A stretch of DNA of 64,000 nucleotides from Octopus sinensis (taxonomy: Eukaryota). The notes beneath the pieces are model-generated. The model was not told the DNA's origin, did not search any database, and saw nothing but the letters and a program-made list of their open reading frames with translations. The stretch is from positions 141,422,001-141,486,000 of the forward strand of contig NC_042998.1 in NCBI RefSeq assembly GCF_006345805.1, written 5' to 3'. Below are positions 1 to 64,000 of the stretch, piece by piece; the first letter of the stretch is position 1; the number at the start of each line of letters is the position of its first letter. The position numbers and the translations under genes were made by a program.

Positions 1-764
1 CAGGAACTCATGCAAATGTGTGTATGTATATGTATATACCATTACCATTTAACATCAGTTTTCCATGCTAGAATGGGTTGGTTGATATGTATGTGTGTGT
101 CCCCATATGTTAAAGCAGAGGTTCACAGTTTATGATACTAGAATACTGACTGAAAGGGTAAGTGTTCAAATGACATTATAGGTACCACTATTGTGGCTGT
201 GAGAGCAAGATATGAATTAGTAAATATGACACTTCAGAGCTTTTCAAGTCCCTCATTCCTGCTTCATATTTGACAGAGATGTCAGTCAAAAACCATTAAA
301 AATTTGTGCCAATAATAAATGCAGATCAAACTGTACATCCAATTTACAATACACACACACACACACACACATTCTTTTAAGCATATCAGCCCAAAGGCTA
401 AGAAAATAAAAAAGAGGTCAAGTATAATCAAATATAAGTATCTACAGGAAATATAAAGAATTCTCATTCCAAGCTAAAAATATATTTATAGATATATTTT
501 AAGAAAGAAAAAAACCCCACCAAAAACAAAACAAAGAACCCAATTTCCTTTTCCTCTCCTCATTGATGTCACAGTCAGTCTTGCCTTTATTTTTATGCAC
601 CAAGAAGCCATATTTTGTGCAGGAGATGCTGTCTACTTGGTTTACTAACCTTAATTTTTACAGTTTGATATATAATCTTTAAGTTAGGGGATCTACAGAG
701 GCATAGATATTTACTATTGCTGCTGCTGTTGCTAGCAATAGTAGCTGCACTGCTTCCACCACCA

Positions 765-962
765 TTTAGAGACTGTCTTCTATATTAGCATGGGTTGGGT
801 GGTCTGACAGAATGCGAAAAACCAGAGGCCTGCATTGAGCTCCAGTATCAGTTTTGACAATTTCTATGGCTAGATGTCCTTGCTGATGCCAACCACTTTA
901 TACAGAGCATATTGGGTGCTTTGTTGTTGTTGTTGTTATGGCACTGGCACTAGTGAGGTTGT
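765..962 (-). mobile_element. Decayed SINE fragment with RTE-type 3' tail
   Basis: Reverse complement of the recurrent tail (gtggttggca..gggcatccagc..aacccatgc) seen many times in the window. Confidence 0.65.
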
Positions 963-1569
963 CAACTCATAAATTTTTAATATTTATGAAGTCTAAATAT
1001 GGATTCCCAGTCTCATTTGTAATGCAACAATTTTTCATTTTTTTTTTTTTACGGTGGAATTGTTTGACACAAATTAGTTGCGATAAATATTGTGATGATT
1101 AGTTTAGTTTCATCAGATATACACCTTTCCCTGCATCCATTCAACTATATAAACAGAAATGTTGGACTACATATTACTCCAACTCAGTTGAGGGTACTCT
1201 CCCTTTTCTGTTGTCTTGGTGACCTCACTAGTACCTGTGTCGCAAAAACATCCACTACATCAGTGTTTCCCAACCTATTTTCCCCTAGTTCCAACTATAA
1301 CTTTCCAGGAAAATGTATGTCCCACTGGTGGTTGGAAAAAAACAACTTCATTTCTAATATATTTTATCACAATTATTTATACAAAAGTATCTACTGGTAA
1401 CTCTATTAAGTACTGAGTACAACAAAAAAGTACATTATTGACTAAGAAAAGAAAAAAGCAAATAACTTTAAAAAGAATCATGAGCTTGGTGACTACAGCA
1501 CCACACCCCACCACAATTTTCCAGGGCCCCACTGGTGGAGCATATGCTCCATGTTGAGAATCACTGAAC

Positions 1570-1850
1570 TACATGCTGTAAAGTGGTTGACATCATAAAA
1601 GGCATCCAGCTGTAGAAATGATGCCAAAGCAGACAGTGGAGCATGATGCAGCCCTGCATTTTGTCAGATCCCATCAAACCATCCAGCCTGTGCTAGCAAG
1701 GAAAAATGGATGGTTAAATGATGATGATGAAGGTTTGAAAAAAATTTGTTTTTCTTATAAGTTCAGGCATAGCTGTGCGGGTCCCTTTACAATCACGTGG
1801 TTTCAGATTCAGTCTTGCCGTGTAGCACCTAGGCCAAGTGTCTATTACTA
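1570..1850 (+). mobile_element. SINE RTE-type tail ending in (GAT)n, followed by a tRNA-derived SINE head
   Basis: gtaaagtggttg..ggcatccagctgtagaa..ttaaatgatgatgatg, then head ggcatagctgtg..ttcagtc..gcacctaggccaagtgtc. Confidence 0.65.
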
Positions 1851-2879
1851 ATGCATAGTAAATTATATAACATTATGCAAATCTGCATTATTACATAGCC
1901 ACTCACTACAGTGTATATTTACATAATGTTATGTAACATGTTATGTAACACACTTTACTTTGGTAATAAATAACCATGCTAATGAAACATGTGTAGTGGT
2001 GTTTTGAGCTATCCATTCTATTTTTTTGTTTGTTTACTAAACAATACACTGAGTAATATGTACCAATTTTATACTATTGATACATACATAGATTTACAAG
2101 ATACTCAGACCAGTAAACAACTGCTTAACTTTTGTAAGGACTGCCGTACTGACCAGTTGAAGGATCTGAAACTTTTTTCTGGACTAATCTGTTAGCCAAA
2201 AGATACATGGTAGGTGCTTCCAAGTTAATTTGCCAAGATTTATTTGATCCCCATTGTATTATTTTAGCAATAAGAGATAGATGGTTTATAAGCCATTAAG
2301 CCCACCAAGTGAATGAAAGCTTTTATCTTCTATAATGCAGTTAGAGCCTATCAACAGCTGGAAACCCATTAGTCTCAATGATAACCAAGGCAAAATTTGA
2401 GCTTTTACAGAGAGTTAATGAAACAGAATTACAGTGCCTCCTGCTGATGCTATGACCATTGAGAAAGGTGATAATTATTTACAGCAAGGTGGATTATATG
2501 TGAATTTTAGTGTGGTTTGCCAAGGACATAAAGCTGTATCAGATAGAGGATATAATAAACTAGTAATCCTTTGGCTAGCAGCCATTCATTAATCCTTCTG
2601 CAGGTAGAATGTTGGTTGCCAGTGGTACTTAGCAAAGCAATGACTTGGTTGTTTTTGCCATTGGTCAATGCCACGTATTCTCCTATTGGCCGAGCATTAA
2701 TATCAAAAACTAACATGTTGAAGCATGGAGAGGTTAAAAGAGATTTTGGTACAGTCATTTTGACACTGCCTTTTCCGAGTTACTGGCTTATTTGATGTTT
2801 TCATATTTTATCCCTGACCATGTCTTTCTATCCCTTCTCACCCTCTTTCTGGTTACATATATGTAAATGCTTCTATTTA

Positions 2880-3207
2880 TGTGTAAGACCCCAAACCCTG
2901 CAGCAGAAGTGTTAAGACTGATCCTTTTAGTGGTATAAAGCACTTGTGGCAGTGTCACATAAAAGTGCCAGTGCGATGCCAGGTAAAAGTGCCTCTGCAG
3001 TGTCACGTAAAAGTGCCTGTGCAGTACCATGTACAAGCACCCAGCACCCGCTGTAAAGTAGTTGGCATTAGGAAGGGCATCCAGCCACAGAAACCATGCC
3101 AAATCAGACTGGAGCTTGGTGATCCCACTTCCCCAGCTTGCCAGCTCTAGTCATGCTGTCCAACCCATGCCAATACGGACAACAGACGTTAAATGATGAT
3201 GATGATG
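2880..3207 (+). mobile_element. SINE with internal ~24-bp tandem units and RTE-type tail
   Basis: About 4 units of gcagtgtcacgtaaaagtgcc at 2949-3050; tail ggaagggcatccagc..caacccatgcc..gacgttaaatgatgatgatg. Confidence 0.75.
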
Positions 3208-3957
3208 TTCAATCAGTAAATTGTAATCTGTCTCTCTTTTCATGTGAATGTGTATTTGCTTCCAGTATCAGGAAAAAAAAAAGGTTGAAAGTCCAGTCAG
3301 TCATGCCAAGTTGCACTTATCGTCTCCTTGTCACTGGAGGGTCCCACTGCATGCTTTCTTGCAAAATTCCCATGGTTTGCATACCATTATGACATATATT
3401 TAGAATGGTATATTTATAGATTTAAGTGTTCAAAAGTAACATAGTAGCCCCTAATGCTTCATGTCATTCTGTTCACCAAAAGCTCATTTTATTTTTTAAT
3501 ATAAAACTTTATCCCATCTGCTTTTAATGTCCAACAGTGCTCTTAAAGAAAATTCTGAGAATAATATTCATCATATTCTATATGTTCCAAATTGGATGTG
3601 CTATACAATATGACGAATATTATTCTCAGAATTTTCTTTGGCAGTGCTGTTGGACATTGGAGGCAGAAACAGCTGTTAGATGGGCTAAGGTTTTGAATTA
3701 AAAAATAATAATCGATGGTAGGCAATTTGTTGTTGTTCAAGAATTTCTCCATTTCCTGCTTAATTTAAATTTGTTCCCTGATAAATTCTTGTTTATTTGT
3801 GATATTGCCTGTACCCTACGAGCATAATATGCTTGCATATGTATGCCCAGAGTTAACATAGGTAATTTATACTGGTAGTAAAACAGATATTCTTATCCCT
3901 CAGCCAGTTATTCCAACCTCTAACCCTACTAACCTATATATAATATAAGAAAAGGAA

Positions 3958-4800
3958 ATAGAGAAATCAACAGATAGACATCAATTAATTAATACAAATC
4001 CAATTTCAAGCAACATCAATTTCTTATAACCTACAATTGTTTCCATGTTCAATTGATTCAAATATCGAATAATTAAATTAATTTAAAGATGTAATTTGAA
4101 TACAGTGAATTGAACATTTTGTCAGGGTTAGAAATTGACAGAAAAAAAGGAATCACATCTCAATGGATCGAGTGGTCATTGCCAGATTCAGCATTAAATT
4201 TAGATGCATGCGTGTATGTATATTAATGTTCTAACAAAAAAAAAAGCTACTTGCATATATGCTATTTTGTTTTATTATTTTTATTGTATTTGTGTGCATG
4301 TTAATATATTTGAAAAACAAAAGAACCCTAAGATTGGATAAACAATACCTTCGATACAGTTAACGGTAAGCAAAACTATTTATTCTTAAATTTTCATTAT
4401 TACCTGTGAGAATATGAATGCTAGGATAGCTTTTTAGCTACTTAAGAATTTTATTAAGTCACTTAGTCAAAACTGCTAGTTTTAATTTATATTATTTAAA
4501 CTATAGTTATTGTTTACCGTTAAGAACATTAATATACACATGAACACACATCTGAGTTTACTATTGAATATAACAATAATCACTCGATCCATTGAGATGG
4601 GATTCCTTTTTTCGGTCAATTTCTAACCCTGATGAAATGCTCAATTCACTGAATTCAAATTACATCTTTAATTCAATTTAATTATTTGATATTTGAATTA
4701 ATTGAATATGGAAACAATTGTAGGTTATAAGAAATTGATGTTGCTTGAAATTGGATTTGTATTAATGAATTGATGTCTATCTGTCATTTTCTCCATTTTC
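3958..4800. repeat. Long inverted repeat (~220-bp arms 3958-4181 and 4576-4800), Penelope-like pLTR remnant
   Basis: Arms are near reverse complements (e.g. catctcaatggatcgagtg / cactcgatccattgagatg); each arm carries a hammerhead motif. Confidence 0.9.
4624..4727 (+). ncRNA. Type I hammerhead ribozyme motif with long stem II
   Basis: taacc-CTGATGA-[atgctcaatt..aattgaatat]-GAAAC-aatt-GTA-ggtta; stem I taacc/ggtta; palindromic stem III ACAATTGT. Mirror copy on minus strand at 4027-4130 has CTGACAA. Confidence 0.75.
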
Positions 4801-4943
4801 TAAATGATAATATACCCATCTGCATCAATGAAAAACTAATATCTTTTTAATATCTCACTGATACACTGGATAAAACCGGGAACTTTGATGCTAACATCCC
4901 TCTAAGAGGTATTTATATCCTTGCAATAATATATATATATATA

Positions 4944-5499
4944 TATGAGTGCAATGGGTATATTGTCACCATTTTATATTTTTTATTTTGTGTGCACATA
5001 TTTTGTTTTTGATTTTGTTGACTACACAGTATATGAGGATCAGTTGGGCACTGTTTGTGAGAAAAACAGTACTATAACGCAATTCACTCTGCCAGAAATT
5101 TGGAAACGACATGCTGTACTGCTTGGCATACGTGCTGGAAGCTCCAATGCAAAAATATACCAGTAGGAACATTACCTAGAGTGGTGAAAATTAAACATCC
5201 AGTCAACATCATGGTGTTTGGAGTCATCACTAGTGATAGCGATGATATGCCTCCATTCATCTTCCCACACAGCCTCAGACTCTACATGGGGGCCTACAGC
5301 AAGTGCCTGGAGAAGGTAGTACTCTCCTGGGTCAAGAGGGTGGCTGTTGGAAGACCCTATGTCTGGCAACAGGACTCTGTACCATGCCACACAAACAGGA
5401 GAACCCAGTCATGGCTATCAGACAATCTCTGTGACCACATCACCCAAAACATCTGGCCACTTAACTCCCCAGACTTCAAACCCCTTGATTATTATTTGT
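4944..5499 (+). mobile_element. maT-type (DD37D) Tc1/mariner remnant, internally deleted and 3'-truncated
   Basis: Translation ..VWQQDSVPCH..WPLNSPDFKPLDY has 37 residues between the 2nd and 3rd catalytic Asp; same family as 23591-24427. Confidence 0.85.
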
Positions 5500-5695
5500 A
5501 AGCCAACAATTTCAAGGAGGAGGGACAAGTTGATCACATTTATCCCAGTACTCAACTGGTACCCTACTGACCCCAGATGGACGAAAGGCAAAGTTGATCT
5601 CAGTGGGATTTGAACTTGGAATGTAAAGATCTGGAAAAAAAAATGCTGCTGAGCATTTTCTCTGATGTGTTAACAATTCTGCTAGCTCAGTTCCT
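5500..5695 (-). mobile_element. tRNA-derived SINE (GGCGGCGAGCTGGCAGAA-head family), CpG-decayed
   Basis: cccagtactcaactggtac..gaaaggcaaagttga..tttgaact..ctgctagctc matches other copies of the family. Confidence 0.8.
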
Positions 5696-5767
5696 TTAAT
5701 ACAGTATCAGGAGAGAGGCTTATAAAATACAAAACCAAGAAGGAGATTAGTGAATCACAATACTTAC

Positions 5768-5891
5768 CACAGTGAAGATGAAAATCCAGAGCTGATCCAA
5801 GCATACGACAGATTATTAACTACATTTGTAAGGGAGTGTCTTTTAGGAGTCCGATACCATGCGCCCCATTCATTTTTATTTGGAATCATTC
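5768..5891 (-). CDS. Candidate internal exon (124 nt) of an unidentified minus-strand host gene
   Basis: Acceptor ttttgtttgttgccag and donor GTG|gtaagt; one open frame (phase 1) MIPNKNEWGAWYRTPKRHSLTNVVNNLSYAWISSGFSSSL; CpGs retained in a CpG-poor region. Could be UTR. Confidence 0.5.
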
Positions 5892-6953
5892 CTGGCAACA
5901 AACAAAATACATAAATATAAACACAAAATATATAAAAAAAAAAAAAAAAAGATAGATGCTACACCTCATAGCATTCATTTACATGAATGCATTCTTCAGA
6001 TATGATGCCAATAGAAATAATGTAGATGAAATAAAGTAGAATGAAACAAATAAATAAATAAGCAAAATCCACGTGCACCCTGTCACCACCATCTTTATCT
6101 CCCTTTCAGTTCACTTTTACCCAGACATCTGCACTTGTCCCTCTAACATACTTTAGCCTGTCAGTACCTGGCATAAAACCACCCCTTTCAAATACATTCC
6201 CCACTCAGTCAAGGGTTTTTTCTTCCTTCCCTTTTATTTTGTCTTGCAAGTTACTTGGTAATCCCATTAATGCCAATATGAAAAAAAAAAAAAAAAAGCA
6301 CCCAGTACACATTGTAAAGTGATTGGTGTAAAGAAGGGCATCCAGCATTTCAAAGCTGGCATGGGACCTGATGCAGATCTGAAGCTTGTCAGACACTGTC
6401 AAACTACTGAACCTATGTTAATATGGAAAACAGACACTAGATAATGATAATGATGGTGAATGGAAGCAGATATTTCAAAGATCAACAAAATAAATAAAAA
6501 AATAAATATCTGACAGCAATCTGGTCCAACTTATTGTCCAAACATTACTTCATAAAATAGAGGACAAGACAAACCTTATTTTTGGTAAAAGATGCTTTTG
6601 GCTCTTGAGAAAATAACAAAACACTTTAAGAAAATAGACTACAAAATCATAAACTTTAGTTTTATGTTTCTTTATAGCTACCGAGGCAGCAACTACAAAA
6701 AGGGATTACTAGGCAGATTTAATCCAATTCAGGCTATCTTACTACTGACACAGAATTTACTAAGTAGTAGCACAAGACATTACAGAGTTACCAATGAGAA
6801 ATTTTATTTCTTTTGTTAAGTGATAGAAAAAGAATAAATTAAGATACAAAACCTAGAGACATGGTTTATTTTAAGCACAAGCTAAAAATAAAAACAAGTT
6901 CTCAATAAATAATATACATCATTTTAGTTTCCTGTCATTAAAGTTCATCTCTC

Positions 6954-6999
<46 letters not shown>

Positions 7000-7025
7000 T
7001 TGTAGTGAAGTTATGAAAAAAATGT

Positions 7026-7400
7026 GCAGGCATGGCTGCATCTATGTGATTAAGAAGCTTGCTTTGCTTTGCAACTACATGGTTTCTGCTTCAGTCCCAA
7101 TACATGGCACTTTGGGCTAGTGTCTTCTACTATATCTCCCATGTAGATTAATGCTTTGTGAATGAATTTGGTAGTTGGAAATTGTGTGGAAGCCTGTCAT
7201 ACACACACACATATATATGTGTGTATGTGCTTGTCTTGACATTGCATCACAGTTCTGACTGAGTGTCACTGTCATATAAGCAGTGTCATTCATTTCCAAT
7301 ATTCTGCTAAAACATGCCTAGCTATGGGGAAATATCACCTTGCTTGGGAGCAGGTGAAGAGGGTTGGTTACCCTAGGAAAATAGACATTAAAATAATGAT
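7026..7400 (+). mobile_element. tRNA-derived SINE (ggcatggctgtgtgg-head family) with RTE-type tail
   Basis: Head ..ttcagtccca..ggcactttggg..gtgtcttctactata; body and tail as in other copies. Confidence 0.75.
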
Positions 7401-7879
7401 ATGTGTGTGTAAACATTAGTATATGATCACACATTTAGTGAAAGTAATTTAATCATTTGATTTTACTCCATTACTCAACAGGTATTTATCATATTTTATA
7501 AGAAGCACATTTTTTTACCACAAATTTTTAAACTTAAAAAGGAAGGCTGCAAATTAAACATGGCAACTAAATGTTACTCAGTGAAGTGTGTTGCCATATT
7601 AGGAATCACATGGATGGAAGTTAGTAAGTTAGATCTATTGTTTGAGTGAACTGTAGGGTAATAAATATTAAATCCACTAAAATAATGCGAAATTTTTCTA
7701 TGATAATTATAATGTTTGGCACATCAGGCAAGGGTCATGTTCTGTGGAATTAAGTCAACAACCTTCAGTACAGGTGTAATGGTGAAATAAACACCAGAGA
7801 TGCTTTGCCCGACACAGAAGCTACAGGAGTTACTCAGGAGCTTTTCTAAGCTCTTCTAAATCTATTATGATGCTGGAAA

Positions 7880-8640
7880 CCCTTCTGTATTGTCAGCAGG
7901 TATCTCAGGACTCAGGATCAAACATTTTGCCACTTAACCTATAAATCTCATCTGAGTGGGGCAGCAAGGACTGAGCTAGTCTTCACCTACAAAAGGGTTT
8001 CACTTGTGGTCTCTTACCAACCATAGCAATCATAAGCTAGTTTCAGCTGCTGTTCCTATTTCCTTGATGGCTTTCTTCAGTTGTCAGTGCACTAATATAG
8101 ATGGAAATCTGTGGCAACTGAATTCAATGGGGAATGAGGCCACATTCTGTACAAGGGCCTCCTTGACTAAGTGCTGATATTTCAATTTCTTTACCAGGTA
8201 GCAAATATTGAGTCTGTCTTCCAGGGCACTGCAAGTTTGACTGCAATGATTGTTTTTAAAATTTCTGTAGAGCAGGAACATGTCATGCTGGAGTAATGTT
8301 ACCACTATCTCCTCTGAGAAGACAGATCTGCTCCTCAGGTTTACTTGCATCTCCCAACCTGAGGCTAAATGCAAAATAGAAAATGGGGTCCCCTTCCATT
8401 TGCCTTTACCTTGCGAGCTTTGTCACCTTTCTTTAAGAATATGATACCCTTTGGTGCATATTAGCCTTCGCTCTTTGCAGATCAGTTCACTTGACAATTT
8501 CTGCAAGAACTTTGTCATGACTCCCCTTGTATTGGCCTTTCCCAGCCAAAATGTGATCCAGAGTGCAAAGAGTTGTTCCATACCGCTTGTAAGATGAGTC
8601 TTTGTTTTTACTCCATATTTTAAGGTTGTTTTGGAAGGGA
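7880..8640 (-). mobile_element. Degenerate 3' end of an RLE-type non-LTR retrotransposon (HERO-like)
   Basis: Minus-strand translations TLDHILAG..GQYKGSHDKVLAEI (Zn-knuckle/RHD region), ASGWEMQVNL..VFSEEIVVTLLQHDM (LRPD region), EDRL..KKLKYQHLV..FPIEFSCHRFP, KKAIKEIGTAAETS..WLVR; frameshifted. Confidence 0.75.
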
Positions 8641-9046
8641 CATGAACAGTTTTTTAAAGCAATTACCATAAATCTAACTAAACAGTTCTTTTTCTATACA
8701 CCGTAATACCAAACAAACATTATGCGTAATTCACGTGACATACTGTTTTTCTGGAATTTCATAATTCACAAACAAAAAGTAGAGAGCACATTTAGTATGA
8801 ATGCATGTTATATATGGATAAATACATTATTTTATTGACCTTGGGAGGATGAAAAGCAAAGTCAACCTTAGGCAGGATTTAAAATTCAAACATAAATGGG
8901 CCCAACTATTTTTATTTGGTGCACTGTGACTCTGCCATTTATTGCTCTGAAGAAATCTGTAACCAAATGTCAGAAGAATACTCATGGCAGAAAAAAAGGT
9001 GACCAAAATACTTGACAAATAATTATGACAAACCTAAGAATGCTGG

Positions 9047-9256
9047 TTAACCCTTTGACATTCAGATTATTCTGTTAATGTAATAATGCGTATTTATCCA
9101 TATTGCTTTGAATTAATCATGACTTATATTGTAGTTTCAAGATTTTGATGATGTAGAAGTTTATGTTTAGAATAACACTGTAGGATAGTTGTGGAGGGCC
9201 AGATCTGGCTACTTTGAACTTAAAGCAAGCAGAATATCTTGGCTGGATTAAATGAA
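9047..9256 (+). mobile_element. piggyBac-type MITE (TTAA|CCCT end), partial
   Basis: Starts ttaaccctttgacattcagatta; same family as 34469-34696 and 63614-63841. Confidence 0.7.
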
Positions 9257-10239
9257 ATGATATAGGATTTAGTGAGATATACCAAACAGTAAACTAGGCT
9301 AATCCATATCACTATGAATTAAAACAGTTGAAGAAATGATAGCAACAACACTATATCCAGGCCTTTCTTTCTCCAAATGCATTCTTTGGATTCACCTACA
9401 GCTTCCCCCTGTTCCTCTCTTCCCGTCCTATCTCCACTGTCTCCAGATCTGGGATGCTTTGGCAGCATTCATACTATTCTTCCCCTTCTCCCTACCTGTT
9501 ATCTCTTTCTTCCTCATTGCTCTCACTGCCTTATTTTCCCCACACTGCCTCCTCAACACCTCTCATTTTTCACTTTGTTCCCCTCCTCAGATCCGTTCCC
9601 AAGATCACCACAACTCTCTTTCCTTTAATGATTGTCTCAGGATTTCTCTCCACCCTAGTCCCATGCTCCTTCCTGTTCCATTTTCTTCCATCAACATTTA
9701 CCTTAACAATGAACAGTAATTTCAGAACAACACAAACACACCCGATCACCTTTCCATACTGTCCCCAACTTTTTTTTCAATAACCCCTGATTCTAATCCC
9801 TTCTTGTTCCCTCCTATATCAAGTTAACATTTTATAATCATTCCCTGAGTATTAGTTTATTGTTAGTATGTTAAATCCTGGATGTTCTAAGCCAATTTAA
9901 AACTGAATGAGAATTGTTATTTAGTATTATCTGGATTTAAGAGGAGTTTCAGGTATATATATATATATATGGGGGTGTGTGTACATATAGCTTCAAGTCT
10001 GAGCTTGTGAATGTAACTTATTAACAATTGGAACTTTGCCAATCACTCTCATGATCTTCTCTTCTTCTGAATGTCCAACAGTACTCCTCTAATGTGAGTT
10101 TTACTTAAGCTTTTGTAATCGAAACTGAAGTACTTTACTCAAGTAAAAGACAGGCAATTCAGCATTACCCCTTCATCCATATATTCGATGTTTGTTAGGA
10201 TGTTTTCTGGGAGCATTTTAAATCCTGGAAGTGTTTGGC

Positions 10240-10270
<31 letters not shown>

Positions 10271-10284
10271 TAACAACAACAATG

Positions 10285-10700
10285 GTCCATTCTACTACAA
10301 GCACAAGGCCTAAAGTTTTGTAGAAAGGGGTTAGTTGATTACGTCAACCCCAGTGTGCAACTGGTACTTTATTTTATAAACCCGAATAGGATGAAAGGTA
10401 AAGTCAACCTTGGTGGCATTTGAACTCAGATTGTAGCGATGGGTGAAATACTGCTATGCATTTTGCCTGCATGCTAACGATTTTGCCAGCTTGCCACCTT
10501 AATAATAATAATAATTGTTTCTTCTAGAAGCATACAAGTTTGAAATTTTGAGGAGAGGGGGTGGGAAGTTGATTTCATCAAATCTGAAAGGATGAAAGGC
10601 AAAGTTGATCCTGGTGGAATTCAAACTTAAAGTGCAAAGATGGACAAAATGCCCTTAAGCATTTTTCCCAGCATGCTAATGATTCTACCAGCTCACTACC
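10285..10700 (-). mobile_element. Two tandem SINEs (GGCGGCGAGCTGGCAGAA-head family) embedded in (AAT)n
   Basis: Two successive matches to ..ggatgaaaggcaaagt..tttgaactcaga..catgctaa..gccagct. Confidence 0.8.
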
Positions 10701-10703
10701 TAC

Positions 10704-10805
10704 ATGATGATGATGATGATGATGATGATGAGTAGAAGAAGAAGAAGAAGAAGAAGAAGAAGAAGAAGAAGAAGAAGAAAAAGAAGAAGAAGAAGGTGGT
10801 GGTGG
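10704..10805. repeat. (GAT)n-(GAA)n-(GGT)n compound trinucleotide repeat
   Basis: Direct reading. Confidence 0.95.
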
Positions 10806-11776
10806 TAGCTATGTTGATATCAATCAAGCAGTTGAAAACTAATGGTGAGAAAAATAAACTTAGTAGAGTTTATTTATGAACTCATAGGAGCAACACCAAA
10901 TAACTTGAATTTCAATTTTAATACTAAGCCTCCAAAACACTGAGTTACCTGTCTTTTATTTGAGGAGTTAAAGTACTTTAGTTCTGATTACAAAACTTAA
11001 GTAACACTCACATTAGAGGAGTACTGTTGCACATCCAGAAGAAGGTCATTAGACTGATTGGCTAAGTTCCAATTATTAGTAAGTTACATTCACAAGCTCA
11101 GACTAGCAAGTCTTATATATATATAATATATCTACACAGACGTGCATACATATTTTTTTATATAGCTACAACAATTGACTCTGTTCCTCTCAACTAGAAA
11201 TATGTTTATCACTGCCACCCAAGCTCACCAATCTCTTCTCTTGTCATTCCAATAGTGTCTTATCCACCGAAATACCACACAAAATATTTTACCCAAATAT
11301 GCCTCCCAAGACTGCTTGCAGGCTTCTGAAATTCTTTCCCCTACCAGTTCTTCTCACAGATGTTGACCTCCAAAAAGAGAAAACCTTGTACTCCCCTCCC
11401 CTCCACTGACTAAAATAACAGAATAGTAAAGCTGTCTCTCTTTGACACCAACTTATAAATATTGGTTTCTACTGGCTGGGCAGAGAAATTTTGCTTGTAC
11501 AAAGAAATGGACATAAGAAACCTATGTCCAGAGCAAGAAATTTTCTCCATGACAAAACACAGAGAATTGCTTTCTTACAAGTTCAAACATGTCTCAAGCA
11601 TATTTGAATGGGTAACAAAAGTTTGTATTTATACACTTCACTGCTTAGCGTTTTCACCCTGCATTTTATTTAAGGTGACCTGATAACTAATGTAACTAGT
11701 CACTGTATAATAACAAGACTATAATCAGAGGGACCAGTCTCTCTTTTGACAGTTCACAGTATCTGCCTTTCTGGTC

Positions 11777-11826
11777 ACTGGTGCTGAAGAGGAGATAACT
11801 ACTCCAAAATGCATGCATCCACCAGT
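11777..11826 (+). ncRNA. CpG-decayed type I hammerhead motif, between ~100-bp direct repeats at 11533-11630 and 11881-11977
   Basis: actggtg-CTGAAGA-ggag(ataacta)ctcc-AAAAT-gcatgc-ATC-caccagt; reverting three CpG transitions gives ctccGAAACGCATGCGTCcacc; 7-bp stem I. Confidence 0.7.
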
Positions 11827-11987
11827 CTGGTTTGAGAACGCTGCAAACTGACTTGATGTGTTTACACCTGTCTGTCTATAGCAAGAAATTTTCTCCGTGC
11901 CAAAATACAGTGAATGACTTTCTTATGGGTTCAAATATACCTCAAGCATATATGAACTGGTAACAAGTTTGTATTTAAACGAAGTTA

Positions 11988-12360
11988 TGGGCACGGCTGT
12001 GTGGTTAGAAGCTTGCTTCCTAACCACATGATTCTGGTTTTAGTCTCACTGCGTGGCACCTTGAGCCTTAGGCTGACCAAAGTCTTGTGAGTGAATTTGG
12101 GAGACAGAAACTGAAAGAAGCCTGTTGTATATATACATTTATATGCGTATATCAATGTGCATGTGACTTTGTGTTTGTTCCCCCCCCCATCACTGCTTGT
12201 TGGTGTTTTCCTCTCTGCAACTTAGCAGTTTGGCAAAAGAGTTTGATAGAATAAGTACTAAGCTTAAAGAATAACTCCTGGGGTTGATTTGTTGGACCAA
12301 AATCCTTCAAGGCAGTGCTCCAGCATGGCTGCAGTCAAATGACTGAAACCAGTAAAAGAA
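11988..12360 (+). mobile_element. Full-length tRNA-derived SINE (ggctgtgtgg head, ..gactgaaac..gtaaaaga tail)
   Basis: Collinear with the younger copy at 45221-45612. Confidence 0.85.
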
Positions 12361-12384
12361 TACTTGTGTTTCTGGAGAGAGAAT

Positions 12385-12770
12385 TTACCCTTTTGATACC
12401 AACCTGCCAAACATTGTCCTTGATTCTGTGATACAAATGTCCTGTTTTAAAATGATCAAAATTAAAACTCTCCATTTAAATTTCATTTTAACTTATGTTA
12501 CAGGCACCAGCTTAATAATGACAATTATTGTATAAAATTCATCATTTCCAAAATTAAGAGGAACAAAGACAGTATATTTCAACAGAAATATGGTACCAAA
12601 AGGATTAAAGTGATCTAAATTAAAACTGTTATTAATCTCATGTTAATTTACATTCCAAATATCAGCTAAATAACGAATAAATTAATTTGCTAAATTCTTT
12701 ATTATTTTCAAAATAAATTGAAACAAATACAATATATTTCAACAAAATATGATAAAAAAAAAAAGGTAAA
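12385..12770 (+). mobile_element. piggyBac-type MITE (second family) with tandem duplication of its right half
   Basis: cccttttgatacc..ggtaccaaaaggattaa, then repeat of gatctaaattaaaact..tatatttcaacaaaatatg. Confidence 0.6.
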
Positions 12771-13284
12771 GCAGTAAAAGAATGATCTAGAATTAATTAT
12801 TCAAAATCCAGTGAACTATTTCCTGCCAGACAAGAAACAATATCTAATTCACATAACCATTTTTGAAATATTGCCTATACACAATACTAATGGAACATTG
12901 AACACCAAAAACCTAGTCATAAGACACAGCAATGATGGTTACGGCTGTTGTAGTTTGCCCAAGGATTTCACAATTAATGGACATTCCATTTGTGGCTGTT
13001 TAGTCTTATACAGGAAAACAGGGTAAAGACTAGGGCCTATATCATCTGTGTTCATTTTCTAAGACAGTAGGATGGGATTTGAAGGAATTTTGCTGCTATT
13101 TCTAGCATGTCAAAAGACCATACAGAAGTCGGGCTTCCTTCCATCCTTGGTTCATTGTTGGGGTGCTCACTGCTGGTCATGGATGAAATAGGTGGGTAGT
13201 TGTTGGTAGTAGTAAGAGGGCAAAGTAGGAGGTTAAATACAACAAAGGAATAGAGGAAATTAAATGCATAGCATTAGCTGGAAG

Positions 13285-13330
<46 letters not shown>

Positions 13331-13966
13331 GTATGTATGTAAAACAGTTGTAGTGTGAGAGAGTAGAGAATGGCAGAATGAATGAAAAATGAAAGAGTAG
13401 AGATGAAAGTTTAAAGAAAGTCCATGAGGTAATTTCAAGACAATGGTAGGGGTGGGTGGGGAGAGATGTGAATATGGTATGTGAAGGGGGAAAGAGGCAG
13501 GGTTAAGAGACAATTAGAGAGGGAGTGACAGGAGATGGTAGAAATGGGGAGAGGAGGAAGAGGAGGAGTGCAATACAAAGCAGAGAGAGGGAAGAGCAAG
13601 ACATTGGGAGAATGGGAGAAAGTGGTGAGGGAAGGAGGATTGAGAGAGAGAAAGAGGGAGGGGGAACCAAAGAAAAGTATTGGGGGAGGGGAATGTAAAG
13701 GGAGTTCACTCTCTCTCTCTCTCTATATATATATATAAAGAAATGGGAGACTAGATTAAAACTCACACATCCATACATATAAGACATTTTCTGTAGAGCT
13801 GCCAGAAACATGTCTGAACATAGAGGTCTGACCTAATTTTGAGACACTTACTTCCAGGCTCCAAATTCAGTACCCACCCTCCTCCTCCTTCCACTTCCTG
13901 TCTTATTTTATCATCCACAATAGTAATAGACTATATTAAAATGAGCCTATGCATGTATGTAGGTAC

Positions 13967-14006
<40 letters not shown>

Positions 14007-14079
14007 GAGTGAAATATGGTTGAAAAACACATTCTTGGTTGATGATGATTTGGTAGAAAGTCTAAGACTTATAGTGGTT

Positions 14080-14775
14080 TCACATTTCGGTACAAAGCCA
14101 GCAAGGCAAAGCTGACCTCGGCAAAGTTTGAACTCAGAACGTAAAGAGCCAGAACACAGCTAAGTATTTTGCCCTATGTGCTAACAATACTGTCAATTCA
14201 TTGCTTAATGATGATAAGCATAATAACAATAATAAAAATAATTTTTTTCTAATATAGGCACAAGGCTTGAAATTTTGGAGGAAGGAGTAGTTGATTACAT
14301 CAACCCCCAATACCTGACAGGTACTTTATTTTATCAACCCCGAAAGGATGAAAGCAATGTTAACCTCAGAAGCATTGGAACCCAGAATGTAAAATCAGAA
14401 GAAATGCTGCTAAGCATTCTGTTTGGAATGCTATTGACTGTACCAGCTCATAACAACAACAACAACAACCCTTTCTACTATAGGCACAAGGCCTGAGATT
14501 TGGGGAATGGAGATAGTTGATTACATGGACCCAGTACTCAACTAGTACTTATTTTACTGACCCTGAAGGGATGAAAGACAAAGTTGACCTTGATGGCATT
14601 TGAACTCAGAACACAGCGACGGGCGAAATACCACTAAGCATTTCATCCTGCATGCTAATGATTCCACCAGCTTGGGGTCACAGTAGAAGACATTTGCCCA
14701 AGGCTCCACATGGTGGGATTGAACCTAAAACCAGGTGGTTGCAAAGTGAACTTCTTAACCACACAGTCCTGCTTG
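14080..14775 (-). mobile_element. Cluster of three GGCGGCGAG-head SINEs plus one ggctgtgtgg-head fragment
   Basis: Repeated ..tttgaactcagaac..ctaagcattt..gctaa.. blocks separated by (AAT/AAC)n. Confidence 0.8.
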
Positions 14776-15412
14776 AACATTGAAATAAAATTAAATGTTT
14801 GAAGGTAGACAGTTGTGCATACTGACAGGAAACAGCTACAGTATGAAAGTTAATGTTTAAGGATTTGGAAAACCCAAAAGGTAAAGTATGACAAAAGATG
14901 GATAATTCCATCGAGTATTTAGAATAAAAGATGAAGTGAGTCATAAAATGGTAATTTGACCAGTGCCATCCCATCCCCAAAATAAGTAAAGCAAATGGAC
15001 TTGGAATGTCCATACATACATATATACTGATACCCACCCACCCACACAGAATCCATTCACAAAAACAAACACACTAAAATTTAAAATAAAAAGATAAGAG
15101 TAATATGTTTAACCATTCACAATTTCAGAGAATTCATTGGATTACACAAGCACTGCTGCGCATGCTATCTCTCTCTCTCTCTCTAAGACATTCTCATATT
15201 TCCATAAATATAAATGTAGAAACTGTAGACTATGTAACAAACCAGAGGCTACCAGCAGTAACAAAGCATGGTCATTGATGAGCTCACAAACGGTGATGAA
15301 GAACTGACAAACTTAGCTGATTGATTGACCAAATTATTTATCAAACAATAAATAATTAGTTAAATGGTTAACTACTTGATTAATGATGATGATAATAATA
15401 ATAATAATAATA

Positions 15413-15621
15413 ATTCTTTCTACTAACGTTACAAGGCCTGGAATTTGAGAGGAGGGGGAATGGTTGATCACATCAACCCCAGTACTTGACTGGTACATAA
15501 TTTATCAAGCCCGAAAGGATGAAAGGCAAAATCAACCTTGGCAGAATTTGAACTCAGAACAAGAAGATGGACGAAATTCTGCTTAGCATCTTGCCCAGCA
15601 TGCTAATGATTCTGCCAGCTT
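15413..15621 (-). mobile_element. GGCGGCGAG-head SINE
   Basis: ccccagtacttgactggtac..cccgaaaggatgaaaggcaaa..tgctaatgattctgccagct. Confidence 0.85.
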
Positions 15622-17458
15622 CAATGAATTAATTATAATAATAAAGAAGTGAAATAAAACCATTGCATGTGTTTATTATTGGCATAATGACCTTCCCAAG
15701 ATACAAAAAAAAAATCTGTTTCACCACAATTTCACATCAAGAATCTTGCAAGGCAAATGCAAAAATATAATGCAAGAATATAAAATACATATTGAAATAC
15801 TGTCAAGTATTCTTTGCAACAGGACTTTTACCTGTACTTCATTTTACATTATTCCAAGGGAGGTATAAGATGCTTTGGTGACACTGATTTGATGCTGACT
15901 TATTTGCCATCAAACATTTTAAAGTTTCTCTTGTTCTCCTCACCCCAATTTGTTTCTCTGTTTATGTGTGAGAGCAAATTTCTTATTATGTGGACAAGGA
16001 GAGGGAAAGTGCTAATGTCAGTAATGTTCAATAAATAAATTCGAATGTCTCTCTCTCTCTCACTTATTCTAGCTGCATGTGTATTTGTGTGTGCATGCAC
16101 ATGTGTGAGTGTGTTTATGCTTGCCTCCAGTGTCAAAATGTACTATTGCCAAATCAGACTGAATGTCCAGTCATTGCATCCAAACAGCTGTGCCAAACCA
16201 TCTAATTCTGTCTCAAGGGACATGTATTCTGGGAACATGAGCCTGGCTTGATTTTACATCACAAGAGTATAGGGCTGAAAAGAAAACTGTAATATTATTT
16301 TTGTTTGCTTCCTGCTGGTGCTGGAAGAGAATGGTGCTTGACCACACACAGAAGAGCTGACAGAGATGGTAAACAGATTCTACTTTAAATCTCTATCAAA
16401 AATATAGCCTCTTTCATAAGACATAGCTGGATGTCTGCCAGATCACTGAGAACTCTAGCATGGCTGAGCAAAGTGTGATCAGTGAACTATGTCAATATAC
16501 ACAGAGAAAAAAAAAACTGCTGTTTTAGCTACAGTCAATGTCTCTTTTCTTTTTTTATCACCATTTCGGTAAGTTGGCACACAGTCTTTTAGGTTTCGGA
16601 AAAAGAAAACATTGAAGTGGCAGGTCACTAAAACTTGGACATATTAGCTGTTAATTTTCCTTTTCCTTTTTTCTTTTTTAGTTGTCACAAAACTCAATAG
16701 GAACCAGAGATAAAGCAGAGTCAAAATAATCAGTATTTATATCTGACATTGTACACACATAGTTGTTGTTTGGAGCCCCAGGTCAACAGTTGAACTGCGA
16801 ATGAGACAGACCTATGATCAAAGATGTTCCATCCTGCACTTTTTTTTAAAACTAGGTGTGTTTCTCAGACTACTTCATTCAATGTATCTCCTGGTAGTTC
16901 AAAGGAGATTTTGCTGTTATTTCTAACAAGTCTATATAAATGTTTCATCTTGTAGTGTAAATCCTATAAAGATTTCTATTTTTTTCTTCTATAATCAATA
17001 TTTGTAAAATTCTTGTGGAAACTTCGGTTATAAGCAAAAACCTTTCTTATATACCAATATATCTTTGTTTTAAATAAATGTAGTTTCCAATGCCATGTCT
17101 CTGCCAATGTTATATGCCAATGCCTCTTATTTGTAGTGCAAAGACAAGAGCGTTCTTTCTCTTTAGATAAATACATATAAATATATAATACTATAAATGA
17201 CAAGATATTATATAAAGCTCCAAATGATGTCAGAAACATATTCTAACTCTTTCAAGAAAATATTGGTGATGCATTACAGAATCCATCTAAATTCACTTTA
17301 TGTCGCATCATTTTCATGAGTTTGACCGAAATGTCTGGTTTAGTTGGTAGGTAATAAGTATTGGTACTATATTATTGCATAATATATTTTTGTGAGACCT
17401 TAGATTATCAGCCAAGTATCCTGTGCATCACATATGATGTGTTGTGTGTGTATGTATG

Positions 17459-17498
<40 letters not shown>

Positions 17499-18313
17499 TA
17501 AAATATTTATATATTATACATGTTTCACACATTCTGAATTATATAAGTTTCTTTTTATAAGTCCCAAGTTACTCCAGGGTCAGATAAAGATTTGGAATGA
17601 GTATCATACATGCTGCATGGATGCCAGAGTGACATGTCCTGTGTACCACAAATGAAAGACAGGACAGGAAAGGAGCTAAAAAAACCCAAAAAGCAATGAA
17701 GCAAAACAAAAACAACACTATAATAAATCATTTAAATAAAATCTTTCAATTTAGATCAAAGACAACTTAGTTAAACAGAGCTAATTAGCAAAATTAGAGA
17801 GTATGGAGAAACACTACCATCACAACTCTTATACATCTAGATAGGAGTACAACCAAACAGCAGGGGGCCTTCTACTAAAGAAAGACAACTAAATCCTTGG
17901 CACTTAATAGGGGTCCATGCACACACACACACACAGAGTATGCATCAGTGGAGTGGACAGGATCTTTTGTTTTATTATTTTTGTTCTGTGGTAGCAAACC
18001 TTTTTATTTAATGCCAGCCACTTTGATAAATTGCAGAAACATACAAGCCTTGTGGCGTCAAAATCAGGGGAACAGGGAGAAAGGGAGGGATCAAGAAAGG
18101 CCCAGCCCTCTGCCACAAATAAACAATAGCTTATAAGAATAAGTGCATACAGGGGGCAGGGGATGGAGCCGCCAGCACTCTGGTGTCAGTCCCTTTATGT
18201 GTGTGATGGAGAAAGGGACAGGGAGAGAGATAGATATAAAGGGGAAAACAGAGATGGGGAGAGACAGAAAGAGGGAGCATAGAAGGAAATAAAGGACTAA
18301 TGATGGACTACAC

Positions 18314-18363
<50 letters not shown>

Positions 18364-18857
18364 CAGGGAATTATTTCAGAGACCTGCCTGTATCAGCCTC
18401 TTAAAAAGAACAGCATAACATACAGCTGGTTAGTTCCACTGAGGGTAGAGAATGAAGTGAGTGAGAGTGTGTGTTGAAGAGAAGAAATGGAATCAGAATA
18501 GGCTGAGGTTGGACAGAACAGATAACTAAGAAGGAATGAAGAATGGGTAACAATGGAGATAGATAGATAGATAGATAGAGAGTGAGAGAGAGAGGGGAGG
18601 GGAGCTGTTCTTGCATTATGCAAGATTTATCAAAAAGTATGATATGACAATACAAATGAATATCGGTCAGTTTTATGGCTTTATGCCCTAGTGTAACTAT
18701 GATGGCATAAAGTCATGATGTAACTCAAAGCAAGCTATTTTGTGTGACTCTAAAGATAATACTGGATTTCAGAGCTGTTTTATCTAAAACAAACTTGAAC
18801 ATTTTACCAGACAGAATTTAAAATGTTAACTACAAAAATGAAGTCTCATTGGAAGCC

Positions 18858-19034
18858 TTAACTCTTTGGCATTTAAATTGACCCGATTCAGACTCTCACA
18901 CCTATCCTACAATGTCATTCTAAAAATAATTCACATCTTCAAAATTTTGAATCTGTGATAATGCATGATTAATTCAAAACAATGTCAATAAATAAGCATT
19001 ACATTTGACAGTAATTTGAATACCAAAGGCTTAA
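18858..19034 (-). mobile_element. piggyBac-type MITE
   Basis: TTAA at both ends, ctttggcatt / aataccaaagg TIR remnants; same body as 63614-63841. Confidence 0.75.
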
Positions 19035-19129
19035 CAGTAAAATTATGTAGTTATATATTTTGAGAGATGAGGCGATTTGCTGTACAAGACATGTCAAGTT
19101 AAGTAAAGTCATTGCCTTCCACACATACA

Positions 19130-19671
19130 AGCTTGCCCTTTCAGGTGCCAGTGCCACTTATAAAGCACCTGTGCCAGTGCTGCATTAATGCACCCATGCC
19201 AGGTGTGTTCTGAACTCAGAACATGAAGATGGACAAAATGCTGCTAAGCATTTTCCCTGTTGAGCTAATGATTCTGCCAGCTCACTGCCTTAATTTCACC
19301 CTAGTATATAGGAGCAATGAATGCCATTTGTAAGAACAGTGACTCTTTGTTTACAAACAGAACATATATGTCAAGACAAGGAATATGGACTCACTTGTGC
19401 AAATACACACATACATTTCTACTTCTCTCTCTCATCGTCATCATCAATCAGTGCCTGTTTTCTATGCTGGCATGGGTTGGATAGTTTGACTGGAGCTGGT
19501 AAGGCCAAGACAAACACCATTGTTCGGGCATGGTTTCAACAGCTCGTTGCCCTTCCTAACTCCAACCACTAACATCAGAAGGTACTATGTACATTTATGT
19601 GGCACCACCACTGCTATCAATTTTGCAGTGGAGAACAGGTCTTCTTGAGTACAACAGCATGATGAATACGT

Positions 19672-19704
<33 letters not shown>

Positions 19705-21752
19705 GGAGTTCTTTCTATTTCCTTTTACCAAATTACATTTATAAGGTACTGGTTGACCAGCAGCTATCATGGGATACTAGCCAACAGATTCCATGCCCCA
19801 GACCTGAAAAGTACACCACCGTCTTAAAAGCAGAAAAACACTTTGAATAATGCAGTCCAAGATACATTGTGAATAAAAAAAGAATATCATGATGATCATC
19901 ACTGGCATGGTATCCTCCAACATCTTAATGTCTACTTTTCCATGCTTGCATGGGTCAGAGTTTGTCAAGGCAGGTTTTCCTCAGTTGAGTACCCTTTCTG
20001 TTACTAACCCTCACCTGTTTCCAAGCAAGCTAATAGTTCCCCATAGCCAGATATGTTCTCACAGAATATTGGAAATGTTGATTTCAAATTTTGGCACAAA
20101 TCCAGCAAGTTCGAGGGAGGGTTTGAGTTGATTACACTGACCCCCAGTACTCAACTGGAACTTATTTTATCGACCTTGAAAGGATAAAAGACAAAAAAAT
20201 CAACCTTGGTGGAACTTGAACTCAGAACATAAAGACAGACGTAATGCTGCCAACAGTTCTGCCAGCTTGCCCTTTGAATAATGGAAATGAATGACACTGA
20301 CATTCGTTTACCAACTATCAAGACAAGAAGACACACATACATACACAGAGGCTTTTTTTAGTTTCTGTCTACCAATTCTACACACAAAGTCTTGTTTAGA
20401 TAATGGCTATAGTAGAAGTCATTTGCCCCAGGCAGCATGCACTAGGACTGAACTAAGAACCATGTGGTTGGAAAACAAACTTCTTAATCATATGGTCATG
20501 GCAACACAAATCTAGCAAATTATGACTGATTTAATCAATGACATTTGAAAGGAGATCTGTGCTAAATGTATAAGGTTTCCAATTTGGAAGATTAATTCAG
20601 TTTTACAGATTAGTAAGAGTATGCAACCATGTAGATATCTATTAAAAATTCATGTCTAATGTTTGAATTGGGATATTCAAACCAAATAGGCATTAACATG
20701 GCTGTGTAGCAAAGAAGTTCGCTTCTCACTCACATGCTTCTGGGTTCAGTCTCACTGCATGACACCTAGGACAGATGTCTTCTACTGTAGTCCTGGGCCA
20801 ACCAAAGCCCTGTGAGTGAATTTAGTAAAGAGAAACTGAAAGAAGTCTATTGTATGTGTTGTACATGTTTGTGTGTATGTGTGTTAACCTTGACACCAAG
20901 TGACAGCTGTCATACAAGAAGAGTCATTTTTCCCATCTACCATGGGAACATGTTGAGTTATGGAGAAATAATGCCTGTGTCAGCACAGTTGGAATGAAGC
21001 AAATTTTTTAATCATATAGCCAAGTTTTATACAATCCATCAGTTAGTACTTATTTTAATCATACTGGTTAAGAAGTTTTGCTTCTCAACCTCATGGTTTT
21101 GGGTTCAGTCCCACTGTGTGGCTCTATAGGTAAATGTCTCCTACTATAGCCTTGGGGGCCACCCAAAGCCTAGTGAGTGGATTTGGTGGATGGAAACTGA
21201 AAGAAGTCAATCATATTTGTGGAGGTATGTGTGTTAGTGGTTAGTGTGTTGGACTCATGATTGTAAGATTGTGGTTTTGATTTCTGGACCAGGCGACACG
21301 TTGTGTTCTTGAACAAAACACTTCATTTCACATTGCTCCAGCTGATAAAAATGAGTAATCTTGTGACAGACTGGTATCCTATCCATGTGGGGAATTTATA
21401 TGCCATGGAGACCAGAAAACTGGCCCCTATAAGTTGGCATGACTGGAGATGGTAACTTAAAAAAAAATTTTTTTTTAATATATTTTGATGTGAGTATGCA
21501 TGTGTGTGTTACTATCTCCTTACCATGACATTGTGTGATTGTTATAAGTGAGTGTCACTGACATACAGTTTCATTCATTTCCAATATTCCATGGAAACAA
21601 TGTCTGGCCAGTGGGGAGGTATTACCTTGCATGGAAACAGGTGAGGGTTGGCAACAGGAAGAGCATTGTAGCTTAAGTTATTCTACCTCAACAAACTCTA
21701 TCCAACCCAGACAAGCATGGAAAAATGGATGTTAAAAAACAATGATGATGAT
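19130..21752. mobile_element. Dense nested cluster of decayed SINEs of at least four families
   Basis: Includes 19205-19292(-), 19436-19640(-), 19915-20075(-), 20085-20275(-), 20345-20510(-), 20695-20970(+), and 21065-21752(+) interrupted by another tRNA-head SINE at 21221-21460. Confidence 0.7.
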
Positions 21753-22731
21753 GAGGTTAAGGTAACTTTGGCATTGAAGAGAACAGTGTATCCAATTGAA
21801 TATCTATTGCTGTACCAAACTGTAGAATAATTTGATATTACCTTGCGCTTTAGGTTAGCTTTAAACAACAACTGTAGGTTTTGGTGAATTATTACATTAC
21901 TGAACATGAATTCCTGGTGAAATCTTGAGATAACGAGGAAGAAGGGGAAGAGGATTATAACTGAACACCCTTATGGCTTGCAGAAAATTTGCTCCAATGA
22001 TGCAAAACTGTGACATCTCATCCTTAACAGTAATTGGATAGTGACCACAGAACTGTTGCAGCCAAATCAATAATCACACACACACGACAGTACACAGACA
22101 GACATAGTACACTCACACACACATATATACAGAAGGAACATTGCAATGTGGAAATCACCAAAATATTTTACTCTCCTGCTATATTATATTTCTGGGTTAT
22201 TTAAACTGCAATCTATGCAGGCAAAGGGATTCCCCCCCACCAAGCTATTTCATAAATGAACGGTTGCTAAGCAAGTCACCTGCTGTGGTGCTCAGACTAA
22301 TGTTTAAATTTACAGCTCTGTCCACCCATTGCAATACGATTAAAAAGCAAAAAAGAAGACAACCACACTATCTTGTTTACAAATGTGTTCAAAAATGTTT
22401 GAAAATAGTCCCTGAATGCCAGCCACTTATCTTGTATCCAAGCTAAGAACATAGACACATACGGTAGATTCTGCTGTTGTAAACAACAGACAAAGGTTCT
22501 GCAACTTCTTGTTGAACAACCTGTGTAGATGATTTGTTTACAGTACTCAAATATTTGTTCAGTATATTAGCTCACTCCAGCCAACAAGTCAGCATTACCT
22601 GTACAGGTGCACAGTGCACCACACATCAGATGTTAAAGTGTTGCTCAAGAACACAAAGCACTGCCTGGTACAGGAATTGAAACCACAATCTTGTGATTGT
22701 GAGTGCAACTCCTTAACTGCAAGGATATGCT

Positions 22732-22768
<37 letters not shown>

Positions 22769-23590
22769 GTGTGGACAATGCATGATTAATTTGAAAACAA
22801 TGGGAATACAAGAGTATTATTTTGACAGAATTATATGAATGCTAAAGGGTTAAAATATCTGTATTTTGAGAATGAAGCAAAAGTAGATAATTATATCTAA
22901 ACCTTACATAAGAAAAGTTTTTAAAAAATGAAAAGGAAAATGCTGTATACAAAGCAGGTTAAGTGTGTCTATGCAGAAATAGGCAGACATGGCTGTGTGG
23001 GTTTGATTTCCACCCTATTGTGTGGCACCTTGGGCAAACATCTTTAATTACAAGAAGTCTTTCATATATATGTATCTATTGTGTGTGTGTGTGCGTGTGC
23101 TTTCAATTACACTTCTCCAAAACTCACTGATCTCCAATCAGTGCATTTGTTGTCATTTCCCCTGTCAACAAATTAATTGTCTGCTGGTTTTGTGCCTTGC
23201 AAAGACATGGGATAAGAAATCTCTTACTTGAAAATGTAAAAACAAGTCAAGTTTAGTGACAGGAAGGGCATCCTGGTGTTGTCTGTTTCCAGTATTCAAA
23301 AGTCTGGCCCACAAGAAAATATTAGCTTACATGGAAACAAGTTAGGGGAAGCAACATGAAGGGCATTCAATTGTAGAAAATCTGTAATGATGACACACAC
23401 ACACACACACACACAGAGGTATACATAGACATGTATACATATATGTATATACATCTATCTAATCCAAACTAGCTGAGAAAAACAAACATGAAAATGAAGA
23501 AAGACCAACAGACAAAAGAGGAGACATATCAATAGAAATAAAACTCCAGCTTGGCCACAGTCAACAAATTACAACAAATACATGGATATA

Positions 23591-24427
23591 CAGGGTGTGA
23601 TAGGTACATTGCCACCATTTTATACTTTTAATTTCGCACATACGCATTGTTTGTTTTTGATTTTGTCAACTATACAGTATAGTAGGGTCAGTTGGGCAGC
23701 GTCTGTGAGAAAAACAGTACCATGATGCGATTCACTCTGCCAGAAATTTGGAAATGACATGCTGTACTGCTTGGTATTTGTGCCAGAAGTTCCAGTAGGA
23801 ACATGTACTGAGAGTGATAAAAATCAAACATCTAATCAACATCATGGTGTTTAAAGTGATCACTAGTGATGGCAACATTATACCTGCATTCACCTTACCA
23901 CATGGCCTCTGACTCAACACGGAGACCTACATCAAGGGCCTGGAGGAGGTAGTGTTGCTCTAGGTCAAGAGGGTGACTGCTGGAAGACCCTGTGTCTGGC
24001 AACAGGACTCTGCACCATGCCATGCAAGCAGGAGAACCCAGTCATGGCTGTCAGACAATTTTTATGACCACATCACCCCTAACATCTGGCTACTTAACTC
24101 CCCATACTGCAAGCACCTTGATTAGTATATGTGGGGCGCAGTTGAGTGAGACCAACAAAACTTTTTGCAACATCAAGGATGAACTGAAGGCAACGATTAT
24201 GGCAGCATTCACCAACTTAAATAAAGAGACCATACATAAGAGTTGCAGGAGATGCCGAAGTCATCTGGAGGTTGTGGTTGAAGCCAATGGTGATTTTATT
24301 AAATAAATTTACTCTTTAGTATTTCCAGATATTTTTATGTAATTTTGGTAAATATATCTTAAAATGAGATGTCAGTGTTATTTTAATTTTTGCGTAATTT
24401 AGATGACAATATATTCACCGCATCCTA
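23591..24427 (+). mobile_element. maT-type (DD37D) Tc1/mariner deletion derivative with both ends
   Basis: TA|cagggtgtgataggtacattgccacc ... gatgacaatatattcaccgcatccta|TA decayed TIRs; broken transposase C-terminus (QQDSAPCH..WGAVE..VVEANGDFIK). Confidence 0.85.
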
Positions 24428-24431
24428 TATA

Positions 24432-24479
<48 letters not shown>

Positions 24480-24482
24480 CTA

Positions 24483-24524
<42 letters not shown>

Positions 24525-25559
24525 ATCAGAATTCTGACAAAGATACAACCAATAACAGGAAATGTAAAATACTGGAACAAAAATATAATCATGCTTTGAA
24601 ATATGCTGCCATAGATATATTTATCAACTGTAGACATCAATCTGCAGTATATGAAATAACAGAGAATCAGTGAAAAGCTTTTGTACACTGAATTAGAATA
24701 GAAATATTTATAGAAACGAACATACCAAAGATTTGACCTAGTAGTAAAGACATGTTGAAATGTCAGGATGTATTAGACCAGTAGTTTCATGTGACTAATC
24801 ATTTATTGTTGTTGTTGTTCCCTAGACTGAGTTTTGCCTGAGTCAAATTTGAGTTTCTCTCTATATACAATTTTGGGTTACATAATAGAGGTATTTTTAG
24901 GTGGGCTTCCTTGTCTCAGACACTATTTTAGCTGTCTAAACTTGATATATTTTGAAATAGCTACATTAATCCCATACCATTTAAACTGGCCATATCCAGC
25001 CCAAATATTCTGTCAGTTTTGAGTTCAAACCACCCAGATCCAACCTCTCACACCTGCACTACAGTGTCATTCTAACAATAATAAAATCACATCATCCAAA
25101 ATGTTAAAGCTGAGATAATGTATGATTAATTCAGAACAATGTAAACGAACAAACAAACACTACATTTGACAAAGGAATCTGAATGTTAAAGAGTCAAGTA
25201 AATATATATGCGAGTGTATGTATACATACTCATGCATATAGAAGAGATACACAAAAACACTTGTGTATATATATGTATAGACATATAAATTGAGGATATA
25301 ATCATTAAAATGATTATATCAGTGGCTAGCATATAAAAATCCACCATATCGGTAAAATTTATTTTAAAGTATATAATTATAATTAAGGGTGCTGGAGGGC
25401 CAACGCCAGTCCATTCCCTTGCATTCAGCTTTGTGTTATAAAAAGAGAACAAATTTAGAGTGGCTTGTAGACATTTGACATCTACTTCTAGTGTATTGGT
25501 GTTGGCCCTCCAGCATCCTTAATTATAATTATATTTTTATAATTATATACTTAAATATA

Positions 25560-25613
<54 letters not shown>

Positions 25614-25725
25614 CACACACATATAGAGATACACAAAAGCGGGCGTGTGTATTTTCATATATATACCCACAAACATAGGAAGAGATATGGAACATTATAT
25701 ATAAGTGTGATGTGAGTGAGAATAA

Positions 25726-25930
25726 GTATGCCTGGAGAGAAACTCCTTTACATCAATAGAGGGTCCAGTTATTGAGTTGACAACAATATGATAGAAAAAG
25801 CAATAAGGATATGAAGACAAGGAAAGCTCTTGGTCCATCAGGAATTACTGCTGAGATGCTTAAAATATCTGGTGGAGTGAGATATGGCCAAATGACCTGT
25901 ATTATGATAAGATTGTCTAGGAAGAGAGCG
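25726..25930 (+). mobile_element. RTE-clade LINE reverse-transcriptase N-terminal fragment
   Basis: Translates (with frameshifts) to IEGPVI..MIEKA..DMKTRKALGPSGITAEMLKISGG, like the KAPGPxGIxAExLK motif. Confidence 0.75.
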
Positions 25931-25960
25931 ACGCACAAGACATCAAGAGAATGCTTAGAA

Positions 25961-26513
25961 AGAATAAACCAATAGAAAGTGGAGTATTGTTTTTTACATG
26001 TGCCTGTGATTTGTAGGAGGAAATGTTAGAGTTGTGCAGGGCTGGTCAACCATCAGAGAAGGCAGAGGAATCAACCTCTGGTAAATTGTGGAAAAGAGTT
26101 CTGTTCAGTTAGAGGATTAAAAAGACATGTCAAAAGACCATATATATGCACATGTATGTATATAGTAGCTGCTTTCTTGTAAATGAGCAAAGCCATTACT
26201 AGAAAGAATCAAGAATCAGTAAAATAAGTCTTTGAAAACACAGTTTGAAGTCCTTATATGACTCTTGAGCCCTGCCAAAGATTTGCTCCTTTTTTTACAT
26301 AATGTACAATTGTTCTGGCTGGCAGAAGGATCAGGTCTTTTGACATGTCTTTTTAATCCTCTAACTGAACAGACCACTTTTCCACAATTCACCAGAGGTT
26401 GATTTCTCTGCCTTCTCTGATGGTTGACCAGCCCTGCACGACTCTAACATTTCCTCCTACAAATCACAGACACATGTATAAAACAATACTCCACTTTCTA
26501 TTGGTTTATTCTT
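25961..26513. repeat. Inverted repeat (~180-bp arms 25961-26139 and 26334-26513)
   Basis: gttcagttagaggattaaaaagacatgtcaaaagacc / ggtcttttgacatgtctttttaatcctctaactgaac; arms nearly identical. Confidence 0.95.
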
Positions 26514-26783
26514 CGGATTTTTAAAAAAGTATGCTAGGCCACTGGTTTTAATTGATTAATATGGATTTCTACTCTTATTTAATTTTGAATTAAAAAAATG
26601 TTCTCTAGCTGGTAAATTAACTGCTGTAGTTTATTAACTGCAGAGTAATTTCCGATCTCAGCGCACCAAAGTGAAGGCATTTGAAAGATACACATAAATA
26701 TAATTTGTGGAGCTTTATACATGCTGGATTTCGGTCGCGCGCCCTGTATCTAGTTCTAGAAATTGTATTTCGTAAATGACAGA

Positions 26784-26858
26784 CTATGCTGACGATCTTG
26801 CAGATGTTAGTGTATCCATATACATAAATATTAACAAGTGAAACTAATTAGTACATAG
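26784..26858 (+). ncRNA. Type I hammerhead ribozyme motif, core intact
   Basis: ctatg-CTGACGA-t-cttg..caag-t-GAAAC-taatta-GTA-catag; stem I ctatg/catag; palindromic stem III ACTAATTAGT. Confidence 0.8.
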
Positions 26859-26984
26859 GTAATCGTTTTTATTTCGTATATTTTCACTTGTCTTGCTTAT
26901 TTTTACACTTTGGTTTTTTGCTGAATTTTTTCTTGAGAACACATTCTTCGTGGTAAATGGCGAGTTTGACATCTATTTCTAGCA

Positions 26985-27190
26985 TACAGGCTACATATAC
27001 ATATATAAGTACATACACATACATAAATATGTATATTTGCATATATATATATTTCCATATACATACATATATATGTACATAAATATATACATTCATATAT
27101 ATATACACACACATATATATACATATATATACACATATATATACATATATACATACATATATATATACATACATATATATATACACACAC

Positions 27191-27221
<31 letters not shown>

Positions 27222-27222
27222 C

Positions 27223-27263
<41 letters not shown>

Positions 27264-27348
27264 CATATACATACATACATATACATACATACATATACAT
27301 ACATACATATACATACATACATATACATACATACATATACATACATAC

Positions 27349-27411
<63 letters not shown>

Positions 27412-27412
27412 C

Positions 27413-27446
<34 letters not shown>

Positions 27447-27480
27447 CTTCATATACATATATATATATACATACACATAT
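26985..27480. repeat. Compound TA/TACA microsatellite
   Basis: Direct reading; source of the spurious YVCIYM ORFs. Confidence 0.95.
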
Positions 27481-27618
27481 AAATTTAAAATAATAAGGGT
27501 GAAAAATTGAATATTAATTTGATTAATATCAATTTAAAACCAGTGGTCTAGCATATAGATAAATCTGACGATTCAGAAAATTATATCACATACATATAAG
27601 AGGGATGATATATATGAC

Positions 27619-27753
27619 CATCTCAGCAGTAATTCCTGATGGACCATGCAAGAACTTCCTTGTCTTCATATCCTTATTGCTTTTATCATCATATTGTTGT
27701 CAACTCAATAACTGGACCCTCTATTGGTGAAAAGAGTTTCACTCCAGGCATAC
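27619..27753 (-). mobile_element. Inverted duplicate of the RTE fragment at 25726-25858
   Basis: catctcagcagtaattcctgatggacca..ggaccctctattg..ctccaggcatac is the reverse complement of 25726-25858. Confidence 0.9.
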
Positions 27754-28299
27754 ATATAAGTGGGATGATATATATGATCACTTAGTGGTCATCCCTCATA
27801 TATGTATGTAATAAATATATATATGTACATATATATATGCATATGTATATACATATATACATACACATATACATACATATGTATATATATATATATACAT
27901 ACATATATATATACACACACATACATACCAATTAGTGCTATTATGTTAGACATGGCCTGGGCCTATACTGGCGGAAACTTATCAAAGTTATATATGCACA
28001 TATATATATATAAACCTATATATATGTACACATATATATAGACATATATATAAATATGTATACATACACATACTTATATGTATACATACATATATGTATA
28101 CATATACATACATATATGTACATACCTTCCATATATATTTATATATACATGCATATACAGGTACAGGACATTAAAAAAAAACATGAACAAATGAGAAACG
28201 AGAACTTAAAAAACAAATTCATAGAAAACGACCATTTTTCGAACAACGAAACAAATAGAGAAACGAGACAGGCAACATAAAGAACATTCCCTTTATATT

Positions 28300-28495
28300 T
28301 ATATATATATATATATACACACACATATATAGACATATATATATATATATACATACACACACACACATATAGACATATATATATATATATACATACACAC
28401 ACACACACACACATATATATACATACACACACACACACACACATATATAGACATATATATATATATATATACATACACACACACACATATAGACA

Positions 28496-28542
<47 letters not shown>

Positions 28543-28787
28543 TATATAGACATATATATATATATATACATACACACACACACATATATAGACATATATA
28601 TATATATATATAATACACACACACACACACATATAGAAGACATATATATATATATATATATATATACATACACACACACACATATAGACATATATATATA
28701 TATATATATATACATACACACACACACACACATATAGACATATATATATATATATATATATATACATACGCACACACACATATAGAC

Positions 28788-28820
<33 letters not shown>

Positions 28821-29010
28821 TATAGACATATATATATATATACACACAACACACATATAGACATATATATATATATATCATACACACACACACCACATAT
28901 AGACATATATATATATATACACCACACACACACACACATATATATATTATATATATATATATATATATACATACAACACACACACATATATATACGTACA
29001 TACACATGCA
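28300..29010. repeat. Higher-order microsatellite: repeated [ATATAGAC (AT)n (AC)n] units
   Basis: More than a dozen recurrences of atagac punctuating alternating (AT)n and (AC)n runs. Confidence 0.9.
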
Positions 29011-29276
29011 CGCATTTATATTTTTTTCTTTTACTCCACCTCAGGTTTTTTTTACCTTTTCATTCTCTTCTGATTAAACCCAAAACCATGTTCGTAGAAA
29101 GCAAACTTTTCAATTCCACAAACACACAAAAAGTACTCAATACACTATGTGAAGTGGCTGGCGTTAGGGAATGTATCCAACCACATGCCAAGGAAGACAC
29201 TGGAGTTGAGCACAGTTTTCTGGCTTGCCAGCCCATGTCAAACTGCCCAACTGACACCAGCGTGGAAAAACAGACA

Positions 29277-29475
29277 TTAACCCTTCAGTATTTAAACCAC
29301 CCAAATATTCTACTTATTTTATTTTCAAGCTGGCTATATCTGGTCTCTCACACCTCACCCACAATATCATTGTAAAAATAAACAATGATATCATTGAAAT
29401 CTCAAAGCTGCAAGATAATGAGTAATCAATAGAAAATGTGAATTAGACAGAGTAATCTGAATGCTAAAGACTTAA
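29277..29475 (-). mobile_element. piggyBac-type MITE inserted at the end of an RTE-tail SINE
   Basis: ttaacccttcagtatt ... aatgctaaagacttaa. Confidence 0.75.
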
Positions 29476-31619
29476 GTGGTGTTGATGATGAAATGGCTAT
29501 CATTAGAACACCCTAAGGGCTTCCACCAGGTCCAATATTTCTAATTCTTCATATGAAGAAAAAAACGGCTTTCACACAAGAGAGAGAGAGAGAGAGAGAG
29601 CGAGAGATATTCTCTCTTTATACTGTTGCAGATCATATGATAAGGACAACCGAACAAAAAGCTATAAGGTTTCATAAAATGTAGGCTAGCTGGTAAGAAG
29701 CTTCTCACATCTCAAATGTAAAGTTCATCTGAACTGGAAAACCCAGCAGTAATGACAGACTGATGTCTAGCAATGATGCTTGGAGAGAGAGAGGAGAGAG
29801 AGAGAGAAAGAGAGAAACTATTATAAAGTGAGAAAGAAACTGTATTAAATTACTACCAAGGCTTACAGGTTTGATTTTTGTTGCTTTTAACATGTATTTA
29901 CCCTGCCCCACATGCAAATACATACCACCACTATATAGATAATTGGAGAGATATTTTAATTGTTGGAATAATAAAATAACCTCCAACAACTGAAGCATGA
30001 AATGAGTGGCTTCTAATGTTTATGTTGTGGTTGATGCTGCTGTTCTCAACAACCAGGAACAACAATAATAACCACAGAAGCCAAATAGAAAGAACAATTT
30101 GCCTTTGGTTGTGACATTTCATCTATCATCATTGACCCCTGGAAATTATTGTCCTGGAACTAGGACCCATAAGGCTGGTTACCCAGTTTCCATGGGGTGT
30201 AACAGATCAAGATCACACAACATTCCCCTTGCAAAGGTCACCAGTCTGTCACAAGGTTATTCATTTACAGGTGAGTGGACTGGAGTAACGTAAAATGAAG
30301 TGTTTTGCTCAAGAACACAACACATTGCCTGATCTGGAAATTGAAACCATGATCTTGCAATTATGCATGCAACATCTTAACCACATGCTTTCTCAATTTT
30401 ATAAAGGTCAGGGACAAATGGCAATGGGTTTATCTAGAGATTGCAAACGATGATGATGATGATTGCCCTAGGTATGTGTGTATTGTTTGAAGTTCATAGA
30501 AGTTAGTTGGTGGTTTGAGAATTTGTCTGCATTCCTAACATGTGTCTTGCATTCCTCTATCATCCATGACATTTTAAAGCTTTTGGATAGTGCATGATTT
30601 TCATTTTTTTGTTTTTGCTGGTCTACCTCTTCTGTGCAAAAATAAATAAAAGAAAAGTAATAGTTTCTATCAAACTAGGTCACTAGCACTTGTATCCAAA
30701 CTGAAACTATGTAACAATGTAGACATGCAGGTATAACACACCTGATGATGTTTAGGTCAAACTGATCACAACTTGGTGTAGATATATTTGTAAATACACA
30801 CAAACTTACAAAGCTAAGGAGTAAGTAGTTTAATATTTGGAGAAATTATAACCTTGTTACCAATATCTGAATCAATAAATCCAGTAGTTTAGTGATTCTT
30901 ATGTTAATAAGAAACAGGTCAGCTGATTATAGTTTTGTCCAGAAGGTTAGCTCTTTATTTATCAGTAAACGATGCATCACTTATCTGTATAGGATTTGAT
31001 GAAACACTACAGAATATTGATCTATGATTTGGGCTTTTTCTCCTTTTTTTTTCATATTAAATTGATTCTTTAGAAAATTTTAACGACATTTGTGTCTGTA
31101 TTGTATTCAGTTTATGATTACAAATAGAGATAAGGAATTTGCTACATTAAATGCATTAATAATATATTTAACACTTTTGATGCCAACCAGCCTAAGGCTG
31201 CTCGTTGATACAACTTTCCTGCTTTAAAGTGACCTAAATGAAAACCTTCCATCAAAATTTTGTGTGTGCGCGCTTGTCTTGACATCATGTGATAGTTGTG
31301 AATGAGCATCACTGTTATAAAAGGTAATGGTGTTTACTTCCAATCTTTTATGGAAACATGTCTGGCCAAGGGAAATTTTACCTTACTTGGAAGCAGTTAA
31401 GGATTGGCAACACGAAAAGCATCCAACCATAGAAAATCTGCCTCAATGATGAATTCTGTTCCACATATGTGAACATGGAAAAGAGGATGTTAAAATGATG
31501 ATGGTCCAAACATGGAGTTAATAATGGCAATGATATTTTATTAAATCCTTTGTTATTTTCAAAACTAATTGAAACAAAGAAGACATGCCAAACTAAGTAA
31601 AATTGTGGCTGTCCATGCA

Positions 31620-31922
31620 TACAGGCATGTCCTCTACATCGTTCTTTCAGCCAAGAGATCCTAGTCTTGTGGGTGCTGGTGCCACATAAAAACACCTGTA
31701 ATGTACCATGTAAAAGCACCCAGTACATTTTGTAAAGTGGTTGGCATTAGGAAGAATTATATAGAAACCATGCAAAAACAAATGGGACCCAGGCAGCTCC
31801 GCAGCAGGCCAACTACTCCTGTCAAACAGGCCAACTACTCCTGTCAAACAGGCCAACTACTCCTGTCAAACTGGCCAACACATGCTGGCATGGAAAATGG
31901 ATGTTAAATGATGATGATGATG
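31620..31922 (+). mobile_element. RTE-tail SINE containing three perfect 22-bp tandem copies (31805-31870)
   Basis: caggccaactactcctgtcaaa x3; tail ..catggaaaatggatgttaaatgatgatgatgatg. Confidence 0.8.
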
Positions 31923-32329
31923 GTGAAAGGCATTGTATTTCAGTAAAAGTGTGGCTAATGAAAGAGTTAAAGGAGTTTTCTTGGTATACAACCAAATACT
32001 CAAATACCCTTATATACTCTCCCACCACTTTATCAACCCATGACACTTGCAACATTACTGTAAGTGATCTATCTATGAAGCTGAGATGCTGGAACAGCCA
32101 GGTATCTTCTTAAGCATCAACAGACACTTTACTCAGATGAGAACTTTGTAGGTAATGGGCTCAACACTTCAAATACCAGGAGATGAAAAATGTTGTTTAC
32201 CTGCATTTGGCAATACTTCTGCAGTTTGGTTGTTCACCCACAGATGGTGTTATGCCCCATATCTAATGAAGCATTTACAATATATGAGGGATTGAAAGAA
32301 CCACGAAACAATCATTATAGAGCCGCCAT

Positions 32330-32532
32330 TTAACCAGTATTCAGCTTTCTTTGTCAAATGTATTACGTATTTATTCCCATTGTTTTGAATTCACCATGCA
32401 TTATCTTGTAGCATCAAGATTTTTAGAATTACATTGTAGGGTAGGTGTGAGAGGTTGGATCTGGTCAGTTTCAACATAAAAAAAGGTAGAATATTTCAGC
32501 TGGATATGGTCGGATTAAATGCAAAGGGTTAA
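32330..32532 (+). mobile_element. piggyBac-type MITE
   Basis: TTAA ends, ..ggattaaatgcaaagggttaa. Confidence 0.7.
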
Positions 32533-32689
32533 GGCATCTATCTCTAGCCCAAGAATGTAGTAAGGTTAAAGCCTTGGGGGCCTAGCTTTATCCCTAAACA
32601 GACCCACAGGTTACAAAATTAAGGAGGTATTTATTTTTACCAGAGATTGCTTTAAAATTAAATTTATCTCAGAATGTCTCAGTAGGTAC

Positions 32690-33695
32690 AGGCATGGCTG
32701 TGTAGTTAAGAAACTCGCTTACCAACCATGTGATCTTGAGTTCAATCCCACTGTACAGCACTTTGGGCAAGTATCTTCCACTATAACCCCAGACTGACCA
32801 AAGCCATGTGAATGGATCTGGTGAATGGAAACTGTGAGAAGTCCATCATATGTGTGTGTGAAATGATGATCATAAATAGGCATCACTGTCATACATACAA
32901 TGTTCACTTCCTGTTTTAATATTTGTCTCCAAAGTTAAAATATGAGCTTGCTTAGAAACGGGTGAGGGTTAGCACAAGGGCATCCAGCTGTCAAAAACCA
33001 GCTTCAACAAATTTGGCCAACTCATGCAAGCATGGAAAAGTGAATGTTAAATGATGATGTTCAGTGAAACAACACGCATTCACTCGATAAAATATATTTG
33101 CATCAAGGGACCAGCCACACTGACATCTCATTCTTCCACATACACCGGCGCCAGCCAGCTCTATGAATGATGAAAATGTAGAGCAGCTCATCTGGAATAA
33201 GCAAGACACAGATGCTTGTGCTAGAAAGAAAATGTCAATCCAATATTTTGCACTCACAGGAAGTAAACAATATCTTAGATGTATATCGTATATGTAGTTG
33301 CTTACCAACATGGTTTCACATTCAGTTCTATTGCGTGGCACCTTGGGTGTTTTCTATTATAGCCATGGGCTGACCAAAGCCTTGTGAATGCATTTGGCAG
33401 CTGCAAACTGAATGAAGCCCATCATGCATGTATGTATATACATATGCGTGTGTGTTTCTTTGAGTCTTTATCTTCACATAAGAGTGATAGCTGTAACTGA
33501 GTGTCAGTCATACAAACTGTCAATTTCCAATATTTAATGAAAACATGTCTGGCCATGGAGAAATACTACCTTAATTGGAAACAGGTCAGGGTTGATGACA
33601 GGAAGGGCATCTGGCCGTAGATAATCTGCCTCCATAAACTCCACATGACTCATGTAACCACTGAAAAGTGGACATAAGAACACTGATGATGATGA
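32690..33695 (+). mobile_element. Two ggctgtgtgg-head/RTE-tail SINEs (32690-33060, 33295-33695)
   Basis: Head, body and (GAT)n tail motifs as in other copies. Confidence 0.75.
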
Positions 33696-34468
33696 AGAAT
33701 AAAAAATACTTTGACTATGTTATCCCAAATTTCTTTGTTGATTTAATCAGCCCTTGGTTTAAACAAAGTTTCTCCCTCAGTTGTAGTGTTTTATTCACTT
33801 CTCTAGTAGAGCCAAAGTTGAAGTGAGAGGTGTTATCCACCACAGAAGAATGAATATGAAAAGAAGGGGGAAAACAAGGGAGAGAAATTATTTTTTCTTT
33901 TAGCTTGTGTCACTGGACTGTAGCTGTGCTAGGGCACCCACATCACAGGTTAAATCAAAGAAATTGACCCCAGTACTTATTCTATTAAATCTGGTAATTA
34001 TTCTATGATGTCTCTTTTGCCAAATTGCCAAGCTATGAGGATGTAAACAAACTAACACTATAGGATAGGATCACAAACATGAATTGATGACATGATGAGT
34101 GGGCTTTTTCAAAGTTTATGCTTACAAGACAGTGGTTAGTGCATGGATTTAGAAGAAATTTGCTGAAAGTACTGCACAGTGGGACTGAACATGAAATCAC
34201 ATGGTTGCAAAGAAAACTTCTTAACTACTCAACCATGCCTGCAAAAATTCCTGATTCCCAAATCATTAGGTCAAAGAGGGTTCAGAATGAAATTTCACAT
34301 CGGCTAAACTTTTAATTAGTTGCAGGGCCAAATAAAACTCTAAATGAGGGATTACATCAAAGAAGATACATTAACTCCAGGACTGATAAATAATTCTGGA
34401 GACTAACAAAACCTTTGAAATAGGGCTCATTTAAATCAATTGCTTCACAAAAACACTCTCCAAATTAC

Positions 34469-34696
34469 TTACCCCTTTAGCATTCAGGTTTCTCAGTCCA
34501 TTGTATTGCTTATTTATTGATATTGCTTTGAATTAATCATGCATTATCTTGTAACTTTGAGATTTCAATAATGTGATTGTTTACTTTTAGAATGACATTG
34601 TAGGGTAGGTATGACAGGTTGGATCTGGCCACTTTGAACATAAAACAGATAGAATATTAGGGCTGGATACGGCCAGTTTAAATGCTAAAGGGTTAA
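34469..34696 (+). mobile_element. piggyBac-type MITE, near full length
   Basis: ccctttagcatt / aatgctaaagggttaa TIRs. Confidence 0.85.
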
Positions 34697-36839
34697 AGAT
34701 ATATGTTTGTGTAACAAAACTGATTCTTGTAAACAATACGAACCCCTACATTGGTGTTCTGCTGCAATTTTTTTGCATGTTAAACATCATCATTGTTTTA
34801 ACAACTACTTTTCCATGCTTGCATGGATGAGACAGAATTTGTAGAAGGTGAATTTTCTACAGCTGGATGCCCTTCCTGTTGTCAACCCTCACCTGTTTCC
34901 AAACAAGGTAATATTTCCCCATGACTAGACATGTTTTTATGGGAGACTGAAAACAAAGGGCACTGCTTGCATGACAGTGATGCTCATTTACAACAATCAT
35001 GTTAAACCAAGGCAAAGAAACAATAACCCATGCACAATGTACTTTCAGTGTCCATCTACTAAATGCAAGAGGCTTTGGTTGGCTTGAGGACAGAGAAGAC
35101 CCTTGTCCAAAGTGCCATGTAGTGGGACTGAACCAGAAGCAATGTGGTTTGAAAGCCAACTTCTTACCACACAATCACACCATTAAATAATTCTCTTTTA
35201 AGCAGCATGTTGACTAATTGTGAAGTCAGCTTCACTAGAAAGTCTGGTAATTTAGCTATTATCTTAACATTGAGATCTTAGAAGACCTGTTTTGATCACA
35301 ACCCCATCCAATCAAGGTAAGCATGAAGATCAGCAACAGCAAGAAATCAAGTAACCGTCGTTACTTTGGATCATTTTGCGATAAGCTTAAAAAAATTTGG
35401 AAACTGCCCCACTCTCCGAGAGCTGAGCTACTCTATTGTATCCTGAAGAAAGAAATATGTAAAAGAAAAGACCATAGGGCTACAAGTTCAGTTCCACTGC
35501 ATGGAACCTTCAGCAAGTGTCTTGAGCTGACCAATGCCTTGTGAGTGAGTTTGGTAGACAAATTTTGTGGAAACCTGTCATATACATATATATATATATA
35601 TATGTGCTTGTGTCTGTACCCTGCATAGCTTGAAAATCAGTGTTGGTTTGTTTCTGTCCTCTTAACTTGGCAGTTCAGCCAGAGACCAATAAAATAAGTA
35701 CAAGATCTAAGTACTAAAACCTTGCAAGTCAGTGTTCCAGCATAGCTGCAGTCCAATGACTGAAACAAGTTAAAAAGATTTAGGAAGAAAACAATTAAAA
35801 AAAAAAATTAAATTACAATTCAAGAGCATGTGAAATCTATTTTATCTCTACAGGATTTGTCACAGTATTTATTATTATCATTGTTGTTGTTGTATATGTT
35901 GGCTGGTTTTTAGCTATTTGCATGAATTGCAGGAGCAAGTAAATTTACAGACTGGTTGGTGCCCTTTCTTAGTTAACTCTTCAAGCATGCAGTGGCAATG
36001 GGTTAGCTGTTTTCAGCAAGGTTGATTGACCTCCATCCCTAAGACACTGCAACATGCTTTGAAGCTGAGACAAAGACATAGCTGAGAGCAAGAAAAACAG
36101 AGCACAATACACCCCCTACCTTCGGACCCTTCATACAAAATCTCTTGCCTTTAAAGCATTAATTTATTTAACTGTCATGTACCTAATTCCTCAGAGAATA
36201 GCAAAAATTAATCCTGAAGAGATTGCTTGAGATAAAGAAATAAACGAATTTTGGGGGAAAAAATTGAAATATATGATATATATATATGGAATACAAGTTC
36301 CCTAAGGGGAATGCTGTTTTGAAATTTGTATTAGTAGATGGATGATGTTTTTGGAAATAGTTCAGCTCCTTAATAGTAAAAAGTAGGAGGCTGGAAAAAG
36401 GGTGGCATATGAAAAGCTAAACAGTAGATGTTTGAGGACACAGCAGACAGACAACTGTATAGGAGCTTAACCAGGAAGGGAAAGGCGTTATAGATATGTG
36501 TAAGGGATTTTGGAGGAAAAGACTGAACAAGAAAGCAATGGGAGAGGTAGGAGAGAGAGAAACAGACAGTGAAGGGAGATAGAGGATAAAAGGTTTACAA
36601 ACTTATCTCTGCTCCTTCCCTCTCCAGCACACGCATTTTCCTTGCTATAGTTGAATGGATGGAGAGGGCAAAACAAGACTGTTTTAGTCCAGAGGTGAGG
36701 GGGGGGACATAGAGAGAAAGAACGAGAGAAAATAAGAGGGTGAGTATTGCATAGATACCATTCCTGAGTGACGGTTACCTAGCAACTAGCCACTGGGAGA
36801 ATAGCTGAAGAAGCTAAACTGCAAAAAGCTTTACAGTTT

Positions 36840-36870
<31 letters not shown>

Positions 36871-37139
36871 TTTTTAAAGTCAGATGGCCAACCCCCAGAG
36901 AATAAAGGAGGAAGTAGGAAAACAGCATACACACCAAAATAGACTTATAAATTAAAATTGGAGAAAAGGTACACACACACCAGGAAAACGAAAGTGATAT
37001 CTTTGATAATTCATTTTTAACGGTGGAAGATATTCTACCAGAAGGATTCCCCCCCCCCCAATCTAATAGTTACACGCTATTATTTATTTATAGCTCTATC
37101 TACTTCGAGTTACACAGTTAAAAACAAATCTTGATTTCC

Positions 37140-37400
37140 ATTTCTTGTCACTAACTTGAGGTACATCAAGTGCGTCTGTTAAAGTTGGCGAAGGTGAGAA
37201 CAAGGGTTAGGGTGAAGCTACGCCGTTCCATTCAAAGCACTCCTGCGTCGCGTCACCGCACTACTTCTCTGATTCTCTATGTTCCCTGTTTTGAGTTTCG
37301 CGAGTGGTTTTAGCCTTAAAATATAGGCACTTCGCTTCAGAGGAGACGGAGAACCAGCGCGCTTCGTGGAGTGGATAGATGGCTGGCTAGGTATATATAC
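37140..37400. promoter_or_regulatory. CpG-rich unique segment at the CpG-content boundary; candidate promoter/first exon
   Basis: Cluster of CpGs (gcgtcgcgtcaccgc, tttcgcgag, cagcgcgcttcg) in non-repeat sequence next to 37 kb of CpG-poor DNA. Confidence 0.4.
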
Positions 37401-38348
37401 AAACGGATAGAAAGATAGATGTGTAGGGAATACCATGAATTCACTACTTGTCAAGTTGTACTGCCGCCACCACCACAATAACAACCATCATCACTATAAG
37501 TGTCAGTATGGAGCAGCAGCAGCGATAGGGGTTGGAAGAAGAAGAAAACTCTAACCACCACTACCATCACATAAAATCGCCATCAGCACCACCTTAACCA
37601 ACATAGCCATCACAACAACCACCTCAAGCTTGAGTATGAGTAAGAGAGAGAGAGAAAGGGAAGGGGATGTGTGATGAAAGGGAAAACGTGCAAACACACG
37701 AGGTGAAAGCAGGAGAATGGCGGGATGTGGCAATGGTATGTGAAAAACAGTAGACAGCGGACATTAAGTCCAGCCCAAATCATACCATCAACACCACTAC
37801 AATGACTATAACCACCACCACCACAATCACCGTCACTGTCAAATAATACAAAACCATTGGGTTCTAATTATTCATGTTCTTTTTTTTTTCCTCTCTCGCG
37901 GCAAGGAATTTAGGTCGTCAGCTCAGTGGACAGAATAATAAGAGGACACTTTACTTATTTCACAGATGTTGGCGAGGGTGGGGGAAGATGTTTGTGTGTA
38001 CGTATATATATATATGTGTGTGTGTGTGTGCAGACTTTCGGAATAGCTACCACAAATAAAATGGAATTTCTTGTGTGTGTGTGTGTGGGGGGATTTACCG
38101 TTTCTTTTCATTTTAAAATACCCCAGCTTCTAAAAACGTAATTCGCATTAAAATGTTTTGAGAATATATACACACACACATTAATTTTCCGTTCCCTAGC
38201 TCTAATATACATATATTGGTTTTTCACCTCTGCACACCCCTTCAATTAAACCACCTAAGTGACAATCTCCTGCTTCTGCCACTCCCTAGTTCCAACTTTC
38301 TCGCAACGTATACTACTAATAGGTCCCAGAGATTGAAGTCTCCAAATA

Positions 38349-38388
<40 letters not shown>

Positions 38389-39384
38389 CAACATATCATA
38401 TCAACATATTGACATATGTTTTTACGAAGAAATTTTTCCAATTTATTGTTATGGCATAATTACCCACCCGAGACAGAACAGAATCACACGAGTTCACATA
38501 AAGAATCTTGAAAACGAAATCCTTCAGATTTGAAGTCATAGTAAGAGGGAAAGTAATTACGTGAAAAGTTTGGTGGGATTGCTATATAAGATAATTCAAT
38601 TTATTGATAAATTTAATATTTAAAATTTTAGTTATTTCTTAAAAATGTAAATGCGCAACATGTCTTATGTGGTTAAGTTCGTTTCTAGTACATAGCACAT
38701 TGAGAAAGTGTCTTGACCAATGTATGTACGTATGTATGTAGGTGACAAGACGTGCTGGAGACAAATTATCAATTTCATTGTTCTCTATACTTTAGATTGG
38801 TTAAAAGTTTGGTATAGGAATAATTACAGCCTGACTGTCTTCTCATAACTTTCTGAAAAGCCCATGCTTTAAAAAAAAATTTGCAGTTATACGCTTTCGA
38901 GGGTGTTGATTACGACAACTATGGAATAAAATTAAGGGAAGAATTTTCCGATAATCCTTTCTCTTTCCCGTGTTTGTTTATCGTCCTCGATTTCCGTAAC
39001 ATCAGCGTTTTTCACATTTTCACCAGATTCATGTTTGAAATATTAACATTTCATACTCTATTGTCAAAAACTATTTCTACAAGAAATTTAAAAAATATGC
39101 ATTTTAAAGAGAATTATGAAGAAATAAAGTCCAGGTATGACGGTGGTTGGTGAATGATGTGAAACACTTTCTCAAAAAAAAAAAAAAAAATTCAACACAA
39201 TTGTAATCTACACCGTTAAAAATGTATATCTTGTAAAATCTCATTGCAAGAAATTCTGAGGAATCAAAAAATAGTTATACCTTTGTACCGGCCAATTTAC
39301 GTTGTTTGCAAACAATGAATGCAGTGATAGTACAATAAAAAGAGACAAGTTAAAAAATACGGTAAATAATAATATCCATAACAA

Positions 39385-39805
39385 TAATCCTTTCTACTAT
39401 AGGCAGACGGCCTGGAATTTTAAGGGAAGGAGCTAATCAATTACATCGACCATAGTGCTCAACTGGTACCTATTTTATCGACCACGAAAGGATGAATGAC
39501 AAAGTCGACGGTATTTGATTCCAAAGCGTAGACAGACGAAATGCCACTAAGCATTTTGTCCGGCGTGCTAACGATTCTACCAGCTTCCCAATCCTTTCTA
39601 CCATAGGAAAAAGGTTTCAAATTTTGTGGGAGGGGCATAGTCGATTACGTCGACCCCCAGTACTAGATTGGTACTTATTTTATCGACCTCGGAGGATGAC
39701 AGGCGATACCGACCTCAGTGGAATTTGAACTCTGAACTTAAAGAACCGGAAGAAATGCCGCTAAGCAATTTTTTTATCGCCTCCGAAAGGATGAAAGGTA
39801 AAGAT
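39385..39805 (-). mobile_element. Two tandem GGCGGCGAG-head SINEs, CpG-intact
   Basis: tatcgaccacgaaaggatg..gtcgacgg..cggcgtgctaacg and a second copy directly after. Confidence 0.85.
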
Positions 39806-40220
39806 CAGAGACGATGGTCATCAGTAGAAACGACAGAATGAAGAGATGAGGAGGTGAGAATGAGAGAAAAGCGAAAACGCTGAGCGGAAGTAAATAAGGG
39901 GAGAGCACTGTGTCACACACACTTGTCTTCGGTCAAATGGCGAGCAGAGGAGTCGGGGAGGTGATGCTAGAATTGTAATAATTTCAAGTTCATAGCGATG
40001 TGTCAACGGTTATCTAGGTATACAATATGCTTAAACAAGAAAAAAAAAAAAAAAAAGGACAGAAATGTCAACAAAACACATCAAAATCGGACATCTATTT
40101 TGACAGAACGATCACCGAAAGCGAACGGATTAAAAACGAAATGAATAAAGACAAAAACACACACACAGAGCCTGCATAATAGATGAACAAGGAGTGATAT
40201 TAACCAACTTTTAATCGTAC

Positions 40221-40284
40221 CTTTAGCCACCTGCAACTGTCCTCCGTTAAGCTGTACCCTTTCGTCGAAGAATCCTTTAGCCAT
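40221..40284 (-). CDS. Candidate first coding exon (MAKGFFDERVQLNGGQLQVAK+G, phase 1)
   Basis: aaaATGG start context, codon-like GC content, AAAG|gtacga donor; no homology recognised. Confidence 0.3.
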
Positions 40285-42237
40285 TTTATGAAAAACCCAC
40301 ATCCCAGATTTCCCTGTCTATATTCATATCAACCCACCAAGCACATGTCTGTCTCTTTTAAAACAGTGATTATATTGCTGCTGCTGCTGCTAGTATTGCT
40401 ACTGCTGCTGGCGTTGCCGCTGCTACTGTTGTTGCTGCTGCTGCTGCTACTATTAATTCTTTAACTGTTGTTGTTGGTGTTGTCTTCCACCACCACCACT
40501 ACTATCAACTACCATCGTTGCTGATGTCGAAGACCACATCGGCTATGCTATGTTAACAAAGCTTAAATGACAGTATCTATATTACAGTAAACTACATGCG
40601 CTGGAGCTTGTCCTTTTAATTGCAGACTTTTCTACACCGTAAATTCGCAAGAGATTAATCCAACGATGACTAGAACAAGATCGCTGGAAATAAATAAACA
40701 GACGTTATGATAAATAAATGCTGGATGCTATTTAGGAAGGTTATGCACTCTATGAAGAAAAAGAAATCACAAACGGTCTAAACCCCTTCCCCCCATGAAA
40801 ACATTCTAAATAGTTTATCCTCACCATACGAAATTCGCATCAATTAGAAGACACAAACATATCTACGTATATATAGATAGATATATACTTGTCTGTGTTT
40901 GTACCCCCCCCCTCGTTGACAACCAGTTTTGGTGTGTTTACGTCCCCGTAACTTAGCGGTTCGGCAAAGAAGAGCAATAGACAAAGTACTAGGCTTCAAA
41001 AAAAAAATGTCTTGGGGTCGATTTGTTCGACTAAAACCTTGAAGGTAGTGCTCCAGCATGGTCGCAGTCTAATGACTGAAACAAGTAAAAGAATATCTAT
41101 TTATATCTATCTATACATACAGAGGAAAGGAAATAGTGATGCTGAGAAAGTGGGACGCACACACGTGTGTGTATGTGTCCCACTTTCTCGCACACCTTTG
41201 TACAGTGTTATCACTATCATTAGCATTGCTTTCAATCATTTATCCCTTTCATTATCATCAGTTAACCATCATCATCAACATGAACATAATAAAACAATCA
41301 AAGGTGTACATACATGTGTATGAGTGTGTAAATGTTTTTATGTGGAGTTATAAAAACAATTTAATATACAACTATATATATATAACTACCATATTGAATA
41401 GTAAATATATAAAAAAAAATACTTCAGAGTAAATAAGAGCATGTAGGTACAGTCACGTGTTCTTTCTTTCTAAAGAGTAAGAGAGAGAGAGAGAAGGGAG
41501 AACCACACATACCCTCTCTCTCTCTCTCTCTCTTTGTCGCTCACGCATTTACTGATTGTCTGGGGATAAAGAAGAGCGAAATGGCTGGAGAATGATTATG
41601 CTGAAGATGAACTTACCAACTGGACAGTAAAGAGACCACAATAAAGACTAATCATTCTCCGTCCCTTCCTGCTCTCCATCCCCCCACCTCCACCCATCTC
41701 CACACCCACGCCACCTCTACTTGTCTTTGAATGCCAATCCCACCTTGTCCACTAAAGCTACAGATATTCCCCTCCTTCCACTCCCACACTTTATAACTTT
41801 AGTATCGTCTTCGTCGTCGTCACCATCACCGCCGCCGCCGCCACCACCACCACCATCATCATCATCATCAGCCGCTCAACCGATCTCCCCCATCCCTTTG
41901 CACTGGTAGTCCAATATCTTTTGAACTCTTCCAACATTGGACCTCGAGGCAGTCAGTCAGTCAAGTCAGTGAGTGAGTGAGCACAGCCTGACTAACCAGT
42001 GTTTATTTAGCTCTAAAGCAAATAGGCAGAAATAGCCAGCTGCCTGCCTGTCTATCTACCTACCTACCAACCAACCTACCTACCTACCTACCAACTTACC
42101 TACTCGCCCCACCTACATACATACCTACCTACGCTTCCTTTACACAATTGATAGGCATACACTACAACAACAATAATAATAATAACTGGACTCCTCCTCC
42201 TCCTGCACGCTGGCCTGGACAGAAAATTGATCAGACA

Positions 42238-42251
42238 GTTGTCATGGCAAC
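42238..42251. promoter_or_regulatory. RFX X-box-like palindrome GTTGTCATGGCAAC
   Basis: One mismatch to the GTTGCCATGGCAAC palindrome, in unique sequence upstream of a minus-strand donor (TTG|gtaagt near 41617). Confidence 0.45.
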
Positions 42252-42732
42252 CAGACGTTGGATGGGGCAAGGTAGGGGATGGGAAAGAGAGAGAGAGAGG
42301 AAGGGAGAGAGGCATTCTTAGGCAGCTGAGCTTTTTAAAAAGCACAGCATTGTTGTGCTGGGTGAGGAAGGATCAAGGATGATTTGAAATGAAAAGAGAA
42401 GCCTGCATGCGGTTGCCAATGCAATAAAAAAGCATATAGAGTTACACACCTACTAAGGGAGACCTACCAAGCACTCAGAAGCCAGTATTTCTTTTCTTTT
42501 TCTAGGTACGCACAGGAATAGTTTGATCACGCGCAGTCGATCATCCTTCAAATCGTACTATACCATCTTCAAAAAGGAAAGGCACATTGGATAATATAGT
42601 CCCTAATATAAAAGCCTACGTAATGGCTGTGGTACGGCGAAGTTTTCTTCTTTTTTTGACCGCGCTGTGTGGTAACCAAATTGTGCATATGGAGAGACAA
42701 CACGACTGAGGTCTTTAAAATGTTTCAGTTGA

Positions 42733-43175
42733 GGGATCTTTCCTGTTTGGCTGTCACTTTTCAATTTTTTCAATTTTTGATCCAATTGATTTCATATTTG
42801 GTGTATTGATATAGTTTTGTAAAGAAATCATTGACATGAAATTCATTTTCGCCATAAATCAATAAATAAAGAATTAATAACTTTTAAAGTTTGCAAATTT
42901 TGGGTAATTTTAGCCAATCGAAAGCCACAGACACGTAGGTGCCTGTTTCAATAGTAACAAGCCAAGCTGTTACCAAGCTGTTTACCCATGTGGTCATTTT
43001 TTATTTATTAATTGCTTAAAACACATGTGGTATGAGGTGTTCGTGATATATGCTTAAAATAATAGCTAAATAGGCCTTAAATCACGCACCAAATTTTTTT
43101 GTGTTTGGTTTTTGCATAATCGTGTGAATTCCCGTGAGAATACAAATTGGCAAAATTTTTCTGAAAATTCTAAAA

Positions 43176-43211
<36 letters not shown>

Positions 43212-43472
43212 TTATGAGGGGTTATATGGCACGCGTAAAAAAAATTCCGCCAATATTTCATTTATTTACAGTTGACAACACGTGCAGTCACTCACAAAAT
43301 GACAGCTTCCAGATCCTGTTTTCTGACAGGGTAAAAATGAAACCTCTAACTTTTTAAAAGGGTTTTTTTTTTCTGGAAAAAGTAAATTAGCCGATGAGAT
43401 TCGGCGTGGAAAATTACACCAATATACCAAATTTTAAAATTCCCCCAGGTGCAGCCAAACAGAAAAGATCCC
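42733..43472. mobile_element. Non-autonomous DNA transposon (~740 bp) with 21-bp TIRs, superfamily unassigned
   Basis: gggatctttcctgtttggctg / cagccaaacagaaaagatccc; possible 6-bp TSD agttga/aggtga. Confidence 0.8.
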
Positions 43473-44159
43473 AGGTGAGTTGAGTAACAGGAATGGTCTT
43501 GATCCAACAAACCTAACAAATGAGAGATTCTAAATCATACGCTCGCTGTCCTGTCACGAACAGCAGTTGATTATCTTTAAAATAGCACAATATCACCTTC
43601 AAAATTAAAGGTACATTGGATAATGTAACCTTTGATATAAAAAGCAAAGGCGTGGCGAGGGTTTGGGCTGCCCTATGCAGTAGCCAATTCGAGTGTTCTT
43701 TAAACGCAGCATACTTCGATTACAGCAATTGCCCCTCTCCATTCCAAAGTGGCCACCCAGCCGAATCAATAGACTACCAAGCACATCCAAAGTTATACCG
43801 CCGTATGATGGTCAGGATGGGATGTTTTCGATAATAGTTCTGCTCAGTCATAGCTGTCTTGGGGATAAACAACAGCAGATTGTTCCAACAAACTTAATGG
43901 GTGATTTGGCCCTTTTCCCATACTTCAATGCAATATTATTTGTTGGATACAAAACTTCAGGTTAATAACGGACTTCGAAGGAAACGATACTTATGCCTTT
44001 AGTAAAAGACATTGGCAACAAAACTGAAGTGAGACAACTCCATTCCGTACAGAATCGCAACCAGAATTAATGGAAACAGTGGACATAAAAGAATTTCATT
44101 TGGAAATTTAAAAGTTCAAAATATTTCTATAACTGTTGAAGCTGTGTTCCTAAAAAAAT

Positions 44160-44380
44160 GGTTTCCAAATTAGACATGAGTTCAAGAATTTTAAGTGGAA
44201 GAGGGATTAGTTAATACAATTGATCCCGATACCCCACTGGTACTTTTATTTTATAGAATCCACAAGGATGAATGACAAACTTGACCTGGGTGGGATTTGA
44301 AACCAGAACGTAAAATGTCGGAATAAATACTGCATGACATTTTGTCCGACGCTCTAACGATCCTGCCAGAGCTTACCGCC
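44160..44380 (-). mobile_element. GGCGGCGAG-head SINE
   Basis: ctggtact..ggatgaatgacaaacttgacc..ctaacgatcctgccag..ccgcc. Confidence 0.75.
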
Positions 44381-44500
44381 CTGTCGTGCTTTTAAAAGTA
44401 AAAACGATTTGGGGTTAGTTCTTATCTTGAATTCGAAACTGTTGCTCCAGTTAGCACTGAGATATCTGTGAACAAAGAAAGGCTTGAGACGGTACCAAAA

Positions 44501-44694
44501 TACCATATTTCCCGGCATGAGTGACGCACTTCTTCCTCACTCTCAAAGAGAGAGAGAGGGGGGGGAATCACCCCGGGTCCTATATAAAAAGTTGTGTCAA
44601 TGTGACATGCTTTAATGTACTACAAACTATTTTCCTTGAACATGCACTGTTGAAATTGGAGTGCGTCTAACATGCCCGTACATCAAATACGGTA
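44501..44694. mobile_element. pogo/mariner-type MITE with TA TSD
   Basis: TA-ccatattt / aaatacgg-TA ends, plus subterminal gcatg..gacgcact / agtgcgtc..catgc. Confidence 0.75.
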
Positions 44695-45220
44695 CTTTAA
44701 AAAGAAATTAGTACCTTGCTCCAGTTTTAATGACTATTTAAGAGTATATACCTAGTATCTTATTCAATACCTGTAAAAGTTTGATAGATTTAAAAAAAAC
44801 AAAAGTGACTCGGGAGCGAGTATAGATAGTTGCTTTCGGTACCTATATAGTCGTGAGCAGACACAGACACCCTCTCCATATGCTCGACGTTGACTCAGTG
44901 AAACGCGGAAAGAGGTTGATACTCCCTACAGCTATGTAGACTGGAGCAACGTGAAATAACATGCCTTGCTCAAGGACATAGTCCACTGCTCAGTTCAGGA
45001 ATTGGACTCTCGATCTTATACGATCATGAGCCGAACACTCTCATCGTTTGGCCACGCGCCTTTAACTGAAGTAGAATTACATACCTTGTCTAACAAATAC
45101 GGCAAGATTGGTACAAGATTTGAAACCAAGACTTACATAGTTGACTGTCTAATAAAAACCCACGTCCGTTTGGCTATTTTGTTCATATATTTCAAATGGA
45201 TAACAATAGAATGGATATCT

Positions 45221-45612
45221 AGGCACAGGCGTGGCTGTGTGGTAAGAAATGTATTTCCCAACTACATGGTTCCACGTTCAGTCCCAATGCGTGGCACCTT
45301 GGGCAAATGTCTTCTACTATAGCTCCGGGCCGACCAAAGCCTTGTGAGTGGCTTTGTTAGACGGAAACTAAAATGAAACCCGTTGTATATATATATTGTG
45401 TGTTTGTATGTGCCTCCAGTTCCGCTTGACAACCAGTGTTGGTGTGTTTACGTCCCTGAAACTTAGCAGTTAAGCAAGTGGGAGTGATAGAATAGGTACT
45501 AGGCTTAACAAAAAAAATAAGTACTGGAGTCGATTCATTCGACTGGAAATTCTTCAAGGTGGTGCCTTAGCATGGCCACAGTCTAATGACTGAAACAAGA
45601 AAAAGATAAAAG
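45221..45612 (+). mobile_element. Young full-length ggcgtggctgtgtgg-head SINE
   Basis: A/B-box-like head, ttgggcaaatgtcttctactatag core, tail ..catggccacagtctaatgactgaaacaagaaaaaga. Confidence 0.9.
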
Positions 45613-46943
45613 ATCTTCAGTACGTAAAACGAAATAATTTATTTTAAATCGATACTTAAAAACCTTCACTAATTCATATATAACATAAATATTCAGACGT
45701 TTCATGAAATGGATGTACATCACCGTCAATGAGAAAAAAAGAAAGAAAAGAAAAGAAAGAAAATATCAAATGCAATTAAAAAAAAGTAATAATATCGCAA
45801 GTGATGAATTTTGCTCTACTTTCCCCTCCATCTTCCTTTGCAATGAAGTGTGTGTGTGTTAAAACAGCCATCCACTGCAGCTGTCAATGCACACACATAC
45901 ACACAGAGTCTATGAATACAGAATTGATTGCAATTTAGAAGAGATACAACGAATGAAACGGAGCTGACACATGGATGTTACACAGTGAAGAGGACACAAG
46001 ATGAATAGACAATCGAGTGAAATGGTTTCACTAATGCAATTGAGTGGACAATAAGTGTATGTGTGAGGAATTAGGTAACAACGACATGACTTAACTCTTC
46101 ACAACGACAAATAATTAAATAATTATATCATTTTTGCAGCGACCACCAACGACAAGATGTTAATACCACAATTAAAATTATGTTTAAATCAGACGACTGT
46201 CTTTGAAATTGAAGACGTGAGCTATACTTTAAAAGGTAAGGATGGTGTTTCTGGGTGGATAAATGTTATGGATTTCAAACACAAACTACTTTTCCATCGT
46301 ATTGTGGCGAGACAATCGCTTATCCGTCGAGAACAGGTACTAAATCTTTCAAGAGTGTTACCTGCAAACGTGTTTTATGGTAGCCCCTTAATGTCACAAG
46401 TCATCAACTTACTTCTAAAGCTGAGAACCAATTCGCCTATGTTGACAATGCTCTTAGGAAGTGGTCAGGTTTTATAAACATTCACCTTCATTTATCACAT
46501 CAATGTCAAGTTTCTTTTCAATAATCTATACACACATTTTGTGTGTGTGCGTAGAAATGCAATAGTGGTCAATTAAACCGGATATCAATTCAATCAGAAC
46601 AATTCTATGTCACACAATTCTATGTACACCTAGGCTACGTCAGGTGTTCTGCCGCCATGTGTCTATGTATTCTTTACAGGAAAGAAATTAACAGTGACTT
46701 TGAGATTTTAGCTGTTATCTGTCTATCTAATCTCTTCGATATTATTTATTCACAACCATCGGAACGCGAAGCGCTCCTCACAAACAGAAGTTCGTGAGAT
46801 GGCTGTGATCTGTAAACAGTTTTGAGTAGGAACCGGAAAGAGAAAAATGAAAACGTAATGCGCATGTGCATACCGGATACATAAAACGGAAGATAATAAA
46901 AACGCAATGCACATGTCAAACAAGTTATATGATGGTCTGTAAA

Positions 46944-46974
46944 GGCGGCGAGCTGGCAGAAACGTTAGCACGCC
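46944..46974 (+). mobile_element. 5' piece of a GGCGGCGAG-head SINE, split by the 2.2-kb insertion
   Basis: ggcggcgagctggcagaaacgttagcacgcc; the SINE continues at 49193. Confidence 0.9.
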
Positions 46975-49175
46975 TCCGCTGTTTTTCAAGTTGTACGTGA
47001 GGCAGTTTGACGTTATTTTTCACGGTGTTAACATAATTTATTTTGTGTCTGTGTTTTAAACACTTTGTTAATTGTTTTTGTGCTGCTTTGTAGCAATTTG
47101 TTTGTGCTTTCTCTCCTATTTTGGGGAGAGTTAGCTACGGAGAAAAAGAAGCCTGTTTTTTCAGACCTTGGTGGGTCTAAACTATCGTTGTCAGAAGAAC
47201 TGCTTAGAGCAATAGGAAAAATGGATGAAATAATTAAGAAAGATGAAAAAAAGAAAAGCTTCACGAAAGTGACAAAACAGGAGGAAGAGGAGATTGACAT
47301 CAAGAAAATCAGTAATTTTAAAAATCTGACCTGTAGAGAGGGGTACAATGTGGAGTTGTCCCCTCCAAAGGAAATGTTGGAGGGTGTCAGAGAGAGTAGT
47401 TGCATGCAGGACATTCTCAGCGAAGGCAAGTAGGATTGAAAACGTAAAAACGGCTCAAATAGAAAAGGTACTAAGGCCCATGTGGTGGGATATTATCTTT
47501 GTAAGGTGCAGTGGAGGTGAGGTTCGCAAGGAAGCGGGCGGTGGGGACAGTAGAGGACGGGGTAGTGGTGTTGTTGCCCACTTGTATGGGCAGAAGGGCA
47601 ACTGGGATTGGAGTTGAAGGTATTCCACCGAAGTGGACGTGGCCTGGGTGGCGGCCGCGGTCCTCGAGGGAGGTGAGGACGATGTAGCGGTGCTCCAGGC
47701 CGCGGGATGTGGAGGGGAGAGACACTCGAGATGGCGGTGCAGGCATCGGCGAAAGCCTTGGAGGAGATAGCAGAGATAGTCTTGTTTGATGAGGCAGAGA
47801 TGTGGGGGAGGAAAACAATTACATACAAAACATTTTCAACGAAAGCGGGCAGAATTGAGAATGTAAACTCAAGTCAAATAGAAAAAGTGTTGGGCGGTGA
47901 AGGACAGTTCACTCTAATGGTTAAGTAGTTAGACTTAAGCCAAGTATGAAATTATTATTATGACAAAAAACAAAAAGCAAGCAAGACAAAACAGTCATTT
48001 ATCTAGTAAACCCACTTGTCGTAGAATCTATAATAGATTTTCCAGATTGTGGCACGACATAGCCTTTATAAAGAGAGGAATGAGATTTGGTACAGTAGAG
48101 GTGAGGTTCACGAAAGAACAAAATGTAAAGAAACAGGCAGCGAAGGCAATAAAGGATGAAGAAGTGGTGTTGTTGCCCACTTATATGGACAGACGGGCAA
48201 CAAGGATTAAAGTCGAAGGTATTCCATCCGAAATACACGTGGCCTGGGTAGCGGCCGCAGTCCTTAAAGGAAATGAGGAGGATATAGCAGTGCTCCAGGT
48301 CACGGGAACCAGATGTGAAATGTGGAAAGGAAAGACACTTGAGATGACGGTACAAGCATCAAGGGAAATCTTAGAAAATATAGCAGAAATAATCTCGTTT
48401 GATGAAACGGAAAAGAGGTTCAAGGTGGATGGCAGAGTCCCTAGATGTTATGTGGTCTAAAGGGCCACATTAGAGTGAACTGACCTTCACCGCCAGAAAA
48501 AAAAGTAGAAGAACGGACAAAGAAAACGGAGGAACATGCAGAGATGATAGAAAAAGAAGAGAAAAAAGTACCAGAGGAAGAAACATGGAAAGTGGCAGGC
48601 GGGGGAAACCGAAGAAAGCAAGTGATTTGAACTTTAAATCCCAACCCACACCCACCCTTCCCCACAGACACCGAGACTAACCATTCCTCTCCGACACGAA
48701 AACAAAAAAAGAAACACACACACTAGAACTCTCAAACTCCCCCTCCCAGACAAAAAAGAAATGTGTAGTAGTGATGATTGATGATTCGAACGAGAACTAC
48801 CGGAATGGGACGATTTTAAGGCAGTGGAAAATTCATGAGTTTGACAATGTCAAGAGGTGACACCGTTGTGTGTTACCGACGGAGGAACAGATGGAGAGTG
48901 TTGAAACAAAAGTGGATATGGGTCGTAGGAGGTGAAGTTGAACAGAAAGGAACTACCGGAAGTTTTGACTTTCGGGATAGACATACTAGAAGGAACGGGG
49001 TATAAAAGGTGGTAAAGGGTAGAAATGGGGTCGCTCGGAGATGGGGCTGAGTGGTCCCATTCAATTTTCTCGTTTTCATATTTATCATTCATCTTTGTCA
49101 TACATTTGTTTTTTTTTATTCGTTTTGTGTCCCCACATGTGATGTGTTGTCCCGTTGGTGGGCAATAATGTATTA
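46975..49175 (+). mobile_element. ORF1-only (HAL1-like) L1/Tx1-type non-autonomous retroelement with 17-bp TSD
   Basis: TSD agaaacgttagcacgcc (46958-46974) / agaaatgttagcacgcc (49176-49192); broken ORF1 with K/E-rich N-terminus, RRM-like region (GTVEVRF..LLPTYM..RIKVEGIP) and CCHC knuckle C(Y)xCGLKGHIRVN(C) at ~48446-48483; no RT or endonuclease seen. Confidence 0.85.
47131..49015 (+). pseudogene. Disrupted, internally duplicated gag-like ORF1
   Basis: ORF-track pieces 47065-47433, 47348-47617, 47707-47928 and 47960-48460 are homologous or consecutive parts; frameshifts and a TGA at the last knuckle Cys. Confidence 0.75.
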
Positions 49176-49428
49176 AGAAATGTTAGCACGCCGGGCGAAA
49201 TGCTTAGCGGTATTTCGTCTGCCGCTACGTTCTGAGTTCAAATTCCGCCGAGGTTGACTTTGCCTTTCATCCTTTCGGGGTCGATTAAATAAGTACCAGT
49301 TACGCACTGGGGTCGATATAATCGACTTAATCCGTTTGTCTGTCCTTGTTTGTCCTCTCTGTGTTTAGCCCCTTGAGTGTAGTAAAGAAATAGGTATTTC
49401 GTCTGTCTTTACGTTCTGTGTTCAAATT
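49176..49428 (+). mobile_element. Remainder of the interrupted SINE with an alternative 3' tail, followed by a second partial SINE head
   Basis: gggcgaaatgcttagcggtatttcgtctgcc..gtcgatataatcgacttaatccgtttgtc..gtaaagaaata then ggtatttcgtctgtctttacgttctgtgttcaaattc. Confidence 0.9.
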
Positions 49429-49429
49429 C

Positions 49430-50229
49430 GTATATGTATCTCTCTCACGCATGCTGCTCCCTTCTCTCTTGATATGACCGACGTATTGCAATATCAAGAG
49501 CGTCTGTCTAGCTCTGTGTAAATTATTTACATGCCTGTTTGACCGTTTCACGTGACTTTATTCATTGAAACTTCTTGCAAATTCCGTCGTTGTAATGTTT
49601 TGCTTTCCTTTTGTTTCAAACTTCCTCGTAGTAAATGTTTTTGCTTTCATTTTGTGATGGACAGCTATCACGCAAAAAATGCTAGTTTCCAAATCTTTGT
49701 TTTCTGATTGAGTAAAAATGATCAAACTTTAAACCTCTGTAATATTTTTCTAAACTTTTCTGGAATAAATGAATCACAAAATCGGATTTAGCGTGAAAAA
49801 TTACATTAATATAGAAAATTTGAAAATGTTCATTTAATTTTAAAATTTTCAAAATCTGTGACAATAACGCTTTTCTCATTGTAAACTTTCCTTTTCTCTC
49901 TATTTACCACACTCTCTCTCAATCTTCCTCTGTATATGTATGTCGCTCATGCTGAGTGTGTGTGAGGAATTGCATTAGGGCGATAGTAGAAACAGCTTCG
50001 CAAAGCAGCAGCTGCGTATTAAGAAAAATCTTTACATTTATGCGCACCAAATAGAAAAACAAAAACTTTGTTTATCGAGACACAGATTAGCCCCAGATAA
50101 TGTAAAGATCCCTCCCGATGAAGAAGCCTATCCATCGCAGAAGACATGTTTAACATGGAATAAGCGAAATATTGAAATAAAGGCATTCTATTTTGAAAAT
50201 TATCTGGCAACGACGGGCTACTCGGCTAG
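49430..50229 (+). mobile_element. Non-autonomous Helitron-like element (3' end supported, 5' end approximate)
   Basis: Ends gcaacgacgggctactcggCTAG|T, a subterminal hairpin plus CTAG before T. Confidence 0.55.
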
Positions 50230-51623
50230 TATTGTATAACATACATTAAACTGCGTATGGAGCAACACCATTGCGCTATTACATATAGCAGGTTATTGAA
50301 ATACAAATACAGAAATTAATATACGTACTTGAAACAGCCTTAGATTAAAATACCAGTGTGCTTAACATTTAACGTACATGCAAATGTACAACGGCACTAG
50401 CTATGATATTTCGTTTCAAAGAAGCCCTCAGAGTGATTTGGAACACCTACACAAATGTGCCATTCCACTCAACTTAAAAGAAAATTGGTGGATGCACACA
50501 CATGTATACTATATCTACAAAATGAAACTTGAAATTTTAAAAACAAAACAAAGATGTGAGTCAATTTGTATGTGTTCGCACCCTTCTTTTTTTCTTTTTC
50601 TTCACATTAAATTCCGATATAATCGCAATCTATACTATCTGAAAGGTAATTGTAGAAAATTTCATTTAGAAATACCCTTTGTTTCTTCGTTGCTTTCAGA
50701 AAGAAAGAAAGAAAAAAAAAGTCGACTCGTGTGAATTATTCTAAATTCCTCTCTCTATGCCCCCGAAAAAAATTTCCACAAAAATTCCGATATAATCGGA
50801 ATCTACACCTTTCGTAAGATATTTGTAGAAAATTTCATTAGCAAAATTTCCATTTATCTTAAGTTATGAGGACGTGTGTGTGTGTGTGTGGGGGGGGGGC
50901 AGTATGCCGAGACTTGTGCGTTAAAAGTCAAAACCGCTGGATGTTCCTCTAAGACAGTATTATAGCTAGAGCTGTTCAACGTTAATTTTATGTTTTTTTT
51001 TTGTTTCAGTCATTGGACTTCGACCATGCTGGGGCATCGCCTTTAAGAGTTTTAGTCGAACAAATCGACTCCAGTACTTAGGCTTTTTGAAGTCTGATAT
51101 CTTATTCTGCAAATCAACGCCGGTTGTCAAGCGGTAGTGTGATGGATAACAAGCACATATAAAATCAGATTTGAATACGAGTAGGATTTCCCATATAATA
51201 ACTTATAGCAATATAGTACTCAATCTTTACCTTCCCAAAACACACGGGTTAAATTCTCTAAATAGAAATCAAATAACATCAACAACAATCAAACCCTAGT
51301 TAGACATCTCATGACCAAACATTTTCCTTTCCTTATATGCTTTCAGATCACTAAAACATAACAATAACCAAATTTCTTTACTAGCAATCTCATACTCTGA
51401 ATCTGGTAAACCTAAACTAGACACACCTGACAACAAAGTTTTATACACTTGACTGAACTCTGAAAAATATCATAGCTTCAACTCTAAACAATAAAACCTT
51501 GTATAATAGCTTTCCATAAGCACTCACCCTACACACATACATGTTCTCTACCTACCCCTGTCATCCTTCCTATACAGCTCTTTGCAGAGACTATATAAAG
51601 CCAAGATAAACCGAAATTTATCA

Positions 51624-51665
51624 CAGTCTGACGAAGGCAGGCGGGTCGAAACTTGGAAGTCGCTG
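51624..51665 (+). ncRNA. Minimal type I hammerhead motif in a Penelope-like pLTR (~51165-51760)
   Basis: cagt-CTGACGA-aggcaggcgggtc-GAAAC-ttggaa-GTC-gctg; TATA-like tatataaa about 30 bp upstream. Confidence 0.75.
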
Positions 51666-52448
51666 CCGCCCTTCTTGTAAAAGTATAATACGTACTCTAC
51701 AAAAAATTGAGTACGTCTTCAGTTTAATGTTAAATTGTTGTTATAACTAAACAAAATAATCAAACATTGATGTATGTGTGTGATATCAAAAGTTGACAGT
51801 CGACTCGTTCGCGACTGTGGGTGTTTTTTTTTAATATAAACGTTCAGAAAAATGTAAGGTATATAACTCGAACTTATGAGGGAGACGTTATAGCGTAGTG
51901 TAAGGGTTCTAAAATATAAATATTTATACTATTTTACAGAGAGCAAATATCTGATTTAGAACTCTATACGCTTGGCAGAGGGGATAGATGTGCATATTAC
52001 ATCGGAAGCTGACAGTCGCGGACAACCCAACCTGGGGTTAAACTCAGAGTTAATTTTTGATACAAAACAAGCACGCACGTGCACAAACACACACACACAC
52101 ACACACAGAGGATATGGCTGAAGGATAAAGAAGTCCTTTTCGCAACCATGAAATATCGTGGGTTCAATTCCATTGAATGATATTTTGAGCAAATATCATT
52201 TTCTGTACCCTTGGATTGACTCATAGCTACAAAGCGAAATTAGGTAGACGGAAACTGTATAGAAGCCCGTTGGGTAGTTTGTATCCGAAATTCAAACGGT
52301 GCAATCTTGTCACACTGTGTCAAACTGATTCTGCTTAAGTATTACATTCAAAAGTGACTGAATATCCCAGTCACGTGGGACATTCAACCACTTACATATT
52401 AATTCAGGGACAGGTAATTCGACTGATTGAACAATTGAATCCTCATCG

Positions 52449-52835
52449 CTGAAACCTCACTTTGCAACCACTTGGTTCCAAGTTCAGTCTCATACGGCGG
52501 CACCTTGGGCAAATGTCTTCTGCTGTAGTCCTGGGCCGATCAGTGCCTCGTGAGTAAATAAACGGAATCTGTGTGGAAGCCCGTCGAATATATGTATGTG
52601 CGTATGTGTGTCTTTGTGTTTGCCTTTCCCCACCCACACCACCACTTGAAAATGGGTGTGGGTTTGTTTGCGTTCCCGTGTCGAAGCGGTTCGGCAAAAG
52701 AGAACGAAAGGAGAAGCACCAGACTTAAAAAAAGAAAAAAACAAAAAATTACTGGGGTCGATTTTTTTACTGAACCCTTCAAGGCGGTGATCCAGCAAGG
52801 TCGCATTCCAATAATCGAAACAAAGATATATGAAT
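52449..52835 (+). mobile_element. ggctgtgtgg-family SINE
   Basis: ggcaccttgggcaaatgtcttc..gcggttcggcaaaagag..ggggtcgatt. Confidence 0.8.
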
Positions 52836-53233
52836 GAGCGCGCCTCTCCTCACGCACGCGGAAACATTATTATTATTATTATTATTATTATTAAACAGCC
52901 GACCAAACTATCAGATTACTTATGACAAATGGAATGACTATGAACTATGAAAACATAGCAACACTATCAGATTTCCTTACACACACACACACACACACAA
53001 CTAGATAATCGATAATAGTAGTGCAAGATAAACTAACCAGTATTTAAGATCGCTGTGGACAAAACGAACGGATCGATACTAGGAGTAAGACATTATCAGA
53101 TCATTGTACTTAGAGAAGCATGAATCAAAGCCATAACGAGGTAAACAGAAACAACAACAACAACAGTAGCAACAACATCAATGAAGCCTATCAAATTAAC
53201 ATGAAACATCAATGACAACAACAAAGATAGTGC

Positions 53234-53273
<40 letters not shown>

Positions 53274-53604
53274 ATATATATATATATACACACACACTCA
53301 ACAAGTATGTTTCCGCTAATTTGAAGGAATTAAATTCCCGTCTTGTGAAACGAATTCTATATGAAACAACATGACGGAATTAAGAAGTCTGTTAAAGGAG
53401 CTGTGGTTGGAATTTACGATATATCACGCACACATTTGTCTCTGTCTGTCTGTTTCTGCTGTCATGACTGTGTGTAGTAAAAGAAGTTTGTTTCAGGGAT
53501 ATACGTGGTTCTGGGGTTCGACTCTGCTACGTTTGCACAGTAAGTTGTTTCCTACCATAGCATCGCCATAATAAATCTCATTTTAGGCGCATTCGTGTGA
53601 AACT

Positions 53605-53998
53605 ATATTAAACCCCCTTCAGTCATGAATGACCATGAGATTGCACCTGGAAGTTCCCTTGCTTGGACCGCAAAAACGCGCACCAGCGACCATCTACAAT
53701 GCTCAGGACAACTTGAGGTCCTGACCATTGTGGATGCACAAGTCCGGGCAATGTTGTTTATGGAATACCAGCAGTCGCCCATGCATACTTCTTCCCCTCT
53801 CTACGCCACTGATGTTATCTAAGGGAAAGGCAAACTCCGATACAGCTTGACATCAGTCACGTCGCAACTCAGTTCTACAGCCGAGTGACCTGGTTCAATG
53901 TGAAATAATGTGTTAACACACAGCCCGGCCCAGGAATCGAACTCACAACCTCATGATTGTGAGCCCGACGCCCTAACCACTGAGCCATGCACCTTCAC
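53605..53998 (-). mobile_element. tRNA-derived SINE with RTE/BovB-like tail
   Basis: Minus-strand head gaaggtgcatggctcagtggttagggcgtcgggctcacaatcatgaggttgtgagttcgattcctggg; tail ..ggtgcaatctcatggtcattcatgactgaagggggttt. Confidence 0.8.
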
Positions 53999-54027
53999 GT
54001 GAATACACACACACACACACACACACA

Positions 54028-54597
54028 CAGCGGGCAAAAAAAGAGAACGATTAATATTTTTTTTAATGTCGGAAAAGCTAGTGAACGTACAAATTCGTAA
54101 TTGGTTTCGTAAATACAGTTAACCATAAGCTAAATTCTCTGAAAAATCTAAGTTTGTACAATGGACTTAATAATAAAAGTTAATAAGTCTAACACTAATT
54201 TCGTGCAAATGTCTCATGTGCAAAATAAGAGAACGATTAGATTCCTTCAGAAATTTCTGAAGATTTCAAACATTGTTTACATTTGCAGGCTCAACGTTAC
54301 TACCATCTCAGTATTGTGCTAGCTTCCGAATATGGCATACCACGCTAAAGTTACTCTCGACTTCAGAAAAGAAATTGTAAGGATGAAAGTTTCAGGAATG
54401 ACTCTCTCGGCTATTTCACGAAACGTAAGGAGATTTAAGAGTGTAGTTTCACGTGTTCTTAAGCTCTATGAAAAGACCAAAGGTTTTGAACCGAAAAAAG
54501 CAACTGGTAGACCACGCAAAACCACCATGCGAAATGATCGAGCCATGAAACGGTACATATTGAAGGATCCTTTCGAAGCTGCGGCTGGAATTTCTAA
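54028..54597 (+). mobile_element. Tc1-like transposon 5' fragment (IR/DR-type left end and paired-like DNA-binding domain)
   Basis: ORF 54332: MAYHAKVTLDFRKEIV..GMTLSAISRNV..VSRVLK..GRPRKTT..DR..KDPF; direct repeats caaaa(a/t)aagagaacgatta at 54035 and 54221. Confidence 0.85.
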
Positions 54598-55682
54598 TTT
54601 AGAACTGCTAAACATTATTATTGCACTTCCTTGATTTGAATGTTAAACATTAAAGACTTCATTCATACATCTCTATACATACATACTTTTTTGAATGCCC
54701 ATTACTCCGATAATTCTGCAGTTTTACAGTTACACTTTTTCCATGACAGTAGATAATTTTTTTATTCCACAACGTATTTGTAGTGGCTTCATGCAGGCAT
54801 AGCGTGGATTCGATCCTCGATTGCCAGATTTCACTTAAAACTGCAACAGCGCTTTTCTCATGGTAAAACAATAGTTTTTCTATGAATGACAGCAGTTATA
54901 TATTTCCCGGGTGCCTTCGCTAAGTAGAATAATGTCTTTGCCTCTTGCCAACCTCAGGCAACCTCTCTCGCCAACTTCCAACAATCTCTCCCTCCTCCAG
55001 CTGACAGTTTTTTGTACTCTTTTCGTGACAGAAAATACATCTTTTGTGGTAGTTATAACGAAATTGCCTTCTTATATCAGAGTAATAAGGCGTTTCAATA
55101 GAACATCTTTACCCCGGGAATTACCGTGTACACCAGCTTGTATATATATATATATATATAGCTTATGAAGATATCACATTCAACATACTGAGGAGGCAAG
55201 ATAAAAACATATGTGCACAACAGTGGCAGACAACTCTGCCTCAACATTGCTGGATAACAGGTACTGTCATAAAACATGTCGAACGTGCATAAGACTTATC
55301 AGCCACGAAAGACACTATTTGGGAAGAAGTTGGACGTAAGACACTAAGAAGTTACAGTCCCATGAATGAATGAACGTATAACGGCCTTTTTGATCACTGG
55401 CCAATGATATTGCAGCGACAGTAAATTCTGTGTACACACACACATTAATTCAAATTTACAGAAAACAAAAAACGAAGACAGGTAAGGGAACAACAAACAA
55501 GTGTATTAATTTGACGCTAGGGAAGAATGAAAAAGTCAATGACGTTCGGAGCCTACGTTCTTCGACAGAAAGAGTTGGAAGGTAAAAAAAAATGGATTGA
55601 GAATGGAAAAAACGGAGAGGAGAAATGTGTAGGGGTTAACGGTTCAACCCACACACACACATATTAATTTAATATAAAATCA

Positions 55683-55862
55683 CACAACCGAAAGAGCTAT
55701 TAATAGTTTCATGTTTTACGATACTTTAACTAAGTATATTTATATAATATGCCATGTACCTTCAAGCAATCTTTCAGGCTTGAAGATACATGACGTATTT
55801 TATAAATATGCCTGCTCAAGTATCATAAAAGCATGAAACTATTAGTAGCTCTTTCAGTTGTG
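55683..55862. repeat. 180-bp fold-back with hammerhead 3' halves at both ends
   Basis: cacaaccgaaagagctattaatagtttcatg / catgaaactattagtagctctttcagttgtg; inner catgtaccttcaagc / gcttgaagatacatg. Confidence 0.85.
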
Positions 55863-56332
55863 TATTTAAATCGATATTTATCTCTCACTGGATGGAGTTC
55901 TTTTTTTTTTTTTTGCTGATTCTACCTCTATTAGATCTTCCCCTCCTCTCTCCATCTCTCTCTGTTACAGCTTTCTCACTGTTCCCCTGACAATACAATA
56001 AGACTACTGCACCCTAAATAAACCACTACGAAAACAAGTGGTATTCAAAAAGACAATATGTAGCACATATATTAACTTCAGTAGTATGCAATCTACAAGC
56101 GAATCTATACAGAGAATATTTATCAGAGGAGGAACCAAAGCCATGTACTGTCTTAGATATTTATTTTTAGTTGTGTCGCCAGCATGATGGCTACGACAAG
56201 GAAAAACAAAAGACAATATGCTAGAAGAGTGTCGGTATATCATATCTGTATAATGAAGAAATTCTCTTCACGAGCATGTGGTCTTGAGTTCGATTCCTCG
56301 ATTCCACTGTGCATGGTAAGTATTTTCTACCA

Positions 56333-56499
56333 CGTGAGCTACTTCAAGTTTCATGCTTGGACGGTGTAGTAATGAAATAACACAGCGTATCGTACGGTAC
56401 GCTATGTTATTTGGGCTTAAATGATTGTCGAGTCCTAAAATATTATACACGCCTGTACGATTACTGACTATCTGAGCATAAAACTTAAAGTAGCTCACG
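56333..56499. repeat. Fold-back with GAAAC..GTA ends and an internal hairpin
   Basis: cgtgagctacttcaagtttcatgct / agcataaaacttaaagtagctcacg; inner aaataacacagcgta..tacgctatgttattt. Confidence 0.75.
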
Positions 56500-57191
56500 C
56501 ATAACTCCTGTATCAATTAAATAAGTCATGCATTAACTGAAGTATTACTCAATACCTTTAAGAAGAGTATCGCATTTATTTTATTTTAACAAAATGGTTG
56601 ACAGTAACTTCGAAGTTTTAACTTAGTCTTCTTTGATAAAGGCAAGTACGCCGAAATTTCAAAGTCACAGTCAACTTTTTATTGTGGAAATAAAGTAGGT
56701 GTGTGTGTTTGTGGGGATGTTAAAAAAAATTATGAAAGCAGATAGGGCTAACTAACCTCCAAGATAACGCCAAACGTATTTTAAATGTTTGTCAATAAAT
56801 AAAAGCACACACAAAAAAAGCCTTTATAAACCATCCAGCAATCATTTGGGTAGCTTACAAATGGGTTACGGCAACCTACCCTGACATTTTAAACCTGTAG
56901 TTTTCTAATCAATAGATTCTCTTGTGGATATCTTCTGGAATTGAATGGAAAATACTGAAAGAAGTTAACAGAGGCTAATTAATGGATTTATTGAAAACTG
57001 AGAGGAAACGATTTCATCAATTTTTGTTTTACTTCATCCATCACAAATGCATTGAATCAGCAACTTAGGGGGAAAAAACAAACAAAAAGAAAAACCAAAC
57101 CAAACCATACCAAAATATCTTCACTATCACAACAATCATCTTCATTAGTTCAATGACAGCTTCATGATTGTCTGTAGCATTCTGTCATGAG

Positions 57192-57272
<81 letters not shown>

Positions 57273-57514
57273 ATATATCTATATATATATATATATATTA
57301 GTATTTTAGATATATTCTGTATTAACTCATCTTGTTCCCTATGAAAAGAACGAATCTTCCTACCCCAGGTCTTAACTCGGTTCTCCTGGCTGTTCTGGTT
57401 ATATTTAATGCCAGTTAATTACGAAATCCATTCAAATACACCTTCCATGCTGGTATTTTCTTTCTTTCTCTCTCTCTTCTCTCGTATTCTTATGATCATT
57501 ATACACTTTAACAG

Positions 57515-57544
57515 GGAATTACAGCTGGCAGGCAGGCAAAGTTG
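57515..57544 (+). other. Candidate 30-nt microexon
   Basis: Pyrimidine tract ..ctttaacag| then 30 nt, then |gtaagt; stop-free in all three frames. Confidence 0.3.
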
Positions 57545-57894
57545 GTAAGTCGATAGTTTGTATCCAGTCACCATTGTTGTACTGTAATATTGCTAATCAT
57601 AAAATAAAGCCTTATTTTAAAGAGATTCGCTTTATCAGGATCTACATACTCAGACATTCTAACTGCAAACAAAACAGAGCCATCAAGCTGAGAGGCAAAC
57701 GTTCACCTCACCCAATATCGTGGACTCTACTGTCACAGCCATGAATTTCTTTACAGAGATCAAATGTTTGTGTTTGTACGTCAGATGTCGAAGTGATCGC
57801 TCAGCAACATGAAATGAAGTGTTTTGTTCAAGAGCACATTGCATTTCATCGCCCGGTCTGAGAATCGATTAGGCCATGCACCATCACCAGTATA

Positions 57895-58095
57895 TTCTTT
57901 TCTACTCTAGGCACAAAGTCCGAAATTCTGGAGGAAGTGGGGCCAGTCGATTGGATCGACCCCAGTACACAATTGGTACTTAATTTATCGACCCCGAAAG
58001 GATGAAAGGCACAGTCGACCTCGGCGGAATTTGAACTCAGAACATAAAGACAGGCGAAATACCGCTAAGCATTTCGCCCGGCGTGCTAACGTTAC
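57895..58095 (-). mobile_element. Young GGCGGCGAG-head SINE, uninterrupted at the site used by the 46975 insertion
   Basis: tatcgaccccgaaaggatgaaaggcacagtcgacctcggcggaatttgaactcag..ccgctaagcatttcgcccggcgtgctaacgtt. Confidence 0.9.
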
Positions 58096-58254
58096 AACTA
58101 ATAAATATTACAAACCCATGTCTCCTCCCTGTATATTCTATTACTACTACAATTACAATCTGGTATTTCTTTAAACTCGGTTTAAAATACCAATTGCTGA
58201 AAGGGGCAACTGAACTACTAAATGTTAAGTACCACATCTCTAATATATTCTTTT

Positions 58255-58505
58255 ATTCTTTTATTTGTTTCAGTCATCTGACTGCGGCCATGCTGGAGTA
58301 TCGTCCTGAAGGGTTTTAGCCGAATAAATCGACCCCAGGATTTATTTTTTAAAGCCTAGTACTTTTTCTAATGGACTCTTTTGCTGAACCGTTAATAGAG
58401 ACGTAAACACACCGATACCGGTTGTAAAAAAAGAGACACACATATACACGACGGGTTTCTTTCAGTTCCCGTCTACCAAACCCACTGAGAACGCTTGGGT
58501 CATCA
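58255..58505 (-). mobile_element. ggctgtgtgg-family SINE, 5'-truncated
   Basis: tttcagtcatctgactgcggccatgctggag..tttcagttcccgtctaccaaa. Confidence 0.8.
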
Positions 58506-58751
58506 GATCACCTAAAAACAGCAGCCAAATCACCCTTAAATTCCACACAACTATTGTCTTAAAATACAAAGGAAAACCCCATACAAACAAATTCAAAAGA
58601 TAATCAGAACGAAATGATTGGATATAGCTGTCAAGACGCAGATGATTTGACGTCTGATTGGACATTCAGCCTGTTGTGACAGTACTTTTTGGCACAGGAA
58701 GTAAATACACTCACGTTTGCGTGCATAGAAACACACACACACGCGCACACA

Positions 58752-58785
<34 letters not shown>

Positions 58786-59694
58786 GATTGCAATTATTAA
58801 TTGAATACGATTGACATAAACACTTTCCCTCTCCTCATACATATAAAAAGAAATATGTTCACACAATAATAAAGAGAGAGACAAACATCAGCGACGCCAA
58901 AACGGCTGTGCCTAAACGTCTCACGCTCTGAGTTTATGTCTGAAAAAAAAAAAGTGTTGAGGAGATCGTAGCTGAAACATCTTGATTATAGGTCTGATGG
59001 CTCCTGGCTTACCTGGGGTTTAGCAAGAAGCAAGAGAAATACAGCTGAGAATGCATGAGTCGAGACTAGAGATCATATGCTAGATTCCAGTTGTTTAAAA
59101 CAACAACAACCACCAGAGTAGAATTAGTCCAAGGTTGTTTGTACTTTCATGTCAGGATAACAAGGAAAACATTTCATGATTCGTATCTTGATCTTGGTTG
59201 TAACATCAAAAAGTAGAAGCAAAACAAATGGAACAGGAAAACATACATGTGTGTGTGTGTTTGAAATACTATTTACATACACATTGATTGTGAGTGTGAA
59301 ACAGTGAGAATGAGAAAATGAGAAATGACAGTAGGCATATATAGTGCAGTGCTGAATACATGATGTCATCAGAAAATAGCATGACAGATTGATCTTTAAA
59401 GAGACTTAACTTTTCATTCATTTCAATGTTTGTTAAAATCTTAACTCTCTCTCTAATATACACACACACACACAGCGTACTGTTTTGTTACTGGTAGGAT
59501 CAACAAGAAAATCACTCCATCCAGAAGAGATAGATGAGTATTATTTAATAAACACAAGATTTGAATGTGAGCTACTAGAGTTTTCATGCTTGTTGTATAG
59601 CATACTGTGTGCTATCCTGCAATCAATCAAGCTCAAAGTAGACATTAAAAATGGTTCTCTCTCTCTTTCTCATATATATATATATATATATATC

Positions 59695-60175
59695 TTCATC
59701 CTCATCATCGTTTAATGCTGGCATGGGTTGGATGGTTTGACTGGGAACTGGCAAGCCAATAGGCTGCACCAAGCTCCAATCTGATCTGGCAAGGTTTCTA
59801 CAGCTGGATGCCCGTCTTAACGCCAAACACTCCGAGAGTGTAGTGGGTGCATTTTACATGCCACTGGCATGGGAACCAGTCAGGCGGCACTGCCATCGAC
59901 CACGTTCAGATGGTGCTTTTTATGTGCCACCGGTACAGGAGCCAGTCGGGAGGAGGAGTATGAGTGTGTGTGTGTAATCTCACAGCAGTTGTAAACAAGT
60001 GTCACTGTCATACAAGAGGTGTTCTTCATGTCTAATCTTCTGTGTAAACATGTCTGGCTGTAGGGGAAATATTACATTGCTTGGAAACAAGGGTTGGTGA
60101 CAGGAAGTGCATCTGCTCCACGAATTCCATCTGATACATGCAAGCATGGAAAAAGGATAGTAAAATGATGATGAC
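59695..60175. mobile_element. Two RTE-tail SINE fragments in opposite orientations
   Basis: 59695-59950(-) catcatcgtttaa..ggcatgggttggatgg..; 59985-60175(+) ..catggaaaaaggatagtaaaatgatgatg. Confidence 0.75.
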
Positions 60176-62009
60176 CAACTGACTGAGTCCACATAGTGGG
60201 AATGAACTTTGAAAACTAGTGAAGGACTAACATATTCAAGCAGTAGTAGTAGTATTAACAGCAGCAGCAAGGGTAGTAGTAGTAGTTGCAGCAATGACAG
60301 CTGTATTTTTAGGTGAATGATTGCCCCAAATCTTAATTGGCATACAAAGAGTAGTGGTAGAGTAGTAGTAGTAGTAGTCAAGAGTTCAGTTTGCCAAATA
60401 TATATCTTAGCAGCACCAACAAAACTATGTAAAATGGTGGGAAGTGGTGATTCAAGATGGTCATGTGAGAAAAATGGATGATAGAGGATGTAGTAAAAGA
60501 CCAAGAGAATGATTAAGAATTAGATAAAGAAGAGAGAAAGAGAGAGAGAGAGAGGAAGTAGAAGGAGAGAGGAGTAGAATGACAGAGAGGAAGCGAAAGA
60601 AGAGATAGTGTTTGTGTGAGAGAGAGAAAGAGAGAGAAGATAGGAAGACAGAAAGAGAGATGAAGAGGAGTTTGAGTAGATGTATCCAATTAATGGCAAC
60701 ATGAGTTGGGTGAAGAATTAGACGTGAACAGATGATATTGAAATTGTAAATAGTTCAATTACACTAATGAAGTATGCAGTAGACTTAAGAGATTGCAGTA
60801 AGCCACAACCAACAGAGTTGGTAATTGCTATACTTCACCAAGGATAAATTTCTGTACCTTGAGTAATTTTGATTTGATTTATCCTTGGCTTGTTTTTATA
60901 TCTGTTTTCGTATGTTAGCATGGGTTAGATGGATATCTTATGGGGAACTGTTTCACTGATGGATGTTCTTCCTGTTGCTAACACTCAGCAGTACTTAAAA
61001 AAATTTTTCTAGTGAAGGAATATTTTATTGTCCTTGAATCTGCTGCTGATCCATTAACAGAAAAAAACTTATGGCAATGTCACTGCCCATAGCTACGTGA
61101 TTTTTTTTAGAAGTGCAAAGGAGGAAGGAACAAACCTAGAAACAAAGACACATGTGCACATACATATTTATATACATACATGGAGGGCTTCCATACAGTT
61201 TCTGTCTATGAAATTCACTCTGAAAGCAATGGTCGGCTCAGGACTGTAGTAGAAGACCCTTACCCAAAGTGTTGCATAGTGGAACTGAACTTGAAACTAT
61301 ATTGTTGCAAAGCTAGCATCTTAACCACACAGCCATGCCTACATCTGTTGTCGTCTTCATGATATCACTTCATTCTCCATGGCACCATTAATCAAAATTG
61401 TGAGGAATTGGTACCAGACAGACAGACCTAACTTACATTTATCTTGTTTTAAGTATGGTTTTAGTAAGATCTTCTGTGGCTTGTAGATACATCTATCATT
61501 GTATAATATATAAACAGTAGTTGCTGTTTAAAATTAACGGTCAAGCTGTAATTAGTTGATGATTTATGCTTGTCTAATTAAAAACTAAACTAGTTGGCTT
61601 AAGAAAAATAGTGGAAAAACCCTTGCCTCCAATATGATAAGAATTAAATCAATGCTTTTAATTTGAATAATTAACAATTAAAAACAATTAAGAAATTGAT
61701 ATATGACAAAGAAATAAGTTAATTTTTAAGAATAAATTGAGCAATTAATTAATGACTGTCTGACATAAATGAATGATTGTTTGATAGCATGATACATCTT
61801 ATTATTTGATGGAGTGGGTTATATACTAACTATTAATGTATATATTACTTCTCCACTGGCATTAATATCATCATTTTTACAGTTGTTCTTTTGTTTTCGA
61901 ATATATAAGATGTTATGCATGGTACTCAGATCTTTATCTCCCGTTTTCTTTCAATTGCATTATCTTCTAACCAACTTTATCAGTCATACCAATTTTTTTT
62001 TTCATAATT

Positions 62010-62460
62010 GGTGTTGGTGCCATCTTAAAAGCACTGGTGCTGGCGCCATATGAAAAGCACCCAGTACACTCTGTAAAGTGGTTGGCATTAGGAAGGGCAT
62101 CTATTTATAGAAACCATGCCAGAACAAACAACGGAGGCTTGATGTAGCCTCCAGCCTTACCAGCTCCTATCAAACCATCCAACCCATGCCAACATGGAAA
62201 ATGGACGTTAAATGTTGATGATGATGATGGTGACATTTTTCTGTTAGGATTACTAACATATATCATCATCAACCCCTGGATATTAGTGTCTTCAGTTCTA
62301 GAATACATGGGGTTGATTACCCAGTTGCCATGGTGTTAAAGTAACTGAGATTACAACAATCCCCTTGAATGGGTCACCAGTCCTTCAGAGTTACTCATTT
62401 ATGGATGAGTGGACTGGAGTAACATGTAATGAAGTGTTTTACTCAAGAACACAACACATA
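62010..62460. mobile_element. RTE-tail SINE (+, 62010-62232) and a further tRNA-SINE fragment (-, 62270-62460)
   Basis: Family motifs as elsewhere in the window. Confidence 0.75.
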
Positions 62461-63613
62461 ATCTATTCTCCTAACATGTCCATAATATTTGCAGCCAGAC
62501 AAACTTTATTTTAGGCTCTTCATCTTTAGCCCCCTTCAAACTAAAGTTGTTTGATGCGACTCCTTTTCCCCAATCCTTGCAGGTTCACAAGATAAAATAA
62601 ATCACTTTATTTCTGTACAGTTAGAGCCACTGGTGCCAAAGATATCTCTTTGATAAAAGACCCTACCCCTACTAGCTAAGAAAAGTAAAGAAATCTTGAC
62701 ATCATCACTAGTTTCCAAAAGCCACCAATGCTATCAAGCCTAGTCATGGATAACAGGCAGCCTATATATTTTATTACCTAAGTGTTTCACTGGTGTAGGT
62801 TCATAGATTTGAATGTAAACACAACTATGAATTAACTATCATTTGATATTTAGCTGACATATGTGTCATTTGTATATAATGGGGTGTTTAGAACATAAAT
62901 TAACAAGAAAGTTTGATGGAAGATTTTAACTTAGTTCACTTAAAAACAGGAAGTTTATTTTGTAGAACCAATACTGTCAGTTTCAAGTGGGTTGATATGA
63001 AAAAGGGTTAAAGATTAGCTAGAATAAATATCTAGAATAGATTCCTGAATTTGGTCATGATGACTGTGCGATTAAGTTATTGAACAACTGATCATTACAA
63101 TCGAGTGTTCAAATCTGACTACTGCAGCCATTATTTTATGCACTTGGGTATGTCTTATAACTCTGCCATCTTGGTTGATAATAGGTTTCTTTGTGTATGT
63201 TAGCATCAGAAATCGCTTCCATTTTAAAAATAATAATAATGATAAAAAAAAAAAATTTTTTTAACTTGCCCCCACAATATGCAAATATACAAATTGGTGA
63301 AAACAATTCCATATAAAGAATCAGAAAAAACATGGAAAAAATTACAGGAAACAATAACTAAGCAAAAAAATAAAAACTAGCCATTTATGTATCATACTTA
63401 ACGTATATACACTCTGTCAATAGGCCAATTACTGCAGTTTTTGTCTGGAGATAACCTCACTTCTGGACATGCTGTGTTAAAAACTCATCCCAGAAGTAGT
63501 CAGCAAAAGTGCCAGATGCATTTCAGCCTTTTTGGGCCTTTTCATTGGTGTGTAGTTGTAACTAACTACTTACTTGGATGATAATTCATCAGCTCTGATA
63601 TATGAATCAATAT

Positions 63614-63841
63614 TTAACCCTTTAGCATTTAAACAGGCTATATCTGGCCCAAATTTTCTATCTGTTTTGTATTCAAACCAATTAGATCCTGGCCCCTCAC
63701 ACCTACCCTACAATATTATGCTAAAAATAAACAATCACATTGTCGTAGGCGCAAAGTTACATGATAATGCATGATAAATTCATAACAATGTGAATAAAAA
63801 GGCATACATTTAACAGAGTAATCTGAATACTAAAGGGTTAA
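63614..63841 (-). mobile_element. piggyBac-type MITE, complete
   Basis: TTAA|ccctttagcatt ... aatactaaaggg|TTAA. Confidence 0.9.
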
Positions 63842-64000
63842 TTAAAAAAAAACAAAGCCATATATCATCTTGCTGACCACTGCTGGGATGAATTCTCATC
63901 TCTCTCTCTCTCTCTGATATTTATTGTTTTCAACATTGCAAGTTCATAAGAGATGTTATCTCCAGATAAATATTGCAGTGACTGGCCTATTGACAGTGTG

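Follow-up and report, generated by a model that had tools for sequence, protein, structure and literature searches.

Retroelements of the Tx1 clade can reside inside other transposons. Described examples are Xenopus Tx1 in Tx1D as well as the crocodilian Tx1-Mar and SINEU-3 in Mariner-N4_AMi, and for Tx1-type systems target co-transcription is mentioned as strengthening the specificity (PMC4494074). In R1Bm, SART1Bm and R2 target letters present on the RNA improve the precision of insertion (PMC7265360, PMC4494074), and a hairpin of the endonuclease shapes target specificity (PMC1950540). A type I ORF1 with RRM and CCHC motifs has been described for Tx1-like elements (PMC5203782). Both Tx1 elements in DNA transposons together with their riders (PMC4494074) and ORF1-only elements of the HAL1 type (PMC5753468) are known already. 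ADAR hyperediting of repeat RNA leaves clustered A-to-G changes on one strand, with G depleted upstream and enriched downstream of the edited sites (PMC4365171, PMC2873906). A repeat annotation of O. vulgaris reports 13 recently active L1-Tx1 families, and none of the words “editing”, “ADAR” or “nested” occurs in its accessible text (PMC13282606). The literature searched, which lies outside Repbase, most subscription papers and supplements, yielded no Tx1 system that targets a SINE or consists of ORF1 alone. The octopus group is known for heavy RNA editing.

Here, we present a locus of Octopus sinensis in which the half-LINE design and the site-specific Tx1 design are joined in one system. The window, i.e. 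the complete stretch of 64,000 nucleotides that was analyzed, contains at a fixed SINE position a decayed non-LTR element encoding ORF1 only. It was probably inserted by the enzymes, endonuclease and reverse transcriptase, of a full-length partner of L1/Tx1 type with which it has the 3′ tail in common.

Layout of the locus

An insert of 2201 bp (46975-49175) splits the SINE head after 31 nt and is flanked by a 17-bp duplication with a single mismatch at a CpG. These values of the original prediction were all re-measured, and the 3′ end of the insert carries no poly(A), in line with the long poly(A) reported as missing. The features are as follows.

46944-46974, plus strand: tRNA-like SINE head, 5′ 31 nt (50,081 exact genome copies of the head motif)
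46958-46974, plus strand: left copy of the 17-bp duplication
46975-47806, plus strand: first part of the element, with a T-rich 5′ UTR followed by ORF1 from its start through most of the predicted RRM2
47382-47793, plus strand: A-to-G tract on the sense strand with ADAR-like neighbour pattern (putatively hyperedited), coinciding with the duplicated stretch
47811-47888, plus strand: second, unedited ORF1 copy, restarting at element position ~410
47889-48047, strand undefined: private interruption of 159 bp
48048-49030, plus strand: remaining ORF1, decayed, with predicted RRM1-RRM2, CCHC knuckle, charged and proline-rich linker and C-terminal domain
49031-49175, plus strand: 3′ UTR and conserved tail, common to full-length elements and SINE
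49176-49192, plus strand: right copy of the 17-bp duplication, one C>T at the CpG
49193-49393, plus strand: rest of the SINE, i.e. body and a tail resembling the element tail
57895-58095, minus strand: 5′-truncated SINE copy with unbroken junction (89% identity over 149 nt)

In relatives the 3′ part of the left duplication copy is often supplied by the element's own 5′ leader. A T5 run lies at 46982, 8 nt past the insert start. The ORF1 start codon (47137) is decayed and so is the poly(A) signal (49164-49169), which in the tail of relatives is an AATAAA of Pol II type; a frameshift together with a stop disrupts the CCHC knuckle (~48446-48484). Part of the private interruption (47893-47919) repeats 48468-48494 in inverted orientation, and the remainder of the interruption has no clear source among the loci compared. 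The stretch 46954-46964 within the SINE head we take to be A-box-like, and a presumably B-box-like stretch is found within 49193-49393, both judged by their match to the box consensus. A second SINE fragment follows after 49393 and extends to ~49429. No ORF2 was detected by tblastn in 46001-50500. The insert is ~500 bp longer than its relatives, the excess being a private internal duplication. Elsewhere in the window two long inverted repeats (3953-4801 and 25960-26513) with arms of 195 and 180 nt, 92-96% complementary, are probably MITE-like elements.

The target SINE

The motif of the SINE head has its 50,081 exact matches in a 2.7-Gb genome. This demonstrates the intact head better than the copy at 57895-58095, which had been taken for the intact target: its junction is indeed unbroken, but it is truncated at the 5′ end and retains only 14 of the 17 duplicated letters. 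Neither ARAGORN nor Rfam gave a tRNA match in the head. The SINE carries the tail of the full-length elements, i.e. a LINE tail, plus a target duplication of its own, which at two loci (L198, L205) encloses head, insert and body. An exact pattern of the tail has 12 matches, ten being SINE tails at unrelated sites and two element tails at the SINE site; no ORF2-bearing partner of the window subfamily was found among these 12.

The SINE also inserts into other copies of itself, either at the head site or ~18 nt further on at a second one. Such cases are seen in the window at 49393-49429 and at L163, L167, L180, L182 and L183 as well as L202 and L204. Many SINE tails are followed by GTA.

An ORF1-only family at a fixed site

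Searches with the 3′ and 5′ ends of the element returned at least 44 and at least 40 matches, respectively. The relatives are 1.6-1.75 kb long and code for ORF1 alone: tblastn detected an ORF2 within the element at none of 26 loci including the window, the only match being an unrelated ORF2 outside the element and on the opposite strand at one locus. Complete 5′ ends of the window type sit at the SINE site at 19 of 22 loci, while the other three start at one constant position in a second repeat. Finding 19 of 22 at the same SINE position excludes chance. The 48 tail matches of the wider group are distributed over the SINE site (17), the second repeat (7) and other places (24); among these last are two SINE sites that have decayed and several flanks seen more than once. 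The flanks of other copies are not random and the missing ORF2 is not peculiar to one copy. This bears out the proposal of a non-autonomous ORF1-only family that is specific for one site of an abundant SINE.

The ORF1 tree was reconstructed from 50 rows with a midpoint root only, excluding one row of low cover (H_C7_46) as well as the C28 copy, which is broken. The two halves of the window copy are placed in one subfamily of seven loci (support 99/97), with the SINE site on the left in all seven and on the right in six, one member having lost its right flank. Three 5′-truncated relatives have the SINE on the right and no SINE head on the left. This window subfamily is old and the window copy itself decayed. 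Under the midpoint root the 39 ORF1-only rows form one clade, separate from all eight full-length rows (100/99), in which copies at the SINE site and at other sites are intermixed. Sister ORF1-only subfamilies are located in other repeats. Features of a non-autonomous ORF1-only element of HAL1-like build are present, namely an ORF1 without ORF2 in many copies, a 3′ end shared with a LINE, a target duplication and purifying selection.

Among the sister copies, ORF1-only subfamilies (L041, L027, L100, L103, L020, L024, L026) occupy one site near the end of a ~400-bp repeat that has subterminal inverted repeats and 178 exact matches and is the target also in L300 and L302. This repeat resembles the Helentron-associated elements. 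Two further sister copies (L012, L013) have a common right flank leading into a transposase that is piggyBac-like as read from its translation; the arrangement echoes Xenopus Tx1 in Tx1D. In the ORF1 tree additional ORF1-only families group on the side of the full-length elements (L145 and L149-L151 beside full-length elements, and L094:3127-4052), which makes it likely that ORF2 was lost more than once.

Young families and the full-length partner

One sister copy is inserted within an ORF2 of L1/Tx1 type, and a search starting there gave 298 matches, many of them with open frames of ~1130 codons. The respective full-length elements have endonuclease, reverse transcriptase and zf-RVT domains, an ORF1 homologous to that of the window and the same 3′ tail. 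Pfam assigns Exo_endo_phos, RVT_1 and zf-RVT to the ORF2 of a near-identical sibling of the partner found at the SINE site. A search with tail plus target pattern revealed two young ORF1-only families, named B and C. For counting the young group a 5′ pattern devoid of target letters was used. Its 77 matches are found in 23 loci, 17 of which start in the SINE head, three end in the SINE body and three are off-target, so that the young group, comprising both ORF1-only families and full-length elements, is at the SINE site in 20 of 23 loci.

The young ORF1-only units are 80 in number and 1.65-1.74 kb long; intact ORF1 frames of 485 and 455 codons occur, and many of the loci are head-to-tail arrays. 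Divergence among family B elements has a median of 3%, compared with 20% among the SINEs that host them (12 loci), and these loci are therefore separate insertions. DNA of family B is present in sequencing runs under four organism codes, and none of the runs listed is on record as RNA. In the SINE head there are also four full-length elements of 5.3 kb, all of them frameshifted in this assembly. Families B and C and this full-length partner have a 165-nt 5′ end in common (92% between B and C). The search for an autonomous partner was thus successful: an element with homologous ORF1, the same 3′ tail and the same site exists. The match of the full-length copies residing at the SINE site is to the young families B and C; for the older window subfamily no partner of the same age was found. 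In each of the four arrays that contain a full-length element (G000:C2:57141567, C2:169356635, C6:45216819 and C9:76219867) it is the 5′-most unit.

The partner has two ORFs, an ORF2 with APE endonuclease, reverse transcriptase and C-terminal zinc motif, a predicted type I ORF1 with RRM and CCHC and a preference for multicopy targets, as is typical of Tx1. Among 86 matches the sole informative name was “Transposon TX1 149 kDa protein” (26% identity). Judged by these sequence features, membership of the partner in the Tx1 clade is likely.

Predicted domain structure of ORF1

An intact protein of family B was modelled from an alignment of 24 rows. The model has a mean pLDDT of 73 (~90 over residues 70-280) and matches tandem-RRM proteins (E ~4e-5; Z 9.3, rmsd 2.5 over 80 residues). 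The predicted order is two RRMs, one CCHC knuckle, a low-complexity linker and a family-specific C-terminal domain; matches to zf-CCHC are just below the curated Pfam cut-off and Pfam gives no match to Transposase_22. ORF1 is thus predicted to be of type I as in Tx1-like elements. The original prediction of nothing beyond a gag-like ORF1 with a CCHC knuckle was right about the missing ORF2 and too narrow about the protein, since an intact relative is predicted to contain two RRMs in addition to the knuckle. A homolog search with a relative returned as named matches only four octopus proteins covering ~20% of the query, and look-ups of the homolog clusters yielded no names. Over 191 core codons families B and C differ by dN 0.29 and dS 2.4, the latter being near saturation; the codon comparison indicates that ORF1 is kept under purifying selection.

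Internal duplication and A-to-G changes

The window copy repeats element positions ~410-870. In the first copy, from 47385 on, 48 of 148 reference A are changed to G, compared with 6/120 upstream and 14/333 in the second copy (p 5e-14), and A-to-G changes exceed G-to-A changes by 40 to 4 (p 2e-8). A 5′ G precedes 1/27 edited and 21/48 unedited sites (p 1.6e-4). Comparable tracts are found in five of the 80 young units on the sense strand and in none on the other strand. In these hyperedited young units a 5′ G stands before 16/305 edited and 399/987 unedited A (p 3e-37), and a 3′ G is mildly enriched at edited sites (p 0.03). The edited copies have many sites in common and none is a subset of another. 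Clustered changes of this kind on one strand are the ADAR pattern (PMC4365171, PMC2873906), in the window tract as well as in the young units. It is likely that in the window copy an RNA hyperedited in the ADAR manner was copied into germline DNA. A-to-G hypermutated DNA is also known from avian retroviruses. No long internal inverted repeat that could serve as ADAR duplex was found in the window copy or in the young units.

Contigs of two samples from two studies span the edited tract, with one (X2, possibly the source sample) and three to four (X8) differing letters, and an assembly artefact is thereby ruled out. Contigs of X4 (76% read) and X13 leave most of the tract uncovered. Contigs of four runs guessed to be RNA cover a family B element and have no excess of editing-type changes. 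Apart from the long tracts, two short clusters of six and nine A-to-G changes (G000:C2:193361068 and C5:14122169) are confined to positions 36-80 of the 5′ UTR, which suggests a small local duplex.

The two duplicated halves differ by 8.4% at non-A/G sites, comparable to separate copies, and the first half is nearer to the family majority than the second. Both observations fit two stacked insertions followed by a deletion, an origin that we regard as somewhat probable. The edited tract starts not more than 10 nt from the start of the duplication, and this fits a switch of template from one RNA to another, the stretch that was paired having been edited; such an origin falls slightly short of being probable.

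Choice of the insertion site

Target duplications in this group comprise 16-17 bp, and in many cases the left one does not reproduce the target faithfully. Within the old group CC replaces the target TT at 7 of 19 left junctions, and the four right junctions read have TT; the CC form has five exact matches in the genome compared with 50,081 for the TT form. In the young group a single variant leader is seen at 63 of 89 junctions. At one off-target insertion a clean duplication of 16 bp precedes this target-like variant leader, from which it follows that the leader travels with the element. Variants at left junctions are often T-to-C relative to the target across unrelated target classes (L270, L041, L086 and the SINE-site junctions). 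For the 5′ end of the element Rfam matched neither a ribozyme nor any structured RNA, and a role of a hairpin in the CC leader variant is unsupported because folding z-scores of the 5′ end are weak in three of four sequences.

We suggest that a short preference of the enzyme together with pairing of RNA-borne target letters may set the site, a proposal which in our judgement hangs in the balance. A copy residing in a SINE or in an array would be transcribed, probably by Pol II, and the RNA would retain a few target letters at both ends. It would be packaged by the element's own ORF1 protein, and the ORF2 protein of the partner would bind the tail of the ORF1-only RNA. The endonuclease with its short local preference would nick after AG, and the read-through target letters at the 3′ end of the RNA would pair with the nicked strand and fix the start of copying, which may account for exact junctions without poly(A). 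The 5′ leader would then pair with the overhang of 16-17 nt and thus restore the site, so that further copies could stack there. The cost for the host is likely small as the insertion parts the A-box-like stretch of the SINE from the B-box-like one.

Alternatively, the site might be set by the partner endonuclease alone, one or a few residues being sufficient to retune the enzyme. Leaders would then only repair the 5′ junction, and either the 5′ UTR or the ORF1 protein of each ORF1-only subfamily would bind it to a single partner. The 17 full-length copies compared have endonucleases with 97-98% protein identity and are found at the SINE site (4), a second (5), a third (6) and a fourth target (1), one being unread; near-identical endonucleases thus occur at no fewer than three recurring targets besides the SINE site. 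Asparagine 117 beside the active site, which aligns next to Y115-N118 of L1, is present in all four SINE-site copies and in none of 13 close siblings, and another family with N117 (six copies) also cuts before AAA. This distribution implies that the enzyme carries some of the site choice. The common 165-nt 5′ end of B, C and the partner points in the same direction, and specificity set by the endonuclease is the stated rule of the clade (PMC4494074). The known specificity hairpin, however, does not sort with the target, since A197 occurs in all SINE-site copies and in two of five copies at another target. Furthermore, only two of the 44 variable positions distinguish L265 from the enzyme of the SINE site and yet it has a different target, two other target classes are not fully separated by any listed residue, and point mutants of L1 retained their specificity (PMC1950540). 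Setting of the site by the enzyme alone appears rather unlikely.

In a wider picture of this octopus group, landing sites would be inherited through RNA flanks and one loose endonuclease would serve many repeat-locked lineages. ORF1-only riders, partner and SINE would be nested in each other, with the target also served by that enzyme, and ADAR-edited RNAs would regularly be written into the germline. This we propose only tentatively, as a possibility.

Tethering by promoter factors is known for the tRNA-gene-targeting elements of Dictyostelium and yeast. A host factor on the SINE promoter such as TFIIIC could likewise tether the complex through ORF1, and both the cut within the A-box-like stretch and the family-specific C-terminal domain of ORF1 would suit such a model. 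It is nevertheless very unlikely: SINE-site and other-site copies are intermixed in the ORF1 clades, other targets are used by full-length siblings whose ORF1 is almost the same, and an off-target insertion hit a stretch of similar sequence in an older SINE, on its opposite strand.

Still less probable is the idea, put forward in the original prediction, that the element borrows the Pol III A-box of the SINE as its promoter. Most single copies and arrays do retain the whole A-box-like stretch at their 5′ end. Yet the insert has T5 at +8 and 16 runs of four or more T (family B a T-run at +20), and the B-box-like stretch is 1.7-17 kb downstream (2.2 kb in the window). An A-box is missing from the inner units of arrays and from sister subfamilies inserted in other repeats. 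Full-length elements with targets other than the SINE are built in the same way, as are sister elements with such targets, and the tail of relatives has the AATAAA signal of Pol II type. The same argument rules out Pol III for SINEU (PMC4494074).

The spread of one insertion as a SINE-element-SINE composite, for which the mobilisable tail of the SINE and the three short relatives with a right-hand SINE only might speak, is most improbable and for the young families refuted by the divergence of host SINEs (20%) and elements (3%) and by three unrelated ORF1-only bodies plus one full-length body at the same site, and the same low probability applies to the window copy as single deletion of a full-length element, given that none of the 26 loci has an ORF2.

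Comparison with known systems

The window locus contributes an older subfamily that uses the SINE site, a switching of targets between sisters and the comparison of endonucleases. Near-identical enzymes at different sites represent a natural test of how LINEs choose their target, and a cell assay is feasible with the intact young ORF1-only and the near-intact full-length copies. If RNA flanks redirect insertion, this has a bearing on programmable gene insertion. The A-to-G scars constitute a dated record of RNA editing turned into heritable DNA change in ~6% of the young copies.

As in Tx1 and Tx1-Mar, an APE-type non-LTR element occupies a fixed site in a multicopy repeat, has riders at the same target and stacks in tandem. 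In contrast to those systems, the octopus target is the head of a SINE, the riders encode an ORF1 of their own, the SINE with its LINE tail makes the target a client of the same machinery and near-identical enzymes act at different targets (PMC4494074).

With mammalian HAL1 the octopus elements have in common that they are ORF1-only, non-autonomous, derived from the L1 group and, in octopus probably, arose more than once (PMC5753468). They differ in having a predicted ORF1 of type I with RRMs and CCHC, whereas the mammalian one is of type II (PMC5203782), and in being site-specific, in lacking poly(A) and in forming arrays. HAL1 proper can be rejected because Transposase_22 is missing and tandem RRMs plus a knuckle are predicted instead of a coiled coil with a single RRM.

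ADAR-edited repeat RNA as described in the literature differs in that the octopus changes are found in chromosomal DNA, namely in five of 80 young units and the window copy (PMC4365171, PMC2873906). Finally, R1Bm, SART1Bm and R2 resemble the octopus system in the pairing of RNA ends with the nicked target (in octopus proposed), in exact junctions without poly(A) and in rebuilt sites. In these systems pairing sharpens a site that is set by the endonuclease, whereas in octopus it may also decide which repeat is entered (PMC7265360, PMC4494074).

Follow-up and report, generated by a model that had tools for sequence, protein, structure and literature searches.

A-to-I editing of RNA is normally treated as non-heritable. 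Whether such edits can enter inherited DNA is the question raised by a short segment of a 64,000-nt window of octopus DNA (C2:141422001-141486000 of genome G000, 2.72 Gb; positions below refer to this window), in which one of two neighbouring copies of a retroelement ORF1 segment carries G at many positions where the other carries A. The initial annotation had ascribed this difference to an element transcript that was hyper-edited by ADAR, reverse-transcribed and inserted in the germ line.

The hypermutated tract and its inheritance

The locus has the following layout, with the type of evidence in brackets:

46944-46974, plus strand: 5' head of an abundant SINE, split by the insertion of the element (sequence comparison)
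46958-46973/4, plus strand: left copy of a target-site duplication of 16-17 bp (sequence comparison)
46974-47375, plus strand: 5' UTR and ORF1 start of copy 1, without hypermutation, 4 A>G of 118 (sibling alignment)
47376-47806, plus strand: A>G hypermutated tract of copy 1 covering approximately residues 64-210 of ORF1 in the L012 frame (G at 48 of 145 conserved A; Gs in runs X4, X5, X7 and X11)
47807-47890, plus strand: start of copy 2, adjoining the junction; the sequence of 47389-47470 is repeated here without the A>G changes (alignment)
47891-48032, plus strand: insertion of ~140 nt inside copy 2 (alignment)
48033-49175, plus strand: remainder of copy 2 with ORF1 core, decayed zinc knuckle, 3' region and 3' tail (sibling alignment; A>G at background level)
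49176-49430, plus strand: right copy of the target-site duplication (49176-49192), followed by the rest of the interrupted SINE (sequence comparison)

The hand count on which the initial annotation was based could be reproduced, as the comparison of 47565-47804 with 48164-48418 gave 33 A>G and 2 G>A differences plus 14 of other kinds, with changes at only 2 of 21 A that follow G in comparison to 31 of 58 A that follow T, A, or C. The statement that ORF1 is present twice holds for about 420 nt of ORF1, which are duplicated within one chimeric element, but not for the whole ORF1. The open frame that had been assigned to copy 2 spans just 173 codons from stop to stop and is broken by the ~140-nt insertion, and thus is not intact.

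The genome contains seven close siblings of copy 2 (71-89% identity), and these served to polarise the changes in a nine-row alignment, in which a state was regarded as ancestral when it was held by at least 75% of at least four other rows. In comparison to the eight other copies, 47376-47806 showed A>G at 48 of 145 conserved A and T>C at 0 of 74, and the remaining changes were G>A (3/112), C>T (4/58), and four transversions. Upstream of the tract, the same copy had only 4 A>G of 118 (46958-47375), the eight other copies had 2-9 of 126-180 in the same segment, and copy 2 had 9 of 177 in the duplicated part (Fisher p = 1e-10 for A>G versus T>C, 2e-10 for tract versus upstream, and 3e-11 for copy 1 versus copy 2). 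At the 48 tract sites, A is the majority state in the eight copies, which means that copy 1 is derived and that the change is A>G, limited to 47382-47793, the first and last changed sites. The avoidance of a 5' G persisted after polarisation (2/37 after G versus 46/105 otherwise, p = 6e-6), whereas a preference for a 3' G was weak in this tract alone (19/45 versus 29/97). The A>G hypermutation of copy 1 is therefore confirmed.

The stretch or a part of it was present in 16 of the 24 runs listed, which stem from 8 studies and carry four organism labels; no RNA run is listed among the 24 as containing it. We examined the Gs in X4, X5, X7, and X11, which carry the three other organism labels and none of which comes from the possible source sample. 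This analysis used Logan contigs and not raw reads; X5 and X7 are presumed to be DNA, and X4 and X11, whose kind is unrecorded, have a DNA-like cover of the flanks and the SINE. In X4, a single contig (47352-48630, 7 other letters) kept 46 of the 48 Gs and had A at 47425 and 47467. All 48 Gs were kept in X5 (one contig, 47220-48266) and in X7 (two overlapping contigs, 47228-48266), and the X11 contig (47602-48266, 3 other letters in 668) covers 19 tract sites. The junction between copy 1 and copy 2 was bridged in all four runs, and the insertion inside copy 2 was also found in these contigs. As the Gs are also present in contigs from four other runs, they are inherited and not due to an assembly error in the window copy, which is the copy that this check covers, and as the junction is found there as well, the insertion and the Gs are older than the separation of these organism labels.

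The element, its insertion, and its chimeric structure

The ORF1 frame of the siblings contains a CCHC zinc knuckle. A homologue search recovered just 2 Octopus bimaculoides proteins among 856 candidates, the ORF1 protein neighbours in the Atlas, CCHC/RRM proteins including ZCCHC3, serve as leads only, and a first look in G000 gave 13,410 candidates for the protein. Four window frames had no significant Pfam match, and the region 46800-49600 had no Rfam match at E<=1, which leaves the SINE head without assignment to a known RNA. Some loci carry, behind this ORF1, an ORF2 that encodes APE endonuclease, RVT_1, and zf-RVT domains. The autonomous relatives L082 (PF03372 and PF00078) and L093 (PF00078 and PF13966) have an ORF1 that is 42-49% identical to the L012 query. 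Since an endonuclease and a reverse transcriptase are encoded behind the same ORF1, the family is a non-LTR retrotransposon and not a virus, and the window element is a 2.2-kb ORF1-only derivative thereof that inserted in a SINE head. Such ORF1-only derivatives are comparable to those of the "HAL1" type.

The insertion marks are those of a non-LTR element. A single target-site duplication of 16-17 bp (46958, 49176) brackets the whole unit of copy 1 and copy 2, and the 3' tail of copy 2 (about 49144-49175) resembles the tails of the SINE and of the autonomous relatives, including L080 and L093, which themselves begin or end in (TC)n. The edited copy L147b (see below) has a poly(A) and a likely target-site duplication. 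The same SINE-head target motif lies beside the siblings C9, C1, C4, C105, and C8, and among 149 copies it was found downstream of 27 and upstream of 19, with 1 and 4 cases on the opposite strand. In the Tx1 clade (Kibi/Koshi, Tx1-Mar), a target preference for (TC)n or other repeats and tails in common with SINEs have been described (PMC4494074). The family resembles these elements in its two-ORF relatives with APE endonuclease, reverse transcriptase, and zinc finger, in its CCHC-type ORF1, in its preference for (TC)n or another repeat as target, and in the 3' tail shared with a SINE (PMC4494074), and it is probably Tx1-like on this basis. It differs from two-ORF Tx1 elements in that the window element has ORF1 only and that its subfamily prefers one SINE-head site.

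A common 3' tail links autonomous LINEs and ORF1-only elements with the highly abundant SINE (window 49144-49430; L037, L149, L080, L093). For its insertions, subfamily A uses a single fixed site in the SINE head (window 46944-46974), at which the SINE itself forms tandem units. These observations suggest that this SINE has a Tx1-like partner. Head-to-tail arrays of a young ~1.75-kb ORF1-only element exist at L085 (G000:C6:70543500-70553000) and at C5:48428891-48436394, and this array element has intact ~490-codon frames without an ORF2.

Copy 2 shares minority states with the siblings C9 and C18 (11, 8, and 5 columns), whereas copy 1 does not. The window element is a chimera, with copy 2 belonging to the C9/C18 sub-lineage and copy 1 to another. 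The tract ends 13 nt before the junction, which has a microhomology of only 2-3 nt. A template switch during one insertion event would be the simplest reading, although the chimera may also have formed by a later deletion between two tandem insertions. The start of the insertion inside copy 2 (47893-47919) is an inverted copy of 48468-48494, with 26 of 27 positions matching.

Elsewhere, the window contains inverted repeats (3953-4232/4523-4801, 88%, 280 bp; 25960-26139/26334-26513, 96%, 180 bp), a 580-bp dispersed repeat pair (4921-5499 and 23569-24132), and long simple-repeat arrays (26990-29020). A 103-codon frame at 54323-54634 (plus strand) presumably resembles the N-terminus of a Tc1-type transposase.

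Further hypermutated copies and their neighbour preferences

The initial annotation had proposed to scan the genome for other copies with clustered A>G changes, and a search among copies of the family yielded six. An all-against-all polarised comparison covered 143 merged loci (701 kb) with 171 ORF1 copies, of which 157 were testable. The highest number of sense-strand A>G changes per 150 columns was bimodal, with the window copy, L139, L108, L105, and L147b at 21-25 and the next copy at 12; the maxima in the 157 copies were 8 for T>C, 10 for G>A, and 8 for C>T. L243 and L244 were added from six nearer relatives of L147b. The six further edited copies belong to three sister subfamilies and have independent sense-strand tracts; their loci in G000 are C2:95.32 Mb, C1:144.77 Mb, C15:40.59 Mb, and C13:40.68, 40.65, and 11.38 Mb. 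As the window copy was chosen beforehand and L243 and L244 were found via an edited query, the less biased frequency is 4/156. The following counts were obtained in subfamily alignments against unedited siblings, with more distant references for subfamily E, and since the tract borders were defined with a score derived from A>G, these rates, including the 41% of all tracts together, are biased upward:

Window copy (subfamily alignment): A>G at 46 of 128 A
L105: A>G at 38 of 115 A
L108: A>G at 84 of 221 A
L139: A>G at 101 of 252 A
L147b: A>G at 63 of 168 A
L243: A>G at 83 of 166 A
L244: A>G at 116 of 250 A

The tracts are 260-860 nt long, with 33-50% of all A changed and only 0-6 T>C in each of the seven. 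They follow the sense strand of the element in 7/7 cases, with the copies lying on both chromosome strands (5 plus, 2 minus), and the depletion of a 5' G was significant in every one of them (p<=3e-4). Borders are sharp, as seen with L105, in which A>G drops from 38/115 to 0/88 inside one continuous copy. All tracts lie within the 5' UTR and ORF1, and the aligned 3' parts of L139, L108, and L105 are at background level.

Two of the seven edited copies lie within ~25 kb in a region of family copies and SINEs in mixed orientation (G000:C13:40.65-40.69 Mb; L147, L228, L243). L142 (1690-1810, 10/42 A in 120 nt; 5'-G test p = 0.08) and L154 (1890-2110, 9/80; p = 0.67) were not counted as edited. 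A weaker sense-strand A>G excess of 10-12 per 150 columns was seen with L187, L029, L237, and L159, and the excess in all six of these copies is possibly due to tracts that are short or only lightly edited.

When the seven tracts were pooled, A>G amounted to 530/1298 (40.8%) in comparison to 360/8516 (4.2%) in 26 unedited siblings. Of the remaining 11 substitution types, none rose notably (A>C 1.1 versus 1.2%, A>T 1.9 versus 2.1%, T>C 2.0 versus 4.6%, the latter corresponding to 14/692 in the tracts). The changed fraction depended on the 5' neighbour in the order U (108/181, 0.60), A (270/492, 0.55), C (87/223, 0.39), and G (65/363, 0.18), and on the 3' neighbour in the order G (0.54), U (0.42), C (0.36), and A (0.35), with a clear preference for a 3' G (about 200/370 versus 330/890, p = 3e-8). 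UAG was the most affected triplet (39/51) and GAA the least affected (17/143). The background A>G changes do not avoid a 5' G (4.2 versus 3.9-5.2%).

These rules are close to those of known ADARs. For human ADAR1 and ADAR2, the 5' preference is U>A>C>G and the 3' preference is first of all for G, and 50-60% of the A in long dsRNA become edited (PMC3113232). Squid editing sites are depleted of 5' G/C and enriched in 3' G (PMC4384741), and in coleoids, repeats are edited in every tissue and ADAR expression is broad (PMC9068888). The 3' order found here, G>U>C~A, does not exactly match that of human ADAR1 or ADAR2 (PMC3113232), and this counts against an ADAR origin. In G000, the ADAR-family deaminase domain PF02137 had 17 matches over the cut-off. 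Long matches with few introns and with stop codons lie at C2502:263721-264758, C8702:808433-808852, and C12622:203099-204138 and are possible processed pseudogenes.

Two other known footprints were looked for. We did not find an APOBEC-type G>A footprint in copy 2 or its siblings, as A is the majority state at the 48 sites and G>A does not exceed 10 per 150 columns in the 157 copies, nor a two-stranded hypermutation restricted to TpA, as ApA was changed at 270/492 and T>C was found at 14/692. Controls from other repeats were free of tracts: none of 95 SINE copies had one (at most 4 A>G and 5 T>C), no one-sided cluster occurred in 2116 windows outside the family, and 0/22 young autonomous or array copies had a tract. 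The missing tracts in the 95 SINE and 22 young copies were counted against the involvement of ADAR.

Origin of the tracts and implications

We consider it very probable that ADAR hyper-edited the element RNA while it was double-stranded, and that reverse transcription fixed the edits in the germ line. This proposal of the initial annotation remains the best reading after polarisation, the search for siblings, and the examination of other runs, and it is strengthened by the recurrence in six copies. In target-primed reverse transcription, the LINE machinery copies from the tail on sense RNA only, and deamination of the cDNA would read as T>C. The change on the sense strand alone thus fits an RNA substrate, and its density, purity, and context point to ADAR acting on a long duplex. 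In the window copy, the tract ends shortly before the junction, beyond which the repeated sequence is free of edits, and this fits editing as a property of the template and not of the locus. An autonomous LINE that has this 3' tail as well would mobilise the ORF1-only Tx1-like RNA in trans. It would be double-stranded over several hundred bases at some germ-line stage, and ADAR would deaminate about a third of the adenosines in the duplex. In the window chimera, the 3' part would then stem from unedited RNA of one sub-lineage and the 5' part from edited RNA of another, joined most simply by the template switch mentioned above.

What could have formed the duplex? When four unedited copies were folded (4/4), there was no helix longer than 14 bp, and the energies were near or only slightly below those of four shuffles each, which counts against an ADAR origin. 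The duplex was thus probably not internal, and the partner would most likely be antisense RNA from another copy. Inverted ORF1 pairs exist at L220 (2152-2623/3431-3902, G000:C3:83.51 Mb, 472 bp at 99%) and L029 (445-666/1586-1807, 222 bp at 96%); neither is linked to a tract, and by their arrangement they could yield a hairpin RNA of the family. A read-through hairpin from the head-to-head pair at L147 was rejected as a source of L147b, as the opposite element has no A>G on that strand and the arms are unlike. In a human cell assay, no editing was detected in more than 2.5 kb of L1 RNA (PMC5224506), and this was counted against an ADAR origin.

Among the alternatives, error-prone synthesis at insertion fares best, but we regard it as improbable. 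Over a long patch, G would have to be placed opposite T, either by the LINE reverse transcriptase when nucleotide pools are skewed or by polymerase eta or iota as a translesion enzyme that makes the second strand. Such synthesis would be strand-specific and tied to insertion as well, the window tract adjoins a rearrangement junction, and polymerase eta favours A after A or T, which are the top 5' contexts here. However, polymerase eta also makes A>C and A>T in bulk, and neither is raised at all in the tracts. Moreover, polymerase error rates lie far below changes at 33-50% of all A in stretches of 260-860 nt, the intermediate position of 5' C and the preference for 3' G are as for ADAR, and the abrupt end of the L105 tract within one continuous copy also speaks against polymerase errors.

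Somewhat less likely still is a deamination of the element DNA during or after insertion, by an unknown adenine deaminase or by ADAR on a DNA:RNA hybrid. In target-primed insertion, it is the antisense cDNA that is single-stranded for a time, for which T>C would be expected on the sense strand, and this is at the low level given above. In addition, 55% of ApA was changed with the other strand untouched, unlike in a two-stranded TpA-only process, and the near-identical copy 2 was spared just a few bases away. The CpGs in the edited copies may be compatible with such a late event, as the new CpGs look little decayed: they look less decayed than those of the siblings (64/238), although new and old CpGs of the same copies did not differ significantly (7/74 versus 9/56, p = 0.29). 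ADAR can also edit DNA in hybrids in vitro (PMC12925331).

It is very unlikely that copy 1 is merely a member of a G-rich subfamily shaped by drift or by selection of an active lineage. No candidate had more than 78% identity to copy 1 (18/18 scored), and with four tracts as queries, no near-identical G-rich sibling was found, the best other hits being at 78%, 74%, 71%, and 77%. Sharp tract borders inside copies are not expected for a subfamily, and neither is the coding pattern in the window copy, as 26 of the 38 scored changes are nonsynonymous and all codon positions are affected (17/45, 8/33, 13/37). L105 and L108 do share 23 Gs in comparison to 13 expected without stratification, but 18-19.6 are expected when context and position are fixed (p = 0.02-0.06), and the two copies have none of their 28 and 22 other derived changes in common. 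Among the three copies of subfamily E, 4-9 of 39-67 other changes are shared and the Gs only in part, and hence these copies may go back to a single source locus, but not to a single edited molecule. Finally, an assembly or sequencing artefact, for example by edited RNA reads used in polishing, is refuted for the window copy by the four other runs that carry the tract or part of it together with the junction, and we consider it negligible overall; the one point in its favour, besides the general possibility, is that the six other edited copies were seen in the assembly only.

Hyper-editing of element RNA by ADAR, followed by reverse transcription, has relatives among known systems. Clustered, pure one-strand A>G changes at 33-50% of A in a repeat, with the 5' order U>A>C>G and a favoured 3' G, are as in the ADAR hyper-editing of long dsRNA (PMC3113232; PMC9068888). 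Those cases are mismatches between RNA and genome, whereas here the Gs are in genomic DNA and are inherited across organism labels. ADAR-type edits that were carried into DNA by reverse transcription, with up to nearly 50% of A changed, are known from the A>G hypermutated Rous-associated virus as well as avian leukosis virus, and similar hypermutation was described for HTLV-2 and STLV-3 (PMC12925331). The avian retroviruses are infectious LTR elements, with an inverted repeat identified in one case (PMC12925331), whereas the octopus copies are non-LTR elements with target-primed insertion, germ-line fixation, repeated events, and no internal hairpin in the folded copies. The effect of ADAR1 on L1 was reported as editing-independent (PMC12925331; PMC5224506). 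Strand-specific hypermutated copies that became fixed and are recognised by comparison with siblings are also characteristic of APOBEC "DNA editing" in genomic LTR retroelements. That footprint differs, as it consists of G>A by cytidine deamination of cDNA, in vertebrates, and only LTR elements were screened (PMC4866542; PMC2873906). The screen required G>A dominance, other cluster types were described as negligible, and 19 invertebrate genomes were at noise level (PMC4866542).

A literature search that covered mostly freely accessible journals yielded no description of ADAR-type tracts for non-LTR copies in genomes, and PMC12548423 and PMC13034634 likewise gave none, although an earlier report may exist. 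The nearest case is an A>G excess in mouse Mtv61, which the authors describe as lacking the ADAR context (PMC12548423).

On this reading, a single repeat family has apparently seen RNA edits return to inherited DNA on at least seven occasions. A more far-reaching view, which we hold only tentatively and consider rather doubtful, is that the octopus germ-line ADAR routinely hyper-edits retrotransposon RNA that is paired with antisense RNA over its 5' half and ORF1, which would leave several percent of the newly inserted copies of these families dead from the start. This would amount to a heritable defence against non-LTR elements that depends on editing and is a counterpart, with A>G, to the footprints of APOBEC, and the tracts would form a datable fossil record of germ-line ADAR activity. 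With regard to restriction, it has to be considered that the edited copies did insert, that the element is non-autonomous, and that unedited siblings also lack descendants. If edited element RNA was indeed the source of the tracts, ADAR meets retrotransposition-competent RNA in the germ line, which would contrast with the view from cell assays that ADAR1 does not edit L1 RNA. Past ADAR activity, its sequence motif, and the formation of dsRNA could then be screened for in any animal from the genome alone, and some repeat subfamilies that appear old or "G-rich" would in fact be single edited insertions.
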